Below, one piece after another: positions 1-64,000 of a DNA stretch of 64,000 bases; the stretch's first letter is position 1, and each line of letters begins with the position of its first letter. Source of the DNA: Candidatus Latescibacterota bacterium (GTDB taxonomy: Bacteria > Latescibacterota > UBA2968 > UBA8231); contig OZ241867.1 of NCBI GenBank assembly GCA_965203175.1, forward strand, positions 928,001 through 992,000, written 5' to 3'. Made by a program: the position numbers and the translations under genes. The notes beneath the pieces were generated by a model. That model was not told the DNA's origin, searched no databases, and saw nothing but the letters and a program-made list of their open reading frames with translations.

Positions 1-161
1 AAGGCGAGACCGGCCATAAAGGCGGCTAGGACGATGCTGACAGCAAAGGTGCTGACCCCGAACACGGGCATCAACATGCGCACCCAGACGACTTGATAGA
101 CGAGGGAGCAGGCCCCGGAAAAAAAGAATAGGACCAGCAGAGCCAAGGGGGTTTTGCTCAC
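1..161 (-). CDS. Fused MFS/spermidine synthase-like membrane protein, N-terminal part (runs off window)
   Basis: Manual translation from GTG at 161: MSKTPLALLVLFFFSGACSLVYQVVWVRMLMPVFGVSTFAVSIVLAAFMAGLA, the typical FFxSGxxxLxYQ/EVVW N-terminus. Confidence 0.75.
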   Translation of the reverse strand, partial: MSKTPLALLVLFFFSGACSLVYQVVWVRMLMPVFGVSTFAVSIVLAAFMAGLA

Positions 162-237
162 GACCGATCCTTTGTATAGCAATTCGTAGTCATTTACAAA
201 TGATAAGCATGGGTTGGTTCCCCAACACTTGCAAAAA

Positions 238-264
238 GTCATTCCGGTGAATATCAGAATCCAG
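238..264. repeat. Degenerate short palindromic REP-like element
   Basis: GTCATTCCGGTGAATATCAGAATCCAG resembles the widespread GTCATTCCCGCGAAAGCGGGAATCCAG-type hairpin. Confidence 0.4.
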
Positions 265-332
265 AGGGACGGTCTGAGTGGCGATTTTCTATCCAAATTC
301 GTCACCGACCAGTTTCGTTCTAATTACGCTAT

Positions 333-358
333 TGAGTAAAATTACTCAGTAGTATAAT
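333..358 (+). promoter_or_regulatory. Palindromic operator TGAGTAA-AA-TTACTCA plus TATAAT (copy 1)
   Basis: 7-2-7 inverted repeat 333-348; TATAAT 353-358; ATG 9 nt later with no Shine-Dalgarno. Confidence 0.65.
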
Positions 359-459
359 TTAATCTGTATGGCACTCTTCCAACGTCCTCAAGTCGCCACG
401 CTCTACAGCCGTTTTCTATTCAAATTCGTCACCGACCAGTTTCGTGCTAATTACGCTAT

Positions 460-485
460 TGAGTAAAATTACTCAGTAGTATAAT
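460..485 (+). promoter_or_regulatory. Palindromic operator plus TATAAT (copy 2); likely leaderless or short-leader promoter of the AAA ATPase
   Basis: Inverted repeat 460-475; TATAAT 480-485; ATG at 495. Confidence 0.65.
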
Positions 486-494
486 TTAATCTGT

Positions 495-1745
495 ATGGCA
501 CTCTTCCAACGTCCTCAAGTCGCCACGCTCTACAGCCGGCTTGCCGAGCCGCCCCGGCAGCTTATTGCCCTGTTCGGGCCGCGCCAAACCGGCAAGACCA
601 CCATTGTGCGCCAAGCACTGCGGCAGATTGACCTCGAAAGCCGCTACTTGGCCGTTGATGAACCTGACTCTACCGAATTTCGCGTCCCATCCGCTACGAC
701 GGAGGCGACCTTCCTTGCTCCCCAAGTACGAGACGCGGAATGGCTGGTGCGCCACTGGGAAGAAGCCCGGCGCGAGGCGGAACAATTGGGGGGATTCGTG
801 CTGGTGTTCGACGAGATTCAGAAGGTTCCCCAGTGGTCGGAGATCATCAAGGGCCTGTGGGACGCCGACCGCGCCAGAGATTGTCCCTTGCACGTGGTCA
901 TCCTCGGCTCGGCCCCACTGCTCATGCAATCGGGATTGAGCGAGAGCCTCGCCGGCCGCTTTGAATCTATTCGCGTCACTCACTGGTCGTTCGACGAAAT
1001 GTCCGCGGCCTTCGACTTCGACCTGCCGCGCTACCTCTACTTTGGTAGCTACCCAGGCGCGGCTCCGTTCGTTCGGGACCCGGATCGATGGCGCGATTAT
1101 ATCCTCGGCGCACTCGTCGAGCCGAATATCGAACGCGACCTCCTCGCCATGACCCGAGTGGACAAACCAGCGCTGCTGAAGCGGCTTTTTGAGTTGGGAG
1201 CCGTCTATTCCGGGCAGATCCTGTCGTACACCAAAATGCTGGGACAGCTCCAAGACGCCGGCAACACGACCACCCTAGCGCGCTACCTCGATTTGCTTGC
1301 GAGCGCCGGATTGTTGGCTGGGGTGCCGAAATACGCGGGTCGAGTGCATCGGGTTCGCGCCTCAAGCCCCAAGCTCAATGTGCTCAACACGGCCCTGATG
1401 ACCGCCGGTTCAGGGTATTCCTTCGTTGAGGCGCAGGCGGACCGCAGCTTCTGGGGGCGCATCGTCGAGAGCGCGGTCGGCGCACACTTGTTCAACACTG
1501 CGACATCCGACATCCGTCTTCACTACTGGCGAGACGGGTCGCACGAGGTTGACTTCGTCCTGCAACGGGGCACTCGAATCGTCGCCATCGAAGTGAAAAG
1601 CGGCGCGAAGAGAATGCCCTTGGGAGGCATGGAAGAGTTTGAGCAGCGCTTTAGTCCCCGTCGCTCGCTGCTCGTTGGAGAAGGCGGGGTACCGCTCAAC
1701 GAGTTTCTCACGGCACCCGCTCATTACTGGTTCGAGGAAGCATGA
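495..1745 (+). CDS. ATP-binding protein, AAA_14 + DUF4143 (C-terminal PD-(D/E)XK-like)
   Basis: Walker A GPRQTGKTT, Walker B LVFDEIQK, LGS..ESLAGRF, C-terminal YWRD..EVDFV..IEVKSG. Confidence 0.9.
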   Translation: MALFQRPQVATLYSRLAEPPRQLIALFGPRQTGKTTIVRQALRQIDLESRYLAVDEPDSTEFRVPSATTEATFLAPQVRDAEWLVRHWEEARREAEQLGGFVLVFDEIQKVPQWSEIIKGLWDADRARDCPLHVVILGSAPLLMQSGLSESLAGRFESIRVTHWSFDEMSAAFDFDLPRYLYFGSYPGAAPFVRDPDRWRDYILGALVEPNIERDLLAMTRVDKPALLKRLFELGAVYSGQILSYTKMLGQLQDAGNTTTLARYLDLLASAGLLAGVPKYAGRVHRVRASSPKLNVLNTALMTAGSGYSFVEAQADRSFWGRIVESAVGAHLFNTATSDIRLHYWRDGSHEVDFVLQRGTRIVAIEVKSGAKRMPLGGMEEFEQRFSPRRSLLVGEGGVPLNEFLTAPAHYWFEEA

Positions 1746-4700
1746 GCATAATCGTCCCCCGTACCTGCACTGAAATCTCAGCGGAGAATGCGGATCAGCA
1801 TCGGGAGAAGGAGTCTCGGCCTCTCGAAGCGTTCCGGGATACACCGGCCTATGTGTTGCTTGGCGATCCTGGGGCAGGCAAGACGACTGCGTTTGAGGCC
1901 GAGTGCGAGGCGCTTGGGGAGAAAGCCTGCCTGATTATAGCCCGAGACTTCCTGACCTTCGACCCACAGAGCCATCCCGAATGGCAAGACAAGACGCTCT
2001 TTATCGACGGACTTGATGAAACCCGCGTCGGCGCGAACGACACTCGCACACCCTTTGACCAGATCCGTGGGCGTCTCGACGAGTTGGGGAAGCCCCACTT
2101 TCGCCTTTCGTGTCGGGAAGCGGACTGGCTAGGGGCAAATGATCAGAAGCACTTGGAATCTGTCTCACTGGACTCCAAGGTAACTGTTCTGCGGCTCAAT
2201 CCCCTGACGGATTCGGACATCGCCGACATCCTAAACACCAGATCGGACATCGGCGATGCTCAGGCATTTATCGCCTTAGCCCAAGAGCAGAGAGTTTATG
2301 AACTGCTGAAGAATCCACAGACCCTCAAGATGTTGGCCGATGTTGTGGCCCAAGGCGGCGGGTGGCCGAAAAGTCGCAAAGAAACTTTTGAGATGGCTTG
2401 TGGTCGGATGGTTCTCGAGCACAACGAAGAGCATCAAGCGGCGCAGGAATCAAAAAGTCCACCTGCACCCGACCGGCTCCTCGATGCCGCAGGGCGGCTC
2501 TGCGCTGTTCAATTGATTTCGGGTGCCGCCGGATACACGTTGCGCGGCCAAGCGGACGGAGAGTACCCCACTCCGGACCAGTGCGACTACGATAGCCACG
2601 AAGCGCTCCGATCTGCACTCGCCACGAAGTTATTCAAGGGCGTGTCCGATAACCGCTTCGCCCCGGTTCACCGCCACATCGCCGAATTCCTCGGTGCTCG
2701 GCACCTCGCCCAAGTCATTGACAGGGAGCCCCTCCCGGCGCGACGCATAATCGCCCTGATTGCGGGAGAGGACGGCACCGTGGTTACGGAGATGAGGGGC
2801 TTGTCGGCTTGGCTCGCGGCCCATTGCAAGGACGCCCGGGCGGACCTCATCGAACGCGATCCTATCGGCGTTGGGCTATACGGTGACATCCGCGAGTTCT
2901 CCACCGACGAGAAACGTGCGCTTTTGAAATGCTTGAACCGCGAGGCGTCCCGACTTGATTCCGCGTTTCTGAAAACCACGGCTTTTGGTGCGCTCGCCAC
3001 ACCCGATATGGAATCCCTACTAGGGGAAATCCTGAAGGGTAGCGCACGTGACAAGGACCACCAAATATTTATTGGATTCATATTGAACGTTTTGAGTGAA
3101 AGTAGCCCTCTACCGAATCTTTCCGAGATTCTGCTCGAAATCGTCCGCGACGACACGTGGTGGCCGGGTATCGATATATCGGCCCTTGGTGCCTTTATCA
3201 AAAACTGCCCGGACAGCCAAGATAAAACAAACATGCTCAAAGCGTTGCTGGCAGATATTCAAAACGGGAGTGTCTCCGGTCCAAATACCCAATACTTTGA
3301 GAGCCTGATAGCTCAGCAACTTGAGTCGGCGGCCCCTGACCCTATCAGTCGAAGCGTCAGCGAGGACCTGTCTCTAGAAGCCCCGCAGGAACATGCACGG
3401 GAAAACGAGCGGATAACGGCGATAGATATGGAGCGACTACGTCCCTCTTGGGCCACCCCGCCCAAGTCTCTGGCAAAAGAACAAGAACAAGAGGAATGGC
3501 TTAACCGTGTCCGGTCCAACAAGATCGCACTGTGTGAAAATCGCGCCACGCTCGATCTACTTTATCGCATAGGATTCGAGTACTTCGGATTCTTCTATGA
3601 TTTCAATGGCGATAAAGGACTGAAGTCCATCGAGAAGTGGCTTCTAGGCGACCACGGTTTGATCAATGCCGCTCTTGAGGGCCTTCAGGGCACGATTAAT
3701 CGGGAGGATGCTCCAGATGCCGAAGATATTCTCGGTCTTAAAGAGAAGGGCCGCACACATTATCTCGGCTTGCCGTTCCTTGCGGGCTTGGCCGAAGTCG
3801 AAAGGACAACGCCGGAAGATCCATCCCAATGGGACGACGACCAGATTCGCACGGCACTCGCTTTCTATTACTCTACGCCCCATGCCGATTATCGACCCAA
3901 ATGGTATCAACGCCTGCTTGTGGCGTGTCCTGAAATCGTCGCCGATGTGCAGAGGCAATTCGCCGTTTGTGAATTCCGCAGAAGTACTGAGCATATCTAC
4001 AAGCTCTATGAACTCGCATACGACCCGGACCACTCTCAAGTCGCCAAACACGCGAGCCTGCCCCTACTACGCGCCTTTCCGACTCGCTGCAAGCTAAAGC
4101 AGATTCAATCACTAGATTATCTGCTCTGGGCCGCAATTCAGCACGCGGACAGAGCGTCGCTTCAGGAAGTGATTGAAAAGAAGCTCTCCTCAAATAGCAT
4201 GAATGTCGCCCAACGTGTGCATTGGTTAGCGGCGAGCATCATCGTTTCGCCAAGGGCGCACAATGAGATCCTAAGCGACGTACGGGATCGAAAAGGCCGG
4301 ATTCATCACTTGGCTAAGTTTTTCTTCCCTGACGATCAAGTGCGACCTTCGCTCCCTGAACTGAGGGTTGAGGTCTTGGAACTCCTCATCCGCCTCGTTG
4401 GCAGCTACGTCGGCTCCGATAAGTGGAAGGAAGGAGGACTAGTTACGCCTGCGCAGCGAGCCTCTCACCTTGTCAACGACCTGATCCAACGCCTCGCCGC
4501 TTCTCCCACCAAGGACGCGAGCCAAGCACTGGCCGCGCTTCTTGCAGACCCGGCGCTATCGGCTTGGAGCGACGTTCTATCACGGGCGCAGGATGCCCAA
4601 CGGATCACTTGGCGCGACGCTAGCTATCGCCCCCCCACTATCGAGCAGGTCTGCCAGACATTGAATGGCGGTACGCCCGCCAACCCCGGCGATCTCGCAG

Positions 4701-5221
4701 CCCTCGTGATGGACCGACTGCGCGAGCTTGCCGTACATATACAAAGCGGCAATACCGACGACTGGAGTCAGTACTGGAACGAACCACACGGGCAGATTCC
4801 CACTCCGAAGCACGAAGACCGCTGCCGGGATATGTTACTTTCGGCTCTACAAGTACGTCTGCGTCTCCTGCAAGGAGTCGATGCCCAACCCGAGGGACAG
4901 TACGCCAATGATAAGAGAGCCGACATACGAGTTTCATACGGAGATTTTCAGGTGCCGGTAGAAATCAAAAGGAACATGAAACGCGATCTCTGGAGCACAC
5001 CGAGAAACCAATTGATCGCCCAGTACACGATTGACCCGAACACAGACGGCTACGGCATCTACTTAGTATTCTGGTTCGGCAAAGACCGCACGCAGCCACC
5101 TCCCTCCGGCACCCGCCCCGCTAACTCCGAAGAGCTAAAAAAACGACTAGAAGCGACCCTACCGCCCGACGAAGCGCGCAAAATCTCAGTCTGCGTGATC
5201 GACGTAAGCCGACCAGACTAA
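1742..5221 (+). CDS. NACHT/STAND NTPase with helical region and C-terminal restriction-endonuclease-like domain
   Basis: LLGDPGAGKTT, LFIDGLDE, RLSCR, NPQTL, HRHIAEFLGA; C-terminal PEGQYANDKRADIRV..PVEIKR; ATGA overlap with upstream gene. Confidence 0.8.
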   Translation: MSIIVPRTCTEISAENADQHREKESRPLEAFRDTPAYVLLGDPGAGKTTAFEAECEALGEKACLIIARDFLTFDPQSHPEWQDKTLFIDGLDETRVGANDTRTPFDQIRGRLDELGKPHFRLSCREADWLGANDQKHLESVSLDSKVTVLRLNPLTDSDIADILNTRSDIGDAQAFIALAQEQRVYELLKNPQTLKMLADVVAQGGGWPKSRKETFEMACGRMVLEHNEEHQAAQESKSPPAPDRLLDAAGRLCAVQLISGAAGYTLRGQADGEYPTPDQCDYDSHEALRSALATKLFKGVSDNRFAPVHRHIAEFLGARHLAQVIDREPLPARRIIALIAGEDGTVVTEMRGLSAWLAAHCKDARADLIERDPIGVGLYGDIREFSTDEKRALLKCLNREASRLDSAFLKTTAFGALATPDMESLLGEILKGSARDKDHQIFIGFILNVLSESSPLPNLSEILLEIVRDDTWWPGIDISALGAFIKNCPDSQDKTNMLKALLADIQNGSVSGPNTQYFESLIAQQLESAAPDPISRSVSEDLSLEAPQEHARENERITAIDMERLRPSWATPPKSLAKEQEQEEWLNRVRSNKIALCENRATLDLLYRIGFEYFGFFYDFNGDKGLKSIEKWLLGDHGLINAALEGLQGTINREDAPDAEDILGLKEKGRTHYLGLPFLAGLAEVERTTPEDPSQWDDDQIRTALAFYYSTPHADYRPKWYQRLLVACPEIVADVQRQFAVCEFRRSTEHIYKLYELAYDPDHSQVAKHASLPLLRAFPTRCKLKQIQSLDYLLWAAIQHADRASLQEVIEKKLSSNSMNVAQRVHWLAASIIVSPRAHNEILSDVRDRKGRIHHLAKFFFPDDQVRPSLPELRVEVLELLIRLVGSYVGSDKWKEGGLVTPAQRASHLVNDLIQRLAASPTKDASQALAALLADPALSAWSDVLSRAQDAQRITWRDASYRPPTIEQVCQTLNGGTPANPGDLAALVMDRLRELAVHIQSGNTDDWSQYWNEPHGQIPTPKHEDRCRDMLLSALQVRLRLLQGVDAQPEGQYANDKRADIRVSYGDFQVPVEIKRNMKRDLWSTPRNQLIAQYTIDPNTDGYGIYLVFWFGKDRTQPPPSGTRPANSEELKKRLEATLPPDEARKISVCVIDVSRPD

Positions 5222-5233
5222 TCGCAACAATCG

Positions 5234-5626
5234 CTATCCAGCGTTTTCAATCGGCTGGTGGAAGTAGTAACAAAGCCCGTCGGGGGCGACTACGAAGAAA
5301 ACCTGGTATCTCTTTCCATCGCGCTCGTCCACGCGCCAATTGCCCGTCTCGACCCCGTTCGCCTCTATCTCGTCGCGGGCCTTGTGGATGTCATTCACCA
5401 AAATAGCCGCGCCTTCTTGGCTGGCATCGCCGCCATTGACCGCAAACCCGATCTGCACACCGTCGCGTTCGAGAATAACTGTCGGCACGGGATCATCGCG
5501 CCTTTCGACCTCCACGAGTCCAAAGGCCGCGCCGTACCACCTTGCGGTTTGATCGAGGTCTTCCACCGGCAAGGCGAGGATATCCTCGGCATACGGAAAA
5601 GCAGCTTCGTATAGTTTCTCTGTCAT
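5234..5626 (-). CDS. VOC/glyoxalase family protein
   Basis: LPVEDLDQTARWY..FFVVAPDGLCYYF; start MTEK follows GGAGG SD. Confidence 0.8.
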   Translation of the reverse strand: MTEKLYEAAFPYAEDILALPVEDLDQTARWYGAAFGLVEVERRDDPVPTVILERDGVQIGFAVNGGDASQEGAAILVNDIHKARDEIEANGVETGNWRVDERDGKRYQVFFVVAPDGLCYYFHQPIENAG

Positions 5627-5923
5627 GTCTTGTTCCTCCGACAATAAAAAAGTAAAACGGAATTCTCCCAAAACGATTACTCGATGAGAATTATTGTTAC
5701 CACGTGGGCCACAGCAAGAAAAATAGTTACAGCTCAATAAAAAAATAAAATCCGTAATCTGCCGTACAGTTCGGTTATTGGATAAAAGCGGTTATCGCGG
5801 GCTATGCAACCGGCACTCGACGAGAGCCAGCCAAGGATCAGAAAAACGCTTGACAGAAGGGCGGGAGGTCGAGATTGTTGGCTACCTAATGGTACAGTCG
5901 CAAGCTATGAGAAGGAAAGAAAA

Positions 5924-6673
5924 ATGACGCAGGAAGAAGCCTGGTACTTCCGCCACAACGGCTTCCACCGTGTAGTTCGTCCCCTACCGAGAAAGCTGGT
6001 GGCTCGCCTGAACGCGGTCACGGACGAACAAATCGCGACTCTAGCGGAGCCCGTCGTGTGGGAAACCAGCACCACCTCGCGCACACCCCAAGACGTGCGT
6101 CGTTTGTCGAAAATCCTAGCGCGCGATCCAGTGTATCTCGAAGCAGCGACTCACCCGATCGTACTCAATGCTCTCGCGGGCATACTCGGCGACAACATCG
6201 AACTGCTGACGAACAAACACAACCACATCATGGTGCGGCCACCGAACTCGGCCCCGGTGCCGTGGCACGCCGGCGAGGAGTTGTACGAGCCGACCTTGAT
6301 CACGGCGCTCATTTATTTAGAAGAATCGACCATCGACAACGGCTGTGTGCACCTCATCCCGGGCAGTCACTTGCGGCCTTTCGCAAAGCCGCGCCGCCCC
6401 GGCGGCGACTTCCGGCGCAACCCATTATACCGGCGCTCCCTGCCCGTGCCCATGCCAGCGGGTGGCGTGCTGCTATTCAACGACTGCTGCTTCCACGGAG
6501 CCGACGTCAACCGCAGCAATGGCTCGCGGCGCAGCATGACCCTTGGGTACCGCGCGCACGACTCGCACGACGTGCTGAAGGACGATCCAGAAAAAATCCT
6601 CGTGCGCGGCGAACGGGCCTACACCGGCCATCCCCATCCATTCCCCAACCCGAAGAAAGGGAAGAATCAGTGA
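5924..6673 (+). CDS. PhyH-family Fe(II)/2-oxoglutarate oxygenase with H-A-G iron motif (candidate halogenase)
   Basis: FRHNGF N-terminus, WHAGE, YLEESTIDNGCVHLIPGSH, FHGADVNRS..RRS; ATG 5924 after AAGGA. Confidence 0.85.
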   Translation: MTQEEAWYFRHNGFHRVVRPLPRKLVARLNAVTDEQIATLAEPVVWETSTTSRTPQDVRRLSKILARDPVYLEAATHPIVLNALAGILGDNIELLTNKHNHIMVRPPNSAPVPWHAGEELYEPTLITALIYLEESTIDNGCVHLIPGSHLRPFAKPRRPGGDFRRNPLYRRSLPVPMPAGGVLLFNDCCFHGADVNRSNGSRRSMTLGYRAHDSHDVLKDDPEKILVRGERAYTGHPHPFPNPKKGKNQ

Positions 6674-7899
6674 CCACTTGGGAAGAAAACATCCAGCAAG
6701 CGAGAACTGCGGCGCTCGAAATCCTGCAACCGTCCGCGTCGCAGTTGGAGCATGGATTGGCCTTGCACCGCGACGCCATCGTGTGCGAGTCGTACAGCCT
6801 CGGGGTGATAGCACCAATCGACGGCGAGGCCATGGCACAGGCCGTGGAGGCGCGAGCCTCAGAGGTCGAGTTGCAGTACCTGTCGGAGCAGATGCGAATG
6901 ACGCGCTGGGCATACGACGACGAGCTAAAGGCTGAGTATCTGGGAGCCTGGGAGGCGTCCGGGGTGACCTGCGCCTTTCAAAATACTGGCGAGGAGGGCA
7001 ACAACCCCATGCGCATGTTGGGGCGGCTGGCGCACTATACCCATCTGACGGATCGCATGCGCGACCACGTGGCGCGCGCCGCCTTCCCTGACGACATCGT
7101 CGCTGCAAAAGCCGCCGGACGGCACTGCATCTACCAGACGTGTAACGGCGTGCCCCTCCCAGGAGAACAGGCTACGGTCGAGCAGGAACTGCGTTTCATC
7201 AGCCAGTTCTTCGAGCTTGGCTGCCGCATGATGCATCTGACCTACAACCGCCGCAATCCAATAGGCGACGGCTGTGCCGAACCGGCCAACGCCGGTCTGA
7301 GCGACTTTGGCCGTGCCGTGATCGCCGAGATGAACAAAGTCGGCGTGATTGCCGATGTGGCCCACTCCGGCTGGCAGACCTGCCTAGACGCAGCCGAGGT
7401 GTCGCAAAAGCCAATCGTCGCCAGCCATTCGGCCTGCGCGGCCCTGAACTACCACCATCGCTGCAAGCCGGACGAGGTGATGCGGGCAATAGCCGACAAG
7501 GGCGGAACCGTGGGCATCACCAATGTGCCGGCCTTTATCGGCGGCAGCGGCTGCATCGACGCCATGCTCGACCACATCGACCACGCGGTGCAAGTCGTCG
7601 GCGTCGACCACGTGACGATTGGCACGGATCGACCTTACATTAGCTGCCGCGCCCAAGAAGAGAGCGCCAAGGTACCGGCGCGACCGGGCAACCGCCCGCG
7701 CTGGGAGGCACTGTGGGAAGTCAACGATCCCGTGCAACGCGCAGAGTGGCGTCAGGAGCGCATGTTACAGAGCACGGCGTGGACGAACTTCCCGCTGTTC
7801 ACGGTCGGCATGGTGCAACGCGGTTATGCCGATGACGACATCCGCAAAATCCTCGGCGGCAACATTCTCAGAGTTGCCCGAGAGGTGCTGGGAGAGTAG
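6670..7899 (+). CDS. Membrane dipeptidase (M19)-like amidohydrolase, atypical metal site
   Basis: LTYNRRN.IGDG, GLSDFGRAVIAEMN, DVAHSG, ASHS, IGTD, ILGGNILRV; GTG overlaps upstream stop. Confidence 0.85.
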   Translation: MTTWEENIQQARTAALEILQPSASQLEHGLALHRDAIVCESYSLGVIAPIDGEAMAQAVEARASEVELQYLSEQMRMTRWAYDDELKAEYLGAWEASGVTCAFQNTGEEGNNPMRMLGRLAHYTHLTDRMRDHVARAAFPDDIVAAKAAGRHCIYQTCNGVPLPGEQATVEQELRFISQFFELGCRMMHLTYNRRNPIGDGCAEPANAGLSDFGRAVIAEMNKVGVIADVAHSGWQTCLDAAEVSQKPIVASHSACAALNYHHRCKPDEVMRAIADKGGTVGITNVPAFIGGSGCIDAMLDHIDHAVQVVGVDHVTIGTDRPYISCRAQEESAKVPARPGNRPRWEALWEVNDPVQRAEWRQERMLQSTAWTNFPLFTVGMVQRGYADDDIRKILGGNILRVAREVLGE

Positions 7900-7940
7900 G
7901 GAGCCGACACCTAATCCAGACAAAACGCGTGCGAATTCTT

Positions 7941-8558
7941 ATGAGCAACATCCCCATGCAAATCGACCCTAATACGATTGATACACGACCCGAACTGGTT
8001 TCGTCCAGCGAGGTGCTGGCTTCGGGCCAACGGGTTTATTTTCGCCCTTTGCGCACTGATCAAGCCGCTGAGTTAGGCGCGTACTTCACCGATTTGTCGC
8101 AGGCCACCCGCGGGGTGTACGGGCCGCACCCGTTTGACCAAGAGACGGCCGATGGCTTCTGCGCCGCGTTGGACAGCGCCCACACGCTGCGCATGCTGGC
8201 CTGGGTCGAGGAGGAGGGTATCGAGCGCATTGTGGCGTATTTCGTCGTCGAACTGGGCGTGCGGGGTGGGGACCGCCGGCGTTACGATGCACTGGATTTG
8301 GCCTTACACGACGAAACCGATTGCACCTTGGCCCCTTCCGTGGCCGATGCGTACCAGAGCCAGGGGCTGGGCAGTTTGATGATGCAGCATCTGCTCGGGC
8401 TATTGCCGCGGCTGGGGCGGCAGCGCATGCTGCTGTGGGGCGGAGTACGCGCGGACAATCCCCGCGCCGTCCACTTCTACACCAAATTCGGTTTTCGGCG
8501 CGTGGGCGATTTCGAGGCCGGGGGCACCAACAATTACGACATGATCGCAGACTTGTGA
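7941..8558 (+). CDS. GNAT N-acetyltransferase
   Basis: Motif A VADAYQSQGLGS; N.RAVHFYTKFGF. Confidence 0.85.
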   Translation: MSNIPMQIDPNTIDTRPELVSSSEVLASGQRVYFRPLRTDQAAELGAYFTDLSQATRGVYGPHPFDQETADGFCAALDSAHTLRMLAWVEEEGIERIVAYFVVELGVRGGDRRRYDALDLALHDETDCTLAPSVADAYQSQGLGSLMMQHLLGLLPRLGRQRMLLWGGVRADNPRAVHFYTKFGFRRVGDFEAGGTNNYDMIADL

Positions 8559-8572
8559 TAAGAGGAGAGGCA

Positions 8573-9385
8573 ATGGCGACGCTACAACTAAAGGTGCAGT
8601 ACTTCCAAGACAGCACGCCTTTAGAAGTGCCCTGCCGCGAGGAAAATTTCGTCGTGCGGGAACTGGATTTTGCCCTGCCAGTCGAGCAGACGGCGCTAGT
8701 ACTAATCGACCTGTGGAACGTGCATCACATCGATAGCTGGATCGAGCGCGCCGAGGCGGTGACTAAGGAAGTGATTGCGCCGCTCATCAGACGAGCGCGG
8801 GAATGCGACCTGACCATCGTGCAGGCACCCAGTCCCGGAGTGCTGGCCAATTTCCCGGATAAGTACGAGGTGTACCAAGGCTGCACGCCCGAGCCTGAAC
8901 CAGGGCCACCGCCGAGTTGGCCGCCGGCTGAGTTCCGCAACCGGCAGGGGGCGTATGCCTGTTTCCGGGGGCCGCGCAACCAAGAGCCGGGCATTGATCT
9001 TTATTGGCAGAGCCTAACAGGGCAACTCGATCTGTCGCCCCATATCGCCGTGGAGGAAGGGGATTTTGTCGTGGGCACCGGCCAGCAACTGCACGATTTG
9101 TGCCAGGAGCGCGGCATTCTGCACTTGCTTTTCGCTGGCTTTGCGACCAACTGGTGTATATTGGGCCGCGATTACGGCGTTCGCGCCATGCGCGGGCGAG
9201 GCTATAACACTATTTTGGTGCGGGACGCCACGGACGGAGTGGAATTTCCCGATACACTAGCGGCGCGGTGGGCCACGGAATTGGCCGTGCGCGAAGTTGA
9301 GCAAGTGCATGGCTTTTCTACCTCGACGGCCGATTTTTACGCCGCCTGCGCCGCCTCAGACTCACAGGAGAGTAAAGCACTATGA
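8573..9385 (+). CDS. Isochorismatase-family cysteine hydrolase (amidase)
   Basis: TALVLIDLWN, LLFAGFATNWCI, ILVRDAT; GAGGAG SD. Confidence 0.8.
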   Translation: MATLQLKVQYFQDSTPLEVPCREENFVVRELDFALPVEQTALVLIDLWNVHHIDSWIERAEAVTKEVIAPLIRRARECDLTIVQAPSPGVLANFPDKYEVYQGCTPEPEPGPPPSWPPAEFRNRQGAYACFRGPRNQEPGIDLYWQSLTGQLDLSPHIAVEEGDFVVGTGQQLHDLCQERGILHLLFAGFATNWCILGRDYGVRAMRGRGYNTILVRDATDGVEFPDTLAARWATELAVREVEQVHGFSTSTADFYAACAASDSQESKAL

Positions 9386-10299
9386 GTGAACCAGTCGTCT
9401 ATCTCAACGATGGCTTCGTCCCAGCTTCCCAGGCCCATCTCAATATCTACGATTTGGGGATCGTACTGGGGGCCACCCTGACCGAAATGACCCGCACGTT
9501 CAGACACGAGCCGTTTCGCTTGGAGGAACACGTGCGGCGGCTTTTGCGCTCGTGTAAATACGCCGGTATCGAGCTGTCACTGGACCACGAAGGATTGGTC
9601 GAATGCACGAGGGACTTGATCCAGACCAATAGCAAGCTGATCGGCCCCGAGCAGGATTTGGGAGTCGTCCACTTTGCAACGCCCGGGGAAAACCAGATCT
9701 ACGCCGGCAGCGCGGGGAAATCGGTGCGCCTGACACCCACGTTGTGCATCCACTCCTTTCCGCTGCCCTTTGCCGTGTGGCGGCCCTATTTTGAGCAGGG
9801 CATTCACGCGGTCACCCCCTCCATCCGCCACGTGCCACCCCAATGCGTTGACCCCAAGACCAAAAACCGCTCGCGCTTGCACTATTGGCTGGCCGACAAG
9901 CAGTCTCAGGCGGTCGATCCCGCTGCTACCTCGCTGCTGCTCGATTTGGACGGCAACCTCACCGAGTGCTCGGGGGCCAACTTCGTCGTGGTAGAAAACG
10001 ACACAATTTTTACGCCCACCAGCCGCAATATCCTAGAAGGGGTGAGTTTGGTGACGCTGCGAGAATTGGCACCCGAGTTGGGGCTGGGCTGGGTCGAGAA
10101 GAATTTACAGCCCTACGACGCGGTCAATGCAGACGAGGCTTGGTTGACCAGCACGCCCTATTGTCTGGCGCCGTGTACGCGCATCAACAATACACCCATT
10201 GGCGACGGGAAGCCTGGCCCTCTGTTCCATCGGGTGATGGAGGCGTGGAGCCAGCGAGTGGGGATGGATATTCTAGAGCAAATAAAAAACGCAGACTGA
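9382..10299 (+). CDS. Aminotransferase class IV (PLP fold type IV)
   Basis: VYLNDGFVP, FRLEEHVRRL, PLP lysine in KTKNRSR, ECSGANF, ILEGVS, ADEAWLTST. Confidence 0.9.
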   Translation: MSEPVVYLNDGFVPASQAHLNIYDLGIVLGATLTEMTRTFRHEPFRLEEHVRRLLRSCKYAGIELSLDHEGLVECTRDLIQTNSKLIGPEQDLGVVHFATPGENQIYAGSAGKSVRLTPTLCIHSFPLPFAVWRPYFEQGIHAVTPSIRHVPPQCVDPKTKNRSRLHYWLADKQSQAVDPAATSLLLDLDGNLTECSGANFVVVENDTIFTPTSRNILEGVSLVTLRELAPELGLGWVEKNLQPYDAVNADEAWLTSTPYCLAPCTRINNTPIGDGKPGPLFHRVMEAWSQRVGMDILEQIKNAD

Positions 10300-10323
10300 G
10301 CGGTGGCGCGGGGCGAACGCGGA

Positions 10324-11139
10324 TCAGTCCCAATCGACCTTCTGGTAGCGCTTTAGCAACTGTTGACCTTTTTCGGAGAGCGACTCGTAGGCAGCCTGCG
10401 GCATCTCGATGTTGTGCGCGATGGCGTACCAGTCGCGGCAATAGCAGACGACGAGCTCTGGACGCGGGTCTGGGGTGCGGTTGGGCGTGCCTCGGTGGAG
10501 GGTGCGCACGTCTTGGATCCACATTGATCCCTTTTTGAGGTTGAGGCGGTGGGCCGAGGGGAAGTGGCCCTTGAGGAGAATTTCGTCGTAACGCCCTTCG
10601 AGTTCTGGGTCGGCTATATACTGAGTCGAAGGAAGCACCTCAAAGCTGCCGTTTTCCTCCGAGGTCTCGACCAAGGGAAACTTGACGCCTACTATGGGAA
10701 CGGTTTCGAGGCCGACGTGGGGGATCTCGCGGGCGATGCCGGTGTCGCGGTGCCAGACTTGGAAGGCGCTCTCCGCGCAGGGGGTATTGGAGTGGTAGCA
10801 GGTGATGACGTAGCCGTCGGGGCGCCAGAAGCGATCGAGAAATTCTAAAATGACCGGGTGTTCGTAAATGGCCGGGTCGGCAAAGGGTTCGATCCACGGG
10901 ATGGTCAGGGTGTAGCGGTTGGTCGTCTGCAAGCGTCCCTGGCCGATGCGCGGGTCGCCGAGTTCGACATTAGACACCTCGGTTTCTCGCTCCTGGATGT
11001 GCGCCAGCAGTGGCAGGAATGCCTCGCGGATTCGGTCAATCTTTTCCTCGGGAATCATGTCCTCAAAGACGGCGTAGCCGTTGATCTTGAATTCGGCGAG
11101 CTTGAGGTCGAAATCTACATCGGCGCAGGTGAGGGTCAT
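10324..11139 (-). CDS. PhyH-family dioxygenase
   Basis: FKINGY, WHRD, ENGSFEVLPSTQ, LHRGTPN..RP. Confidence 0.85.
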   Translation of the reverse strand: MTLTCADVDFDLKLAEFKINGYAVFEDMIPEEKIDRIREAFLPLLAHIQERETEVSNVELGDPRIGQGRLQTTNRYTLTIPWIEPFADPAIYEHPVILEFLDRFWRPDGYVITCYHSNTPCAESAFQVWHRDTGIAREIPHVGLETVPIVGVKFPLVETSEENGSFEVLPSTQYIADPELEGRYDEILLKGHFPSAHRLNLKKGSMWIQDVRTLHRGTPNRTPDPRPELVVCYCRDWYAIAHNIEMPQAAYESLSEKGQQLLKRYQKVDWD

Positions 11140-11168
11140 GGCAATCTCCGTTCGTTTTGGTCTTGGTG

Positions 11169-11906
11169 CTACACTGAGTCCCCGGTGCTCCCCTTGAGAC
11201 AGTCCAGCAGTTGCGTGCCTCGGTCCATGAGCAGGTCGAGGTCCGACTTGAAGGTGAGGGCTTGGAAGCCTGCGGCTTTTTTGGCCGCAAAGTCCTCGGG
11301 GGAATACGTATTGCAACAGGGTTTTTTGCCGGCTGCAAGGGTTGTGGTGACAATCCGCTCCATCGCCGCCTGATAGGCGGGGTGCTGCTCGTAGCTGGAG
11401 CGATGGCGCGACAGGCCCATCGATAGCGCGAGGTCAACCGGCCCGACAAAGCAGCCATCGACGCCAGGCAGGGCCATGATTTCTTCGGCTTGCTCAACGG
11501 CGTCAATGTGTTCCATTTGCACTAGCAGCAAGGTCTCGTCATTGGCCTTTTCAAAGTAGTCGTCGCCGTAGTGGAGATAGTGGTCGCCGCCCAGCGAGCG
11601 CACCCCAGTGGGTGGGTACTTGGCGGCGCGGGCGACGGCTTGGGCCTCGGCGAGCGAGTTGACCATGGGCACGACGACCCCGCCCGCTCCTATATCGAGG
11701 GCTTTTTCCACTTCGCCGGGATTGCCGATGGAGGTGCGGATCAAGGGGCGAGCACCAGTCGGGCGGGCGGCGTAGATGCACTCATAGGCGGTTTCCCAAT
11801 TCATCGCACCGTGTTGGAGGTCGAGGACGATCCAGTCCCAGCCCATCAGCCCCAAGTAGCGGGAAATCGCCGGTTGGGGAATGGTCTGCCAGATGCCAAC
11901 ATCCAT
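11169..11906 (-). CDS. HpcH/HpaI aldolase family
   Basis: LDLQHG, LDIGAGGVVVPMVN, KYPP.G.RS, QMEH, FVGPVDL. Confidence 0.9.
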   Translation of the reverse strand: MDVGIWQTIPQPAISRYLGLMGWDWIVLDLQHGAMNWETAYECIYAARPTGARPLIRTSIGNPGEVEKALDIGAGGVVVPMVNSLAEAQAVARAAKYPPTGVRSLGGDHYLHYGDDYFEKANDETLLLVQMEHIDAVEQAEEIMALPGVDGCFVGPVDLALSMGLSRHRSSYEQHPAYQAAMERIVTTTLAAGKKPCCNTYSPEDFAAKKAAGFQALTFKSDLDLLMDRGTQLLDCLKGSTGDSV

Positions 11907-11909
11907 CGC

Positions 11910-12740
11910 CTAGAGGCCGATCTGCTCGGCGGGCGCGTTGGGCATGCCCGGATGCGAACCGCCAGCGTTCTTAGAGAGGTTGCCGCCGTCTAGGGGCAGC
12001 ATCGCGCCGGTGATCCAAGCCGAGGCGTCCGAGGCGAGAAAAATTGCCGCGCCCTTGATCTCGTCGGAGTCGCCGAGACGACCCATGGGGAGGCCGCGCA
12101 AATAGGTTTCGCCCAGCGTGGAATCCACAGCGATGCGCTCCTTTAGGTCCGCGTTCATTATCTGGGCGCAGACAATGGCGTTGACGCGCACGCCCTTGGC
12201 GGCCCACTCCGTGCTCAACTCGCGGGTCATCTGCGCGGCGGCCCCCATGCCCATGCTGTACGAGAGGTGACTGCGGCCCATGGCATTGATGCCGGCGATC
12301 GACACGAGGTTGATGATGCTGCCGCCATTGCCCGAATCCATCATGCGCCGGCCAGCCTCTTGGCAACAGACCAAGCGACCGACGACGAGATTTTGCAGGG
12401 TAAACTCGACCTCCTCGGGCGTCAGGTCGAGCGGCGTGTTGCGCCGCGCATTGCCGGCCACATTGCCCACGATGTCGATGCGGCCGTATTCTGCATCTAT
12501 TAATTCAAACATGGTGCGGATTTGATCGGGTTGCGACATATCGCACGTCACCGGCAGGACGCGGCGGCCCAAGGCTTCCATTTCGCGGGCCGCCGTGGCC
12601 AAACCGTCGGCATTGATGTCGGCTAAGACGAGGTCGGCTCCCGCTTCGGCAAAGCCGGTAGCCATGGCTTTGCCGAGGCCGCTGGCCGCACCGGAGACCA
12701 AGGCGACGCGGTTGGATAGGTCGAAAAGCGGATGGGACAT
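11910..12740 (-). CDS. SDR oxidoreductase, atypical (YxxxM)
   Basis: SGAASGLG, GRIDIVGNVAG, INLVSIAG, FLASDAS.WITG..LPLDGG. Confidence 0.9.
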   Translation of the reverse strand: MSHPLFDLSNRVALVSGAASGLGKAMATGFAEAGADLVLADINADGLATAAREMEALGRRVLPVTCDMSQPDQIRTMFELIDAEYGRIDIVGNVAGNARRNTPLDLTPEEVEFTLQNLVVGRLVCCQEAGRRMMDSGNGGSIINLVSIAGINAMGRSHLSYSMGMGAAAQMTRELSTEWAAKGVRVNAIVCAQIMNADLKERIAVDSTLGETYLRGLPMGRLGDSDEIKGAAIFLASDASAWITGAMLPLDGGNLSKNAGGSHPGMPNAPAEQIGL

Positions 12741-12871
12741 GACTGCCTCCTGATTTTATTTGGCTCAGAACATAGGGGCGCGGCTAGCAGCGGCCAAGCC
12801 CTGCCGCGCTTGCGGCGATTCGTTCGCCCGCTCTATATTTGCTGCCGCAAATTGAACCTACCGGGGCCGAC

Positions 12872-13273
12872 ATGACCACTGCCATAGACGGCTGGATACG
12901 CCAGTCGCAAGAGAAAATTTTAAACGGCGCGGGCGTTACTTTGCAGGACTTAGACGCGCTGCGAGATCTACAAAACGGCGGACAGCAGCACCTCCTCTAC
13001 ATCTGGGCCGAACAAGACCGCATCGACGCGGGCGTCATCGCGTGGAATTACTTCGGCCCCTTTGATAGCGAGTTCCGCTTCGACCCCAAAAACGAATGTC
13101 CGTATGCCAGCGCGGCTGCGGCCATGGCTGACGGGTGGCGGGTGGTGTCTTTTCCGGGAGTAGAATACCCGCTGGAAAATGCCCACAACCAACTCGGGTT
13201 CGAGTTTATCCTAGAGCGCTACTTCCAGCCCGGCGAGGGGTTGGATCACACGCCGCACGGCCAACGTCAATAA
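12872..13273 (+). CDS. Hypothetical protein (PhyH-associated)
   Basis: Clean ORF heading the divergent operon; PY.SA.AAMADGWRVV segment. Confidence 0.65.
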   Translation: MTTAIDGWIRQSQEKILNGAGVTLQDLDALRDLQNGGQQHLLYIWAEQDRIDAGVIAWNYFGPFDSEFRFDPKNECPYASAAAAMADGWRVVSFPGVEYPLENAHNQLGFEFILERYFQPGEGLDHTPHGQRQ

Positions 13274-13285
13274 ACGGAGGGGGCC

Positions 13286-14083
13286 ATGGAGGCCAACTGG
13301 AAAGAGCTCAAAAAAGAATTCTTCGACACCGGCTACGTCGTACTCGACGGCTGGATCGAGCCCGAGTTGGTGGAGCGGACCAAACAGGACGCCCACCAGT
13401 GCGGAGGCATCGACATCTTCGAGTGCGAGAGCATCGGCGATTTGCTCTGCCACGCCAAGGTCGTCGAATTCATCGCCTTCCTGCTGGAGACGCCGGAGGT
13501 GGCCATCAGCCCCTTCCGCTTCTGGAACCACCTTACGCAAGGCGGGCAAAGCGATGGCGGCGGCTGGCACGTGGACGACACCTATATGTCCGACCGACCG
13601 CTGACCGAGATCTTGTGTATGTACTACCCGCAGGACGTGGAGGAAGACATGGGGCCGACCATGCTGTTGCCCGGCAGCCACCGACGGCTCTACACGCCGC
13701 CGCAGACCGCCAAACTAGGCTGGATCCGCGGGCAGCAGAAAGTGGTCGTCAAGGCCGGTGCCCTCGCCGTGACCTTCCCCTCGATTCTCCACGCCCGCGC
13801 CGCGCACTTGTCCGCCAAGCCGCGCTCCATGATCAAATACGGCTACGAGGTCGCCGACCCCCAATACGGCTACTACCTGACCGAGCAGGCCTACCGCAAC
13901 TTCCGCCGCACCGAGTTAGGGCGCTCGCTGACAGAGCTAGCCGAGGTCAAAGACAAGGACGACGCGCTGTGGAACTCCTATTGGAAATCGCATCCAAGCT
14001 ATACTTTTCAAGACTTCAAGCACCAAATCGGCGTAGTCGGACGGCGGCTGCGCAAGCACCTCGACCACGAACAGATTAGCTAA
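13286..14083 (+). CDS. PhyH-family dioxygenase
   Basis: FFDTGYVVL, WHVD, MGPTMLLPGSH, ILHAR..PRSMIK. Confidence 0.85.
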   Translation: MEANWKELKKEFFDTGYVVLDGWIEPELVERTKQDAHQCGGIDIFECESIGDLLCHAKVVEFIAFLLETPEVAISPFRFWNHLTQGGQSDGGGWHVDDTYMSDRPLTEILCMYYPQDVEEDMGPTMLLPGSHRRLYTPPQTAKLGWIRGQQKVVVKAGALAVTFPSILHARAAHLSAKPRSMIKYGYEVADPQYGYYLTEQAYRNFRRTELGRSLTELAEVKDKDDALWNSYWKSHPSYTFQDFKHQIGVVGRRLRKHLDHEQIS

Positions 14084-14100
14084 CGACGAGGAGGGATTCG

Positions 14101-14472
14101 ATGGTACACAAAATCCACAAAATCGCGGTCATAACCGACGACATCGAAGGAGCGGTAGAGTTCTACACTCAAAAACTAGGGCTGACCGTGGTAGAGCGCT
14201 TTCACAACGACGACGACGAGGACTATGTCTTTCTCGACGCCGGCGGTATCCTGCTGGAACTCATGCCGCAAAAGAGCATGGGGCTGGACCCTGGTTTCCA
14301 CCATATCTCCTTTGATGTCGACAGCGTGGAAGACAGCGCACAGGAGTTGAAGGACAAGGGCGTCGCCATCACCAAAGAGCCTTTCGACGTTGGAGGGGGC
14401 ACCGGCATCACCTTGGGGTTTTTCGCGGGACCGAACCAACTGAACCTGCAACTCTTCCACCGCGAGAAATGA
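14101..14472 (+). CDS. VOC/glyoxalase family protein
   Basis: IHKIAVITDDIEGAVEFY, LEL, GFHHISFDVDSVE. Confidence 0.85.
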   Translation: MVHKIHKIAVITDDIEGAVEFYTQKLGLTVVERFHNDDDEDYVFLDAGGILLELMPQKSMGLDPGFHHISFDVDSVEDSAQELKDKGVAITKEPFDVGGGTGITLGFFAGPNQLNLQLFHREK

Positions 14473-14479
14473 GGTCGTC

Positions 14480-15298
14480 ATGCGCATAGCCAGAGCCGAC
14501 CGTGCAGACATGAAGGAACTGAGCGACGTCCACGGCGGAGCCGGGACGATCCTCTTCAACCGCCTGTGGGAACGCGGCGATTTCGCGACGCCCTTCGCTT
14601 TTGTCCACTGCGCGATCCTCCTACCCGGCAGCGGGATTGGCTACCACCGCCACGACGACAGCGAGGAGATTTTCATCGCCGTTGACAACGCCTCGCAGTT
14701 CACCCACAACGGACGCACGGCCGTAGTCGAGGGCGGGGCCGCAGTGCCGCTGCGCTCGGGCGAGATCCACGCCATCTACAACCACACCGACCGCGAGACC
14801 CGCTGGTTCAACGTCCACTGCGTGGTTCCCGGAGGCGATCCTAAATCGACCGACTTGGGAGACGATCGGGTCGGTGCTGAACTGGAATCCACCGACCGCC
14901 TGCCGGTGGGGCGGCTGGACCGCGGTGCGCTAAAATACGGCCAGGCGCATGGCGGTAAGGGCGAAGTCGGCGGCCGGCTTATCTGGGGGCCAGAGGATTT
15001 CCGCAGCAATTTTTACTGTTTGGCTCACTGTCTGTTGCCGCCGGACACCTCGCTCGGCTACCACCGCCACGAAGGCGTCGAGGAAGTTTATATCATCATC
15101 GAAGGCAGCGGGCGGATGACAGTAGATGATGAGACGCAGGAGGTCGCGCAGTGGGATGCGATTCCCAGCCGATTGGGGGGCAGCCACGGCCTCTATAACC
15201 ACACTCAAGAAAATCTCGAATTACTGGTCGTCGCCGTCTGCGCCGAGAAGGGGCAGTTCGACTCAACGGACCTCGGCGACGATCTAAGCCAACGCTAA
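14480..15298 (+). CDS. Bicupin protein
   Basis: Two GYHRH..EE / H.(I/L)YNHT cupin repeats. Confidence 0.85.
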   Translation: MRIARADRADMKELSDVHGGAGTILFNRLWERGDFATPFAFVHCAILLPGSGIGYHRHDDSEEIFIAVDNASQFTHNGRTAVVEGGAAVPLRSGEIHAIYNHTDRETRWFNVHCVVPGGDPKSTDLGDDRVGAELESTDRLPVGRLDRGALKYGQAHGGKGEVGGRLIWGPEDFRSNFYCLAHCLLPPDTSLGYHRHEGVEEVYIIIEGSGRMTVDDETQEVAQWDAIPSRLGGSHGLYNHTQENLELLVVAVCAEKGQFDSTDLGDDLSQR

Positions 15299-15315
15299 CA
15301 GAAAGGACTAGTCCT

Positions 15316-16098
15316 ATGGCATCCGTGAAAATCACCTTTATCGGCCACGCTTCTTTCCGCTTCGAGTCCGACAAAGGCTCGGTCACTTACTTCGACGCTT
15401 GGCTCGACGACAATCCCACCGCCAAGATGAAGCTCAGTCAGGTCAAAGAAGCCGATATCGTCATCGCCACCCACGGTCACAGCGACCACATCGGCGACTC
15501 CTATGAGATCTGCAAGCGCACCAAGGCCAAGTTCGTCGGCAACTACGAGCTTTGCTCGGTCGCCGAAGCCGTGCATGGACTCAAGATGGGCTCGCGGGCG
15601 CTGTCGCTGAATCCCGGCGGCGGGACCAAGGTCAAGGACGCCACGATTACCATGGTGCAGGCCCATCACTCGCAATCGCTATCGCCGCACGTCATCGGCG
15701 GCGAGTTGCCGGAGGGATTGCTTTTCCACCCCGACAGCGCGGTCAACGGTTTTATCGTTGCCTACGACAACGGCATTTCCATCTACGACACCTCCGACAC
15801 CTGCCTATTCAGCGATATGCAGCTCATCGGCCAGATGTACGGACCGCAGATCGCGATTATGCCAGTGGGCGGGCAGTACACCATGGGGATCCGCGAGGCA
15901 GCGCGCGCGGCGAGCCTGATTCGCCCCGACATCGTCATTCCCTGCCACTACGGGCCGATTATGAATCAGCCGGCCGACATCAGCGCGTTGAGCGAAGCGG
16001 TACAATTCCTCTCGCCGAATACGCAGGTGGTAGAGATGCAGCCTGGGCAGACGCTGACCTATACGGCGAGTAGCTATCGGGTTAGGGGCCGCAAGTAG
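15316..16098 (+). CDS. Metallo-beta-lactamase-fold metal-dependent hydrolase (UPF0173-like)
   Basis: GHASF, THGHSDHIGD, AHHS, DTCLFSDM, IPCHY. Confidence 0.9.
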   Translation: MASVKITFIGHASFRFESDKGSVTYFDAWLDDNPTAKMKLSQVKEADIVIATHGHSDHIGDSYEICKRTKAKFVGNYELCSVAEAVHGLKMGSRALSLNPGGGTKVKDATITMVQAHHSQSLSPHVIGGELPEGLLFHPDSAVNGFIVAYDNGISIYDTSDTCLFSDMQLIGQMYGPQIAIMPVGGQYTMGIREAARAASLIRPDIVIPCHYGPIMNQPADISALSEAVQFLSPNTQVVEMQPGQTLTYTASSYRVRGRK

Positions 16099-16234
16099 CA
16101 TCGACTTTCAGGCCAACGACCTCAATGCGGTAATTCGCAAATCCTCGTACCGAAGTGCTCGCGGAAAGCTCCCACGTCCTCATCGTCCACTACTTGGGAT
16201 CTGATATTTTCTAGCACAGGCAGGAGGAAGAGAT

Positions 16235-17152
16235 ATGCCATCACGCCAAGTCTATATTTCCGGACAGTTGGTCCCGGAAGAGGACGCAAAGATTTCAATT
16301 TTCGACACCGCTGTGACTCTGGGCGATACAGTTACCGAATCGACGCGGACGTTCGCGCACCGGCCGTTCAAGCTGGACCGGCACATCGAACGGCTGTACA
16401 TGTCGCTCAAGGTGACGCGGATCGACCCAGGGTGCAATCCGGAGGAACTGAAGAGAATCACTCTGGATCTGCTGGAGGCCAATCTGGCCCTGATCGGTCC
16501 AGATGAGGAGTACTGGATCGTGCACAACATATCCCGCGGTCGCTTTGTGCCCGGTCCCGATCCCACCGTACAATCAGGTGCGGCGACCGTGATGATCAAC
16601 AACTCGCCCCTCGATCTGCGCGGCTGGGCCTCCTTTTACAGCGCCGGCTGCCACGCCGTGACCGCAATGAGCCGGATGATTCCCTCCCAGTCTTTGGATG
16701 CGCGCGTGAAAAATCGCAGTCGGATGGCGTATACGCTCGCGGAGATAGAGGTAAAACTGGTCGATCCAGCGGCGCAGGGCATCATTCTGGATATCCACGG
16801 AAACGTGGGCGAGAACAAGGGTGGTAATGTCTTTGTCGTGAGCAACGGGGAGCTGCGCACCCCAACAGCGCAAAACTGCCTGGCCGGGATCAGTCGGGAG
16901 ACAGTTCTGGAGCTGGCCGCGCAGCTAGGCATTCCAGCTCGAGAAATGGAGTTGCAGCCGTACGACCTCTATACGGCCGACGAGCTCTTCTTCACGAGCA
17001 CACCGTACTGCATTATGCCAGCCACCCTGTTCAACGGCCTGCCAGTGGGCGACGGCCAGGTGGGAGCGGTGGCTAGGCGGCTGCTAGGGGCGTGGAGTGA
17101 ACAAGTGGGAGTCGATATCGCGAAGCAAGCCGAAGAGCAGATGAACGATTGA
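16235..17152 (+). CDS. Aminotransferase class IV, second paralog
   Basis: FKLDRHIERL, RVKNRSR, ENKGGNVF, LAGISRE, ADELFFTST. Confidence 0.9.
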   Translation: MPSRQVYISGQLVPEEDAKISIFDTAVTLGDTVTESTRTFAHRPFKLDRHIERLYMSLKVTRIDPGCNPEELKRITLDLLEANLALIGPDEEYWIVHNISRGRFVPGPDPTVQSGAATVMINNSPLDLRGWASFYSAGCHAVTAMSRMIPSQSLDARVKNRSRMAYTLAEIEVKLVDPAAQGIILDIHGNVGENKGGNVFVVSNGELRTPTAQNCLAGISRETVLELAAQLGIPAREMELQPYDLYTADELFFTSTPYCIMPATLFNGLPVGDGQVGAVARRLLGAWSEQVGVDIAKQAEEQMND

Positions 17153-17227
17153 CCGGGGACTTTCAAAGGGCGCGTCCGCGACGTGGACCAGTGGTGCTGC
17201 CTAGTTGATCGACACCAGGAGACCGCA

Positions 17228-18256
17228 ATGACATTTGCAAACATGCTGAGGGCCGTCCACTATCAGGACGTGGACCCCGGGACTCAGTGGATCAAGGACG
17301 CCGCCGTCGCCGTCGATTCCAACGGACCGCTCGATGCAGACCGCACCCTCACTCCGAATGTGGTCAAAATGGACGGCGGATACCGCATGTACTATCACGG
17401 CTTCGGGCCGGAGCGTCCAAACGCGGCTTCAAAGGGGTACATCCTCAGTGCCTTCTCCACCGATGCCGAGCAGTGGGAGAAGGAGCCGGGCGTCAGAATG
17501 GATGCGGGCGGAGAGGGTGCCGAACACTACATCTGGAGCCCGGACGTCATTCCGCTAGTGGATGGCCGCTACCGCATGTACTACGAGGGGAAGACCGAAA
17601 AGGGGGACGGCCAAGTCAAGGCCGCAATTGTGAGTGCTGTTTCCGCCGACGGTCTGGTCTGGGAACGGGAGCCGGGCCTGCGCCTAGCCGGAGAAAGCGT
17701 CTCCTATCTGGCACCTCGCTGTCTCCACCTCGACCCGGTCGCAGAAAAGGGCGGCTCCCGCTTTCGCCTCTACGCCAGTGCCTATCCCTATCCGGATGTT
17801 GCTGGCAACAAAAAGATCGTCAGCGCCGTATCAGAAGATGGTCTAGTATTCCAGTTGGAGCCCGGTGTTCGCATACCCCAAGATCAATCGCTGGAAAGTT
17901 ATGCAGTCTACGCCCCGGAGGTTTTGCGCCTAGGCGAGGGCGGCTTCCGCATGTACTACGCAGGCTGGACGTCGGCTCCAGAGGTCCCCCGTGGGTCAAA
18001 GTATCACGGCAGAATCTTCAGCGCATTTTCCGCGAACGGACTGCAGTGGGTCAAAGATCCGGGAATCTGCATTGACAATGGAGGACCATGGGACGCAGCC
18101 AAGGCTTCAGAGCCGTGTGTGATTGACCTTCCCGACGGCCGCTTCCGCATGTTCTACGAAGCCTGCGATCTCGACGGACGCTGGCGCATTGCCAGCGCGA
18201 CTTCGGTTGCATCTACCGCGCCAAGGACCATCCATACAACAAGCAATCACCCATAG
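17228..18256 (+). CDS. Beta-propeller glycoside-hydrolase-like protein (GH43/32/130 clan-like repeats)
   Basis: Repeated P.V....G.YRMYY / SA.S.DG..W..EPG.R blades. Confidence 0.65.
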   Translation: MTFANMLRAVHYQDVDPGTQWIKDAAVAVDSNGPLDADRTLTPNVVKMDGGYRMYYHGFGPERPNAASKGYILSAFSTDAEQWEKEPGVRMDAGGEGAEHYIWSPDVIPLVDGRYRMYYEGKTEKGDGQVKAAIVSAVSADGLVWEREPGLRLAGESVSYLAPRCLHLDPVAEKGGSRFRLYASAYPYPDVAGNKKIVSAVSEDGLVFQLEPGVRIPQDQSLESYAVYAPEVLRLGEGGFRMYYAGWTSAPEVPRGSKYHGRIFSAFSANGLQWVKDPGICIDNGGPWDAAKASEPCVIDLPDGRFRMFYEACDLDGRWRIASATSVASTAPRTIHTTSNHP

Positions 18257-18272
18257 CCAAAGGAGCACCGCC

Positions 18273-19397
18273 ATGTCGGGCACTGAAGCCCCCATCGGAC
18301 CCAATGATGCGATTAAAGTCACCAAAATCGAGACGTTCGTCCTCAAAAACTCCTGGGTCTTCGTCAAGATCTCGACGGACGCGGGCATCACCGGTTGGGG
18401 CGAGATGCTCAAAGACGACGCCAGGGCCTGTGCCGCCGGCGCGCTCGAAGTCGCCGACTACTTAGTGGGCAAAGATCCCCGCCCAGTCACTCACCACTGG
18501 CAGGCCATCCATCGCGGTGCCTTCTATCGCGGCGGCCCGATCAAAACCGCCATCTCCTCCGGCATTGATATGGCCCTTTGGGACATCACCGGCAAATGCT
18601 ATGGCGTACCCGTGTACAAGCTGCTCGGCGGCCCCACGCGCGAGCGGATTCGGGTTTATGGCGAGGTAAGCGAGAAGACCGGCGTCAACGCCATGAAGGT
18701 GGGGCCGGGCACGTCGCGTTCCCCCTTCAAATACATCGAGGGCCAAAAATTCGTCGATGAGATCGTCGAGCGCTTCAAGGCGCTGCGCGAACAACACGGC
18801 TCCAGCGTCGATATCGCCGTTGACTTTCACGGTGCCGTGCAGCCTCCTACCGCCCTGTTGCTCGTCAAGGCGCTTGAACCGTATCATCCTTGGTTCTACG
18901 AGGAAATTGTCCAGGCTCTCAACATCGACGTCATGGCCGAAATCGCCGCAAAGACCCACATCCCCATTGCCACGGGCGAGCGCATCTTTACCAAGTGGGG
19001 GTTCAAGGAAATTCTCGAAAAACGCGCCGCCCACATCCTCCAGCCGGACGTTTGCTATGCCGGCGGCATCACCGAATTGAAGATCATCGCCGGCATGGCC
19101 GAGGCCTACTACTCGCCGCTGGCCCCACACAACCCCCAAGGTCCCTGCTCGCTTGCCGCGAGTCTGCAAGTCGCCGCTTCCATCCCCAACTTTCTCATCC
19201 AAGAGCGCGGCGACAACGAATACGCAGACCTGCTCGCCAAACCCTTGCCACCAGTCGCCAACGGCCACCGACCGCTACCCCCGGATCCCGGCCTCGGTAT
19301 CACCATCGACGAAGACAAGCTCATGGACCAAGTCGGCGAACCGAGTCCCTATCGAGCGCACCTTGATCCCGACGATGGGTCGGTCGTGGACTGGTAG
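18273..19397 (+). CDS. Mandelate racemase/galactonate dehydratase-like enolase
   Basis: GITGWGE, SGIDMALWDI.GK, VDFHG, EE, ATGER, LQPD, APHNPQG. Confidence 0.9.
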   Translation: MSGTEAPIGPNDAIKVTKIETFVLKNSWVFVKISTDAGITGWGEMLKDDARACAAGALEVADYLVGKDPRPVTHHWQAIHRGAFYRGGPIKTAISSGIDMALWDITGKCYGVPVYKLLGGPTRERIRVYGEVSEKTGVNAMKVGPGTSRSPFKYIEGQKFVDEIVERFKALREQHGSSVDIAVDFHGAVQPPTALLLVKALEPYHPWFYEEIVQALNIDVMAEIAAKTHIPIATGERIFTKWGFKEILEKRAAHILQPDVCYAGGITELKIIAGMAEAYYSPLAPHNPQGPCSLAASLQVAASIPNFLIQERGDNEYADLLAKPLPPVANGHRPLPPDPGLGITIDEDKLMDQVGEPSPYRAHLDPDDGSVVDW

Positions 19398-19433
19398 GAC
19401 GGAGAGAAGGCATACGAATCGGAGGAATACATT

Positions 19434-19622
19434 ATGAAGCGCACTTTTAGCGTGAAGGCTATCTGGGACGATGAGGCGCAGGTCTTCTATGCCCAAAGCG
19501 ACATTGAGGGCCTACATATTGAGGCTGCCAGTCTTGATGAATTTGAAGAAATCATGCTGGACGCGGCACCTGAATTGATTATGGCCAACCATCGAAGTGC
19601 GTCCGAGATCGCCGAACACTAG
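19434..19622 (+). CDS. DUF1902 / HicB-like antitoxin
   Basis: VKAIWDDEAQVFYAQSDIEGLHIEAASLDEF; GGAGG SD. Confidence 0.75.
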   Translation: MKRTFSVKAIWDDEAQVFYAQSDIEGLHIEAASLDEFEEIMLDAAPELIMANHRSASEIAEH

Positions 19623-19634
19623 AAAGGGGCGCTT

Positions 19635-19979
19635 ATGAATGCCATTGAAGCCCATATCGACAGCGCCACGATCCAAGCTATAGCGCGACTGATTGTCGAA
19701 CGCTTTGATCCTGAACAGATCATTCTTTTTGGCAGCCATGCTCGTGGAGAGGTCGGAGCGCACAGCGATTTGGATCTGCTGGTCGTGCTTCGTACAGGCG
19801 TAGGACAGCCACAGCATGGCAATCCAATTCGTCGGGCGATTGCCGAGCGGTTCGTCCTGCCCGTTGATGTGGTCGTCCGCTCTCCAGAAGTCCTCGCCGA
19901 GCAGCGCGATGATCCGTATTCCTTGATTCACAAGGTGCTGGAAGAGGGGAAAGTGCTGTATGAGCGACGTGTCGCCTGA
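19635..19979 (+). CDS. Minimal nucleotidyltransferase (MNT)
   Basis: PEQIILFGSHARG..SDLDLLVV, VDVVV, EGKVLYE. Confidence 0.9.
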   Translation: MNAIEAHIDSATIQAIARLIVERFDPEQIILFGSHARGEVGAHSDLDLLVVLRTGVGQPQHGNPIRRAIAERFVLPVDVVVRSPEVLAEQRDDPYSLIHKVLEEGKVLYERRVA

Positions 19980-20343
19980 ACAAGAGTGGTTCGAGAAGGC
20001 CGACCAAGATCTGGATATGGCCCGACGGGCGTTAGGACCAGAAAAACCCCTCCCGGGGATGGCCTGCTACCACGCTCAGCAATGCGCCGAGAAATATCTA
20101 AAGGGCTATCTGATCGCTCACTCAGTGCCTTTCCGCTTTGTACATGATCTCGTTTATCTTACGCAGCTATGCACGGCACGCGAACCAGCCTTTGAGGCAC
20201 TGATGTCGGCTGCTGAAATTTTAGGTGAGTATGGGACGACGGTGCGCTATCCGATGGAGGGATCAGAAGACCCCGATGTAGAAACGGCCAAGGAAGCGAT
20301 CCGACTGGCCGAACAGGTTGCTGCTTTAGTCGTGCAGAGTTAA
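19960..20343 (+). CDS. HEPN domain protein (MNT partner)
   Basis: WFEKADQDL, CYHAQQCAEKYLKG, HDL, RYP. Confidence 0.9.
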   Translation: MSDVSPEQEWFEKADQDLDMARRALGPEKPLPGMACYHAQQCAEKYLKGYLIAHSVPFRFVHDLVYLTQLCTAREPAFEALMSAAEILGEYGTTVRYPMEGSEDPDVETAKEAIRLAEQVAALVVQS

Positions 20344-20386
20344 AGCTGGTTCTATGAGAGTTTTGAAACGAAAAAGAAAAAATACC

Positions 20387-20656
20387 ATGGAGCTTCACGA
20401 ACTCGTCCTTGAGATGAAGCAGCTTGAACGGCGGCTCATGCTCTACGAAGAAAAATACGGTATTCTCAGCCAAGATTTTTACAACATCTTAAAAGCGGGC
20501 AAGCTATCGCACTACGACGATTTTGACGAAACTCGAACGGATTTCAGCCGATGGAAAGGCATTTACGAAACTTGGCAACGCCGCAAGACAGCCTATAACG
20601 AACAAATCCAACAAAGCGATCCAGCCGACGCATTGCGTGTACAACCTGCTTATTGA
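20387..20656 (+). CDS. Small helical putative antitoxin (TumA-like)
   Basis: LERRLMLYEEKYGILSQDFY..G.L..DFSRWKGIYE pattern recalled from DUF6516/TumE-associated antitoxins. Confidence 0.55.
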   Translation: MELHELVLEMKQLERRLMLYEEKYGILSQDFYNILKAGKLSHYDDFDETRTDFSRWKGIYETWQRRKTAYNEQIQQSDPADALRVQPAY

Positions 20657-20692
20657 TATGGCGGAAAATCCTCTTTCCCTAGGAGGAACACT

Positions 20693-20965
20693 ATGACACA
20701 AACAACCGAAAACGCAATACTTACAATCGAGAACGGCGTGTTTCACAGCAAAGAGGGCTTTGTGAGCGGCACGCCCATTTTCGTGGGGACCCGTGTACCA
20801 ATAAAGAACCTATTTGATTATCTGGCAGGTGGGCACAGTCTGGACGAATTTCTGGCCGACTTCCCGAGTGTAAGCAGTGAGCAGGCAATAAGGACGATTG
20901 ATATGGCGAGGGAAGTATTGGAGACCTCAAAACGCAGTCAGGTCATACGCATCGGAGCACCGTAA
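20693..20965 (+). CDS. DUF433 antitoxin-like protein
   Basis: SGTPIFVGTRVPIKNLFDYLAGGHSLDEFLADFPSVS; AGGAGG SD. Confidence 0.9.
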   Translation: MTQTTENAILTIENGVFHSKEGFVSGTPIFVGTRVPIKNLFDYLAGGHSLDEFLADFPSVSSEQAIRTIDMAREVLETSKRSQVIRIGAP

Positions 20966-20984
20966 CACGACTATTGTTGGGGAG

Positions 20985-22286
20985 ATGAACCTCTTTTCTA
21001 AATTGCGCCGCTTAGCCCAGAAAATCAAAGATAATCCTCTCTTGAGCTTTCTCATCGGCCTGCTCGGTGCCTTGTTGGCAATTTTTGTGGTCGTCATGCT
21101 CTACGACTACCCCAAGTGGATTTTCAATCTTTTAGGGATAGCTGGAAAAGACAACCCTAAGTACGAGGCCCTGAAATTTCTGGGAATCGGCATGGGCGGC
21201 GTACTGGTCGTCCTGCAAGCCCTGATGTCCCACAGGCGTGCCAAGGCGATGGAGGATGCCGTAGAGAAAACCGAGCAGGGCCAGCGGCAGGATCGCCTGA
21301 AAAACGCCATCGAACACTTGGGGCATAAATCGGAATCCGTGCGCCTAGGCGGGGCCTACGAACTCTTCCATCTAGCGAAAGACACCAAAGAGTTACGCCA
21401 GACCGTGCTCGATATTCTCTGCGCCCATATCCGCCGGACGACGAGCGAAAGCGAATATCGGGAAACGCACAAGTCGAAACCCTCGGAAGAAGTCCAAAGC
21501 CTTTTGACGTTGCTGTTCGTACAGGAGTACGAGGTCTTCAGAGGTTGTCACATCAACTTGCAAGGAAGCTGGCTGAACGGAGCCGATCTCCGAGAAGCGC
21601 GTTTATGGAAGGCTGCTCTGATAGGAGTACATTTGCAAAAAGCCAATCTTTATAGGACACATTTCCAAAAAGCCAATCTTTATAGGGCACAACTGCAAGG
21701 AGCGAACCTTGTCGAGGCACAACTGCAAGGAACTACGCTTGACAGGGCACAACTGCAAAGCTCAATACTTAATAGGGCATTACTACAAGGAGCGAACCTT
21801 GTCGAGACACAACTGCAAGGATCAATACTTGCTAGGGCACAACTGCAAGGGGCTTCCCTTGTCGAGACAAAACTACAAGCAGCGAACCTTGTCGAGACAC
21901 AACTGCAAGGGGCTATGCTGTTCATAGGGATACAACTTCAGGGAGCCGCCCTGCGAGGGGCACAACTGCAAGGGATCGGAAGTGTAGATGGATCTTCTAT
22001 GTCTTTTCAAGATCGTATTAGGGGACAGATTGACAAAAAAAGTGATCTGTCGGAGGTAATTTTCGCAGGCGGATTAAGCCAAAAATACGTGGACTCCCTC
22101 GTCGAAGGCTTATCTGAAGATCAAGCAACGTGGCTACGGAGATTGAGGCGACACATCGATATTCCGGAAAGCTATAAACTGCCAGAAAACAGCGGTGCCA
22201 TTGGAGCCTACACTAAAGAAGACGCCGAAAAATGGATCGCCGAATATGAGAACGCCATGTCAGAAGTTCCGGCGGATGATAGCTAA
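20985..22286 (+). CDS. Membrane-anchored pentapeptide repeat protein
   Basis: Two N-terminal TM helices, AIEHLG..SVRLGGAYEL, A(N/D)LxxAQLQG repeats. Confidence 0.9.
   Translation: MNLFSKLRRLAQKIKDNPLLSFLIGLLGALLAIFVVVMLYDYPKWIFNLLGIAGKDNPKYEALKFLGIGMGGVLVVLQALMSHRRAKAMEDAVEKTEQGQRQDRLKNAIEHLGHKSESVRLGGAYELFHLAKDTKELRQTVLDILCAHIRRTTSESEYRETHKSKPSEEVQSLLTLLFVQEYEVFRGCHINLQGSWLNGADLREARLWKAALIGVHLQKANLYRTHFQKANLYRAQLQGANLVEAQLQGTTLDRAQLQSSILNRALLQGANLVETQLQGSILARAQLQGASLVETKLQAANLVETQLQGAMLFIGIQLQGAALRGAQLQGIGSVDGSSMSFQDRIRGQIDKKSDLSEVIFAGGLSQKYVDSLVEGLSEDQATWLRRLRRHIDIPESYKLPENSGAIGAYTKEDAEKWIAEYENAMSEVPADDS
21628..21974 (+). repeat. Intragenic 30-bp tandem repeat (~11 units) encoding pentapeptide pairs
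   Basis: CACAACTGCAAGG core recurs every 30 bp. Confidence 0.85.
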
Positions 22287-22392
22287 TGCCAATCCTGCAT
22301 AGCTAACCCGCGACGCCGACATCTACGCAACCTCGCAAGTCCCTTATCGTCTCCTTCATACAGTAAATTCCTTTACAGATTTCCAATGATAT

Positions 22393-22440
22393 AGGCCGTC
22401 CACAAGGGGATGCCCTACGCAGTGAGCGGGCATCTCCCTT
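22393..22440. repeat. GTAG-type REP-like inverted pair / hairpin between convergent genes
   Basis: Minus strand GTAGGGCATCCCCTTGTGGACGGCCT (22418-22393); AAGGGGATGCCC pairs with GGGCATCTCCCTT. Confidence 0.5.
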
Positions 22441-22443
22441 CTG

Positions 22444-22727
22444 TCATGCAGCGAATTGGAGCCGAACCCCGCAAGCTCTGACAATTTTGTGAACGGTGTC
22501 AATCTTCGGGGTATTCTGCGCCGAGAGCGCACGAGACAGGCCCGATGGGTTCAGGCCGGTTCGGCACCTAGTTCCGCAACGCCGCCGATGGCGTCAGCGA
22601 CGTTGCGGAGCGCGATTATCAAGTCCTCGTGGTCGGTATCGGTGTCTTCGAACACGACATTCAGATAGGCCGCGATGTCCTGGGACGTTTTCAGGTAATC
22701 GCTAGCCTTATGTTCTCTTACGGGCAT
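22444..22727 (-). pseudogene. Frameshifted addiction-module antidote (HI1420/HigA-like HTH)
   Basis: MPVREHKASDYLKTSQDIAAYL..IGGVAEL continues in another frame as TGLNPSGLSRALSAQNTPKIDTVHKIVRACGVRLQFAA*; span 284 bp, 1 nt short of whole codons. Confidence 0.8.
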
Positions 22728-22744
22728 TTCGTTTCTCCTGAGTC

Positions 22745-23752
22745 CTACCCAATCTTCACCGTCCGCTGCCCCTTCCCAGCCCTCAACACAGCCGTCGCCA
22801 CCTCCAAGGCGGCGATTCCATCTTCCCCAGTCACCAAGGGCTGTTCGCCATTGGCAAAGCACTTGACCACGTGTTTGTCCTGGTCGGCGAACATGTCCTT
22901 GAGCGGATAGGAGTACACCCGCTCGCGGCCTTCGCCCATCTTGAGCGTAAAAGCACCGCTTTTTTCCGGATTGAAGCGCGCCGGGGCCTTTTGCGCGGTC
23001 ATGCCAAATTGCAAGGTGCCGGCCGGGCCAATCACATCGTTGAGGCTCGCCACGGGCGCGCCAGCGGCCACGCCCCACGACCAGATCAAGGCGTGCTGGT
23101 CGCCGCTGGCGAAGTTGACGATGACGCTAGCGGTGTCAGCGCCGACGCTGGTGGGGTCGAATTGCAGGGAAGAGGCTTGTGCCGAGGCAGCCGGGCCGAA
23201 AATCTGCAAAGCGAAATCGTAGTTGTGCACGGCACCGTCCATCAGCGGACCGCCGCCTTTGTTCTCATCGCGAAACCACGGACGGCCCGGGCGGCCCCCC
23301 CCAGCAAAGCGCCAGATAACCGGCGAGCCGACGGCACCGGATTGGACGATTTCCTTGAGCTTGCCCCACTGAGTATCAAAGCGGCGCACAAAGCCAATGG
23401 TCAGCCGCACATCGGCTTGGCGGCAAGCATTCGCCATGCGCCGCGCATCAGCCACCTTCAGCGCCATGGGCTTCTCGCAGAACACGTGCTTGCCGGCTTT
23501 GGCTGCGGCGATGACCGGGGCGGGATGCTGGAAGGTGGGGGTGCAGACCCACACCGCGTCGATCTCGGGCAGATCGAGCACTGCTCGGAAGTCCGCAAAG
23601 TGGTGTTCGGCTCCGAAGTCGCGGGCGAACGCCTCGGCCGCATCGGCGACTACATCCGCGACCGCGACAATGCGCGTACCCCGGATCTGAGTTAAGCACT
23701 TGGCGTGATGGCGGGCAATGCCGCCGCAGCCGATAAAACCGACATTCAGCAT
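22745..23752 (-). CDS. Gfo/Idh/MocA oxidoreductase
   Basis: GFIGCGGIA, GKHVFCEKPMA, GGGPLMDGAVH. Confidence 0.92.
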   Translation of the reverse strand: MLNVGFIGCGGIARHHAKCLTQIRGTRIVAVADVVADAAEAFARDFGAEHHFADFRAVLDLPEIDAVWVCTPTFQHPAPVIAAAKAGKHVFCEKPMALKVADARRMANACRQADVRLTIGFVRRFDTQWGKLKEIVQSGAVGSPVIWRFAGGGRPGRPWFRDENKGGGPLMDGAVHNYDFALQIFGPAASAQASSLQFDPTSVGADTASVIVNFASGDQHALIWSWGVAAGAPVASLNDVIGPAGTLQFGMTAQKAPARFNPEKSGAFTLKMGEGRERVYSYPLKDMFADQDKHVVKCFANGEQPLVTGEDGIAALEVATAVLRAGKGQRTVKIG

Positions 23753-23897
23753 GATCTTCTCCTATTGGGACGTAGATAGTTGCGAGAGCAACAGTAATGT
23801 GTCTAGCGCGGCGTTTGTCAAGGGACGGCCCGGAATCCAAAAGAGGCAACTCCTTGTCAAACAAAATGTTACAACGCCTATAAACACTTGGCTTACC

Positions 23898-23926
23898 TTG
23901 ACTTTTCCCTAGTCCAAGTATAGCTT
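23898..23926 (+). promoter_or_regulatory. Putative sigma70 promoter of the S55-rib-nusB operon
   Basis: TTGACT-17 nt-TAGCTT. Confidence 0.45.
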
Positions 23927-23966
23927 TTTTAATTCTTTTCTCTAAGGGAAAGGCAAGCAAAAGGTC

Positions 23967-25709
23967 GTGCAGACCTCATTTCGCATACTAGTCACACTGG
24001 CATCGTTGCTCTTGGCTACCCCCGCGCTCCGCGCACAACCTTTCATGGAGCCAAGCGAGTTGCGCCGAGGCATGAGCGGCTTTGGGCTGACGACCTTCCA
24101 GGGCACACAGATCGACACCTTCCAAGTCGAAATCTTGGGGGTGCTAAAAGGGGCCTTGGGGCCGCGCATGGACATGATTCTCGCCCGACTCTCCGGCGGC
24201 CCATTGGAACACACGGGCCTAATAAGGGGCATGAGCGGCAGCCCGGTGTACATCGACGGGCGGCTCATCGGTGCCATCGCTTATGGTTTTTACTTTTCCA
24301 AGGATCCCATCGCCGGCATCACCCCCATCGCCCACATGCTCGACGTCGCCACGCGCGAACATCCCACGCCAAGCCAGTACGGAAAAGTCTTAGAACTAGA
24401 TGAAGAGACCACCCGTCTGCTCGGTAGCGAGGGCGGCAGCACCCTAGCACCACTGGGGATGCCCATAGCAGTTTCTGGCTTCAGTCCGAGGGGGCGGCAA
24501 GTGTTGCGCGACGCGCTCGACGCGCCGAACATCCAGCTTTTGGACAGCCCGGCAGGGCAGGGGTTGTCCGACCAAGAGGTATCCATTGCGCCTGGGGCCC
24601 CGCTGGCCGTGCAGCTAATCCGAGGCGATTACAGCGCCGCAGGGATCGGCACCCTTACCTGGGTCGGCGACGGGCGTTTCGTCGGCTTTGGGCATCCGAT
24701 GTTTTTTCTTGGGGCCACCAACCTGCCCGCTACCGGAGCCTATATCCACCAAGTCATTCCCATTCAGACTTTCTCCTTTAAGTTGGGTACGCCGACCGGC
24801 GCAATGGGAACGGTGCGCCAAGACCGCCTGCCCGCGATCGCCGGAATGCTGGGCGAAGCGCCGGACATGCTGCCAGTGCGGGTTGCCCTGCGGTCGGCGG
24901 TTGGCGACCACGCCTTCCGCTGCGAGGTACTGCGCCATCCCGAGCGTAGCGCGTCCTTTGTCAGCTCGGTTTTGTTCAACTCCCTCGAAACGGCTGAAAA
25001 GCTCTTTGGCGACGCCACGCTGCGGATGCGCAGCCACATCGCGCTGGCCGACGGCCGCACAGTGGAGCGCGAGCAAATGTACAGCAGCGGAGTCGCGCTG
25101 CTCAGAGCCGTGATAGACGCAGTGCAACCGGTCAGCGTGCTGCTCAACAACCCCTTCGCAGGGCTGGCCTTAGACTCGCTGCACTTTGAGTTGGAAATCG
25201 GCGAAACCCTATCCCAAGCCCGCATCACGGGCCTGCGATTGTCGCCGCCTGAACCCAAGGTTGGACAGCGAGTTTCGCTGCAAGCGACGTTGCAACCGTA
25301 TCGCGCCGAGCCGGTCACAGAGCGCCTAGAGTTGGATTTGCCCGCGCATCTCGAACCCGGCCCCTTCGTCGTGCGCGTCGGCAGCGGTGTGGCGAGCACG
25401 CGTTGGGAAGCGGCGCGCCAGCCCGATGCGTTTGTGCCGCGCAATGCCTCTGACTTGATCGCATTGCTCGAGAGCACGGGCGCTGCCGACGAACTGGTCG
25501 TCGAGGTCTTTCGCGCGGAACCGGGCTTTACGGTAGACGGGCGCGAGTTGCCCGGGCTGCCTCCCTCGGCGTTGGCCGTGCTGAGCGCGGACCGCTCGGC
25601 TGGGCACCTGGGGCCGGTCCAAGGCGAGGTTGTCCTTCGCCGCACCCTAACCACTGACTACGTCCTCTTCGGCGAGCAAAGCCTCGACATTACACTGAGA
25701 AAGCCCTGA
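23967..25709 (+). CDS. SpoIVB-like peptidase S55 protein, secreted
   Basis: Signal peptide; GMSGSPVYIDGRLIGAIAYG; FGHP. Confidence 0.88.
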   Translation: MQTSFRILVTLASLLLATPALRAQPFMEPSELRRGMSGFGLTTFQGTQIDTFQVEILGVLKGALGPRMDMILARLSGGPLEHTGLIRGMSGSPVYIDGRLIGAIAYGFYFSKDPIAGITPIAHMLDVATREHPTPSQYGKVLELDEETTRLLGSEGGSTLAPLGMPIAVSGFSPRGRQVLRDALDAPNIQLLDSPAGQGLSDQEVSIAPGAPLAVQLIRGDYSAAGIGTLTWVGDGRFVGFGHPMFFLGATNLPATGAYIHQVIPIQTFSFKLGTPTGAMGTVRQDRLPAIAGMLGEAPDMLPVRVALRSAVGDHAFRCEVLRHPERSASFVSSVLFNSLETAEKLFGDATLRMRSHIALADGRTVEREQMYSSGVALLRAVIDAVQPVSVLLNNPFAGLALDSLHFELEIGETLSQARITGLRLSPPEPKVGQRVSLQATLQPYRAEPVTERLELDLPAHLEPGPFVVRVGSGVASTRWEAARQPDAFVPRNASDLIALLESTGAADELVVEVFRAEPGFTVDGRELPGLPPSALAVLSADRSAGHLGPVQGEVVLRRTLTTDYVLFGEQSLDITLRKP

Positions 25710-25713
25710 TCTA

Positions 25714-27741
25714 ATGGTACTTACAACCCGAGTCCTGTTTTCGTTTTTCTTGCTCCTATCGGCGGTCAGCGCAACCGAAGCGGGGCGCGCCAAGGCTTGG
25801 CAGCAGCACGCGTACGACGACTTTGCCGAAGGCGAGAGCGAGGGCATCTCCATCGCCGCAGACGGCGTGTTGGAACTAGCGCCCGCACTCGTCGAGCTAG
25901 CCTCATTCGAGGCCGAGCGCGTCTGGTCCATGATACCCAATCCCAAGGGGGGACTCTACGTGGGCACCGGCGACTCAGGCAGGCTCTTTGCCGTCGATGA
26001 CGAGGGGCAAGCCGAGTTGCTATTTGACTCGCCCGAACTCGTCCTCCACGCCCTGATCGTCGGCCCCAATGGTCGGCTCCACGCTGGCTCGGCCCCCGAC
26101 GGCCTAGTCTACGAGATCAACGGCGAGGGGCAGGCAAAAACCTTGCTCCAGACTGGCAGCCGCTACGTATGGGATCTCGCCCTGATTGAAGGCCAGCTCT
26201 ACGCGGCCACGGGCGAGCCCGGCCGAGTGCTCAAAATAGCCAAAGATGGGTCGCACGAAGCCTTCTTTACGCCAGAAGACCGCCACGTTATAACCCTGCT
26301 CGCCCACAACGACCGCTTGTACGCCGGCACGGCCGGCAAGGGCCGCATCTACGAGATCAACGGCGAGGGCCGCGGGCGGCTGCTCTTTGAAAGCGAGCAA
26401 GAAGAAATTCACAACCTAGTGGTAGGGGTCAGCGGAGAAATTTTCGCCAGCGCGATTCCCGCGCCGAGCAAGGGCGAAAATTCCAATAAGGTCCCGGCGG
26501 CCGTGTACCGCGTCGGAGTGGAGGGGGCGGTTTATCCCATTTGGGAAGAGACCGAAACCAAGCTCGTCAATCTCGTTGCAGCCGGTGAGGACCTGCTGCT
26601 CAGCACCTCCAACCCGGCACAGCTTTTGCGCCTCAGCGCCGATGGCCGCCGTGCGTTGGTCGTGCAGTTCGAGAGCTTTGTCCCCAGCCGCCTCTTGTTC
26701 GGATCAGGCGGCGCGCTCCACTTGGGCGGGGCGCAAAAGGCCGTCGTCTCCACCCTACCCGAGAAGGGCCGCCGCAAGGGGCACTTTGAATCAGCGGTCG
26801 AGGATTTTGCCATCCACGCGCGGTGGGGGGCGCTCGAATGGCGCGGCACCCAACCTGCAGACACCCGCATAACCGTGCAGACGCGCACCGGCAACAGCGA
26901 AGAGCCAGACAAAACTTGGAGCGCGTGGTCTGAGCCGCTGACCGAGAGCGGCCAAACCATCGCCAGCCCCCCCGCTCGCTTTATCCAGTACCGGGTCGAG
27001 ATGGAATCCACGCGCGACGGGGCCACGCCCCGACTCAGCTCGATCGAAATCCGCGGCGTCCAAGTCAACCTCAAACCCCGCATTACCGAGCTGCAAACCT
27101 TTCCCTTCCGGCCGCAACAATCCGGCAACGGCGGTCAATCCCAAGGAGCACCTCAAGCTGGTCAAGGGCGGCGCAACAATCGCCCCCCCCAAGCGAAAAG
27201 TCTGCGCCTAGTGCGCTGGCACGCCCAAGACCCCAACGAGGACGAGCTAGTGTACGACCTCTACCTCAAGGGCGAGGATCAGCGAGCGTGGAAGCTGGTC
27301 GAAGAAAACATCGCGCACACCTCGGTTCTCTGGGACACCGAATCCATGCCTGAAGGCCAGACCCAGCTCAAGCTGGTGGCCTCCGATCGCATAGACAACC
27401 CCGCGACCGAAAGCCTGCGCGACGAGCGCGAAAGCATGCCCTTTGCCATCGACAACAGTCCACCGACCGTTGAACTCGACGCGCAGACCAGCGCCGATGG
27501 TGCAGTCGTCGAAGTGGCAATTAGCGACCGCATCTCAGCGGTGCAAAAAGCCTATTACACCATGGACTACGGCGAACAACAGCACCCCATCGCGCCGTTG
27601 GACGGCGTCTTTGACAGCCGCAGCGAAAAGGCGCGCTTTGCCGTCGAAGGGCTGGCAGCGGGCGAGCACGTCATTGTCGTGCGGGCCATCGACGCCCTCG
27701 ACAACATCGGCGTGCGGCAAATCGTCATTCAAGTCAAGTGA
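25714..27741 (+). CDS. Secreted beta-propeller + Ig/Fn3-like protein (S55 partner)
   Basis: Signal peptide, LY.GTG..G.(L/I)Y repeats, TRTGNS..PD.TWS.WS, PARFIQYR, DG.FDS..E. Confidence 0.75.
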   Translation: MVLTTRVLFSFFLLLSAVSATEAGRAKAWQQHAYDDFAEGESEGISIAADGVLELAPALVELASFEAERVWSMIPNPKGGLYVGTGDSGRLFAVDDEGQAELLFDSPELVLHALIVGPNGRLHAGSAPDGLVYEINGEGQAKTLLQTGSRYVWDLALIEGQLYAATGEPGRVLKIAKDGSHEAFFTPEDRHVITLLAHNDRLYAGTAGKGRIYEINGEGRGRLLFESEQEEIHNLVVGVSGEIFASAIPAPSKGENSNKVPAAVYRVGVEGAVYPIWEETETKLVNLVAAGEDLLLSTSNPAQLLRLSADGRRALVVQFESFVPSRLLFGSGGALHLGGAQKAVVSTLPEKGRRKGHFESAVEDFAIHARWGALEWRGTQPADTRITVQTRTGNSEEPDKTWSAWSEPLTESGQTIASPPARFIQYRVEMESTRDGATPRLSSIEIRGVQVNLKPRITELQTFPFRPQQSGNGGQSQGAPQAGQGRRNNRPPQAKSLRLVRWHAQDPNEDELVYDLYLKGEDQRAWKLVEENIAHTSVLWDTESMPEGQTQLKLVASDRIDNPATESLRDERESMPFAIDNSPPTVELDAQTSADGAVVEVAISDRISAVQKAYYTMDYGEQQHPIAPLDGVFDSRSEKARFAVEGLAAGEHVIVVRAIDALDNIGVRQIVIQVK

Positions 27742-28835
27742 ACCAGCCCGCGCAATACATGCGCCGCGCTTTGCGGTTAGCGCAGCGAGGGCGCGGTAAG
27801 GTCAGCCCCAATCCCATGGTCGGCGCAGTTGTGGTGCGCGGGGACTGCATCGTCGGCGAAGGAGCCCACCTGAAGGTCGGCGGCCCCCATGCCGAGATCC
27901 ACGCCCTACGCCGAGCCGGTGACGAGGCGCGGGGGGCCGATCTCTATGTCACGCTAGAGCCTTGCTCCTTCCAGGGCCGCACTCCGCCCTGTACTGAAGC
28001 TGTACTACGCGCTGGCATTAAACGGCTCTACTGCGCGATGGAAGATCCCGACGAGCGCGCGGCTGGGCGGGGGATCGCTGCGCTGCGGGAAAAGGGCGTC
28101 GCCATTGACGTTGGACTTTGCGCTGAAGAGGCGCAGCGCCTCAACGCGGCTTACATCAAACACCGCACCCAAAACCTGCCCTTGGTCCTGCTCAAGCTGG
28201 CGCAGACCCTCGACGGTCGCATTGCGGCGCGCAGCGGCGATGCGCGTTGGATTACCGGTGATCAAGCGCGGCGCCACGTCCATCGCTGGCGCTCTTGGGT
28301 CGATGCTGTGGCCGTGGGCGCGGGCACCGTGCAAGCGGACGATCCTCTTTTGACGGTGCGCCACGTACCCGGGCGCGACCCGCGGCCCATCGTCATAGAC
28401 GGGCGCTTGCACACCGCGCCCGAAGCGCGCGTCTATCAGCGGCCCGGTGCCGTGCTCGTCACCGCAGAGAACACGCCAGTCGACAAGCGTCGTGCCTATG
28501 CGGCCAAGGGAGCCGAGGTTTGGACTTTTCCGGCTTCTGCCGGGCGCATCGACTTGCGCCAGCCCCTTGGGCGCATGGCGCGAGAGGGCATGACCAGCGT
28601 CCTCATCGAAGGCGGTGGCCAGTTGGCCGCGGCCGCACTCGGCGACCGCGTCGTTGACCAAGTGCTGCTCTACATCGCACCGCGGCTGATGGGCGAGGGG
28701 GTTGCTGCCATTGGCGACTTGGGAGTCGAACGCGCGGCCGAAGCCATTCGCCTCGCGTCCAGCCGCATCCAGCGGCTAGGCCCTGACCTACTCTACACAG
28801 CTGAAGTACAATACACTTGTTCACCGGACTCATAG
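27738..28835 (+). CDS. ribD: Riboflavin biosynthesis deaminase/reductase
   Basis: PNPMVGAV, HAE, TLEPC..GRTPPC, LKLAQTLDG, EGGG. Confidence 0.97.
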   Translation: MNQPAQYMRRALRLAQRGRGKVSPNPMVGAVVVRGDCIVGEGAHLKVGGPHAEIHALRRAGDEARGADLYVTLEPCSFQGRTPPCTEAVLRAGIKRLYCAMEDPDERAAGRGIAALREKGVAIDVGLCAEEAQRLNAAYIKHRTQNLPLVLLKLAQTLDGRIAARSGDARWITGDQARRHVHRWRSWVDAVAVGAGTVQADDPLLTVRHVPGRDPRPIVIDGRLHTAPEARVYQRPGAVLVTAENTPVDKRRAYAAKGAEVWTFPASAGRIDLRQPLGRMAREGMTSVLIEGGGQLAAAALGDRVVDQVLLYIAPRLMGEGVAAIGDLGVERAAEAIRLASSRIQRLGPDLLYTAEVQYTCSPDS

Positions 28836-29446
28836 AGGAACTCGGAAACGTGCGCGGCCGCGTGCGCCGAGGCGCATTCCAGCAGTTGGAAATCGAGGCC
28901 GAGCGCGTTCTCGACGGCTTGCAGGTGGGAGACAGCGTCAATATCGACGGGGCTTGTCAGACCGCGGTGGCCATTGGAGAAAGCGGCTTTTCAGTCGAGA
29001 CAGTCGCCGAAACGCTCTCCCGCACGACCTTGGGCACCCTCGGTATCGGGCAAGCGGTCAATCTAGAACGCCCCCTCCGCGCCAACCAGCGGCTCGATGG
29101 TCACCTCGTCTTGGGACACGTCGATGGCATAGCCCGCATTCGCCAGCGCACGGAGCGCGACGGGGAGCATCGCTTCGAGATCGAGCCGCCGCCCGCGCTC
29201 GCCCGCTACATCGCCGCCAAAGGCTCGGTGGCTCTCGACGGCATCAGCCTGACGGTGGCCGAGGTCAGCGGCGATGCCTTTACGGTTGCGGTCATACCGC
29301 ATACATTTGACAATACAACGCTTAGCCACCGGCGCGCCGGTGATTCTGTCAACCTCGAAGTCGATGTAATCGCCCGTTATGTCGAGCGTTTGCTCGGCGG
29401 ACAACCCCAGCTCAGCTTCGAGGACATGCGCGATATGGGATACTGA
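28817..29446 (+). CDS. ribE: Riboflavin synthase (alpha chain)
   Basis: MFTGLIEE N-terminus, VNLER, GH.V.GHVD, VNLEVD. Confidence 0.97.
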   Translation: MFTGLIEELGNVRGRVRRGAFQQLEIEAERVLDGLQVGDSVNIDGACQTAVAIGESGFSVETVAETLSRTTLGTLGIGQAVNLERPLRANQRLDGHLVLGHVDGIARIRQRTERDGEHRFEIEPPPALARYIAAKGSVALDGISLTVAEVSGDAFTVAVIPHTFDNTTLSHRRAGDSVNLEVDVIARYVERLLGGQPQLSFEDMRDMGY

Positions 29447-29449
29447 GCA

Positions 29450-30700
29450 ATGCTCGATTTCAACACCATTGAAGAAGTCGTCGAGGACCTGCAAAACGGC
29501 CGCATGGTCGTGCTCGTCGACGAGTGCGAAGCTGTGGGCGAAGGTGTGCTGGTAATGCTCGCCGAGCAAGCCACTGCCACCTCGGTCAACTTCATGACCC
29601 GCTGCGCCAGCAGCCCGCCCGTGGTTGCCGCCACCGAGGAGCACCTCAAAGCCCTTGAACTGCACATGCAGATTCCCAAGGCCCACGAGCCGATGGACGC
29701 CTCGATCATGGTCTCGGTCAATGCCCGCGCCATTGAGGGCACCGGCGTTTCAGCTCAGGATCGCGCCGCGACTATCCGCAAACTAGCCGACCCCGACAGT
29801 GCGCCCGAAGACTTCGTCCAGCCCGGGCACGTCACTCCGCTCCAAGCCCAACCGGGCGGGGTGTTGCGCCGCGCCGGCCATACCGAAGCCTCGGTCGATT
29901 TGGCGCAGATGGCCGATTGCCAGCCCGTGGCCTTGATCGCCGCCATCCTAGATGAAGCGGGTGCGCTGGCCGACGCGTCCTACCTGCTCAACTTCGCGCG
30001 CGAACACGACCTCAAGATCACCACCATCCACGACCTGATTGCCCATCGCCGCCGCACCGAGAAACTGATTCATTTAGAGGCTCAGTCGCCCATGCCAACC
30101 AGCTACGGCGAATTCACGGCCTATGCGTACCGCAGCTTGGTTGACGACAACCCGTACCTCGCCCTCGTGTACGGCGAGGTCGCCGACGGCCGCGACACCT
30201 TGGTGCGCATGCACTCGGGTTGTCTGACCGGCGACGCGCTCGGCTCGCTGCTGTGCGACTGCGGTGAGCAGCTAGCACAATCCATGCAACTCATTGCCGC
30301 AGAGGGGCGCGGCGTTATCGTATATATTCAGCACCACGAGGGCCGCGGCATCGGCATTCTGCACAAGCTCAAGGCATACGAGCTGCAACAGCAGCAGGGC
30401 CTCGACACCATCGAAGCCAACCACGCCCTCGGCCACCCCATGGACTCGCGCGACTACGGCATCGGTGCCCAAGTGCTCTACGACCTAGGATTGCGCCGAG
30501 TGCGCTTTTTGACCAACAATCCCAAAAAGCGGGTCGGCTTGGATGCCTACGGCCTGACCGTCGTCGAGCAAGTGCCCATTGAGGCCGCTCCCAACCCCCA
30601 CAATATCCGCTATCTAACAACCAAGCGCGACAAGATGGGCCACGCCCTCTTGCTCAAGCGCGCAGCCGCCGAGGACGAAAACCATGCCAAAAGTGCATGA
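29450..30700 (+). CDS. ribBA: RibBA fusion: degenerate DHBP synthase domain + GTP cyclohydrolase II
   Basis: RRAGHTEA; [33 protein letters not shown]. Confidence 0.92.
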
Positions 30701-31151
30701 AGGCCAGCTCGACGCCCGAGGCCGCAAGTTCGGCATTGCGGTGAGCCGCTTCAACGACTTGGTGACCACCCGGCTCCTCGACGGCGCGTTGGACTGCATC
30801 CAGCGACACGGCGGCGACGGCAGCGACATAGAAATTGCCTGGGTTCCCGGTGCCTTTGAATTGCCCATTGCCGCCAAAAAGCTAGCGGGCACGGGTCGCT
30901 TTGACGTCGTCATCTGCCTGGGGGCCATCGTCCGCAGCGATACGCCCCACTTCGACTACGTGGCCAGCGAGTCGGCCAAGGGCATTGCCCGCGTCGGCCT
31001 CGACAGCGGCATCCCAGTGATCTTTGGCGTCATCACCGCTGACACGGTCGAGCAGGCCGTGCAGCGCGCGGGCGTCAAGGCCGGCAATCGCGGCTGGGAC
31101 GCCGCCCTCAACGCGGTTGAGATGGCCAGCTTGATGGCCGAGTTAGGATGA
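30684..31151 (+). CDS. ribH: 6,7-dimethyl-8-ribityllumazine synthase
   Basis: [27 protein letters not shown]. Confidence 0.97.
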
Positions 31152-31615
31152 GCGGCGAGGACGATTTTTTTGGTGATGGGACCTCTGCCGACGAGGCACC
31201 TCCCAACAACCGCCACGGCGCCCGTCAAGTGGCCTTGCAGGCCCTGTACTGGGAACAGAGCGCGGCGACCGACTCACTCGGCGCTTTGGATCAACTCTGT
31301 GCGCGCTTTGGCCTCGCGCCAGAGGTGCAATCCTTTGCAGCCGAACTCTTGCAGCGCGCAGCCGAGCATGCGGACGAACTGGACGCGCTGGCCGCAGCCC
31401 GGGTCCAGCACTGGCGCTGGGAGCGCATCGCCCGCATTGATCGCTTAATCTTGCGCTTGGCCTTGGCCGAAATGCTCTTTATTGAGGAAATACCAGTCCG
31501 GGTCTCCATCTTTGAGGCTGTCGAACTAGCCAAGTCCTACAGCACCGACAAGTCCTATGCCTTCGTCAATGGCGTCCTCGACGGCGTCGTGCGCCAGAAG
31601 GGACTCAGCGTCTGA
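31148..31615 (+). CDS. nusB: Transcription antitermination factor NusB
   Basis: [34 protein letters not shown]. Confidence 0.95.
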
Positions 31616-31697
31616 GGTTGACCATGTGTAGAGACCCGCAACGCAGTGCTCGGTTTCAGTCCACACCCATGTGGCCCTAGTTTTAAGAGGATTTAGT

Positions 31698-34600
31698 ATG
31701 CTCAAATCGCTCGTAAAAAATTTCTTCGGCTCGCAGGCCGATCGCCAGTTTAAGCGCACATTGCCACAAGTGAGCCAGATCAGCCAGCTAGCGGCTTCGT
31801 ACCAATCCCTGAGCGACGCCCAGCTCCAAGCCAAAACCGCGACTTTCCGCCAAGATCTGCAGGCGCGCAACGCGGACAGCCGACAGCAGCTCGAAGTAAT
31901 CGAAGAGCGCCTGCGCGGCGATCTAGAACCTGAACAGCGCGAGCAGTTCAACGACCAGTACGGAGAGCTAGACAAAACCATCCGCGACATGGAAGCGGCC
32001 TTCCTCGACGAAATCATGCCCGAAGCCTTCGCCATGGTCGTCGAGACTTGCCGCCGGCTCTTGGGCCGCACGTGGGAGCGCGCCGGCGAGTCCGTGGAGT
32101 GGGACATGGTGCCCTACGACGTGCAGGTTTTCGGCGGTATATCGCTGCACCAAGGCAAGATCGCCGAAATGGCTACCGGCGAGGGCAAGACTCTAGTGGC
32201 GACGATGCCCCTGTTCCTCAACGCCATACCCCAACGCGGGGTCCATCTCGTTACCCACAACGAATACCTCGCCCGGCGCGACGCCATGTGGATGGGGCCG
32301 ATCTACAATTTCTTGGGGATGTCCGTGGGTATCATCCAAGACGTGTTTCAGACCGGTGCCGAAGCATATATACTCCAAGCGCCCGAGGGCGTGCCCGAGG
32401 AATTCCCCTGGGAGCGCACCGACCACACAGCCGCGTACAAGGCCGATATTGTGTACGCTAATCACAGCCAAGTCGGCTTTGATTACCTCCGCGACAACAT
32501 GGCCGTGCGGCTCGAAGACCTGATGCAGCGCGAATTCAACTATGCCATCGTCGACGAAGCCGACTCGATTCTCATCGACGAGGCGCGGACCCCGCTCATC
32601 CTCTCTGGGACCGTTCCCGATTCCAAAAATCAATACAAAGAGATGCGTCCCCTCGTGGAGCGGCTGATGAGGGCCCAGACCAACTTGGTCAATAAGATCG
32701 TCGCTGGAGCCGAGCAGGCGAGCAAGGAAACGGGCGAATACGACTACGACACTGGGATTGCCCTGCTCAAGGCCACCCGCGGCGCTCCCACCAATCGCCG
32801 GTTGGCCAAAATTCTGCAAGAGGAAGGCGTCAAGCGACTAATCAACCGGATTGAGGCCGACTACATGCGCGACAAGCGCCTCAACGAGATTGACGAGGAT
32901 CTCTACTTCGTCGTCGATGAGAAGGGCAACACCATCGACCTAACCGACAAGGGGCGCGACCTGCTCTCACCCAATGAGCAGGCCCTCTTCGTGCTGCCCG
33001 ACATCAGTATCGAGGTTGATGCGATCCGCAGAGACTCGGACCTGAGCGCCGAGGACAAGGCCCGCAAGGAGGAGGAGGCGCACCGTGCGTACGCCGAGAA
33101 AAGCCAAGCGGTACACAACATCAACCAACTGATGAAAGCTTATACCCTCTTCGAGAAGGATGTGCAGTACCTCGTCTCCGAAGACGGGCGGGTGGTCATC
33201 GTCGATGAAGCCACGGGCCGACCGCAGCCCGGCCGGCGCTTTGCCGACGGCTTACACCAAGCGCTAGAGGCCAAAGAGGGGGTGAAGCTACAGGAAGAAA
33301 CCCGCACCGTAGCCACCATCACGGTCCAGAACCTCTTCCGCATGTACCACAAGTTGGCCGGCATGACCGGCACGGCCGAGACCGAGGCCAGCGAACTGTG
33401 GGAGATCTACAAGCTCGACGTGGCCGTCATCCCCACCAACCGCCCGATTCGCCGCTTTGACCAAGAAGACCAGATATTTCGCACCAAGCGCGAGAAATAC
33501 AACGCGATCATAGAAGAAATCGACCGCCTACATCAGCTCGGCCTGCCAGTGCTAGTCGGCACGGTCTCGGTCGAGGTCTCCGAGTTGCTCAGCCGGATGC
33601 TCAGTCGGCGCGGCATCAAGCATCAGCTACTCAATGCCCGCCACCACGACAAAGAGGCCCAAATCGTCGCCGAAGCTGGCCAAGTTGGCACGGTTACGAT
33701 AGCCACCAATATGGCTGGGCGCGGTACGGATATTAAGCTGGCACCCAAGGTCGTCCACCTCGACCGCCAGACCGTCGAGTCCGACCTCACGCTCGACGAC
33801 AAGCTGCCTTCCGGCCAAGGCTTGCGCCAGCATCTGCAAGAAAACCCCGGTGGACTACAGGTCATCGGCACCGAGCGCCACGAAGCACGGCGCATCGATC
33901 GCCAGTTGCGCGGTCGCGCGGGACGCCAAGGCGACCCCGGTTCCTCGCGTTTCTATCTCTCTCTTGAAGACGACCTGATGCGGCTCTTCGGCTCGGAGCG
34001 CATCGCCTCCGTCATGGATAAGCTCGGGGCCGAAGAGGGCGAGGTCATCGAGGCTGGCATGGTCACGCGGTCGATCGAGCGGGCGCAAAAAAAGGTCGAG
34101 GCCCGCAACTTTGAGATGCGCAAACACGTGCTCGACTACGACGACGTCATGAACCAGCAGCGCCAAGTCATCTACAATCGCCGCCACGACCTGCTAGAGC
34201 AAGAAAGCGCACGCGAGCAAGTCGCGGAAATGATCGAAGAGAGCGTCGATGGCATCTTGGCCTCGTACGTCAATGCAGACGACCTAGCAAATGAGTGGGA
34301 TTGGGAGGGTCTGCAAACCGAGTTTGGCAGCACCTTCTTTTTGGCCTGTACCGTTCCCGAGGACGAGCGCGCCTACGCCAGCGTCGAGGGTCTGCGCGAG
34401 CAGCTACTCGCCACCGTTCGCGAAGCCTATCAGCGCCGCATCGACGCAGTCGGCGAAGAGGTCTTTCGCGAAGTCGAGAAGAGCATCGCCATGCACACCA
34501 TCGACACTTGCTGGCAGGAACACCTCCACGAAATCGACGAACTCAGGGACGGGATCGGCTTTGTCGGCGTCGGCGGGAAAAACCCCCTCATAGAATACAA

Positions 34601-34952
34601 GCGGGGGGCCTACGACATGTTTGAGAGCCTGATCGGTCGCATTGCCCAAGAGACGCTGCGCAATCTCTTCCAACTGCGCATCGACATCGGGACCGAGGCT
34701 TTGGGACCGGCGCGCCAGCCCGGGCGCATCAACGCGATTCACCAAGACGCCACCAATATGGGCTTTCGCGGCATCGAGCCAGTCCCGGCCGGCGTTCCTG
34801 GCCAGCCCACGCAACTGCGCGGCTCGGGTGGCGGCAGCAGCGAGGGCCAAGCCGTGCGTCAGCCGGTCGTCCGTGACCAGCCCAAGGTCGGGCGCAACGC
34901 CCCCTGCCCCTGCGGCAGTGGCAAGAAGTACAAGCGCTGCCACGGTGCCTGA
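31698..34952 (+). CDS. secA: Preprotein translocase SecA (long form)
   Basis: [41 protein letters not shown]-terminal [14 protein letters not shown]. Confidence 0.98.
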
Positions 34953-34966
34953 GCTTGGAAAGCACT

Positions 34967-36433
34967 ATGGCCTTCTGGGAAGTACTCTGTCTGGTGGTGT
35001 ACAGCATCATCATCGTCGTTCTCGGCGTTTACGGCTTCCACCGCTACCAGCTACTGCGTCTGTTTTATCGACATCACCCAACCCCGATTCCCCAGCCCAA
35101 CCGCTTTGCCGAACTGCCCTTCGTCACAGTCCAACTACCACTCTACAACGAATATCACGTAGTCGAGCGCCTGCTAGAGGCTGTGGGCCAGATCGACTAT
35201 CCCCGCGACCGTCTGCAAATCCAGATCCTCGACGACTCTCAGGACGAAACCCGCGACAAGGCGCGACAAGGGGCAGCGCGACTGTCAGCCCAAGAGCTAG
35301 ACATCGAGTACATAGGCCGAACCCAGCGCCACGGCTTTAAGGCCGGGGCGTTGGCCGCCGGGCTAGAGCGCGCCCAAGGCGAATTCGTGTTGGTCCTCGA
35401 CGCCGATTTCGTGCCCCCTCCCGACATTTTACAACGAGCTATTCACTACTTTACCGACGATTCCATCGGCATGGTGCAGATGCGTTGGGGGCATCTCAAC
35501 CGCTCCTACTCGCTCCTGACGCGCATCCAGTCGATCTTCCTCGACGGGCACTTCGTCGTCGAGCACACGGCCCGCAACCGCTCGGGCCGCTTCTTCAACT
35601 TCAACGGCACTGGGGGGATCTGGCGCAAAAAGGCCATTTACGACGCCGGCGGCTGGCAACACGACACGCTCACTGAAGACCTCGACTTGAGCTACCGCGC
35701 TCAGCTAGCGGGCTGGCAGTTTCTCTATCTGCCCGAAATTGAAGTGCCCGGCGAGATCCCCATCGAAATCAATGCCTTCAAGTCGCAGCAGCACCGCTGG
35801 ACCAAGGGAGCGGTACAAACAGCAAAAAAAGTGCTGCCGCGGATCTGGCGCTCTGCGCTGCCAGCCAAGGTCAAGGTCGAGGCCACTTTCCATCTAACGG
35901 CCAACCTCTGCTACATCATGATGTTCCTGATGGCCCTGTTGACCGTTCCGGTGCTCTCCATTCGCTCGCAACTCGGCTGGGAGCGGTTCTTTATCATCGA
36001 TCTGCCGCTGTTTTCTTTTGCTACCATGGCCATTTCCGGCTTCTACATTACCTCCCAGCGCGTGCTCTATCCGGATTGGCGGCGACAGATCAAGTATTTG
36101 CCCATGCTGATGGCCATTGGCATGAGTCTCTGCATCAACAACACCCGAGCGGTAATCGAGGGCCTCGTCGGGTACCAAACCGACTTCCACCGCACCCCTA
36201 AATACGGGCTTACCGGACGCCGCGACCAAGACCAGCGGCGCAAGTACCTAAGCCGCTGGCCTCTGCTGTCTTTGGGCGAACTGGGCATGGCGCTCTACTT
36301 CGTCGTCGCCCTCTATCACGCCTACGCGACCGGCCTCTACTTGGGGATGCCCTTCCTGCTGCTATTCCACGCCGGCTTTCTCTACACTGGTTTGCTCTCC
36401 AGCGGTCAGCGCTGGTTGCACCGGGCGTCCTAA
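34967..36433 (+). CDS. Processive GT2 glycosyltransferase (cellulose synthase/CslA-like)
   Basis: QLPLYNE, GFKAGAL, DADF, TEDLDL, QQHRW. Confidence 0.92.
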   Translation: MAFWEVLCLVVYSIIIVVLGVYGFHRYQLLRLFYRHHPTPIPQPNRFAELPFVTVQLPLYNEYHVVERLLEAVGQIDYPRDRLQIQILDDSQDETRDKARQGAARLSAQELDIEYIGRTQRHGFKAGALAAGLERAQGEFVLVLDADFVPPPDILQRAIHYFTDDSIGMVQMRWGHLNRSYSLLTRIQSIFLDGHFVVEHTARNRSGRFFNFNGTGGIWRKKAIYDAGGWQHDTLTEDLDLSYRAQLAGWQFLYLPEIEVPGEIPIEINAFKSQQHRWTKGAVQTAKKVLPRIWRSALPAKVKVEATFHLTANLCYIMMFLMALLTVPVLSIRSQLGWERFFIIDLPLFSFATMAISGFYITSQRVLYPDWRRQIKYLPMLMAIGMSLCINNTRAVIEGLVGYQTDFHRTPKYGLTGRRDQDQRRKYLSRWPLLSLGELGMALYFVVALYHAYATGLYLGMPFLLLFHAGFLYTGLLSSGQRWLHRAS

Positions 36434-36437
36434 AACG

Positions 36438-36472
36438 AAAAAGCCCCCGGCCACAGGAGGCTGGGGGCTTTT
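36438..36472. terminator. Bidirectional intrinsic terminator
   Basis: AAAAAGCCCCCGGCC-loop-GGCTGGGGGCTTTT between convergent genes. Confidence 0.85.
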
Positions 36473-36494
36473 GCTCGCTTGAATACCGTCTGGA

Positions 36495-36968
36495 TTACTG
36501 AGGCCACTCCAGCGGAAAATCCGGCAATTTGTGGCGATCCCACAAGACGTTCATGCCGTTGTGGTGCCGCTTGGTGAATTTCTCGATGTGACGCACGCCG
36601 ATATCGACGTTGCTCTTCTCGCGCCGCATTTCGCGCCCCTTGTCTCCGGACAACTCAATGGCCTGCGAAGCCTTGTCGACATAGAGGTTGTGGGTCACGC
36701 GCAGTTCGCGGTATGTGAGATCTCGGGGAAAGGTCTGCAGTTCCGCCACGTAGTCGTTGATGAGCTGACGCGCCTTGGCTAGATCCTCTTCGGAGATCTC
36801 GCTGATCGGCTTTCTCAGATGCTCAATCGTATCGACAATCTGTCGGTTTTTGTCGTCCAGCGTCTTCAACTTCGTCACATACTCGATGAGCATTTGCTTG
36901 TCTTCCTCTTCGGTCCCACACCCGACCAAGACAAGCGCCAGTGCCAACACAGCCAGTTTCCTCGACAT
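36495..36968 (-). CDS. Hypothetical lipoprotein
   Basis: Lipobox LVGC after hydrophobic stretch; GGGAGG SD. Confidence 0.75.
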   Translation of the reverse strand: MSRKLAVLALALVLVGCGTEEEDKQMLIEYVTKLKTLDDKNRQIVDTIEHLRKPISEISEEDLAKARQLINDYVAELQTFPRDLTYRELRVTHNLYVDKASQAIELSGDKGREMRREKSNVDIGVRHIEKFTKRHHNGMNVLWDRHKLPDFPLEWPQ

Positions 36969-37063
36969 ATAGACCTCCCTGTAGGGGTGAGATTGTCTGT
37001 TCAGTCGGCCTCAAAATACACCTTAGAAGGGGGAAAATCAAGCATTCTCTCCGCTGAACCCTA

Positions 37064-37110
37064 TTGACGCGGCTTATGCGCGCTCATAATATCAACTTTA
37101 TATCAACTTT
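37064..37110 (+). promoter_or_regulatory. purC promoter with 11-bp tandem direct repeat
   Basis: TTGACG-17 nt-TAATAT; ATATCAACTTT x2 at 37089-37110. Confidence 0.55.
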
Positions 37111-37146
37111 TCGCATCCCCCGCTCTTACTTGAGGACGTCTATTCC

Positions 37147-38115
37147 ATGGTAACTCGCGAACAGATCCAATCCCAGCTCGACAACTGCCTGTTGGAGGCC
37201 AAATTCCCCCAGTGGGAGTCGCGCTATAAGCGCGGCAAGGTGCGCGATATGTACTTGCTCGAAAACCATCGCGTGCTGATCACTACGGATCGCCAGAGCG
37301 CGTTCGACCACGTGCTCGGCACCATTCCTCTCAAGGGCCAAGTGCTCAACCGCATCGCCCAGTACTGGTTTGAGCAGACCCAAGACATCGCCCCCAATCA
37401 AATCATTTCGGTACCCGACGCCAACGTCACCATCGCCCGCGAGCTGGACATCCTGCCCGTCGAGGTGGTGGTGCGCAAGTATCTGACGGGCAGTTCGGAC
37501 ACTGCTATCTGGACCCATTACAACAGCGGCGTGCGCCACTATTGCGGCCACATGTTGCCCGACGGCATGGTCAAAAACCAGCCTTTCGACGAAGCCATTA
37601 TCACGCCAACGACCAAGGACGAAGTCCACGACGAGCTGATTTCGCGCGACGAGATCATAGTCCAAGGCCTAGTGCCAGAAGATACTTGGAACCAAGTCGA
37701 AGAGATCGCCTTCGCGCTCTTTGCTCGCGGCGAGGAGCTGGCGGCCGAGCAAGGATTAATCCTCGTCGATACCAAGTACGAAATGGGGCTAGACGCAGAC
37801 GGCCGCATCACGCTCGCCGACGAGATCCACACGCCCGATTCATCGCGCTTCTGGATCAGAGACACCTACGCGGAGCGCCACGCCCGCGGCGAGGAGCCCG
37901 AAAGCCTCGACAAGGAATTTTTGCGCCTCTGGCTCCGCGACAAGGGCATTTCCGACGACAATATCCCCGAACTCGACGACGAGATCCGCGTCCAAGTTGC
38001 CGAGCGCTATATCGACCTTTTCCAACGGGTTACAGGCACAGACTTCGACGCCGAACTCGGCGCAACACCCGTCTTGCAGCGCATTGAGGAGCGGATTGCG
38101 GAATACCTCAACTAA
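37147..38115 (+). CDS. purC: SAICAR synthetase
   Basis: GKVRD.Y, TDRQSAFD, KGQVLN, ITPTTK, LVDTKYE, DEIHTPDSSRFW, DKEFLR. Confidence 0.96.
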   Translation: MVTREQIQSQLDNCLLEAKFPQWESRYKRGKVRDMYLLENHRVLITTDRQSAFDHVLGTIPLKGQVLNRIAQYWFEQTQDIAPNQIISVPDANVTIARELDILPVEVVVRKYLTGSSDTAIWTHYNSGVRHYCGHMLPDGMVKNQPFDEAIITPTTKDEVHDELISRDEIIVQGLVPEDTWNQVEEIAFALFARGEELAAEQGLILVDTKYEMGLDADGRITLADEIHTPDSSRFWIRDTYAERHARGEEPESLDKEFLRLWLRDKGISDDNIPELDDEIRVQVAERYIDLFQRVTGTDFDAELGATPVLQRIEERIAEYLN

Positions 38116-38211
38116 TTAGGAATTGCGAATTACGCCTCCACCGCGCCTTATGGAGAGGAAGTTCGCCATTTCTAATTCCTACCTAATTCCTAATTCCCAA
38201 TTCCTAATTAG
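38112..38211. repeat. 100-bp element with 21-bp imperfect terminal inverted repeats built of TAATTCC heptamers
   Basis: CTAATTAGGAATTGCGAATTA vs reverse complement of TAATTCCCAATTCCTAATTAG, 1 mismatch. Confidence 0.75.
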
Positions 38212-38217
38212 AGAGCT

Positions 38218-38403
38218 ATGGTCAAAAACTTGCTCCGCGCCTTTTTGGTCTTCCGCTTGGAGTTTCATCAGCCCACCCTCAATTTTGAGACCATGTTGAG
38301 CTATTGGCGGCGTGCACCCATCGTCCAGTACGTGGTTGAAGACGACGGCGAACAGCGCAGCAGTGCGCTCAAGCGCCGGCTCGACGAGGTCTATCCCTTC
38401 TAA
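38218..38403 (+). CDS. Small hypothetical protein
   Basis: 61 aa; TAATG coupling to next ORF. Confidence 0.5.
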   Translation: MVKNLLRAFLVFRLEFHQPTLNFETMLSYWRRAPIVQYVVEDDGEQRSSALKRRLDEVYPF

Positions 38404-38681
38404 TGCTGCATCGCCAGCTCAGAAACGCCTTGGAGGAAATTTTCGGCGTATCGTTTGTCGCCGAGGCACTCGCCAACGCGCCCATCGCCCAAGTTGTCCT
38501 CTACGAGCGGCGCGAGGAGTTCAAAAAGGCCGTCCTCGGCTTCCAGCGAATCAACTTTCGCGACGAACACACCGCGTATGCCGCGGGCATGGAGCGCGAG
38601 TTGGGCATCGCCCTGATCTGCGCCCTCCTCGACAACGACACGCGCGAGCTGGTTTCCGAACTCGGTCTCAATTACCTATGA
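38403..38681 (+). CDS. Hypothetical protein
   Basis: 92 aa, genome-like codon use, ATGA overlap with kinase. Confidence 0.65.
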   Translation: MLHRQLRNALEEIFGVSFVAEALANAPIAQVVLYERREEFKKAVLGFQRINFRDEHTAYAAGMERELGIALICALLDNDTRELVSELGLNYL

Positions 38682-40147
38682 GCAAGCTGCTCGCCTTCGA
38701 TCTAGGGGCCGAGAGCGGCCGCGCCATCGTCGGGCATTTCGACGGCGAGCGCCTAGCGCTAGAAGAACTGCACCGCTTTGCAAATGGCCCGGTGCAAGTC
38801 TTCGACCGTCTCTACTGGGACCCTTTGCGCCTTTTCGCCGAGATGAAACAGGCCCTCGGCCTCTTTGCCAGTACACACGGCAAGGCCCTCGATGCCATTG
38901 GCGTCGATACCTGGGGAGTCGATTTCGCCCTCCTCGGGCCTGGGGACGTACTCTTGGACAATCCGCGCAACTACCGCGACCCGCGCACCGACGGCATGTT
39001 AGAGGAAGCCTTTGCACGAGTGCCGCGCGAGGAAATTTTTGCGCGCACCGGCGTGCAGTTTTTGAAGCTCAACACCTTGTATCAACTGCTTTCGCTGCGC
39101 GACTCGTCTTTGCTGGAATGGGCGCAGACCTTCTTGATGATGGCCGACCTGTTCAATTTTTATTTTACCGGCACCAAGACCTGCGAATTTTCCAACGCCA
39201 CTACCACCCAATTTTACGATCCGCGCCAAGGCACTTGGTCGGTCGAGCTCCTAGAAGGATTGGGGCTGCCGACCCATTTTCTTCCCCCGATTGTCCAGCC
39301 CGGAACCCGCCTAGGCTCGCTCCTGCCCTCTATTGCTGCTGAAACAGGGCTCAATGCGGTTCCGGTCATCGCTCCAGCTACCCACGATACGGGCGCGGCC
39401 GTGGCCGCGGTACCCGCTGAAGTACGCGACTACGCCTATATCAGCTCGGGAACTTGGTCGTTGATGGGCGTCGAGCTCGACCAACCGCTCATCAACAATC
39501 AGGCATTCCAGTACAATTTCACCAACGAAGGGGGCGTCGGGCCGACCTACCGCTTCCTCAAAAACATCATGGGACTGTGGCTAATACAGGAATGCCGGCG
39601 CGCGTGGCAGCGCGAGGGACGCGCCTTTTCCTACGACGAACTGACGGCCATGGCCCAAAGTGCAGCTCCCTTTACCGCTTTTGTCGATCCGGACGCCGAG
39701 TGCTTTCTCGCACTGGGCGACATGCCCGCCAGAATCCGCGCCTATTGCCAAGAAACAGGCCAAATCATTCCCTTCGACGAGGGACAAGTCGCGCGCGTGG
39801 CCCTCGAAAGCCTAGCGTTTAAGTACCGCTACGTACTCGACGCGCTAGAGACCATTCTCGGCCGCCGCCTCGAGTGCATCCACATCGTCGGCGGTGGGAT
39901 CCAAAACCGCCTGCTCTGCCAGTTTACCGCCTCAGCTACTGGTCGCCCGGTAGTCGCTGGACCGCTCGAAGCCACGGCTATCGGCAATTTAATGCTCCAG
40001 CTCATCGGCCTAGGCCAGATGAACTCGCTGGCCGAAATCCGCCAAGTCGTGCGCCACTCCTTTGCGCCCGTTGTGTACGAGCCGGAACAAGCCGCTGCTT
40101 GGGATGCGGCCTACGACCGCTTTCGCCCGCTGCTCTCCCCGGCCTGA
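38678..40147 (+). CDS. rhaB: Rhamnulokinase-family FGGY sugar kinase
   Basis: LAFDLGAESGR, GVDTWGVDF, YRDPRT, HDTGAAV, SSGTWSLMG, NIMGLW. Confidence 0.88.
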   Translation: MSKLLAFDLGAESGRAIVGHFDGERLALEELHRFANGPVQVFDRLYWDPLRLFAEMKQALGLFASTHGKALDAIGVDTWGVDFALLGPGDVLLDNPRNYRDPRTDGMLEEAFARVPREEIFARTGVQFLKLNTLYQLLSLRDSSLLEWAQTFLMMADLFNFYFTGTKTCEFSNATTTQFYDPRQGTWSVELLEGLGLPTHFLPPIVQPGTRLGSLLPSIAAETGLNAVPVIAPATHDTGAAVAAVPAEVRDYAYISSGTWSLMGVELDQPLINNQAFQYNFTNEGGVGPTYRFLKNIMGLWLIQECRRAWQREGRAFSYDELTAMAQSAAPFTAFVDPDAECFLALGDMPARIRAYCQETGQIIPFDEGQVARVALESLAFKYRYVLDALETILGRRLECIHIVGGGIQNRLLCQFTASATGRPVVAGPLEATAIGNLMLQLIGLGQMNSLAEIRQVVRHSFAPVVYEPEQAAAWDAAYDRFRPLLSPA

Positions 40148-40226
40148 TCCCGATCTGGAACCGCGTTCTTTCCCAGTCGTCTTACCTAAGAACCGTCATT
40201 TTCTCTTTTCGTCATTTGGGCTTCTT

Positions 40227-41075
40227 ATGGGAAAAAGCAGCCTCGATTCGCTAGATCTATCTGAGTCCTACTGGCGCGACATTCAGCACTTTCAGCCGCT
40301 GAGCCGCCAACGAGAGATCGAGCTGGTACACAGAGCGCGCGCTGGTGATGAGCGCGCCATGCACCAGATGGTCGAAGCCAACTTGCGCTTTGTCGTCCGC
40401 ATCGCCAGGGGATACCACGGGCGCGGGCTTTCCTTTATGGAGCTTATTTCCGAGGGCAACCTCGGGCTGATGGAAGCCGTCCAACGCTTCGACGAAACTC
40501 GTGGCTTTAAGTTCATCACCTATGCGGTGTGGTGGATTCGCCAAGCCATTCTTCGAGCCTTAGCCGAACACGGCAAAATTGCTCGCCCACCGCTGAGCCG
40601 GGTCAATGATCTGCAAAAGGTCGAGCGATGGACGAGTATCCTAGCCCAAAAACTGGGACGCGATCCCACTCCGGAGGAAATCGCCAACAGTGCCAAATTA
40701 TCGCTGGAGCGGACGCACAATGCCCTTTACATGGCCCAACCCGATATCTCTATGGACGTGCCAACCCTGCCCGATGAACGGGAGCCACTAATGGCCACTT
40801 TCGCGGCTCGCACCCCCGATCCGGCCGATTGCTATGAGCGCGCCGCGCTTGCTCATACCTTGCATGCGTGCCTCGACGTACTCGACCGACGCGAGCGCCT
40901 AGTCGTCCGCGCCTATTTCGGCCTCGACGACCAAGATCCCCAGACTCTGGAGCAAATCGGCATGCAATTGGGCCTCACGCGCGAGCGAGTGCGCCAACTC
41001 AGGGACCAAGCTCTCGATAAAATGCGAATTCACGCTGGCGAGCTACTACTCGAGCTTTCCAACAGTCCCGTGTAG
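40227..41075 (+). CDS. RpoD/SigA-family sigma factor lacking region 1.1
   Basis: ANLRFVV, EGNLGL, RGFKFITYAVWWIRQAI, LTRERVRQ. Confidence 0.92.
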   Translation: MGKSSLDSLDLSESYWRDIQHFQPLSRQREIELVHRARAGDERAMHQMVEANLRFVVRIARGYHGRGLSFMELISEGNLGLMEAVQRFDETRGFKFITYAVWWIRQAILRALAEHGKIARPPLSRVNDLQKVERWTSILAQKLGRDPTPEEIANSAKLSLERTHNALYMAQPDISMDVPTLPDEREPLMATFAARTPDPADCYERAALAHTLHACLDVLDRRERLVVRAYFGLDDQDPQTLEQIGMQLGLTRERVRQLRDQALDKMRIHAGELLLELSNSPV

Positions 41076-41184
41076 CAAGACGCGCGCGGTGCGAGGCGGA
41101 GGCATAGGGCTTGATTGAGCACAGCAAAAGGCTTTCTTTTTTATCTATACTTTGAATAGTATTCTCACAGGATAGAAATACCTT

Positions 41185-42012
41185 ATGTCTTACAATTTAG
41201 CCGATCTTCACACCCATTCTCTGTGCTCCGACGGATTGCGGACGCCGACTGAAGCGGTCGAAGAGGCCTGCGAAGCGGGCTTGCAAGCGATGAGTTTGAC
41301 CGATCACGATACGGTCCAAGGCGTCCCCGAGGCCACGGCAGCCGGCGAGCGTATGCACATGGAAGTAGTACCCGGCACCGAACTGAGCGCCCACATCCGG
41401 GACCGCGAAGTACACATTCTCGCCTACTGCATCGACTACCAAGACGATCAGCTCGGTACGACCCTCGCCAAGTCTCTTCAAGCCCGCCACCAGCGGGGGA
41501 TCGCGATCGTCAAAGCGCTCAACAGCATGGGGCTGACCGTCAGCCTCGACGACGTGCTCTCCCAAGCCAACGGCAGCCCCCTCGGGCGGCCGCACATCGC
41601 CGCGGTCATGGTGAAAAATGGCCTAGTGGCCGACAGGGACGAAGCTTTCAGCCGCTACATCGGCGACCATGGCCCGGCCTTTAGGCCCAAACCCTACGCC
41701 GCAGCCAAAGACCTCATCGCCCTCATTCATCGCACGGGCGGCGTGGCCGTACTCGCCCACCCCAGCATCAGTCTCCCCGAGTCTATCATCGAGCAGCTAG
41801 TCACCTACGGGCTCGACGGCATTGAGGTCTTCCACCCGTCCCACCAGCCAGCGCAAATGGAATACTACGACCAGCTCGCCGACCGCTACGGCCTAATCAA
41901 GTCTGGAGGGTCCGATAGCCACGGCGACAGCGAAGGCACCCGCATCGGCGACTACGGAGTCGGCTACGAAGTAATCGAGGCCATGCGCGAGCGGGCCGCT
42001 ACCTATGCTTGA
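41185..42012 (+). CDS. PHP domain phosphoesterase
   Basis: DLHTHS..SDG, TDHD, GRPHIA, LAHP, GGSDSHG. Confidence 0.93.
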   Translation: MSYNLADLHTHSLCSDGLRTPTEAVEEACEAGLQAMSLTDHDTVQGVPEATAAGERMHMEVVPGTELSAHIRDREVHILAYCIDYQDDQLGTTLAKSLQARHQRGIAIVKALNSMGLTVSLDDVLSQANGSPLGRPHIAAVMVKNGLVADRDEAFSRYIGDHGPAFRPKPYAAAKDLIALIHRTGGVAVLAHPSISLPESIIEQLVTYGLDGIEVFHPSHQPAQMEYYDQLADRYGLIKSGGSDSHGDSEGTRIGDYGVGYEVIEAMRERAATYA

Positions 42013-43720
42013 GTGGCCCATCCCTAGCCGCAGTAAAAATGCTCGCTTGATGACCTATTTCTTTTTTCGCCAGGCCGTCCTCTTCTCTTTCTCGCTGCTC
42101 GTCTTAGCGCTGCATCTATCGCCTAGCTATGCGCTCCGGCCCCAGCGATTTCACCAAGCATCCGAGCCTATCCGCGGGCTATTAGGCACTTCAATAGGCG
42201 ACATCGTCTGGAGCGGGCGCTATCTATGGGTCGGCACCGAGAGTGGAGTGGCGCGCCTCGATCCGGCGCTAAGTAACGGCGTTGAGGTCGTGGACTGGGT
42301 CACCTTTACCGAACTCAACGGCCTCGGCCGCGGCGCGATCAGCGCCCTCGACGCGGTCGGCGATACCGTGTGGGTAGCAACCCTGATCGATTCAGTCACC
42401 GCCGAACGAGGAGTGAAACAAGCGGGCACTGGATTGAGTTTTTCTCACGACGGCGGCGGCTCTTGGCACCACATTCCCAATGAGTTCATTTTCGACCTCA
42501 CCCAGGCTGGTTTTGAGCGCGGCCTCGGCCGCGGCGCGACCATCGACAATGCTTGTTTTGACATCTCCATCGACGGAGAGGCCGTGTACGCCGCCTTTTT
42601 CGCTGGCTCCACCGTGCGTTCGCTCGACCAAGGCCGCACTTGGGAACCCTTCTTGCCCGGCGGCGCAGACGAGATCGTCTTCTTCGCCAGTGACACGGCT
42701 GCCGACAGCTTGCGAATTGTGGCCGACAGTCTCGCAGGCGCAAACGCCGATCCAAATAACATCGCCCAGTTGCGCGCTGACGCCGACAGCTTGGCCAGCC
42801 AATCATTCCTGCACCGCACTTTTGCGGTTATCGCTCACGGGGACACGGTTTGGATCGGCACTTCCAGCGGAATCGCCTTCACCTTTGACGGAGGCCAACA
42901 TTGGCAAAATGCCAAAGTGCGCCTCGGCGCAGAGGGCACCCCCCTTCCTGGCCACCCGGCTGGCAATTGGGTCGTCGCACTCGAACGCCAAACCCTACCA
43001 GACGGCACCACGGCCATCTGGGCGGGAACCAACACCACTCCATCGCCCGGCCAAACCCAAGCCATCAGCGTCAGCCGCGACCTCGGCCAGACTTGGGGCC
43101 ACACTGGGCCGACTTTTGCCTGGGACTTTGCTTTTACCCCCAATTTTGTTTGGGCCGGCACCGACCTAGGGCTGCTAGCCAGCCCAGATCCAACCCTGCC
43201 GACCGATTCAGAACGGGTCTGGGACACCATAGACGTCGTCGATGGACAGCCCCTAACCGGCACCTTCGTCGGGCTTGCCGCAGTGGGCGATGTGCTTTGG
43301 GCCGGGGCCGAGCATGGCCTTGGGCGCTCCGAGGATGAGGGGAACACCTGGCGCGTCATCCGCGACCTGATCCGCACGCGCACGCTTGATGAAGGTACTT
43401 TTGTCAGAGCCGGAGGCGTGCCCGACAGCACGGCCCTCGCGTACGCAGCACCCAACCCTTTCGCCCCCTCGCGCGAAACGACGACCATCGTCTTTAGCTT
43501 GTCACAGGATGCAGAGATCTCTGTTGCGATTTACGACTTCGCTAGCGGCCTAGTCCGCAACCTTGCGACGGACGCGGCCTTTGCCGGCGGCGTCGATCAC
43601 CGCATCCTTTGGGATGGCCTCGACCAAGACGGCCAACTGGTAGCTAACGGGACGTACTTTTACCGCATTGCCCTAAACACCGGTCAACAGGCCTTTGGCA
43701 GAGTGGTGGTGCTCGATTGA
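42005..43720 (+). CDS. BNR/Asp-box beta-propeller protein with C-terminal FlgD-Ig / T9SS-type sorting domain (start uncertain)
   Basis: S.D.G.(S/T)W repeats; AAPNPF..IYD..G.LVR.L..WDG.D..G..VANGTYFYRI. Confidence 0.8.
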   Translation: MLEWPIPSRSKNARLMTYFFFRQAVLFSFSLLVLALHLSPSYALRPQRFHQASEPIRGLLGTSIGDIVWSGRYLWVGTESGVARLDPALSNGVEVVDWVTFTELNGLGRGAISALDAVGDTVWVATLIDSVTAERGVKQAGTGLSFSHDGGGSWHHIPNEFIFDLTQAGFERGLGRGATIDNACFDISIDGEAVYAAFFAGSTVRSLDQGRTWEPFLPGGADEIVFFASDTAADSLRIVADSLAGANADPNNIAQLRADADSLASQSFLHRTFAVIAHGDTVWIGTSSGIAFTFDGGQHWQNAKVRLGAEGTPLPGHPAGNWVVALERQTLPDGTTAIWAGTNTTPSPGQTQAISVSRDLGQTWGHTGPTFAWDFAFTPNFVWAGTDLGLLASPDPTLPTDSERVWDTIDVVDGQPLTGTFVGLAAVGDVLWAGAEHGLGRSEDEGNTWRVIRDLIRTRTLDEGTFVRAGGVPDSTALAYAAPNPFAPSRETTTIVFSLSQDAEISVAIYDFASGLVRNLATDAAFAGGVDHRILWDGLDQDGQLVANGTYFYRIALNTGQQAFGRVVVLD

Positions 43721-44631
43721 AAACGCTCTTCGCGCTATTGCTCGCCGCCTCCGCTGCGCACGGGGCCGATTTTGCCGCCGCCTTTCTCAGAACAGGGCTG
43801 GGTGCCCGCAGCCTAGGACTGGGAGCCTTTGTCGCCGCGGCCGACGATGCATCATCCCCCTACCGGAATCCAGCCGGCCTCGCTCGCCTGCGGGGCAAAA
43901 CCCTAGAAACCTCCATTCAGTCGCTCTCGCTGGGGCGACGGCAAGGTAGTGCCGCTATCGCGTTCAACATTCGTGGAGACATGGGCTTTGGCTTCGCTTG
44001 GTCGCATGCTACAGTCGGCGGGATCAAGGGCCGCACGGCTAGTGGCCAGTACACCGGGCCTATCGAGGACCGAGCGAACGCTTTTATCTTCGGAATAGGT
44101 AGCTCTCTTGGGTCGCGCTTCGCGGTTGGTTTAGCCGTTAAAGTCCTCAAGCAGAGTATCGACCTGCCCTTAGTTCCCACGGCCACGGCCAACGGCAGCG
44201 GCTTCGACGTAGGAATTCAGTTCCGCGCGGCCGAGCATACCTGGCTCGGTGCCAGCATATCCAATCTCAACGCCGACCTCGCTTGGAAGGTGCGCCATGC
44301 CGACCAGCGGTCGAATACCACTGAGAATGCCCTGCCGCGCACGCTCGTCTTTGGCGCGTCACAGCGATTTTTGGACGCCCTGCTGTTGGCCGCCGAGTTC
44401 CGCGCTGACGGAGAACAGAGCGTCAACCTCGGCGCCGAGTGGCAGCTAAATGCACTGCTCGTAATGCGCAGCGGTTTGCACCTCCTCGGCACCGAAGACG
44501 GGGGCCAACTCTCGGTCGGACTGACCTTGCAGCCGATGCACCGCGAGACCTTGCAATTCCAATACGCGTACTTAACCGATCCCCTCGGTGCTGGAGGACG
44601 CACGACCGTGGGCCTGGCGCTGGCGTTCTGA
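43717..44631 (+). CDS. PorV/PorQ-like outer-membrane beta-barrel
   Basis: AAFLRTGLGARSLGLG.AFVA.ADDASS.YRNPAGLA; C-terminal Phe. Confidence 0.8.
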   Translation: MKTLFALLLAASAAHGADFAAAFLRTGLGARSLGLGAFVAAADDASSPYRNPAGLARLRGKTLETSIQSLSLGRRQGSAAIAFNIRGDMGFGFAWSHATVGGIKGRTASGQYTGPIEDRANAFIFGIGSSLGSRFAVGLAVKVLKQSIDLPLVPTATANGSGFDVGIQFRAAEHTWLGASISNLNADLAWKVRHADQRSNTTENALPRTLVFGASQRFLDALLLAAEFRADGEQSVNLGAEWQLNALLVMRSGLHLLGTEDGGQLSVGLTLQPMHRETLQFQYAYLTDPLGAGGRTTVGLALAF

Positions 44632-44637
44632 GAAGCG

Positions 44638-45492
44638 ATGGCTTTCCTCTTGGTCGCACTTTTGACGCTGCCAGCGGTCCTTAGTGCCGCTGGTCTGCCC
44701 GCGCTACGCCAAGGTGGCGGGGCCCGCGCTGCGGCCTTGGCCAGCGCGGAGACTGCCCTGTTTGCCTCTCAAGCCCTCAACCCAGCGGCTCGGCAATCGC
44801 GTGGGCGCAACATCGCCTTTAACCACCAAGCCTCTATCCAGAATATCCGCCAGAACCACCTGCACCTGACGCAGACCCGCGGCCGCGGTACCTGGGGGCT
44901 TTCCGCCCAACTGTTACACGACGACAACCTAGAGCACCGCATCGGCCCCTCAACTGAGCCACTGGGGCACTTTGGCGTGTACGAGGGAGCGGTCGGCCTG
45001 AGCTACGCCCGCCAGATGGAGCGGACGCGCCTCGGCTTGCAGCTAAAATTCATCCGCCAGTCCATTTTGACCCAAAACGCCAGCGGCCTAGCCGCCGACT
45101 TCGGGCTGGTGTACGATGTCGCGGCCCGCTTGCGCTTGGGGGCCACGGTGCGCAACTTGGGCCGCATGAACCGCCTCGACCAACGGGAGACTGACCTGCC
45201 CTTAGAAGCTCGTTTCGGCGCCGCCTATACCGGACGTGCAGACATGCTCGTGGCCGTCGAAGTGCAAAAGGTCCGCGACGACGATCTCACGCTGCATCTG
45301 GGCGGCGAGTACCGGGCCAGCGAGCACTTGCGCCTGCGCGCGGGTTACCAGACCACTGAAAACCACGGCCTCTCGGCCGGGCTTGGCCTAGTGGCCAAGC
45401 ACTGGGTCATCGACTACGCCTATGTGCCTTTTGGCTCAGGCTTGGGCGACGCGCACTGGCTCAGCCTCCAGCTAGAAAGCACAACCCCTTGA
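44638..45492 (+). CDS. PorV/PorQ-like outer-membrane beta-barrel (paralog)
   Basis: GARAAALA..NPAA, ADFG, RNLG, LRAGY, IDYAYVPF..LG..H. Confidence 0.8.
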   Translation: MAFLLVALLTLPAVLSAAGLPALRQGGGARAAALASAETALFASQALNPAARQSRGRNIAFNHQASIQNIRQNHLHLTQTRGRGTWGLSAQLLHDDNLEHRIGPSTEPLGHFGVYEGAVGLSYARQMERTRLGLQLKFIRQSILTQNASGLAADFGLVYDVAARLRLGATVRNLGRMNRLDQRETDLPLEARFGAAYTGRADMLVAVEVQKVRDDDLTLHLGGEYRASEHLRLRAGYQTTENHGLSAGLGLVAKHWVIDYAYVPFGSGLGDAHWLSLQLESTTP

Positions 45493-46454
45493 ACTTCTGG
45501 CGCAAAACAGTGTCGCCGGTGGTGCCGCCAACCCCATCAATCCCGACCTCGCTCCCGGCCCAGCACGCCAACTCCTCGCGCTTATGGGTCCACATACTGC
45601 TGTTTTTATGTACCATTGCTTCGACTGCGATCGCCGGTGCTATGCAGCAAGGAGTTGACCCACTGACCAGCATCGCGGCCTTGGTTCACCTCGTCGAGGG
45701 TCTCCCTTTTGCCGCGACTTTGCTCTTTATTCTCACAGTCCATGAATTCGGCCATTACTTTGCTGCGCGCCGCTGGGGAGTCAGGGCCTCGCTGCCTTAC
45801 TTTCTCCCCCTGCCCTATGTTTCCTTCCTCGGAACCTTGGGCGCGGTCATCAAAATTCGCTCTCCCATCCCCAACAAGTGCGCCCTTCTCGACATTGGTG
45901 CCGCTGGCCCCCTAGCGGGCTTTGTCGTCGCCCTCGCAGCCTGCTTTGCCGGGCTCTCGCGCTCGGCCGTGGTCTCGGCGGATTACTTTCACGCTTCCCC
46001 CATCGAATTAGGGGCACCCTTGCTCTTTTCCGGCATCGCCGCTCTCGTCTTGCCCGCCATTGGGCCGGACCAAATAATTCTCTTAGACCCGGTGGCTTTT
46101 GCCGGTTGGGTCGGGCTGTTTATTACGGCTTTCAACCTCTTTCCCATTGGCCAACTCGACGGCGGCCATATCGCGTACGCGCTCTTTGGTCACCGCCACC
46201 GACAGATCGCCCGCACGGCTTACGTGGCTTTGTTGTTCCTGGGAATTTACGGGGTTCTATCGCTGCTGTGGGAGTGGCCCCAGGGATGGCCGGGGTGGCT
46301 CGCACTGGCCTTTTTTCTCGCGCTTTTTGGCAAGGATCACCCGGCTCCCTACGACCCCTTTATCTCGCTGGGCCGCGGCCGGTGCTTCATCGGCTACCTC
46401 TGCCTACTGGTCTTTGTCCTCTGTTTCGCTCCCGTGCCTTTTGTCACCTACTGA
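45489..46454 (+). CDS. Site-2 protease (M50)
   Basis: HEFGH, GTLGA.I, AGPLAG, NLFPIGQLDGGH. Confidence 0.93.
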   Translation: MNFWRKTVSPVVPPTPSIPTSLPAQHANSSRLWVHILLFLCTIASTAIAGAMQQGVDPLTSIAALVHLVEGLPFAATLLFILTVHEFGHYFAARRWGVRASLPYFLPLPYVSFLGTLGAVIKIRSPIPNKCALLDIGAAGPLAGFVVALAACFAGLSRSAVVSADYFHASPIELGAPLLFSGIAALVLPAIGPDQIILLDPVAFAGWVGLFITAFNLFPIGQLDGGHIAYALFGHRHRQIARTAYVALLFLGIYGVLSLLWEWPQGWPGWLALAFFLALFGKDHPAPYDPFISLGRGRCFIGYLCLLVFVLCFAPVPFVTY

Positions 46455-46462
46455 GCTGCGCC

Positions 46463-47212
46463 ATGCTCTCGTTTCTACCATTTCTGCTCGCAGCGCTGTT
46501 GACTGGCTGCGCCCTAGGCGACACCGAACAAGTGGATTGTCGCTGTGCGCCCGACACAAGTATCGATCTTTTTCCCCATTGCGACGACGCGGTCGAGGAG
46601 CGCCCCGACCCTAAGACCCCGCTATCGACCCAGCTTCCCGACTGCCCCAGCGGCCAACAACTCTTCCTGCCCGAACGCACAAAACCCGTGTCTGTGCTGC
46701 GCAATCTCGAATCCATCTTCCAAGCCCAACCCGAGTTCCGCAGCCCCCAACAGTACATGGAGCAGTTCACCGAGGACTTTGTCTTCAGCCCCGACCCCGA
46801 CGATGTGCAGCTATACCCAGATGTCTACAACGTCAATCGCGATCCCGTCTGGGGGGCGGCAGAAGAGCGCAACTTCGCCCGCCTCATTCTCTCACCGGAG
46901 CGGCTTCATAGCGCGCGCTTTGTGCGCTGGTTCAATTCGTCCAAAGACGAGCGAGAACTCTCCGACGACCAACTGCGCGAGACCTTCAAATTTCCCTACG
47001 AAGCCGAGTTCATCGAGATAATCAGCTCGGCCGGGGGAGATTCCGAGGAACCGGAGTTCAACACAATTGGCGTCAAAGGCTTTGTGGAAATCGACTTGGT
47101 GACGCCAACGCTGGAAAATCCCGTGTGGTCGATCGCGGAGTGGCGCGATCGGCGCGATCAAGCCTCGGCCAAGTTTTCTTGGGGGGAGTTGCGGGCGCTC
47201 TTTTCGCAGTGA
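46463..47212 (+). CDS. Hypothetical lipoprotein
   Basis: MLSFLPFLLAALLTGC lipobox. Confidence 0.7.
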   Translation: MLSFLPFLLAALLTGCALGDTEQVDCRCAPDTSIDLFPHCDDAVEERPDPKTPLSTQLPDCPSGQQLFLPERTKPVSVLRNLESIFQAQPEFRSPQQYMEQFTEDFVFSPDPDDVQLYPDVYNVNRDPVWGAAEERNFARLILSPERLHSARFVRWFNSSKDERELSDDQLRETFKFPYEAEFIEIISSAGGDSEEPEFNTIGVKGFVEIDLVTPTLENPVWSIAEWRDRRDQASAKFSWGELRALFSQ

Positions 47213-47286
47213 CTTTTTGATAATTGCCTCTCTGATTTGTATCTTAAAGGATAGTTTTTGCACGACACCAACCCGGAGGTACGATC

Positions 47287-47961
47287 GTGAAATCATTCGC
47301 CCTCTTAATCATCTGCGGCCTCCTCGCCTTGAGCGCCTGCGGCGGCAACCCCTTTGCACCCCCGACGCAGAACCGCACGGAAATAGAGCCGTCGGCCCCG
47401 CCCGCTCCCGACGCCATATCTCCTGAGATCCTCCGCGACAACCTCGCTCGCGCCATGCGCACCCGCGACAAGGAACTTTACGAGGCCTCGCTCGACAAAG
47501 ACTTCTTGTTTACCGAATGGGATTGCTTAGGAGAAGCGGCGTACCACTACGACTTGGAAGTCGAATTGGCGATCATGGTCGGCAGCCGCGATGGTTCGCA
47601 GCCGGGCATCTTCGACAGATTCCGCCTTTTTGACTACGACTTTGAGGTCCTCCGCCGCGATCCAGAACTCGGCTCCGATCACCCGGAAAACTATCCCGGA
47701 GACCCCGACGGCCACCCGGACGAAGACTGGGAGGTCTTCTATGGCCGAGTCCAAATGCGCTTGCTCGACGACGATGGCAATGGCTTTCGCGTAGATCAGA
47801 ATATGACCCACAAGCTCCGCCGCGACCCAGACGACGGCTTGTGGAGAGTCGTCCGCTGGGTGGACGATGCCTTGTCGGGGTCGGGGGACTGCGGCGGTGC
47901 GGGCAAACACTCGGCAAACGTCTTTAGCTGGGCGGCACTAAAGCAAAAAATCGCGCCCTGA
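47287..47961 (+). CDS. Hypothetical lipoprotein (paralog-like)
   Basis: LSAC lipobox followed by NPFAPP; GGAGG SD. Confidence 0.75.
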   Translation: MKSFALLIICGLLALSACGGNPFAPPTQNRTEIEPSAPPAPDAISPEILRDNLARAMRTRDKELYEASLDKDFLFTEWDCLGEAAYHYDLEVELAIMVGSRDGSQPGIFDRFRLFDYDFEVLRRDPELGSDHPENYPGDPDGHPDEDWEVFYGRVQMRLLDDDGNGFRVDQNMTHKLRRDPDDGLWRVVRWVDDALSGSGDCGGAGKHSANVFSWAALKQKIAP

Positions 47962-47965
47962 GCCA

Positions 47966-50229
<2,264 letters not shown>

Positions 50230-50238
50230 AGGATCGAC

Positions 50239-50802
50239 TCAGGCCGCTTGATCGCAGGGCGCGCAGACTAGGGCGAAACGCCGTGCACCGCCTACGTCGA
50301 GTTCGGTGGCAAAGTCCTTCTTGACCGGCACGGATTGCTCGCCGCAAAAATCGCACTTGCCGCGCTCTGCGTAATCGGAAATCGCCCCTATCTCAAACTC
50401 GACCTGTTTGCGCTTTTCGCGCCCTTGGGAAAACAGCCGCGCAAAATTGAGTACTTGCTTGTCGGTCTCGCGCTCCAAGGTCCGCTCTATGATCTCGTCG
50501 AGCGCTGGGTCGTCGGGTTTGCCGCCGTCTTCGAGCGTGTGCCAAGCAGCGCGGCGCACTCGCGCATCTTGGTCTTCGAGCATTCGATAAAGCGCCTTCC
50601 AGACCTCGTCTATGCTCCGACGCACGTGACAGGGGCACAAAAAGGACGCCGCCTGTAGGCGATATTCTGGATCGGCACTGCGCGACATCTGCAACAGCTC
50701 TTGAATTTCTTCGCGCCCCACGCGCTGCTCGCCTTGGCGGAAAGCCGCCCGCTGATACTTGTTCAGTCCCTGGGGCCGCGCCTTGCGTCGCTTTCTGCTC
50801 AT
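50239..50802 (-). CDS. HEAT-repeat protein with C-terminal CxxC..CxxC motif
   Basis: LCPCHV, MLEDQDARVRRAAWHTL, CDFCG..CAPC; AGGAG SD. Confidence 0.7.
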   Translation of the reverse strand: MSRKRRKARPQGLNKYQRAAFRQGEQRVGREEIQELLQMSRSADPEYRLQAASFLCPCHVRRSIDEVWKALYRMLEDQDARVRRAAWHTLEDGGKPDDPALDEIIERTLERETDKQVLNFARLFSQGREKRKQVEFEIGAISDYAERGKCDFCGEQSVPVKKDFATELDVGGARRFALVCAPCDQAA

Positions 50803-50921
50803 GTCCAATTCTCCTGTCTCAACCTTGTCATCATCATCTTAATGGCAAGAGTGCTGCAATGTCAAAGGCAAAGGGTTTGACAGAGACATTCCCGCCTCGT
50901 ACTCTGAACGCTTTACCGGAA

Positions 50922-50957
50922 AAAATAAAAAACCGCCGACCAATAGCCGACGGTTTT
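50922..50957 (-). terminator. Intrinsic terminator downstream of purF
   Basis: Minus strand CCGTCGGC-TATTG-GTCGGCGG followed by TTTTTTATTTT. Confidence 0.75.
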
Positions 50958-50976
50958 CCCTGCCATCATTAAACCT

Positions 50977-52551
50977 CTATCCATAGGTCCTCCCCTTCAC
51001 TCCTTTCTTCACATTTCGCTTCGCCTTCCGCAACAACCGGCCTCCCCACTCCGTCGGATATCTGCCCGTCACGCATCCCAAGCACAACTCCCCCTCATCA
51101 CACCCTATTGTCTCCGCCAAATCCGCCACGTCCAAATAGCGCAGACTGTCCACCCCCAAGGCCCTCGCCATCTCCGCAAGCGTCTCGTTTCTAATCCGTC
51201 CCCCACGTCGCCCCTTGAGGAACTCCGGCGCGAACAACTCGCCTAGTGTCGACATGTCGATGCCGTAAAAACACGGCGCGACGATCGGCGGACAAGCCAC
51301 CCGCACGTGTACCTCACGCACTCTGCCGCGCGATCTGAGCTGGCTCGCCAGAGTCTTGAGCGTCAGCGAGCGCACGATCGAATCCTCGACCAGAAAGACC
51401 CGTTTGCCTTCCAGCACCGAAGGCAAGGGCGTGTATTTGCTCTGGGCACTCTGCTGCCGTACTGCGTCGGGCTGGATAAAGGTGCGTCCCACGTAGCGGT
51501 TGCGAATCAGTCCCTCCATGCAAGGAATCCCGAGGTGATAAGCGAAGGCGTCGCCCGCCGCCTTCGCAGTATCGGGCACCGGCACCACCACGCTGTCGCC
51601 ATCAATGGGTTGGTCTTCGCATGCAGCTAACCGCTCGCCCGCTGCCGCCCGCGACTGGTAAACGCCCATCCCATCGATCTGACTGGCGACGTTCGAGAAA
51701 TAGACCCACTCTAAAAAGCAGCGAGCATTTTGCTGGACCGGCGCATAGCGCACGATGCGTAGGCGGCCATCCTCGACAACGGCCATCTGCCCCGGCTCCA
51801 ATGCGCGGATATCCTCGAAGCCCGCATTGGTCAACGCCACCGACTCGCTCGCCGCACCAAAGAGTTGCCCTTGGACCGCCCAGTGCATCGGACGGATCCC
51901 CATCGGGTCGCGGGCGACGAACATCCGCCCCAGCGCGTCGAGAAAGGCGATGTTATAAGCCCCATCGAACATCGCCGCCGCCTCGCCCATCACCCGCTTG
52001 AGCGAGGGCTTGCGCTCGCCGCGCAGGCCGTGCGCTAGGGCGTGCATGATGATCTCGGTATCGGTGCCCAGCGAGAAGTGGTAGCCGCGATCGTCCTGTA
52101 GCTGGCGCTTCATTTCGGCGTAATTGGCCAACTGGCCGTTGAAGGCAAAACTGAACCACTTCCAAGGGCGGGCATGATGGCGCTCGAAGGGCTGGGCGTA
52201 GCGGGAGTCGGCGGCACCGGAGGTAGCATAGCGAGTGTGGCCAATGCCGGCGCGGCCGGCATATTCGCCAAGGATCGACCGGTGCTTGCCCGGATGCGAA
52301 GTGCGAAAAACCTCGGAGACGGTACCGACGTCTTTATAGGTGTCGAGGAGCTGAGCGCGGCCGGGATCAAAGGTGCTGAAACCAGAGGCCAGTTGGCCGC
52401 GGTTTTGCAGGTCGAGAAGCATCCCTGGCAAGATCGGTACCACATCTACCCACTTGTCGTTTTTGCCTCTGCGACCATTGGTCCCCGCCGGGGCTTGGTC
52501 CAACCAGTATAGCGCGACCACACCGCATTCGTGCCGCAGGTCTTCGCTCAT
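50977..52551 (-). CDS. purF: Amidophosphoribosyltransferase (propeptide, Fe-S type)
   Basis: MSEDLRHE-CG, GHTRYAT, RDPMGIRP, RNRYVGRTFIQP, EDSIVR, PCFYGIDM, C..C. Confidence 0.96.
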   Translation of the reverse strand: MSEDLRHECGVVALYWLDQAPAGTNGRRGKNDKWVDVVPILPGMLLDLQNRGQLASGFSTFDPGRAQLLDTYKDVGTVSEVFRTSHPGKHRSILGEYAGRAGIGHTRYATSGAADSRYAQPFERHHARPWKWFSFAFNGQLANYAEMKRQLQDDRGYHFSLGTDTEIIMHALAHGLRGERKPSLKRVMGEAAAMFDGAYNIAFLDALGRMFVARDPMGIRPMHWAVQGQLFGAASESVALTNAGFEDIRALEPGQMAVVEDGRLRIVRYAPVQQNARCFLEWVYFSNVASQIDGMGVYQSRAAAGERLAACEDQPIDGDSVVVPVPDTAKAAGDAFAYHLGIPCMEGLIRNRYVGRTFIQPDAVRQQSAQSKYTPLPSVLEGKRVFLVEDSIVRSLTLKTLASQLRSRGRVREVHVRVACPPIVAPCFYGIDMSTLGELFAPEFLKGRRGGRIRNETLAEMARALGVDSLRYLDVADLAETIGCDEGELCLGCVTGRYPTEWGGRLLRKAKRNVKKGVKGRTYG

Positions 52552-52690
52552 TAAATACAAGCCTCCGCGATGGGGTTTGCTGATAATATAAAATAAGTGG
52601 TCTCGGCATACCATCTATGCCGGTATTACTCAGTACGGGGATTTTTGTTAGATTTCTTAGAGCTTTTACTCTACCGAAAGGAATTGATCC

Positions 52691-53029
52691 GTGTTCGATC
52701 TCATTTCCACTGCCTACGCTATGGGGGGGGGCACCGAGGGCAGCCAACAGCCCAACCCCATCGCCTCGCTCCTGCCCTTTGTGCTGATGTTCTTGGTTCT
52801 CTACCTCTTGATATTGAGGCCGCAGATGAGGAAGCAGAGAAACCAACAGCGGATGATCGACGAACTCGAAAAAAATGATGAAATCGTCACCAGCGGCGGG
52901 ATCCACGGCACCATTCTCAACATCAAAGACGACATCCTCGTGGTCAAAATCGCCGACAACGTCAAGATCGAGGTTTCGCGGGCGGCCGTCTCGCGGGTAA
53001 AAAACAAAGAAGACGACAAGGGGAAGTAG
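52691..53029 (+). CDS. yajC: Preprotein translocase subunit YajC
   Basis: LILRPQ, EIVTSGGIHGTI. Confidence 0.95.
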   Translation: MFDLISTAYAMGGGTEGSQQPNPIASLLPFVLMFLVLYLLILRPQMRKQRNQQRMIDELEKNDEIVTSGGIHGTILNIKDDILVVKIADNVKIEVSRAAVSRVKNKEDDKGK

Positions 53030-53952
53030 TGAGGCTTGTGTTTATGGGAACCCCGCGCTTCGCGGTTCCCTCCTTAAAAGCCCTCGCCCAGAGCCGCCAC
53101 CAAATCACCGCCGTCGTCACCAATCCCGACCGACCCCACGGGCGGGGGCGCCAGCTTGCAAGTCCGCCCGTCAAAGAACAAGCTCTAAAGCTCGGATTAG
53201 AAGTTCTGCAACCGGCTGCGGTCAACGACCCCGAGCTAGCCGCGGCGCTGGCCGCGCGCGCGCCCGACCTCTTTGTCGTCGTCGCCTTTTCAATCCTATC
53301 TCGACGCCTCCTCGCCATTCCCCGCCTCGGCTCAATCAACCTGCATCCTTCGCTCTTGCCAGCGTATCGCGGCGCGGCTCCCATTATCTGGGCAGTGGCC
53401 AACGGCGAGGAGGAGACGGGCATCACCACTTTCCAGCTCAGCCCGCGCATCGACGCGGGTCATATCCTACTCCAGCGCCGCTTTGCCATCGGCTATGACG
53501 AGACGGCCGGTGAGTTGGAGGCCCGCCTGTGCGTGGAGGGTGCCAAGATGATCGTGGAAACCGTCAATGGGCTAGAAGACGACCACCTCACCGGACGGCC
53601 CCAAGGAACGGAGGGCGTCAGTCGCGCCCCCAAGCTGACCAAAGAGGACGGCCAGATTGACTGGCACCAACCAGCCGAGCGGGTCCGCAACCTCGTCCGC
53701 AGCATGAATCCCGCGCCCGGTGCCTACACCTACTGGCAGGGCAAAACGCTCAAAGTGCACCGGACTCAGCACGCTGCGGACTGCGGCGCACCCGGCACCG
53801 TACTCTGCGCCGACGACCGTCGAGGTTTAACCGTAGCCTGCGGCGAGGGAGCCCTACAACTGACCCAAGTACAACCGGCGGGCAAAGCCGCCATGGAGGG
53901 AACGGCCTTTGTGCGGGGCTATCCGATTGCGGCTGGTATGCGGCTGGGCTAG
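53029..53952 (+). CDS. fmt: Methionyl-tRNA formyltransferase
   Basis: FMGTP.FA, PDRP.GRG, NLHPSLLP.YRGAAPI. Confidence 0.97.
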   Translation: MRLVFMGTPRFAVPSLKALAQSRHQITAVVTNPDRPHGRGRQLASPPVKEQALKLGLEVLQPAAVNDPELAAALAARAPDLFVVVAFSILSRRLLAIPRLGSINLHPSLLPAYRGAAPIIWAVANGEEETGITTFQLSPRIDAGHILLQRRFAIGYDETAGELEARLCVEGAKMIVETVNGLEDDHLTGRPQGTEGVSRAPKLTKEDGQIDWHQPAERVRNLVRSMNPAPGAYTYWQGKTLKVHRTQHAADCGAPGTVLCADDRRGLTVACGEGALQLTQVQPAGKAAMEGTAFVRGYPIAAGMRLG

Positions 53953-54394
53953 TCTGCTCTTCATCCTGCTCGCGGGGCAACCGGCCTGTGCAACAGAGGT
54001 AGAGGCCGATTCGACTCGCACCGTGCAGTCCACCGCCACCCTCCCTTCGGCGCATGGGGCGCTCCTGCGCTCGGCCGTGCTGCCCGGCTGGGGACAGTTC
54101 TATAATGGCCGCCCTGTCAAGGGGCTGTTCTTCGGCGCGGCAAGCGCAACAGCCCTCACTGCGGTTGCGATTGAGCATCGCCGCATCCGTTCCGCGCCCA
54201 CGCCTGAAGAACACCAAGACCGCACCGCCCGCCGCAACGGTCGCCTGCTCTATTTCGCGCTCTCGGTCGCCTTGGCCGCCACCGACGCCTATGTCGATGC
54301 CCACCTCGCGGATTTTGGGGCCGTGCAGTCCGGCCTCAGTGTGGAGATGTGGCGCGGCAGAGCGTGGCTTAGGCTGAAAAAAACTATGCCCTAG
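53909..54394 (+). CDS. DUF5683-like membrane protein (start uncertain)
   Basis: ALLRSAVLPGWGQFYN..KG; DAYVDAHL.DF. Confidence 0.75.
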   Translation: MCGAIRLRLVCGWASLLFILLAGQPACATEVEADSTRTVQSTATLPSAHGALLRSAVLPGWGQFYNGRPVKGLFFGAASATALTAVAIEHRRIRSAPTPEEHQDRTARRNGRLLYFALSVALAATDAYVDAHLADFGAVQSGLSVEMWRGRAWLRLKKTMP

Positions 54395-54744
54395 ATACTT
54401 TGCTCAATTCGCTCGACTCGGCGTCTCAGCAATTTGAGCCGGTCGAATGCAAATGGCATACATTGCCGCGAGCGGTAGGGGGTTGGAATGCGGCGGCGGC
54501 GCTCCAAGTGAACGAGCTCGCGCTCGAGCTCGACGGAGAGCCGGTCGGAGAAAAACAACGAGATCGGGTGGGCGTTGAGCAGACTACCGAGCCGCAAGGT
54601 GCGGCCGTAGGCCAGCATTTGTACTCGGAAGGCGAGCTGCCGCAGGCCGCGCAGAGCGGCCAGCCGCCCCAAGATCACATAGGCTGCATAGGCCAAGCAG
54701 ACTAGAAAGATTCCGCAGGCCACATATAGGATATAGTAGAACAT
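54391..54744 (-). CDS. Small hypothetical membrane protein
   Basis: N-terminal TM helix; GAGGG upstream; stop overlaps convergent gene. Confidence 0.55.
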   Translation of the reverse strand: MFYYILYVACGIFLVCLAYAAYVILGRLAALRGLRQLAFRVQMLAYGRTLRLGSLLNAHPISLFFSDRLSVELERELVHLERRRRIPTPYRSRQCMPFAFDRLKLLRRRVERIEQSI

Positions 54745-54915
54745 AGCGCCCTCGGCATCGCACTTAATATCTAATACGCGGCCCGTCGGCTCAAGCTCAT
54801 TTTTTGCAGGATAAGAGGATAAAATGCTTGCTTAATTGGCCAAAAAAACCTATTTGAAGCGAACGCAGCCTCTTAGAGAGCTGTCAAACGAAGACTGCCG
54901 ATTGTGAGGTGTCCC

Positions 54916-55494
54916 ATGAAAATTCGCCATTGTACCTTGCTCTTTCTCGTCGCGTCGTTCGCTTCCTGTGGCACCGATTCGACCAAACGCTCCAGCGCGA
55001 GCTCCCAGTCGCAAGTATTGGCGACGCATCCGCCAGCGCTCGCAGCCCAGCTCGACGGCCGCTATGCGCAAAGCATTCACATCGAGGAGGGCCAATTCAC
55101 GGCTACCGGTCCCGGTCAGGAGGTCGTCCTCACCTTTGCGGCCCAAGGCATGGTAAACGTCAAACAATTTGAGTTGCGCCTAGAGATCGAGCCAGCCAAT
55201 GCCTTGGCCTTTGAAGGCTCTTCCTTCGCCGCAACCGCCCCCTTTCTCACCCCGCCCTTCAGCATTGAACTGACGGAAGAGGGGCTGTGGCGCACCGGCG
55301 GCGCGAGCATCACCGAAACCAAAAAGGGCGACGATATCCTAGGGACGTTCACGCTGAGAACTGGCGATGGCTTCGACGCGGGAATGCAAGTGCAAGTGCA
55401 AGTGGCCTTCTTCTCGCTGGGCCCCAGTTTCTCCGACCGCGACGACTACACGGCCGCCGACCTCAACATGGGCGTGGTGATTAACGGCGGCTGA
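54916..55494 (+). CDS. Hypothetical lipoprotein
   Basis: MKIRHCTLLFLVASFASC lipobox; GAGGT SD. Confidence 0.7.
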   Translation: MKIRHCTLLFLVASFASCGTDSTKRSSASSQSQVLATHPPALAAQLDGRYAQSIHIEEGQFTATGPGQEVVLTFAAQGMVNVKQFELRLEIEPANALAFEGSSFAATAPFLTPPFSIELTEEGLWRTGGASITETKKGDDILGTFTLRTGDGFDAGMQVQVQVAFFSLGPSFSDRDDYTAADLNMGVVINGG

Positions 55495-55546
55495 TCTCGA
55501 CTCCTTGACGATGTAGAGGGAAATTGCTTATCTTTTTGGCTCTTGT

Positions 55547-55622
55547 GGGGCTGTAGCTCAGTTGGGAGAGCGCCTGAATGGCATTCAGGAGGTCAGGGGT
55601 TCGATTCCCCTCAGCTCCACCA
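55547..55622 (+). tRNA. tRNA-Ala (GGC)
   Basis: 76-nt cloverleaf GGGGCTG..CAGCTCCACCA, G3:U70, anticodon loop ATGGCAT, GGTTCGATT T-loop, encoded CCA. Confidence 0.98.
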
Positions 55623-55641
55623 TGATAAGCTGTCAGGTAGT

Positions 55642-55678
55642 AAAGGGTTTACGACATGCCGTCGCAGACCCTTTTTTT
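55642..55678 (+). terminator. Intrinsic terminator after tRNA-Ala
   Basis: AAGGGTTTACGAC-ATGCC-GTCGCAGACCCTTTTTTT. Confidence 0.75.
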
Positions 55679-55757
55679 CGGATTTCTCGACTGCGGGCAC
55701 GCCCTGTTCCGGCTATTTTCGCCGCACAAAATTCTCTAATAGCACGTTGAGAACGGA

Positions 55758-59152
<3,395 letters not shown>

Positions 59153-59156
<4 letters not shown>

Positions 59157-59971
59157 AAACACAGCTTGCCATCGCACTCGCGCTCAGCGCGCTGCCGGGA
59201 TGTGAACCGTCGGGTACTCGCGACATTGTCGCCCGCGTCGGAGATGCCGAACTCACGGAAAGCGAATTTGCAAGCCAATTCGCGCCCGGCCCCGACGCCG
59301 ATCTAGCCGAAGGTGAGCGAGAGCAGTTCATCGAGGACTGGGTGCGCCAAGAATTGCTCTATCAGGAAGCACTCGCCCGAGGACTTCACCAGCAGGCGCG
59401 GCTCAAAACGCTTCTAGAGCAGATGCGGCGAGATCTGCTAGTAGCGGCCCTGCTCGACGCCGAGTTCCAAGACCGTAAACTCGCCTTCAACGAGGCCGCG
59501 ATCCGCCACTACTACGACGAGCATCAGGCCGATTTTCAGAGGCTTCGCCCCGAGATTAGGGTGCGGCACATCCTCCTGACCAGCCAGCGCGAGGCCAACG
59601 CCCGGCGTCAAACCCTGCTGCAGCGCGGCGAGAGTTTTGCCGAAACGGCCCGCAAGTACTCGCACGATGACGCCACCCGCAACAAGGGAGGCGAATCGGG
59701 CTATTTCTCCGCAGTAGAAAATCCCGTGCTGTGGGACGCGTGCCAAGATCTGCCGCTCAAGCGCATTTCCGAGCCAGTGCAGACCGAGTACGGTTATCAC
59801 CTCATCCAGGTCCTAGAGCGCTGCGAGATCGGCACGGTCCGCGACCTCACGCAAGTGCGCTCTCAGATCGTCGAGGCGCTAGTGCGCGAGCATCATCAAT
59901 CTCAGCTCGACCAACTCGTCGCCAAACTCAAAAAATCCACAGACTGGGCTATCGCAACTCCCACCCCCTGA
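59153..59971 (+). CDS. PpiC-type PPIase lipoprotein (PrsA-like), probable CTG start
   Basis: Frame open from CTG 59153: (M)KTQLAIALALSALPGC lipobox, IVARVG; VRHILL, ARKYS.D, GGESG, YGYHLIQV. Confidence 0.85.
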
Positions 59972-59973
59972 GT

Positions 59974-61311
59974 ATGTCACTGCATTCGCCAAACCGCCTG
60001 CTGTTAGCTTTCTGTCTCGCCTTGTGTATCGCGCCGAGAGCAGGGGCCTTGCCCGAACTTATCGACCGCATCGTCGCCACAGTTGACAACCACACAATTC
60101 TTTGGTCCGAACTCAATTATCGGCTGCGCTTTGAGGCCGAGCAGCGCGGGCTCTCGGTCTTTGGCGAATCCGAGCAAATCAAGGCGCTCCGCCGAGAAAT
60201 CCTCGACGCCATGATCGACGAGCAAGTACTGGTTCTCAAGGCCAAACAGGACAGCATTCAAATCGACCCAGCCGAAGTCGAGGAAATGCTCGGCCAGCAG
60301 TTCCAGCTAGCCAAGAGCAGCATGGACGACGGGGAATTCGCGCAGATGCTAGAGCGCGTGGGCTTGAGCGAGCGCCAACTCAAGGCCCGCTACCGCAAGG
60401 AAATCCGCCACCGCCTGCTCTCGCGCCAGATGCGCGCCTTTGTCTCGTATAGGGTACACGTCAGCCACCGCGACGTAGAGGAGTTCCGCATCGCGCACCA
60501 AGACACCTTGCCCTCTCAAATCTCGCTCAGCCACATTCTGATCAAGGTCCAACCCAGCGATGAGGTGCTAAAAGAGAAGCGGGCACGGATCGAAGAGATT
60601 CAGGCCCTGTTGGCCGACGGCGGCGACTTCGCCACAATAGCCCGCGCCCACTCTGAAGATCCCGGCAGTGCCTCTCTCGGCGGAGACTTGGGCTGTTTCT
60701 CGCCTGGGACCTTAGTGCCCGAGTTTGAGGAAGCGGCCTTCGCGCTCAAACCAGGTCAGATTAGCGAGCCGGTTTTGAGCCCGTATGGCTACCATTTGAT
60801 ACAGGTGCGCGAAAAGCGCGAAACCACCACCTGTGCCAGCCATATCCTCGTCTTGGCCAAAACCTCAGAAGGCGACGAGGCACGGGCGCGAGAAGAGCTA
60901 GAGGATTTGCGCTACCGCGCCCAGAACGGCGAGGAGTTTTCCCAGCTCGCCCGCCAGTATTCGGCCAATCCGCAGACGGCCATGCAGGGCGGTTTCTGGG
61001 GCACCTTCCCCAGGGACGGGATCCCCGGATTCCTTCAGCCTTACCTCCGCAACCTCAAGCTGGGCGACGTCAGCGCACCCTTCTTTTTTGACGATGGCGG
61101 CCACATTATCAAAATTGACGACGACCAAGCCGTGCTTGAGGGCCTGATCCGCGAAAGCCGCACCGCAGAGGCCATGCGCCAATTAATCGACGAATACCGG
61201 CAGCAAATCCACATCGAGGTTCGGCTCGACGAGGAAAACTTGCGCCGACCAGTACGGAATGCGACTGGATATCTTTCTGAAGAACACGGGGCTGATCAAG
61301 CAGCGCAGTGA
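59974..61311 (+). CDS. surA: SurA-like chaperone with two PpiC domains
   Basis: IDRIVATVD..ILWSEL, SHILI, SEDPGSA..GGDLG, ARQYS. Confidence 0.85.
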   Translation: MSLHSPNRLLLAFCLALCIAPRAGALPELIDRIVATVDNHTILWSELNYRLRFEAEQRGLSVFGESEQIKALRREILDAMIDEQVLVLKAKQDSIQIDPAEVEEMLGQQFQLAKSSMDDGEFAQMLERVGLSERQLKARYRKEIRHRLLSRQMRAFVSYRVHVSHRDVEEFRIAHQDTLPSQISLSHILIKVQPSDEVLKEKRARIEEIQALLADGGDFATIARAHSEDPGSASLGGDLGCFSPGTLVPEFEEAAFALKPGQISEPVLSPYGYHLIQVREKRETTTCASHILVLAKTSEGDEARAREELEDLRYRAQNGEEFSQLARQYSANPQTAMQGGFWGTFPRDGIPGFLQPYLRNLKLGDVSAPFFFDDGGHIIKIDDDQAVLEGLIRESRTAEAMRQLIDEYRQQIHIEVRLDEENLRRPVRNATGYLSEEHGADQAAQ

Positions 61312-61540
61312 AGCCAAGCGGGCCTGCGACGCCGGGCGAGTCCAGATCGGCGGGCGGCAGGCCAAGGCGTCGCACTCTGTGGTCGTGGGCGAGCAGATAC
61401 ACATTGCGACTCCTACCCGCCTGCTCGATATCGAGGTACTCGGCATCCCAGAGCGCCAGCCCGCACGGCGGGACCGCCACCGCTTTTATCGGATCCTCCG
61501 CGAAGAACACCGCGACCCGTACGAAGACCTGAGCTTTTAG
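61259..61540 (+). CDS. S4-domain RNA-binding protein (Hsp15/RqcP-like)
   Basis: MRLDIFLKNTGLIKQRSEAKRACDAGRV. Confidence 0.9.
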   Translation: MRLDIFLKNTGLIKQRSEAKRACDAGRVQIGGRQAKASHSVVVGEQIHIATPTRLLDIEVLGIPERQPARRDRHRFYRILREEHRDPYEDLSF

Positions 61541-61550
61541 GACCCAAGCT

Positions 61551-62336
61551 GTGGGTAGCGCAGCGCAATCGCCCTATCAAGGGCTCGCCCCCATTTACGA
61601 CTATGTAATGGCCCACGTCGATTACGGCGAATGGGCCGCTTATATCCACGCGCTCTTCGCCCGCTTTGCCCCCGACACCACTCGCGTCGTGGACTTGGCT
61701 TGCGGCACTGGCAACGTGTCTTTTGCACTCCACCACCTCGGCTATGAGGTAACGGGCGTGGACCGCTCCGAGGCCATGCTGCAGGTCGCGCGCGAAAAGG
61801 CCGCTGGCACCGGCGTCGAATTCGTCCAGCAGGACCTGCGCCAGCTAGCGGACCTAGGGCCTTTTGACGCGGCCACTTGCCTGTACGACAGCATCAACTA
61901 TCTGCTCGCACCAGCCGACCTCGACGCGGCACTGCGCGGCGCGCAGAACATTGTGCAGCCGGGTGGGCTTTTCGTTTTTGACATCTGCACCGAGCGCAAT
62001 TCGCTGCGCTATTTCCGCAACATGCGCGACAGCGAGCGGGGGCCGGATTTTTCCTACGAGCGGCACAGCATCTACGACCCAGACAAACGGCTACAGAGCA
62101 ATCACTTCTGCATTCGCTGCGACGGGAGCGATGTCGCGTTAGAGGAAACCCATGTCCAGCGCATCTATTCGGTCGCCGCCGTCGCTGCCTGCGTCGAGGC
62201 GAGTGCTTGGGAGTTGCTCGCGCTCTTCGACGGTTTCACATTTGACAAGGGGACCGAAGAATCGGACCGCGTTCACTTCGTCCTTCGCGCTCCGCCAGCG
62301 GCTTCGACGACTCGGCTGAGCTCGCCGAAGACCTGA
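61551..62336 (+). CDS. Class I SAM-dependent methyltransferase
   Basis: YD..M..VDY..W, DLACGTG, GVDRSEAML, DSINYL. Confidence 0.92.
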   Translation: MGSAAQSPYQGLAPIYDYVMAHVDYGEWAAYIHALFARFAPDTTRVVDLACGTGNVSFALHHLGYEVTGVDRSEAMLQVAREKAAGTGVEFVQQDLRQLADLGPFDAATCLYDSINYLLAPADLDAALRGAQNIVQPGGLFVFDICTERNSLRYFRNMRDSERGPDFSYERHSIYDPDKRLQSNHFCIRCDGSDVALEETHVQRIYSVAAVAACVEASAWELLALFDGFTFDKGTEESDRVHFVLRAPPAASTTRLSSPKT

Positions 62337-62354
62337 GCACAGTCGAAGGGAGAA

Positions 62355-63311
62355 ATGACTTTGGACCTGCAGTTAAAAGCAACGCACGCATTCATTGAGG
62401 CGGCAGACGACTTCCTGCTGACGACTCACGTCAACAGCGACGCCGACGGCCTAGGTGCCTGCATGGCCTGGGCTCACCTGCTGAGGGGCCTTGGCAAGCG
62501 CGCTGACATCGGCCTGCCCGAGCCACCGGCCGGTCAATGCTCCTTTCTTGCCGACTGGGACGGCGTGCGTCACTTCGCCGACCTCGACTTGAGCCGCTAT
62601 CGCTGCGCCATTGTCTCCGACTGCTCCTCCCTCGACCGCATCGGCCCGGTGGGCCCAGGTCTCAGACCCGATATTCGTCTCCTCAACATCGATCACCACC
62701 AAGACAATGAGTGCTTCGGCGCAGTGAATATTGTGGAGGAGACCAGCTCTACCTGCGAACTCCTCTACCATCTCGCCATGGGCCTCGGCTATGAGATCGA
62801 TAGCGTCGCCGCCGACCAGCTCTATGCGGGGATTCTCTTCGACACTGGCGGCTTTCGCTTCTCGCTAACGACGGACACCACCTTTGAAGTGGCGGCCGAT
62901 TTAGTGCGGCGCGGAACGCGTCTCGACGCCATCGCCCAGGATGTCTTCGGCAACAAGAGCTTCGGCTCGGTCAAACAGCGCGGCCAAGCCATTGAGAGCT
63001 TGGTGCTGCGTCTCGGGGGCCAAGTGGCAGTGCTCCATCTCGACCGCGAGGCCATGAGCGCGGGCGAGCCGGACGAGGTCGTCAACTACGGCCTGATGAT
63101 TAAGGGAGTCGAAGTGGCCGTGCTGCTCAAGGAACGCGCGCCTGGATGCTACCGCATCAGCCTGCGCTCACGCGACAAGGTCGACGTCAGCCAAGTCGCC
63201 AGTACCTTTGGCGGCGGTGGGCACGCCCGCGCCGCTGGGCTGGAGCTAACGGGTGCATCCGAAGATATTGTTGAGAACATATTGGCCGAAATCGACCGCT
63301 ATTTGAATTAG
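62355..63311 (+). CDS. nrnA: DHH/DHHA1 nanoRNase/pAp phosphatase
   Basis: THVNSDADGLG, NIDHH, DTGGF, SLRS, GGGGHARAAG. Confidence 0.9.
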   Translation: MTLDLQLKATHAFIEAADDFLLTTHVNSDADGLGACMAWAHLLRGLGKRADIGLPEPPAGQCSFLADWDGVRHFADLDLSRYRCAIVSDCSSLDRIGPVGPGLRPDIRLLNIDHHQDNECFGAVNIVEETSSTCELLYHLAMGLGYEIDSVAADQLYAGILFDTGGFRFSLTTDTTFEVAADLVRRGTRLDAIAQDVFGNKSFGSVKQRGQAIESLVLRLGGQVAVLHLDREAMSAGEPDEVVNYGLMIKGVEVAVLLKERAPGCYRISLRSRDKVDVSQVASTFGGGGHARAAGLELTGASEDIVENILAEIDRYLN

Positions 63312-63398
63312 TAATAATTATTCTTGATTACAAATTTTTATTTATTATATTATTTTCTTTTTCCCCAAAAGAAGTAGCAATATAAGGAAGGCGTTCCA

Positions 63399-64000
63399 TT
63401 GCATTTAATCACCTTAAAGGACTGGTCTCCAGCCGATGTGCAGCAAGCTGTCGAACTCGGCCTCGCCGTCAAGGCCGCCCCGCAGCACTACGCCGACGCC
63501 TTCTCTGGACGCACAGTCGTCCTGCTCTTCCAGAAGACTTCGACCCGCACCCGTTGCGCCGGCGAGATCGGCACCGCCCAGTTGGGCGGCCACGCTCTCT
63601 ACTTGAACTGGCAGGACACCAACTTCGGTCTCGCCGACTTAGGCGACGAATTTCGCGTACTCTCCGGCTATTCCGACTTCATCGTCGCCCGCCTGCTCGA
63701 ACACGCCGATGTGCGCCACGCCGCCGCAGCCTCGCAGGTGCCGCTGATAAACGGCTGCTGCAACCGCTACCACCCCTTACAGGCATTGGCCGATTTGATG
63801 ACCCTACAGGAGGCTTTGGGGCGGCTCGAAGGGGTGCGCCTGACATACGTCGGGGTGCTCAACAACGTCGCCAACTCGCTCATTGCCGCTGGCGTCAAAG
63901 TGGGCATGCACGTTACTTGCGTCTGCCCCGAAGTCAACGCCGCAGCGCGCGACGACGAACTCTACGCCGAAGCCAAGCGCTTGGGACTCTACGAGCACAC
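63399..64000 (+). CDS. argF: Ornithine carbamoyltransferase, partial (runs off window)
   Basis: Manual translation from TTG: HLITLKDWS..LFQKTSTRTR..LGG..HPLQALADL. Confidence 0.88.
   Translation, partial: MHLITLKDWSPADVQQAVELGLAVKAAPQHYADAFSGRTVVLLFQKTSTRTRCAGEIGTAQLGGHALYLNWQDTNFGLADLGDEFRVLSGYSDFIVARLLEHADVRHAAAASQVPLINGCCNRYHPLQALADLMTLQEALGRLEGVRLTYVGVLNNVANSLIAAGVKVGMHVTCVCPEVNAAARDDELYAEAKRLGLYEH

Follow-up and report, generated by a model that had tools for sequence, protein, structure and literature searches.

We find that P0001, a PhyH-fold Fe(II)/2-oxoglutarate (2OG) enzyme of a Candidatus Latescibacterota bacterium, belongs to a clade in which glycine takes the place of the aspartate of the iron-binding triad, and in which two acids, E118 and D187, arose on the same branch as the Asp-to-Gly replacement. 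Its gene lies in the window, by which we mean the whole stretch of 64,000 nucleotides that was analysed (Table 1). We give an even chance to the reading that P0001 is an Fe/2OG oxygenase of the hydroxylase type whose carboxylate is relocated or in the second sphere, and which would resemble human AspH in action while being unrelated to it. Most likely, P0001 is an active oxygenase in which the triad carboxylate has shifted rather than vanished, and it would hydroxylate a small amino-acid- or peptide-like molecule.

Table 1. Coordinates of the principal features (window positions unless a contig or locus is named)
Feature	Position	Strand	Basis
Gene for a PhyH-fold Fe(II)/2OG enzyme, product P0001, 249 aa	5924..6673	+	ORF translation, PhyH profile, homolog alignment
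N97-K98-H99-N100-H101 motif, a mark of the subfamily (N-R-H-N-H in H-R-D relatives); K98 specific to the Gly clade	6212..6226	+	Alignment
H115-A116-G117-E118: proximal iron His, Gly replacing the triad Asp, clade-specific Glu at +3	6266..6277	+	CAC GCC GGC GAG; alignment
D187, at -4 of H191; candidate for a carboxylate that is relocated or in the second sphere	6482..6484	+	Clade comparison; parallel with AspH Asp721/His725
H191, distal iron-binding His (CAC), within F-H-G-A	6494..6496	+	Translation, alignment
R202-R203 (R202-R203-S204 from 6527); R203 specific to the Gly clade	6527..6532	+	Alignment
Peptidase_M19 (membrane-dipeptidase family) gene; its GTG start shares 4 bases with the PhyH stop (GTGA)	6670..7899	+	ORF, Pfam
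H-R-G paralog with Glu at -4, heading a second family	G000:C1:404398-404889 = L083:2207-3043	+	PhyH match, alignment

The start of P0001 agrees with the N-termini of its homologs and is preceded by an AGGA-like ribosome-binding site. The protein matches the Pfam PhyH profile (PF05721) over residues 9-204 with 86.3 bits (cut-off 22; E 4.6e-24). PhyH is the only family matched in a Pfam scan at E <= 1, and there is no match to an Asp/Asn beta-hydroxylase family. A preliminary description of the window had read the iron motif as W-H-A-G-E at 6266, with the distal histidine (FHGA, 6494) and an RRS arginine region retained, and the translation agrees: W114 directly precedes H115-A116-G117-E118, and both H191 and R202-R203-S204 are in place. 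From its position in the alignment, R202 is expected to be the conserved PhyH-family arginine that binds the C5 carboxylate of 2OG. The two PhyH paralogs that the same description had placed in the window are likewise present, one with WHRD (ORF 10324-11316, minus strand; PhyH E 4.2e-13) and one with WHVD (ORF 13286-14083, plus strand; E 4.4e-9).

The assignment of G117 to the triad position is supported by the best PDB sequence match of P0001, EvdO2 (4xab; E 2.8e-8), in which 'PWHQDE' aligns with 'PWHAGE' of P0001 so that G117 falls on the triad Asp. Canonical PhyH-family oxygenases (PHYHD1, PhyH, GriE, proline hydroxylase H11, EctD and EvdO2/AviO1) share with P0001 the distal His, the 2OG Arg and a PGSH motif; all of them have HxD where P0001 has HxG, and their identity to P0001 is just 16-23%. 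No characterised close relative of P0001 exists. A look-up in the ESM Atlas returned 'PhyH family' clusters and nothing more specific, and a search of the literature on PhyH in sponge symbionts found nothing specific.

The glycine is a property of a large family. A word-indexed search with P0001 gave 220 relatives, of which the best 120 were listed, mostly at 60-73% identity, and H-x-G-E is present in all 121 sequences formed by P0001 and these 120 listed matches. Five of the 121 also have an N-terminal look-alike (WHFRH, WHFQH) besides the true H-x-G-E. Among the aligned homologs of at least 230 aa, W114, H115, G117, E118, H191 and R202 are invariant (109/109). When 1.84 billion representatives were scanned exhaustively with HMMER, 1737 matches had E <= 1e-3; relatives at 45% identity or less share the N-x-H-N-H motif but read H-R-D. 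In a quick IQ-TREE run on 75 chosen rows, all 33 Gly rows form one branch (SH-aLRT 100) nested among N-R-H-N-H...H-R-D rows; P0142 and P0180 read H-R-D and H-Q-D in the alignment.

Within a sample of the phylum, 74 of 168 genomes contain a copy of the P0001 family at E <= 1e-60, nearly always a single one, and these genomes fall in three of 14 families (26/75, 19/22 and 28/31). Many of the source genomes are marine, according to their record titles. The preliminary description had allowed for a private mutation or sequencing error and had called for a check of orthologs; that check rules out either source, as the glycine is invariant both in the 109 aligned homologs and in all 116 members of the Gly clade described below. 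The glycine at 117 is, as judged from these alignments, an old and selected feature rather than an error. We further note that six genomes (G047, G052 and G054, all of the genus g24, and G042, G109 and G131) have six-frame matches to P0001 that contain one in-frame stop (TGA/TAA).

To compare the clade with its relatives, we used 281 sequences of 225-300 aa, which divide into 116 of the Gly clade, 128 with H-R-D and 37 that were set aside. Where the PhyH family requires HxD/E, all 116 members of the P0001 clade have G117. Glu stands at position 118 in 113 of them and Ala in three, where the H-R-D relatives have Val, Ile or some other residue that is not an acid. At position 187, 113 members of the Gly clade have Asp, one has Asn (P0274) and two have a gap; among the 128 H-R-D relatives, 92 have Ser, 31 Gly, three Ala, one Cys and one Leu, and these relatives mostly have an Asp one residue earlier, at 186. 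Besides G117, E118 and D187, the positions at which the Gly clade is fixed and its relatives differ include K98 (Arg in relatives), R203, H212, H215 and H236. On this sequence evidence, E118 and D187 appeared on the same branch as the Asp-to-Gly change, and their joint appearance with G117 within the P0001 family is one evolutionary event, not many. In the five canonical solved PhyH-family chains with alignments, the residue four before the distal His (-4) is Phe, Val, Gly, Val, Pro or Leu, never an acid. The SyrB2 residue at this position is probably Ser, and the comparison does not draw on it.

The spacing of D187 recalls that of an acid in human AspH. That enzyme has an HXG...H motif (H679, G681, H725) and holds its iron by just two residues, H679 and H725 (PMC10947486). 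A water, W1, occupies the would-be carboxylate site and is hydrogen-bonded by the second-sphere Asp721, four residues before His725; the D721A variant has much reduced activity, substrates are described there as not being halogenated, and a pseudohalide takes the other water site (PMC13168262, PMC10915816). This second-sphere carboxylate has been described as unique to AspH (PMC10915816). The G117...D187-x3-H191 arrangement of P0001 parallels G681...D721-x3-H725 of AspH, an equivalence drawn by sequence spacing and not by superposition. AspH belongs to a different DSBH family and is not a family-level homolog; it is eukaryotic, multidomain and protein-modifying, whereas P0001 is a bacterial single-domain protein of 249 aa. 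A glutamate at +3 comparable to E118 is present in P0001 and is not mentioned for AspH in the parts of the reports available to us.

By this parallel, the iron of P0001 would be held by H115 and H191, and 2OG would be anchored by R202. We infer from the spacing and the analogy that D187 adjoins the iron site and that the outcome is hydroxylation. The site opened by the Asp-to-Gly change at 117 would be served by D187, either directly or through an iron-bound water that it holds as in AspH, and E118 may assist D187 or bind substrate. Such an acidic, water-holding pocket would disfavour halide, and the ferryl intermediate would then hydroxylate.

The pairing of a missing triad acid with an acid at -4 is not confined to the P0001 family. 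In the genome that contains the window (G000, a single contig of 6.58 Mb), the PhyH family is very greatly expanded, with 45 matches at E <= 1e-5, three of them inside the window. When aligned to one profile, all 45 keep the His, His and Arg columns, and three lack the triad acid: P0001 (H-A-G), an H-R-G paralog (Table 1) and an H-G-T paralog (2393946-2394566). These three are mutually 25-28% identical. Asp or Glu stands at -4 of the distal His in all three, as compared with two of the 42 HxD paralogs (Fisher p = 7e-4). Because these two are canonical HQD proteins with Asp at -4, the -4 acid alone is not diagnostic.

The H-R-G paralog heads a second large family (806 matches), of which we examined the query and the 120 listed sequences. 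The triad position is Gly in 110 of these 121 sequences, Thr in ten and Ala in one, and Glu is found at -4 in 120, with Ile, Met, Val or Leu at +3. A triad Thr does not suit a halide pocket, and the invariant Glu at -4 fits a relocated ligand. The coupling of a missing triad acid with an acid at -4 thus recurs independently. A solute-binding-protein-like ORF lies 3' of the H-R-G paralog. The H-G-T paralog, which also has Glu at -4 (L084:2342-3247, minus strand), lies directly upstream of a canonical H-Q-D PhyH gene (L084:1453-2334, minus strand), the same order of Asp-less then canonical gene as in the H-x-G-E/H-R-D pairs of other Latescibacterota. Tandems of this kind may be a sign of oxygenases that work in pairs or as heterodimers, as TlxI/TlxJ do.

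The AF2 model of P0001, built on 142 sequences (pLDDT 95.9, pTM 0.91), has a predicted PhyH-type fold. In the model, H115 ends strand 112-115, D187 follows strand 182-186 and H191 opens strand 191-193. Its best structural matches are oxygenases with the ordinary triad, namely PHYHD1 (Z 22.9), GriE (22.8), SnoN (22.8), PhyH (22.1), proline hydroxylase H11 (22.1) and EctD (21.0), and the best fold matches (Z 21-23) have an rmsd of 2.6-3.0 over 200-217 residues.

The genomic neighbourhood adds some indication of the substrate. The M19 gene that overlaps the end of the P0001 gene is likely its operon partner, and an M19 gene lies directly 3' of the PhyH gene at ten of the 45 related loci; in two of the ten (L011, L014) identity is as low as 70%. 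Other neighbours in the window are a GNAT gene, an isochorismatase-like protein and a class IV aminotransferase, and together with the M19 gene these suggest an amine-bearing substrate; an NCBIfam search of the neighbours gave no specific name. The substrate class proposed for P0001 follows from the translational coupling to the M19 dipeptidase and from the nearest folds, which are those of free-amino-acid hydroxylases. A single-copy gene in 74 of the 168 sampled genomes is more in keeping with conserved metabolism than with a halogenated specialty product.

Some observations run against a relocated-carboxylate oxygenase. The invariance of G117 (116/116) is what would be expected if space for a halide were needed, and the second family, by comparison, tolerates Thr. 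In addition, by analogy with Glu119 of BesD, a second-sphere acid alone would not exclude halogenation. The Asp at -4 in two canonical HQD paralogs, the Asn of P0274 and the single origin of G117, E118 and D187 weigh on the same side.

Halogenation was the reading of the preliminary description, which had taken HxG as the sign of a candidate new halogenase. Its structural premise stands, since the triad carboxylate position is Gly family-wide with the second His and the 2OG Arg kept. The step from there to a halogenase is weak in view of the acids E118 and D187, the recurrent coupling, the absence of a halogenase-family match and the doubt whether P0001 would pass the structural criterion discussed below. 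That P0001 is a radical halogenase of a free substrate, its glycine site letting a halide bind the iron and then pass to a substrate radical, strikes us as unlikely. HXG/A is an accepted marker of Fe/2OG halogenases, and PhyH-annotated free-substrate halogenases do exist, including BtnX (PDB 9pv1/9q04) and AspX (PMC13489965). SyrB2/CytC3 and BtnX/AspX share with P0001 a PhyH-type double-stranded beta-helix and an Ala or Gly at the triad position. A point of difference is that no carrier protein or NRPS lies near the P0001 gene, as the preliminary description had noted; a Pfam scan of 56 window ORFs gave no such domain. The marine origin of many source genomes, as given by record titles, also favours this reading.

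A closer precedent is offered by BesD and HalB, which, like P0001, have HxG, and which act on a free substrate with a conserved second-sphere Glu adjoining the open iron site. In BesD, the conserved Glu119 hydrogen-bonds an equatorial water at the halide site, and the lysine substrate pulls Glu119 away so that chloride binds (bioRxiv 10.1101/2023.05.25.542349). An acid and a halide can therefore coexist when the substrate is cationic. Applied to P0001, E118 and D187 would form an 'electrostatic lock' that a cationic (amine) substrate neutralises, as with Glu119 of BesD. An amine-bearing substrate would fit the M19 neighbour, and it may be a compound that the coupled M19 dipeptidase makes or consumes. 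A genuine free-substrate halogenase gated in this BesD-like manner, its iron site kept locked by E118 and D187 up to the point where a substrate with an amine neutralises them and chloride or bromide binds, is likewise unlikely. The acid of BesD lies upstream of HxG (E119), whereas that of P0001 is at -4 of the distal His, and halogenation has been shown for BesD, whereas for P0001 it would be a putative activity.

Several lines of evidence argue against a halogenase. The two carboxylates arose with the Gly, one of them at the spacing of AspH, which does not halogenate, and the independent second family repeats this pattern with a triad residue that can be Thr. Membership of the SyrB2-type family is ruled out by the TIGR01762 profile, on which P0001 scores 19.8 bits where the cut-off is 226.3, a difference from SyrB2/CytC3. 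This genome has no TIGR01762 match over the cut-off. The scan of the 168 phylum genomes gave none either, but it says little, as its control matched nowhere. No solved halogenase (SyrB2, CytC3, BtnX) occurs among the 25 PDB sequences matched by P0001 at E <= 1, whereas a canonical HQD paralog from the same genome does match SyrB2 (9e-10) and CytC3 (2e-7). There is no halogenase among the best 50 structural matches of the P0001 model; in Foldseek, SyrB2 stands at rank 44. The gene is also widespread and single-copy.

The structural criterion of Kipouros and Chang bears on the same question. For them a 2-His site counts as a halogenase only if it has no Asp or Glu near enough to coordinate; of the 530,814 models, 946 came through this filter and 456,585 had such an Asp or Glu (PMC13489965). 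With E118 and D187 in the sequence, it is doubtful that the 2-His site of P0001 would be free of a nearby Asp or Glu. Motif-only HXA/G searches are said to give false positives.

A second alternative, which we regard as quite unlikely, is a register shift in which E118 supplies the third iron ligand (H-x-x-E), P0001 is an ordinary 2-His-1-carboxylate hydroxylase and D187 is structural only. E118 is invariant in 109/109 close homologs and arose on the same branch as G117, and the Gly before it would give backbone freedom. Against this stands the H-R-G-A subclade (P0122, P0270-P0272), which is nested inside the H-x-G-E rows of the tree: it lacks the Glu at 118 in 4/4 members yet keeps the Gly in all four and D187 in the 3/3 checked. 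The second family, with its aliphatic residues or Met at +3 and its acid at -4, argues in the same direction. Moreover, in the HQDE of EvdO2 a Glu comes right after the Asp that binds the metal, which means that a +3 Glu does not have to coordinate iron. We know of no H-x-x-E 2OG oxygenase. The preliminary description had itself cautioned that the Glu of HAGE might restore the carboxylate; the caution was apt but incomplete, D187 being the more conserved candidate.

Very unlikely, finally, is a site with two protein ligands only, in which a substrate carboxylate would be the third, as the substrate Asp carboxylate of AspH coordinates the metal in one conformer (PMC10947486), or in which P0001 is a non-catalytic partner of a canonical paralog in the manner of the TlxI/TlxJ heterodimer: an N-R-H-N-H...H-R-D paralog does lie directly downstream in 12 of 15 related loci examined, TlxIJ is a structural match (Z 20.5) and another Asp-less PhyH of this genome is in tandem with a canonical one, but both His, the 2OG Arg and a large number of pocket residues are strictly conserved, which speaks for a catalyst acting by itself. 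In this genome, an ortholog of the tandem H-R-D partner is absent, the best match being the H-x-G-E gene itself at 38% identity. P0001 can therefore work without this paralog, and an obligate heterodimer with the tandem H-R-D paralog is unlikely here.

The comparison with halogenases matters because Fe/2OG halogenases are widely recognised in sequences by HxG/HxA. In no fewer than two large PhyH subfamilies of bacteria, the triad acid is lacking and an acid stands at -4 of the distal His. Should D187, or in the second family the Glu, serve the iron site, they would be natural 'relocated-carboxylate' oxygenases, a false-positive class for motif-based halogenase mining and a bacterial model of AspH-type chemistry. 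If instead P0001 halogenates, the family would be a widespread new halogenase family, and halogenation would be a single-copy trait conserved in close to half of the Latescibacterota genomes sampled, of which many are marine to judge from their record titles.

The related loci have further features in common. A B12/radical-SAM gene is found nearby in 20 of 45, typically next upstream on the opposite strand. The downstream H-R-D paralog is followed by genes for nitrile hydratase beta and alpha, GFO/IDH/MocA, an aldo-keto reductase and an MFS protein. The cluster around the orthologs at 65-70% identity (L016, L018, L019, L029, L033, L044 and others; about 1-12700) is conserved. It comprises a divergent B12-binding radical SAM gene (DUF4070), the H-x-G-E PhyH, the H-R-D PhyH paralog and nitrile hydratase beta with a long alpha subunit, along with GFO/IDH/MocA oxidoreductases, an aldo-keto reductase, an MFS transporter, an amidohydrolase_2 and a glycosyltransferase-like gene.

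Elsewhere in the window, an AAA_14/DUF4143 ATPase gene (495-1745, plus strand) overlaps by 4 bases an ORF of 1159 aa (1742-5221, plus strand). The latter has no Pfam family at E <= 0.01, and its homologs, 64-77% identical, occupy the same place in related genomes. Two long ORFs on the plus strand, 13135-14079 and 13286-14083, overlap in different frames. Only the second, the WHVD paralog, matches PhyH, and the frame at 13135-14079, which has no Pfam match, is probably not the gene.
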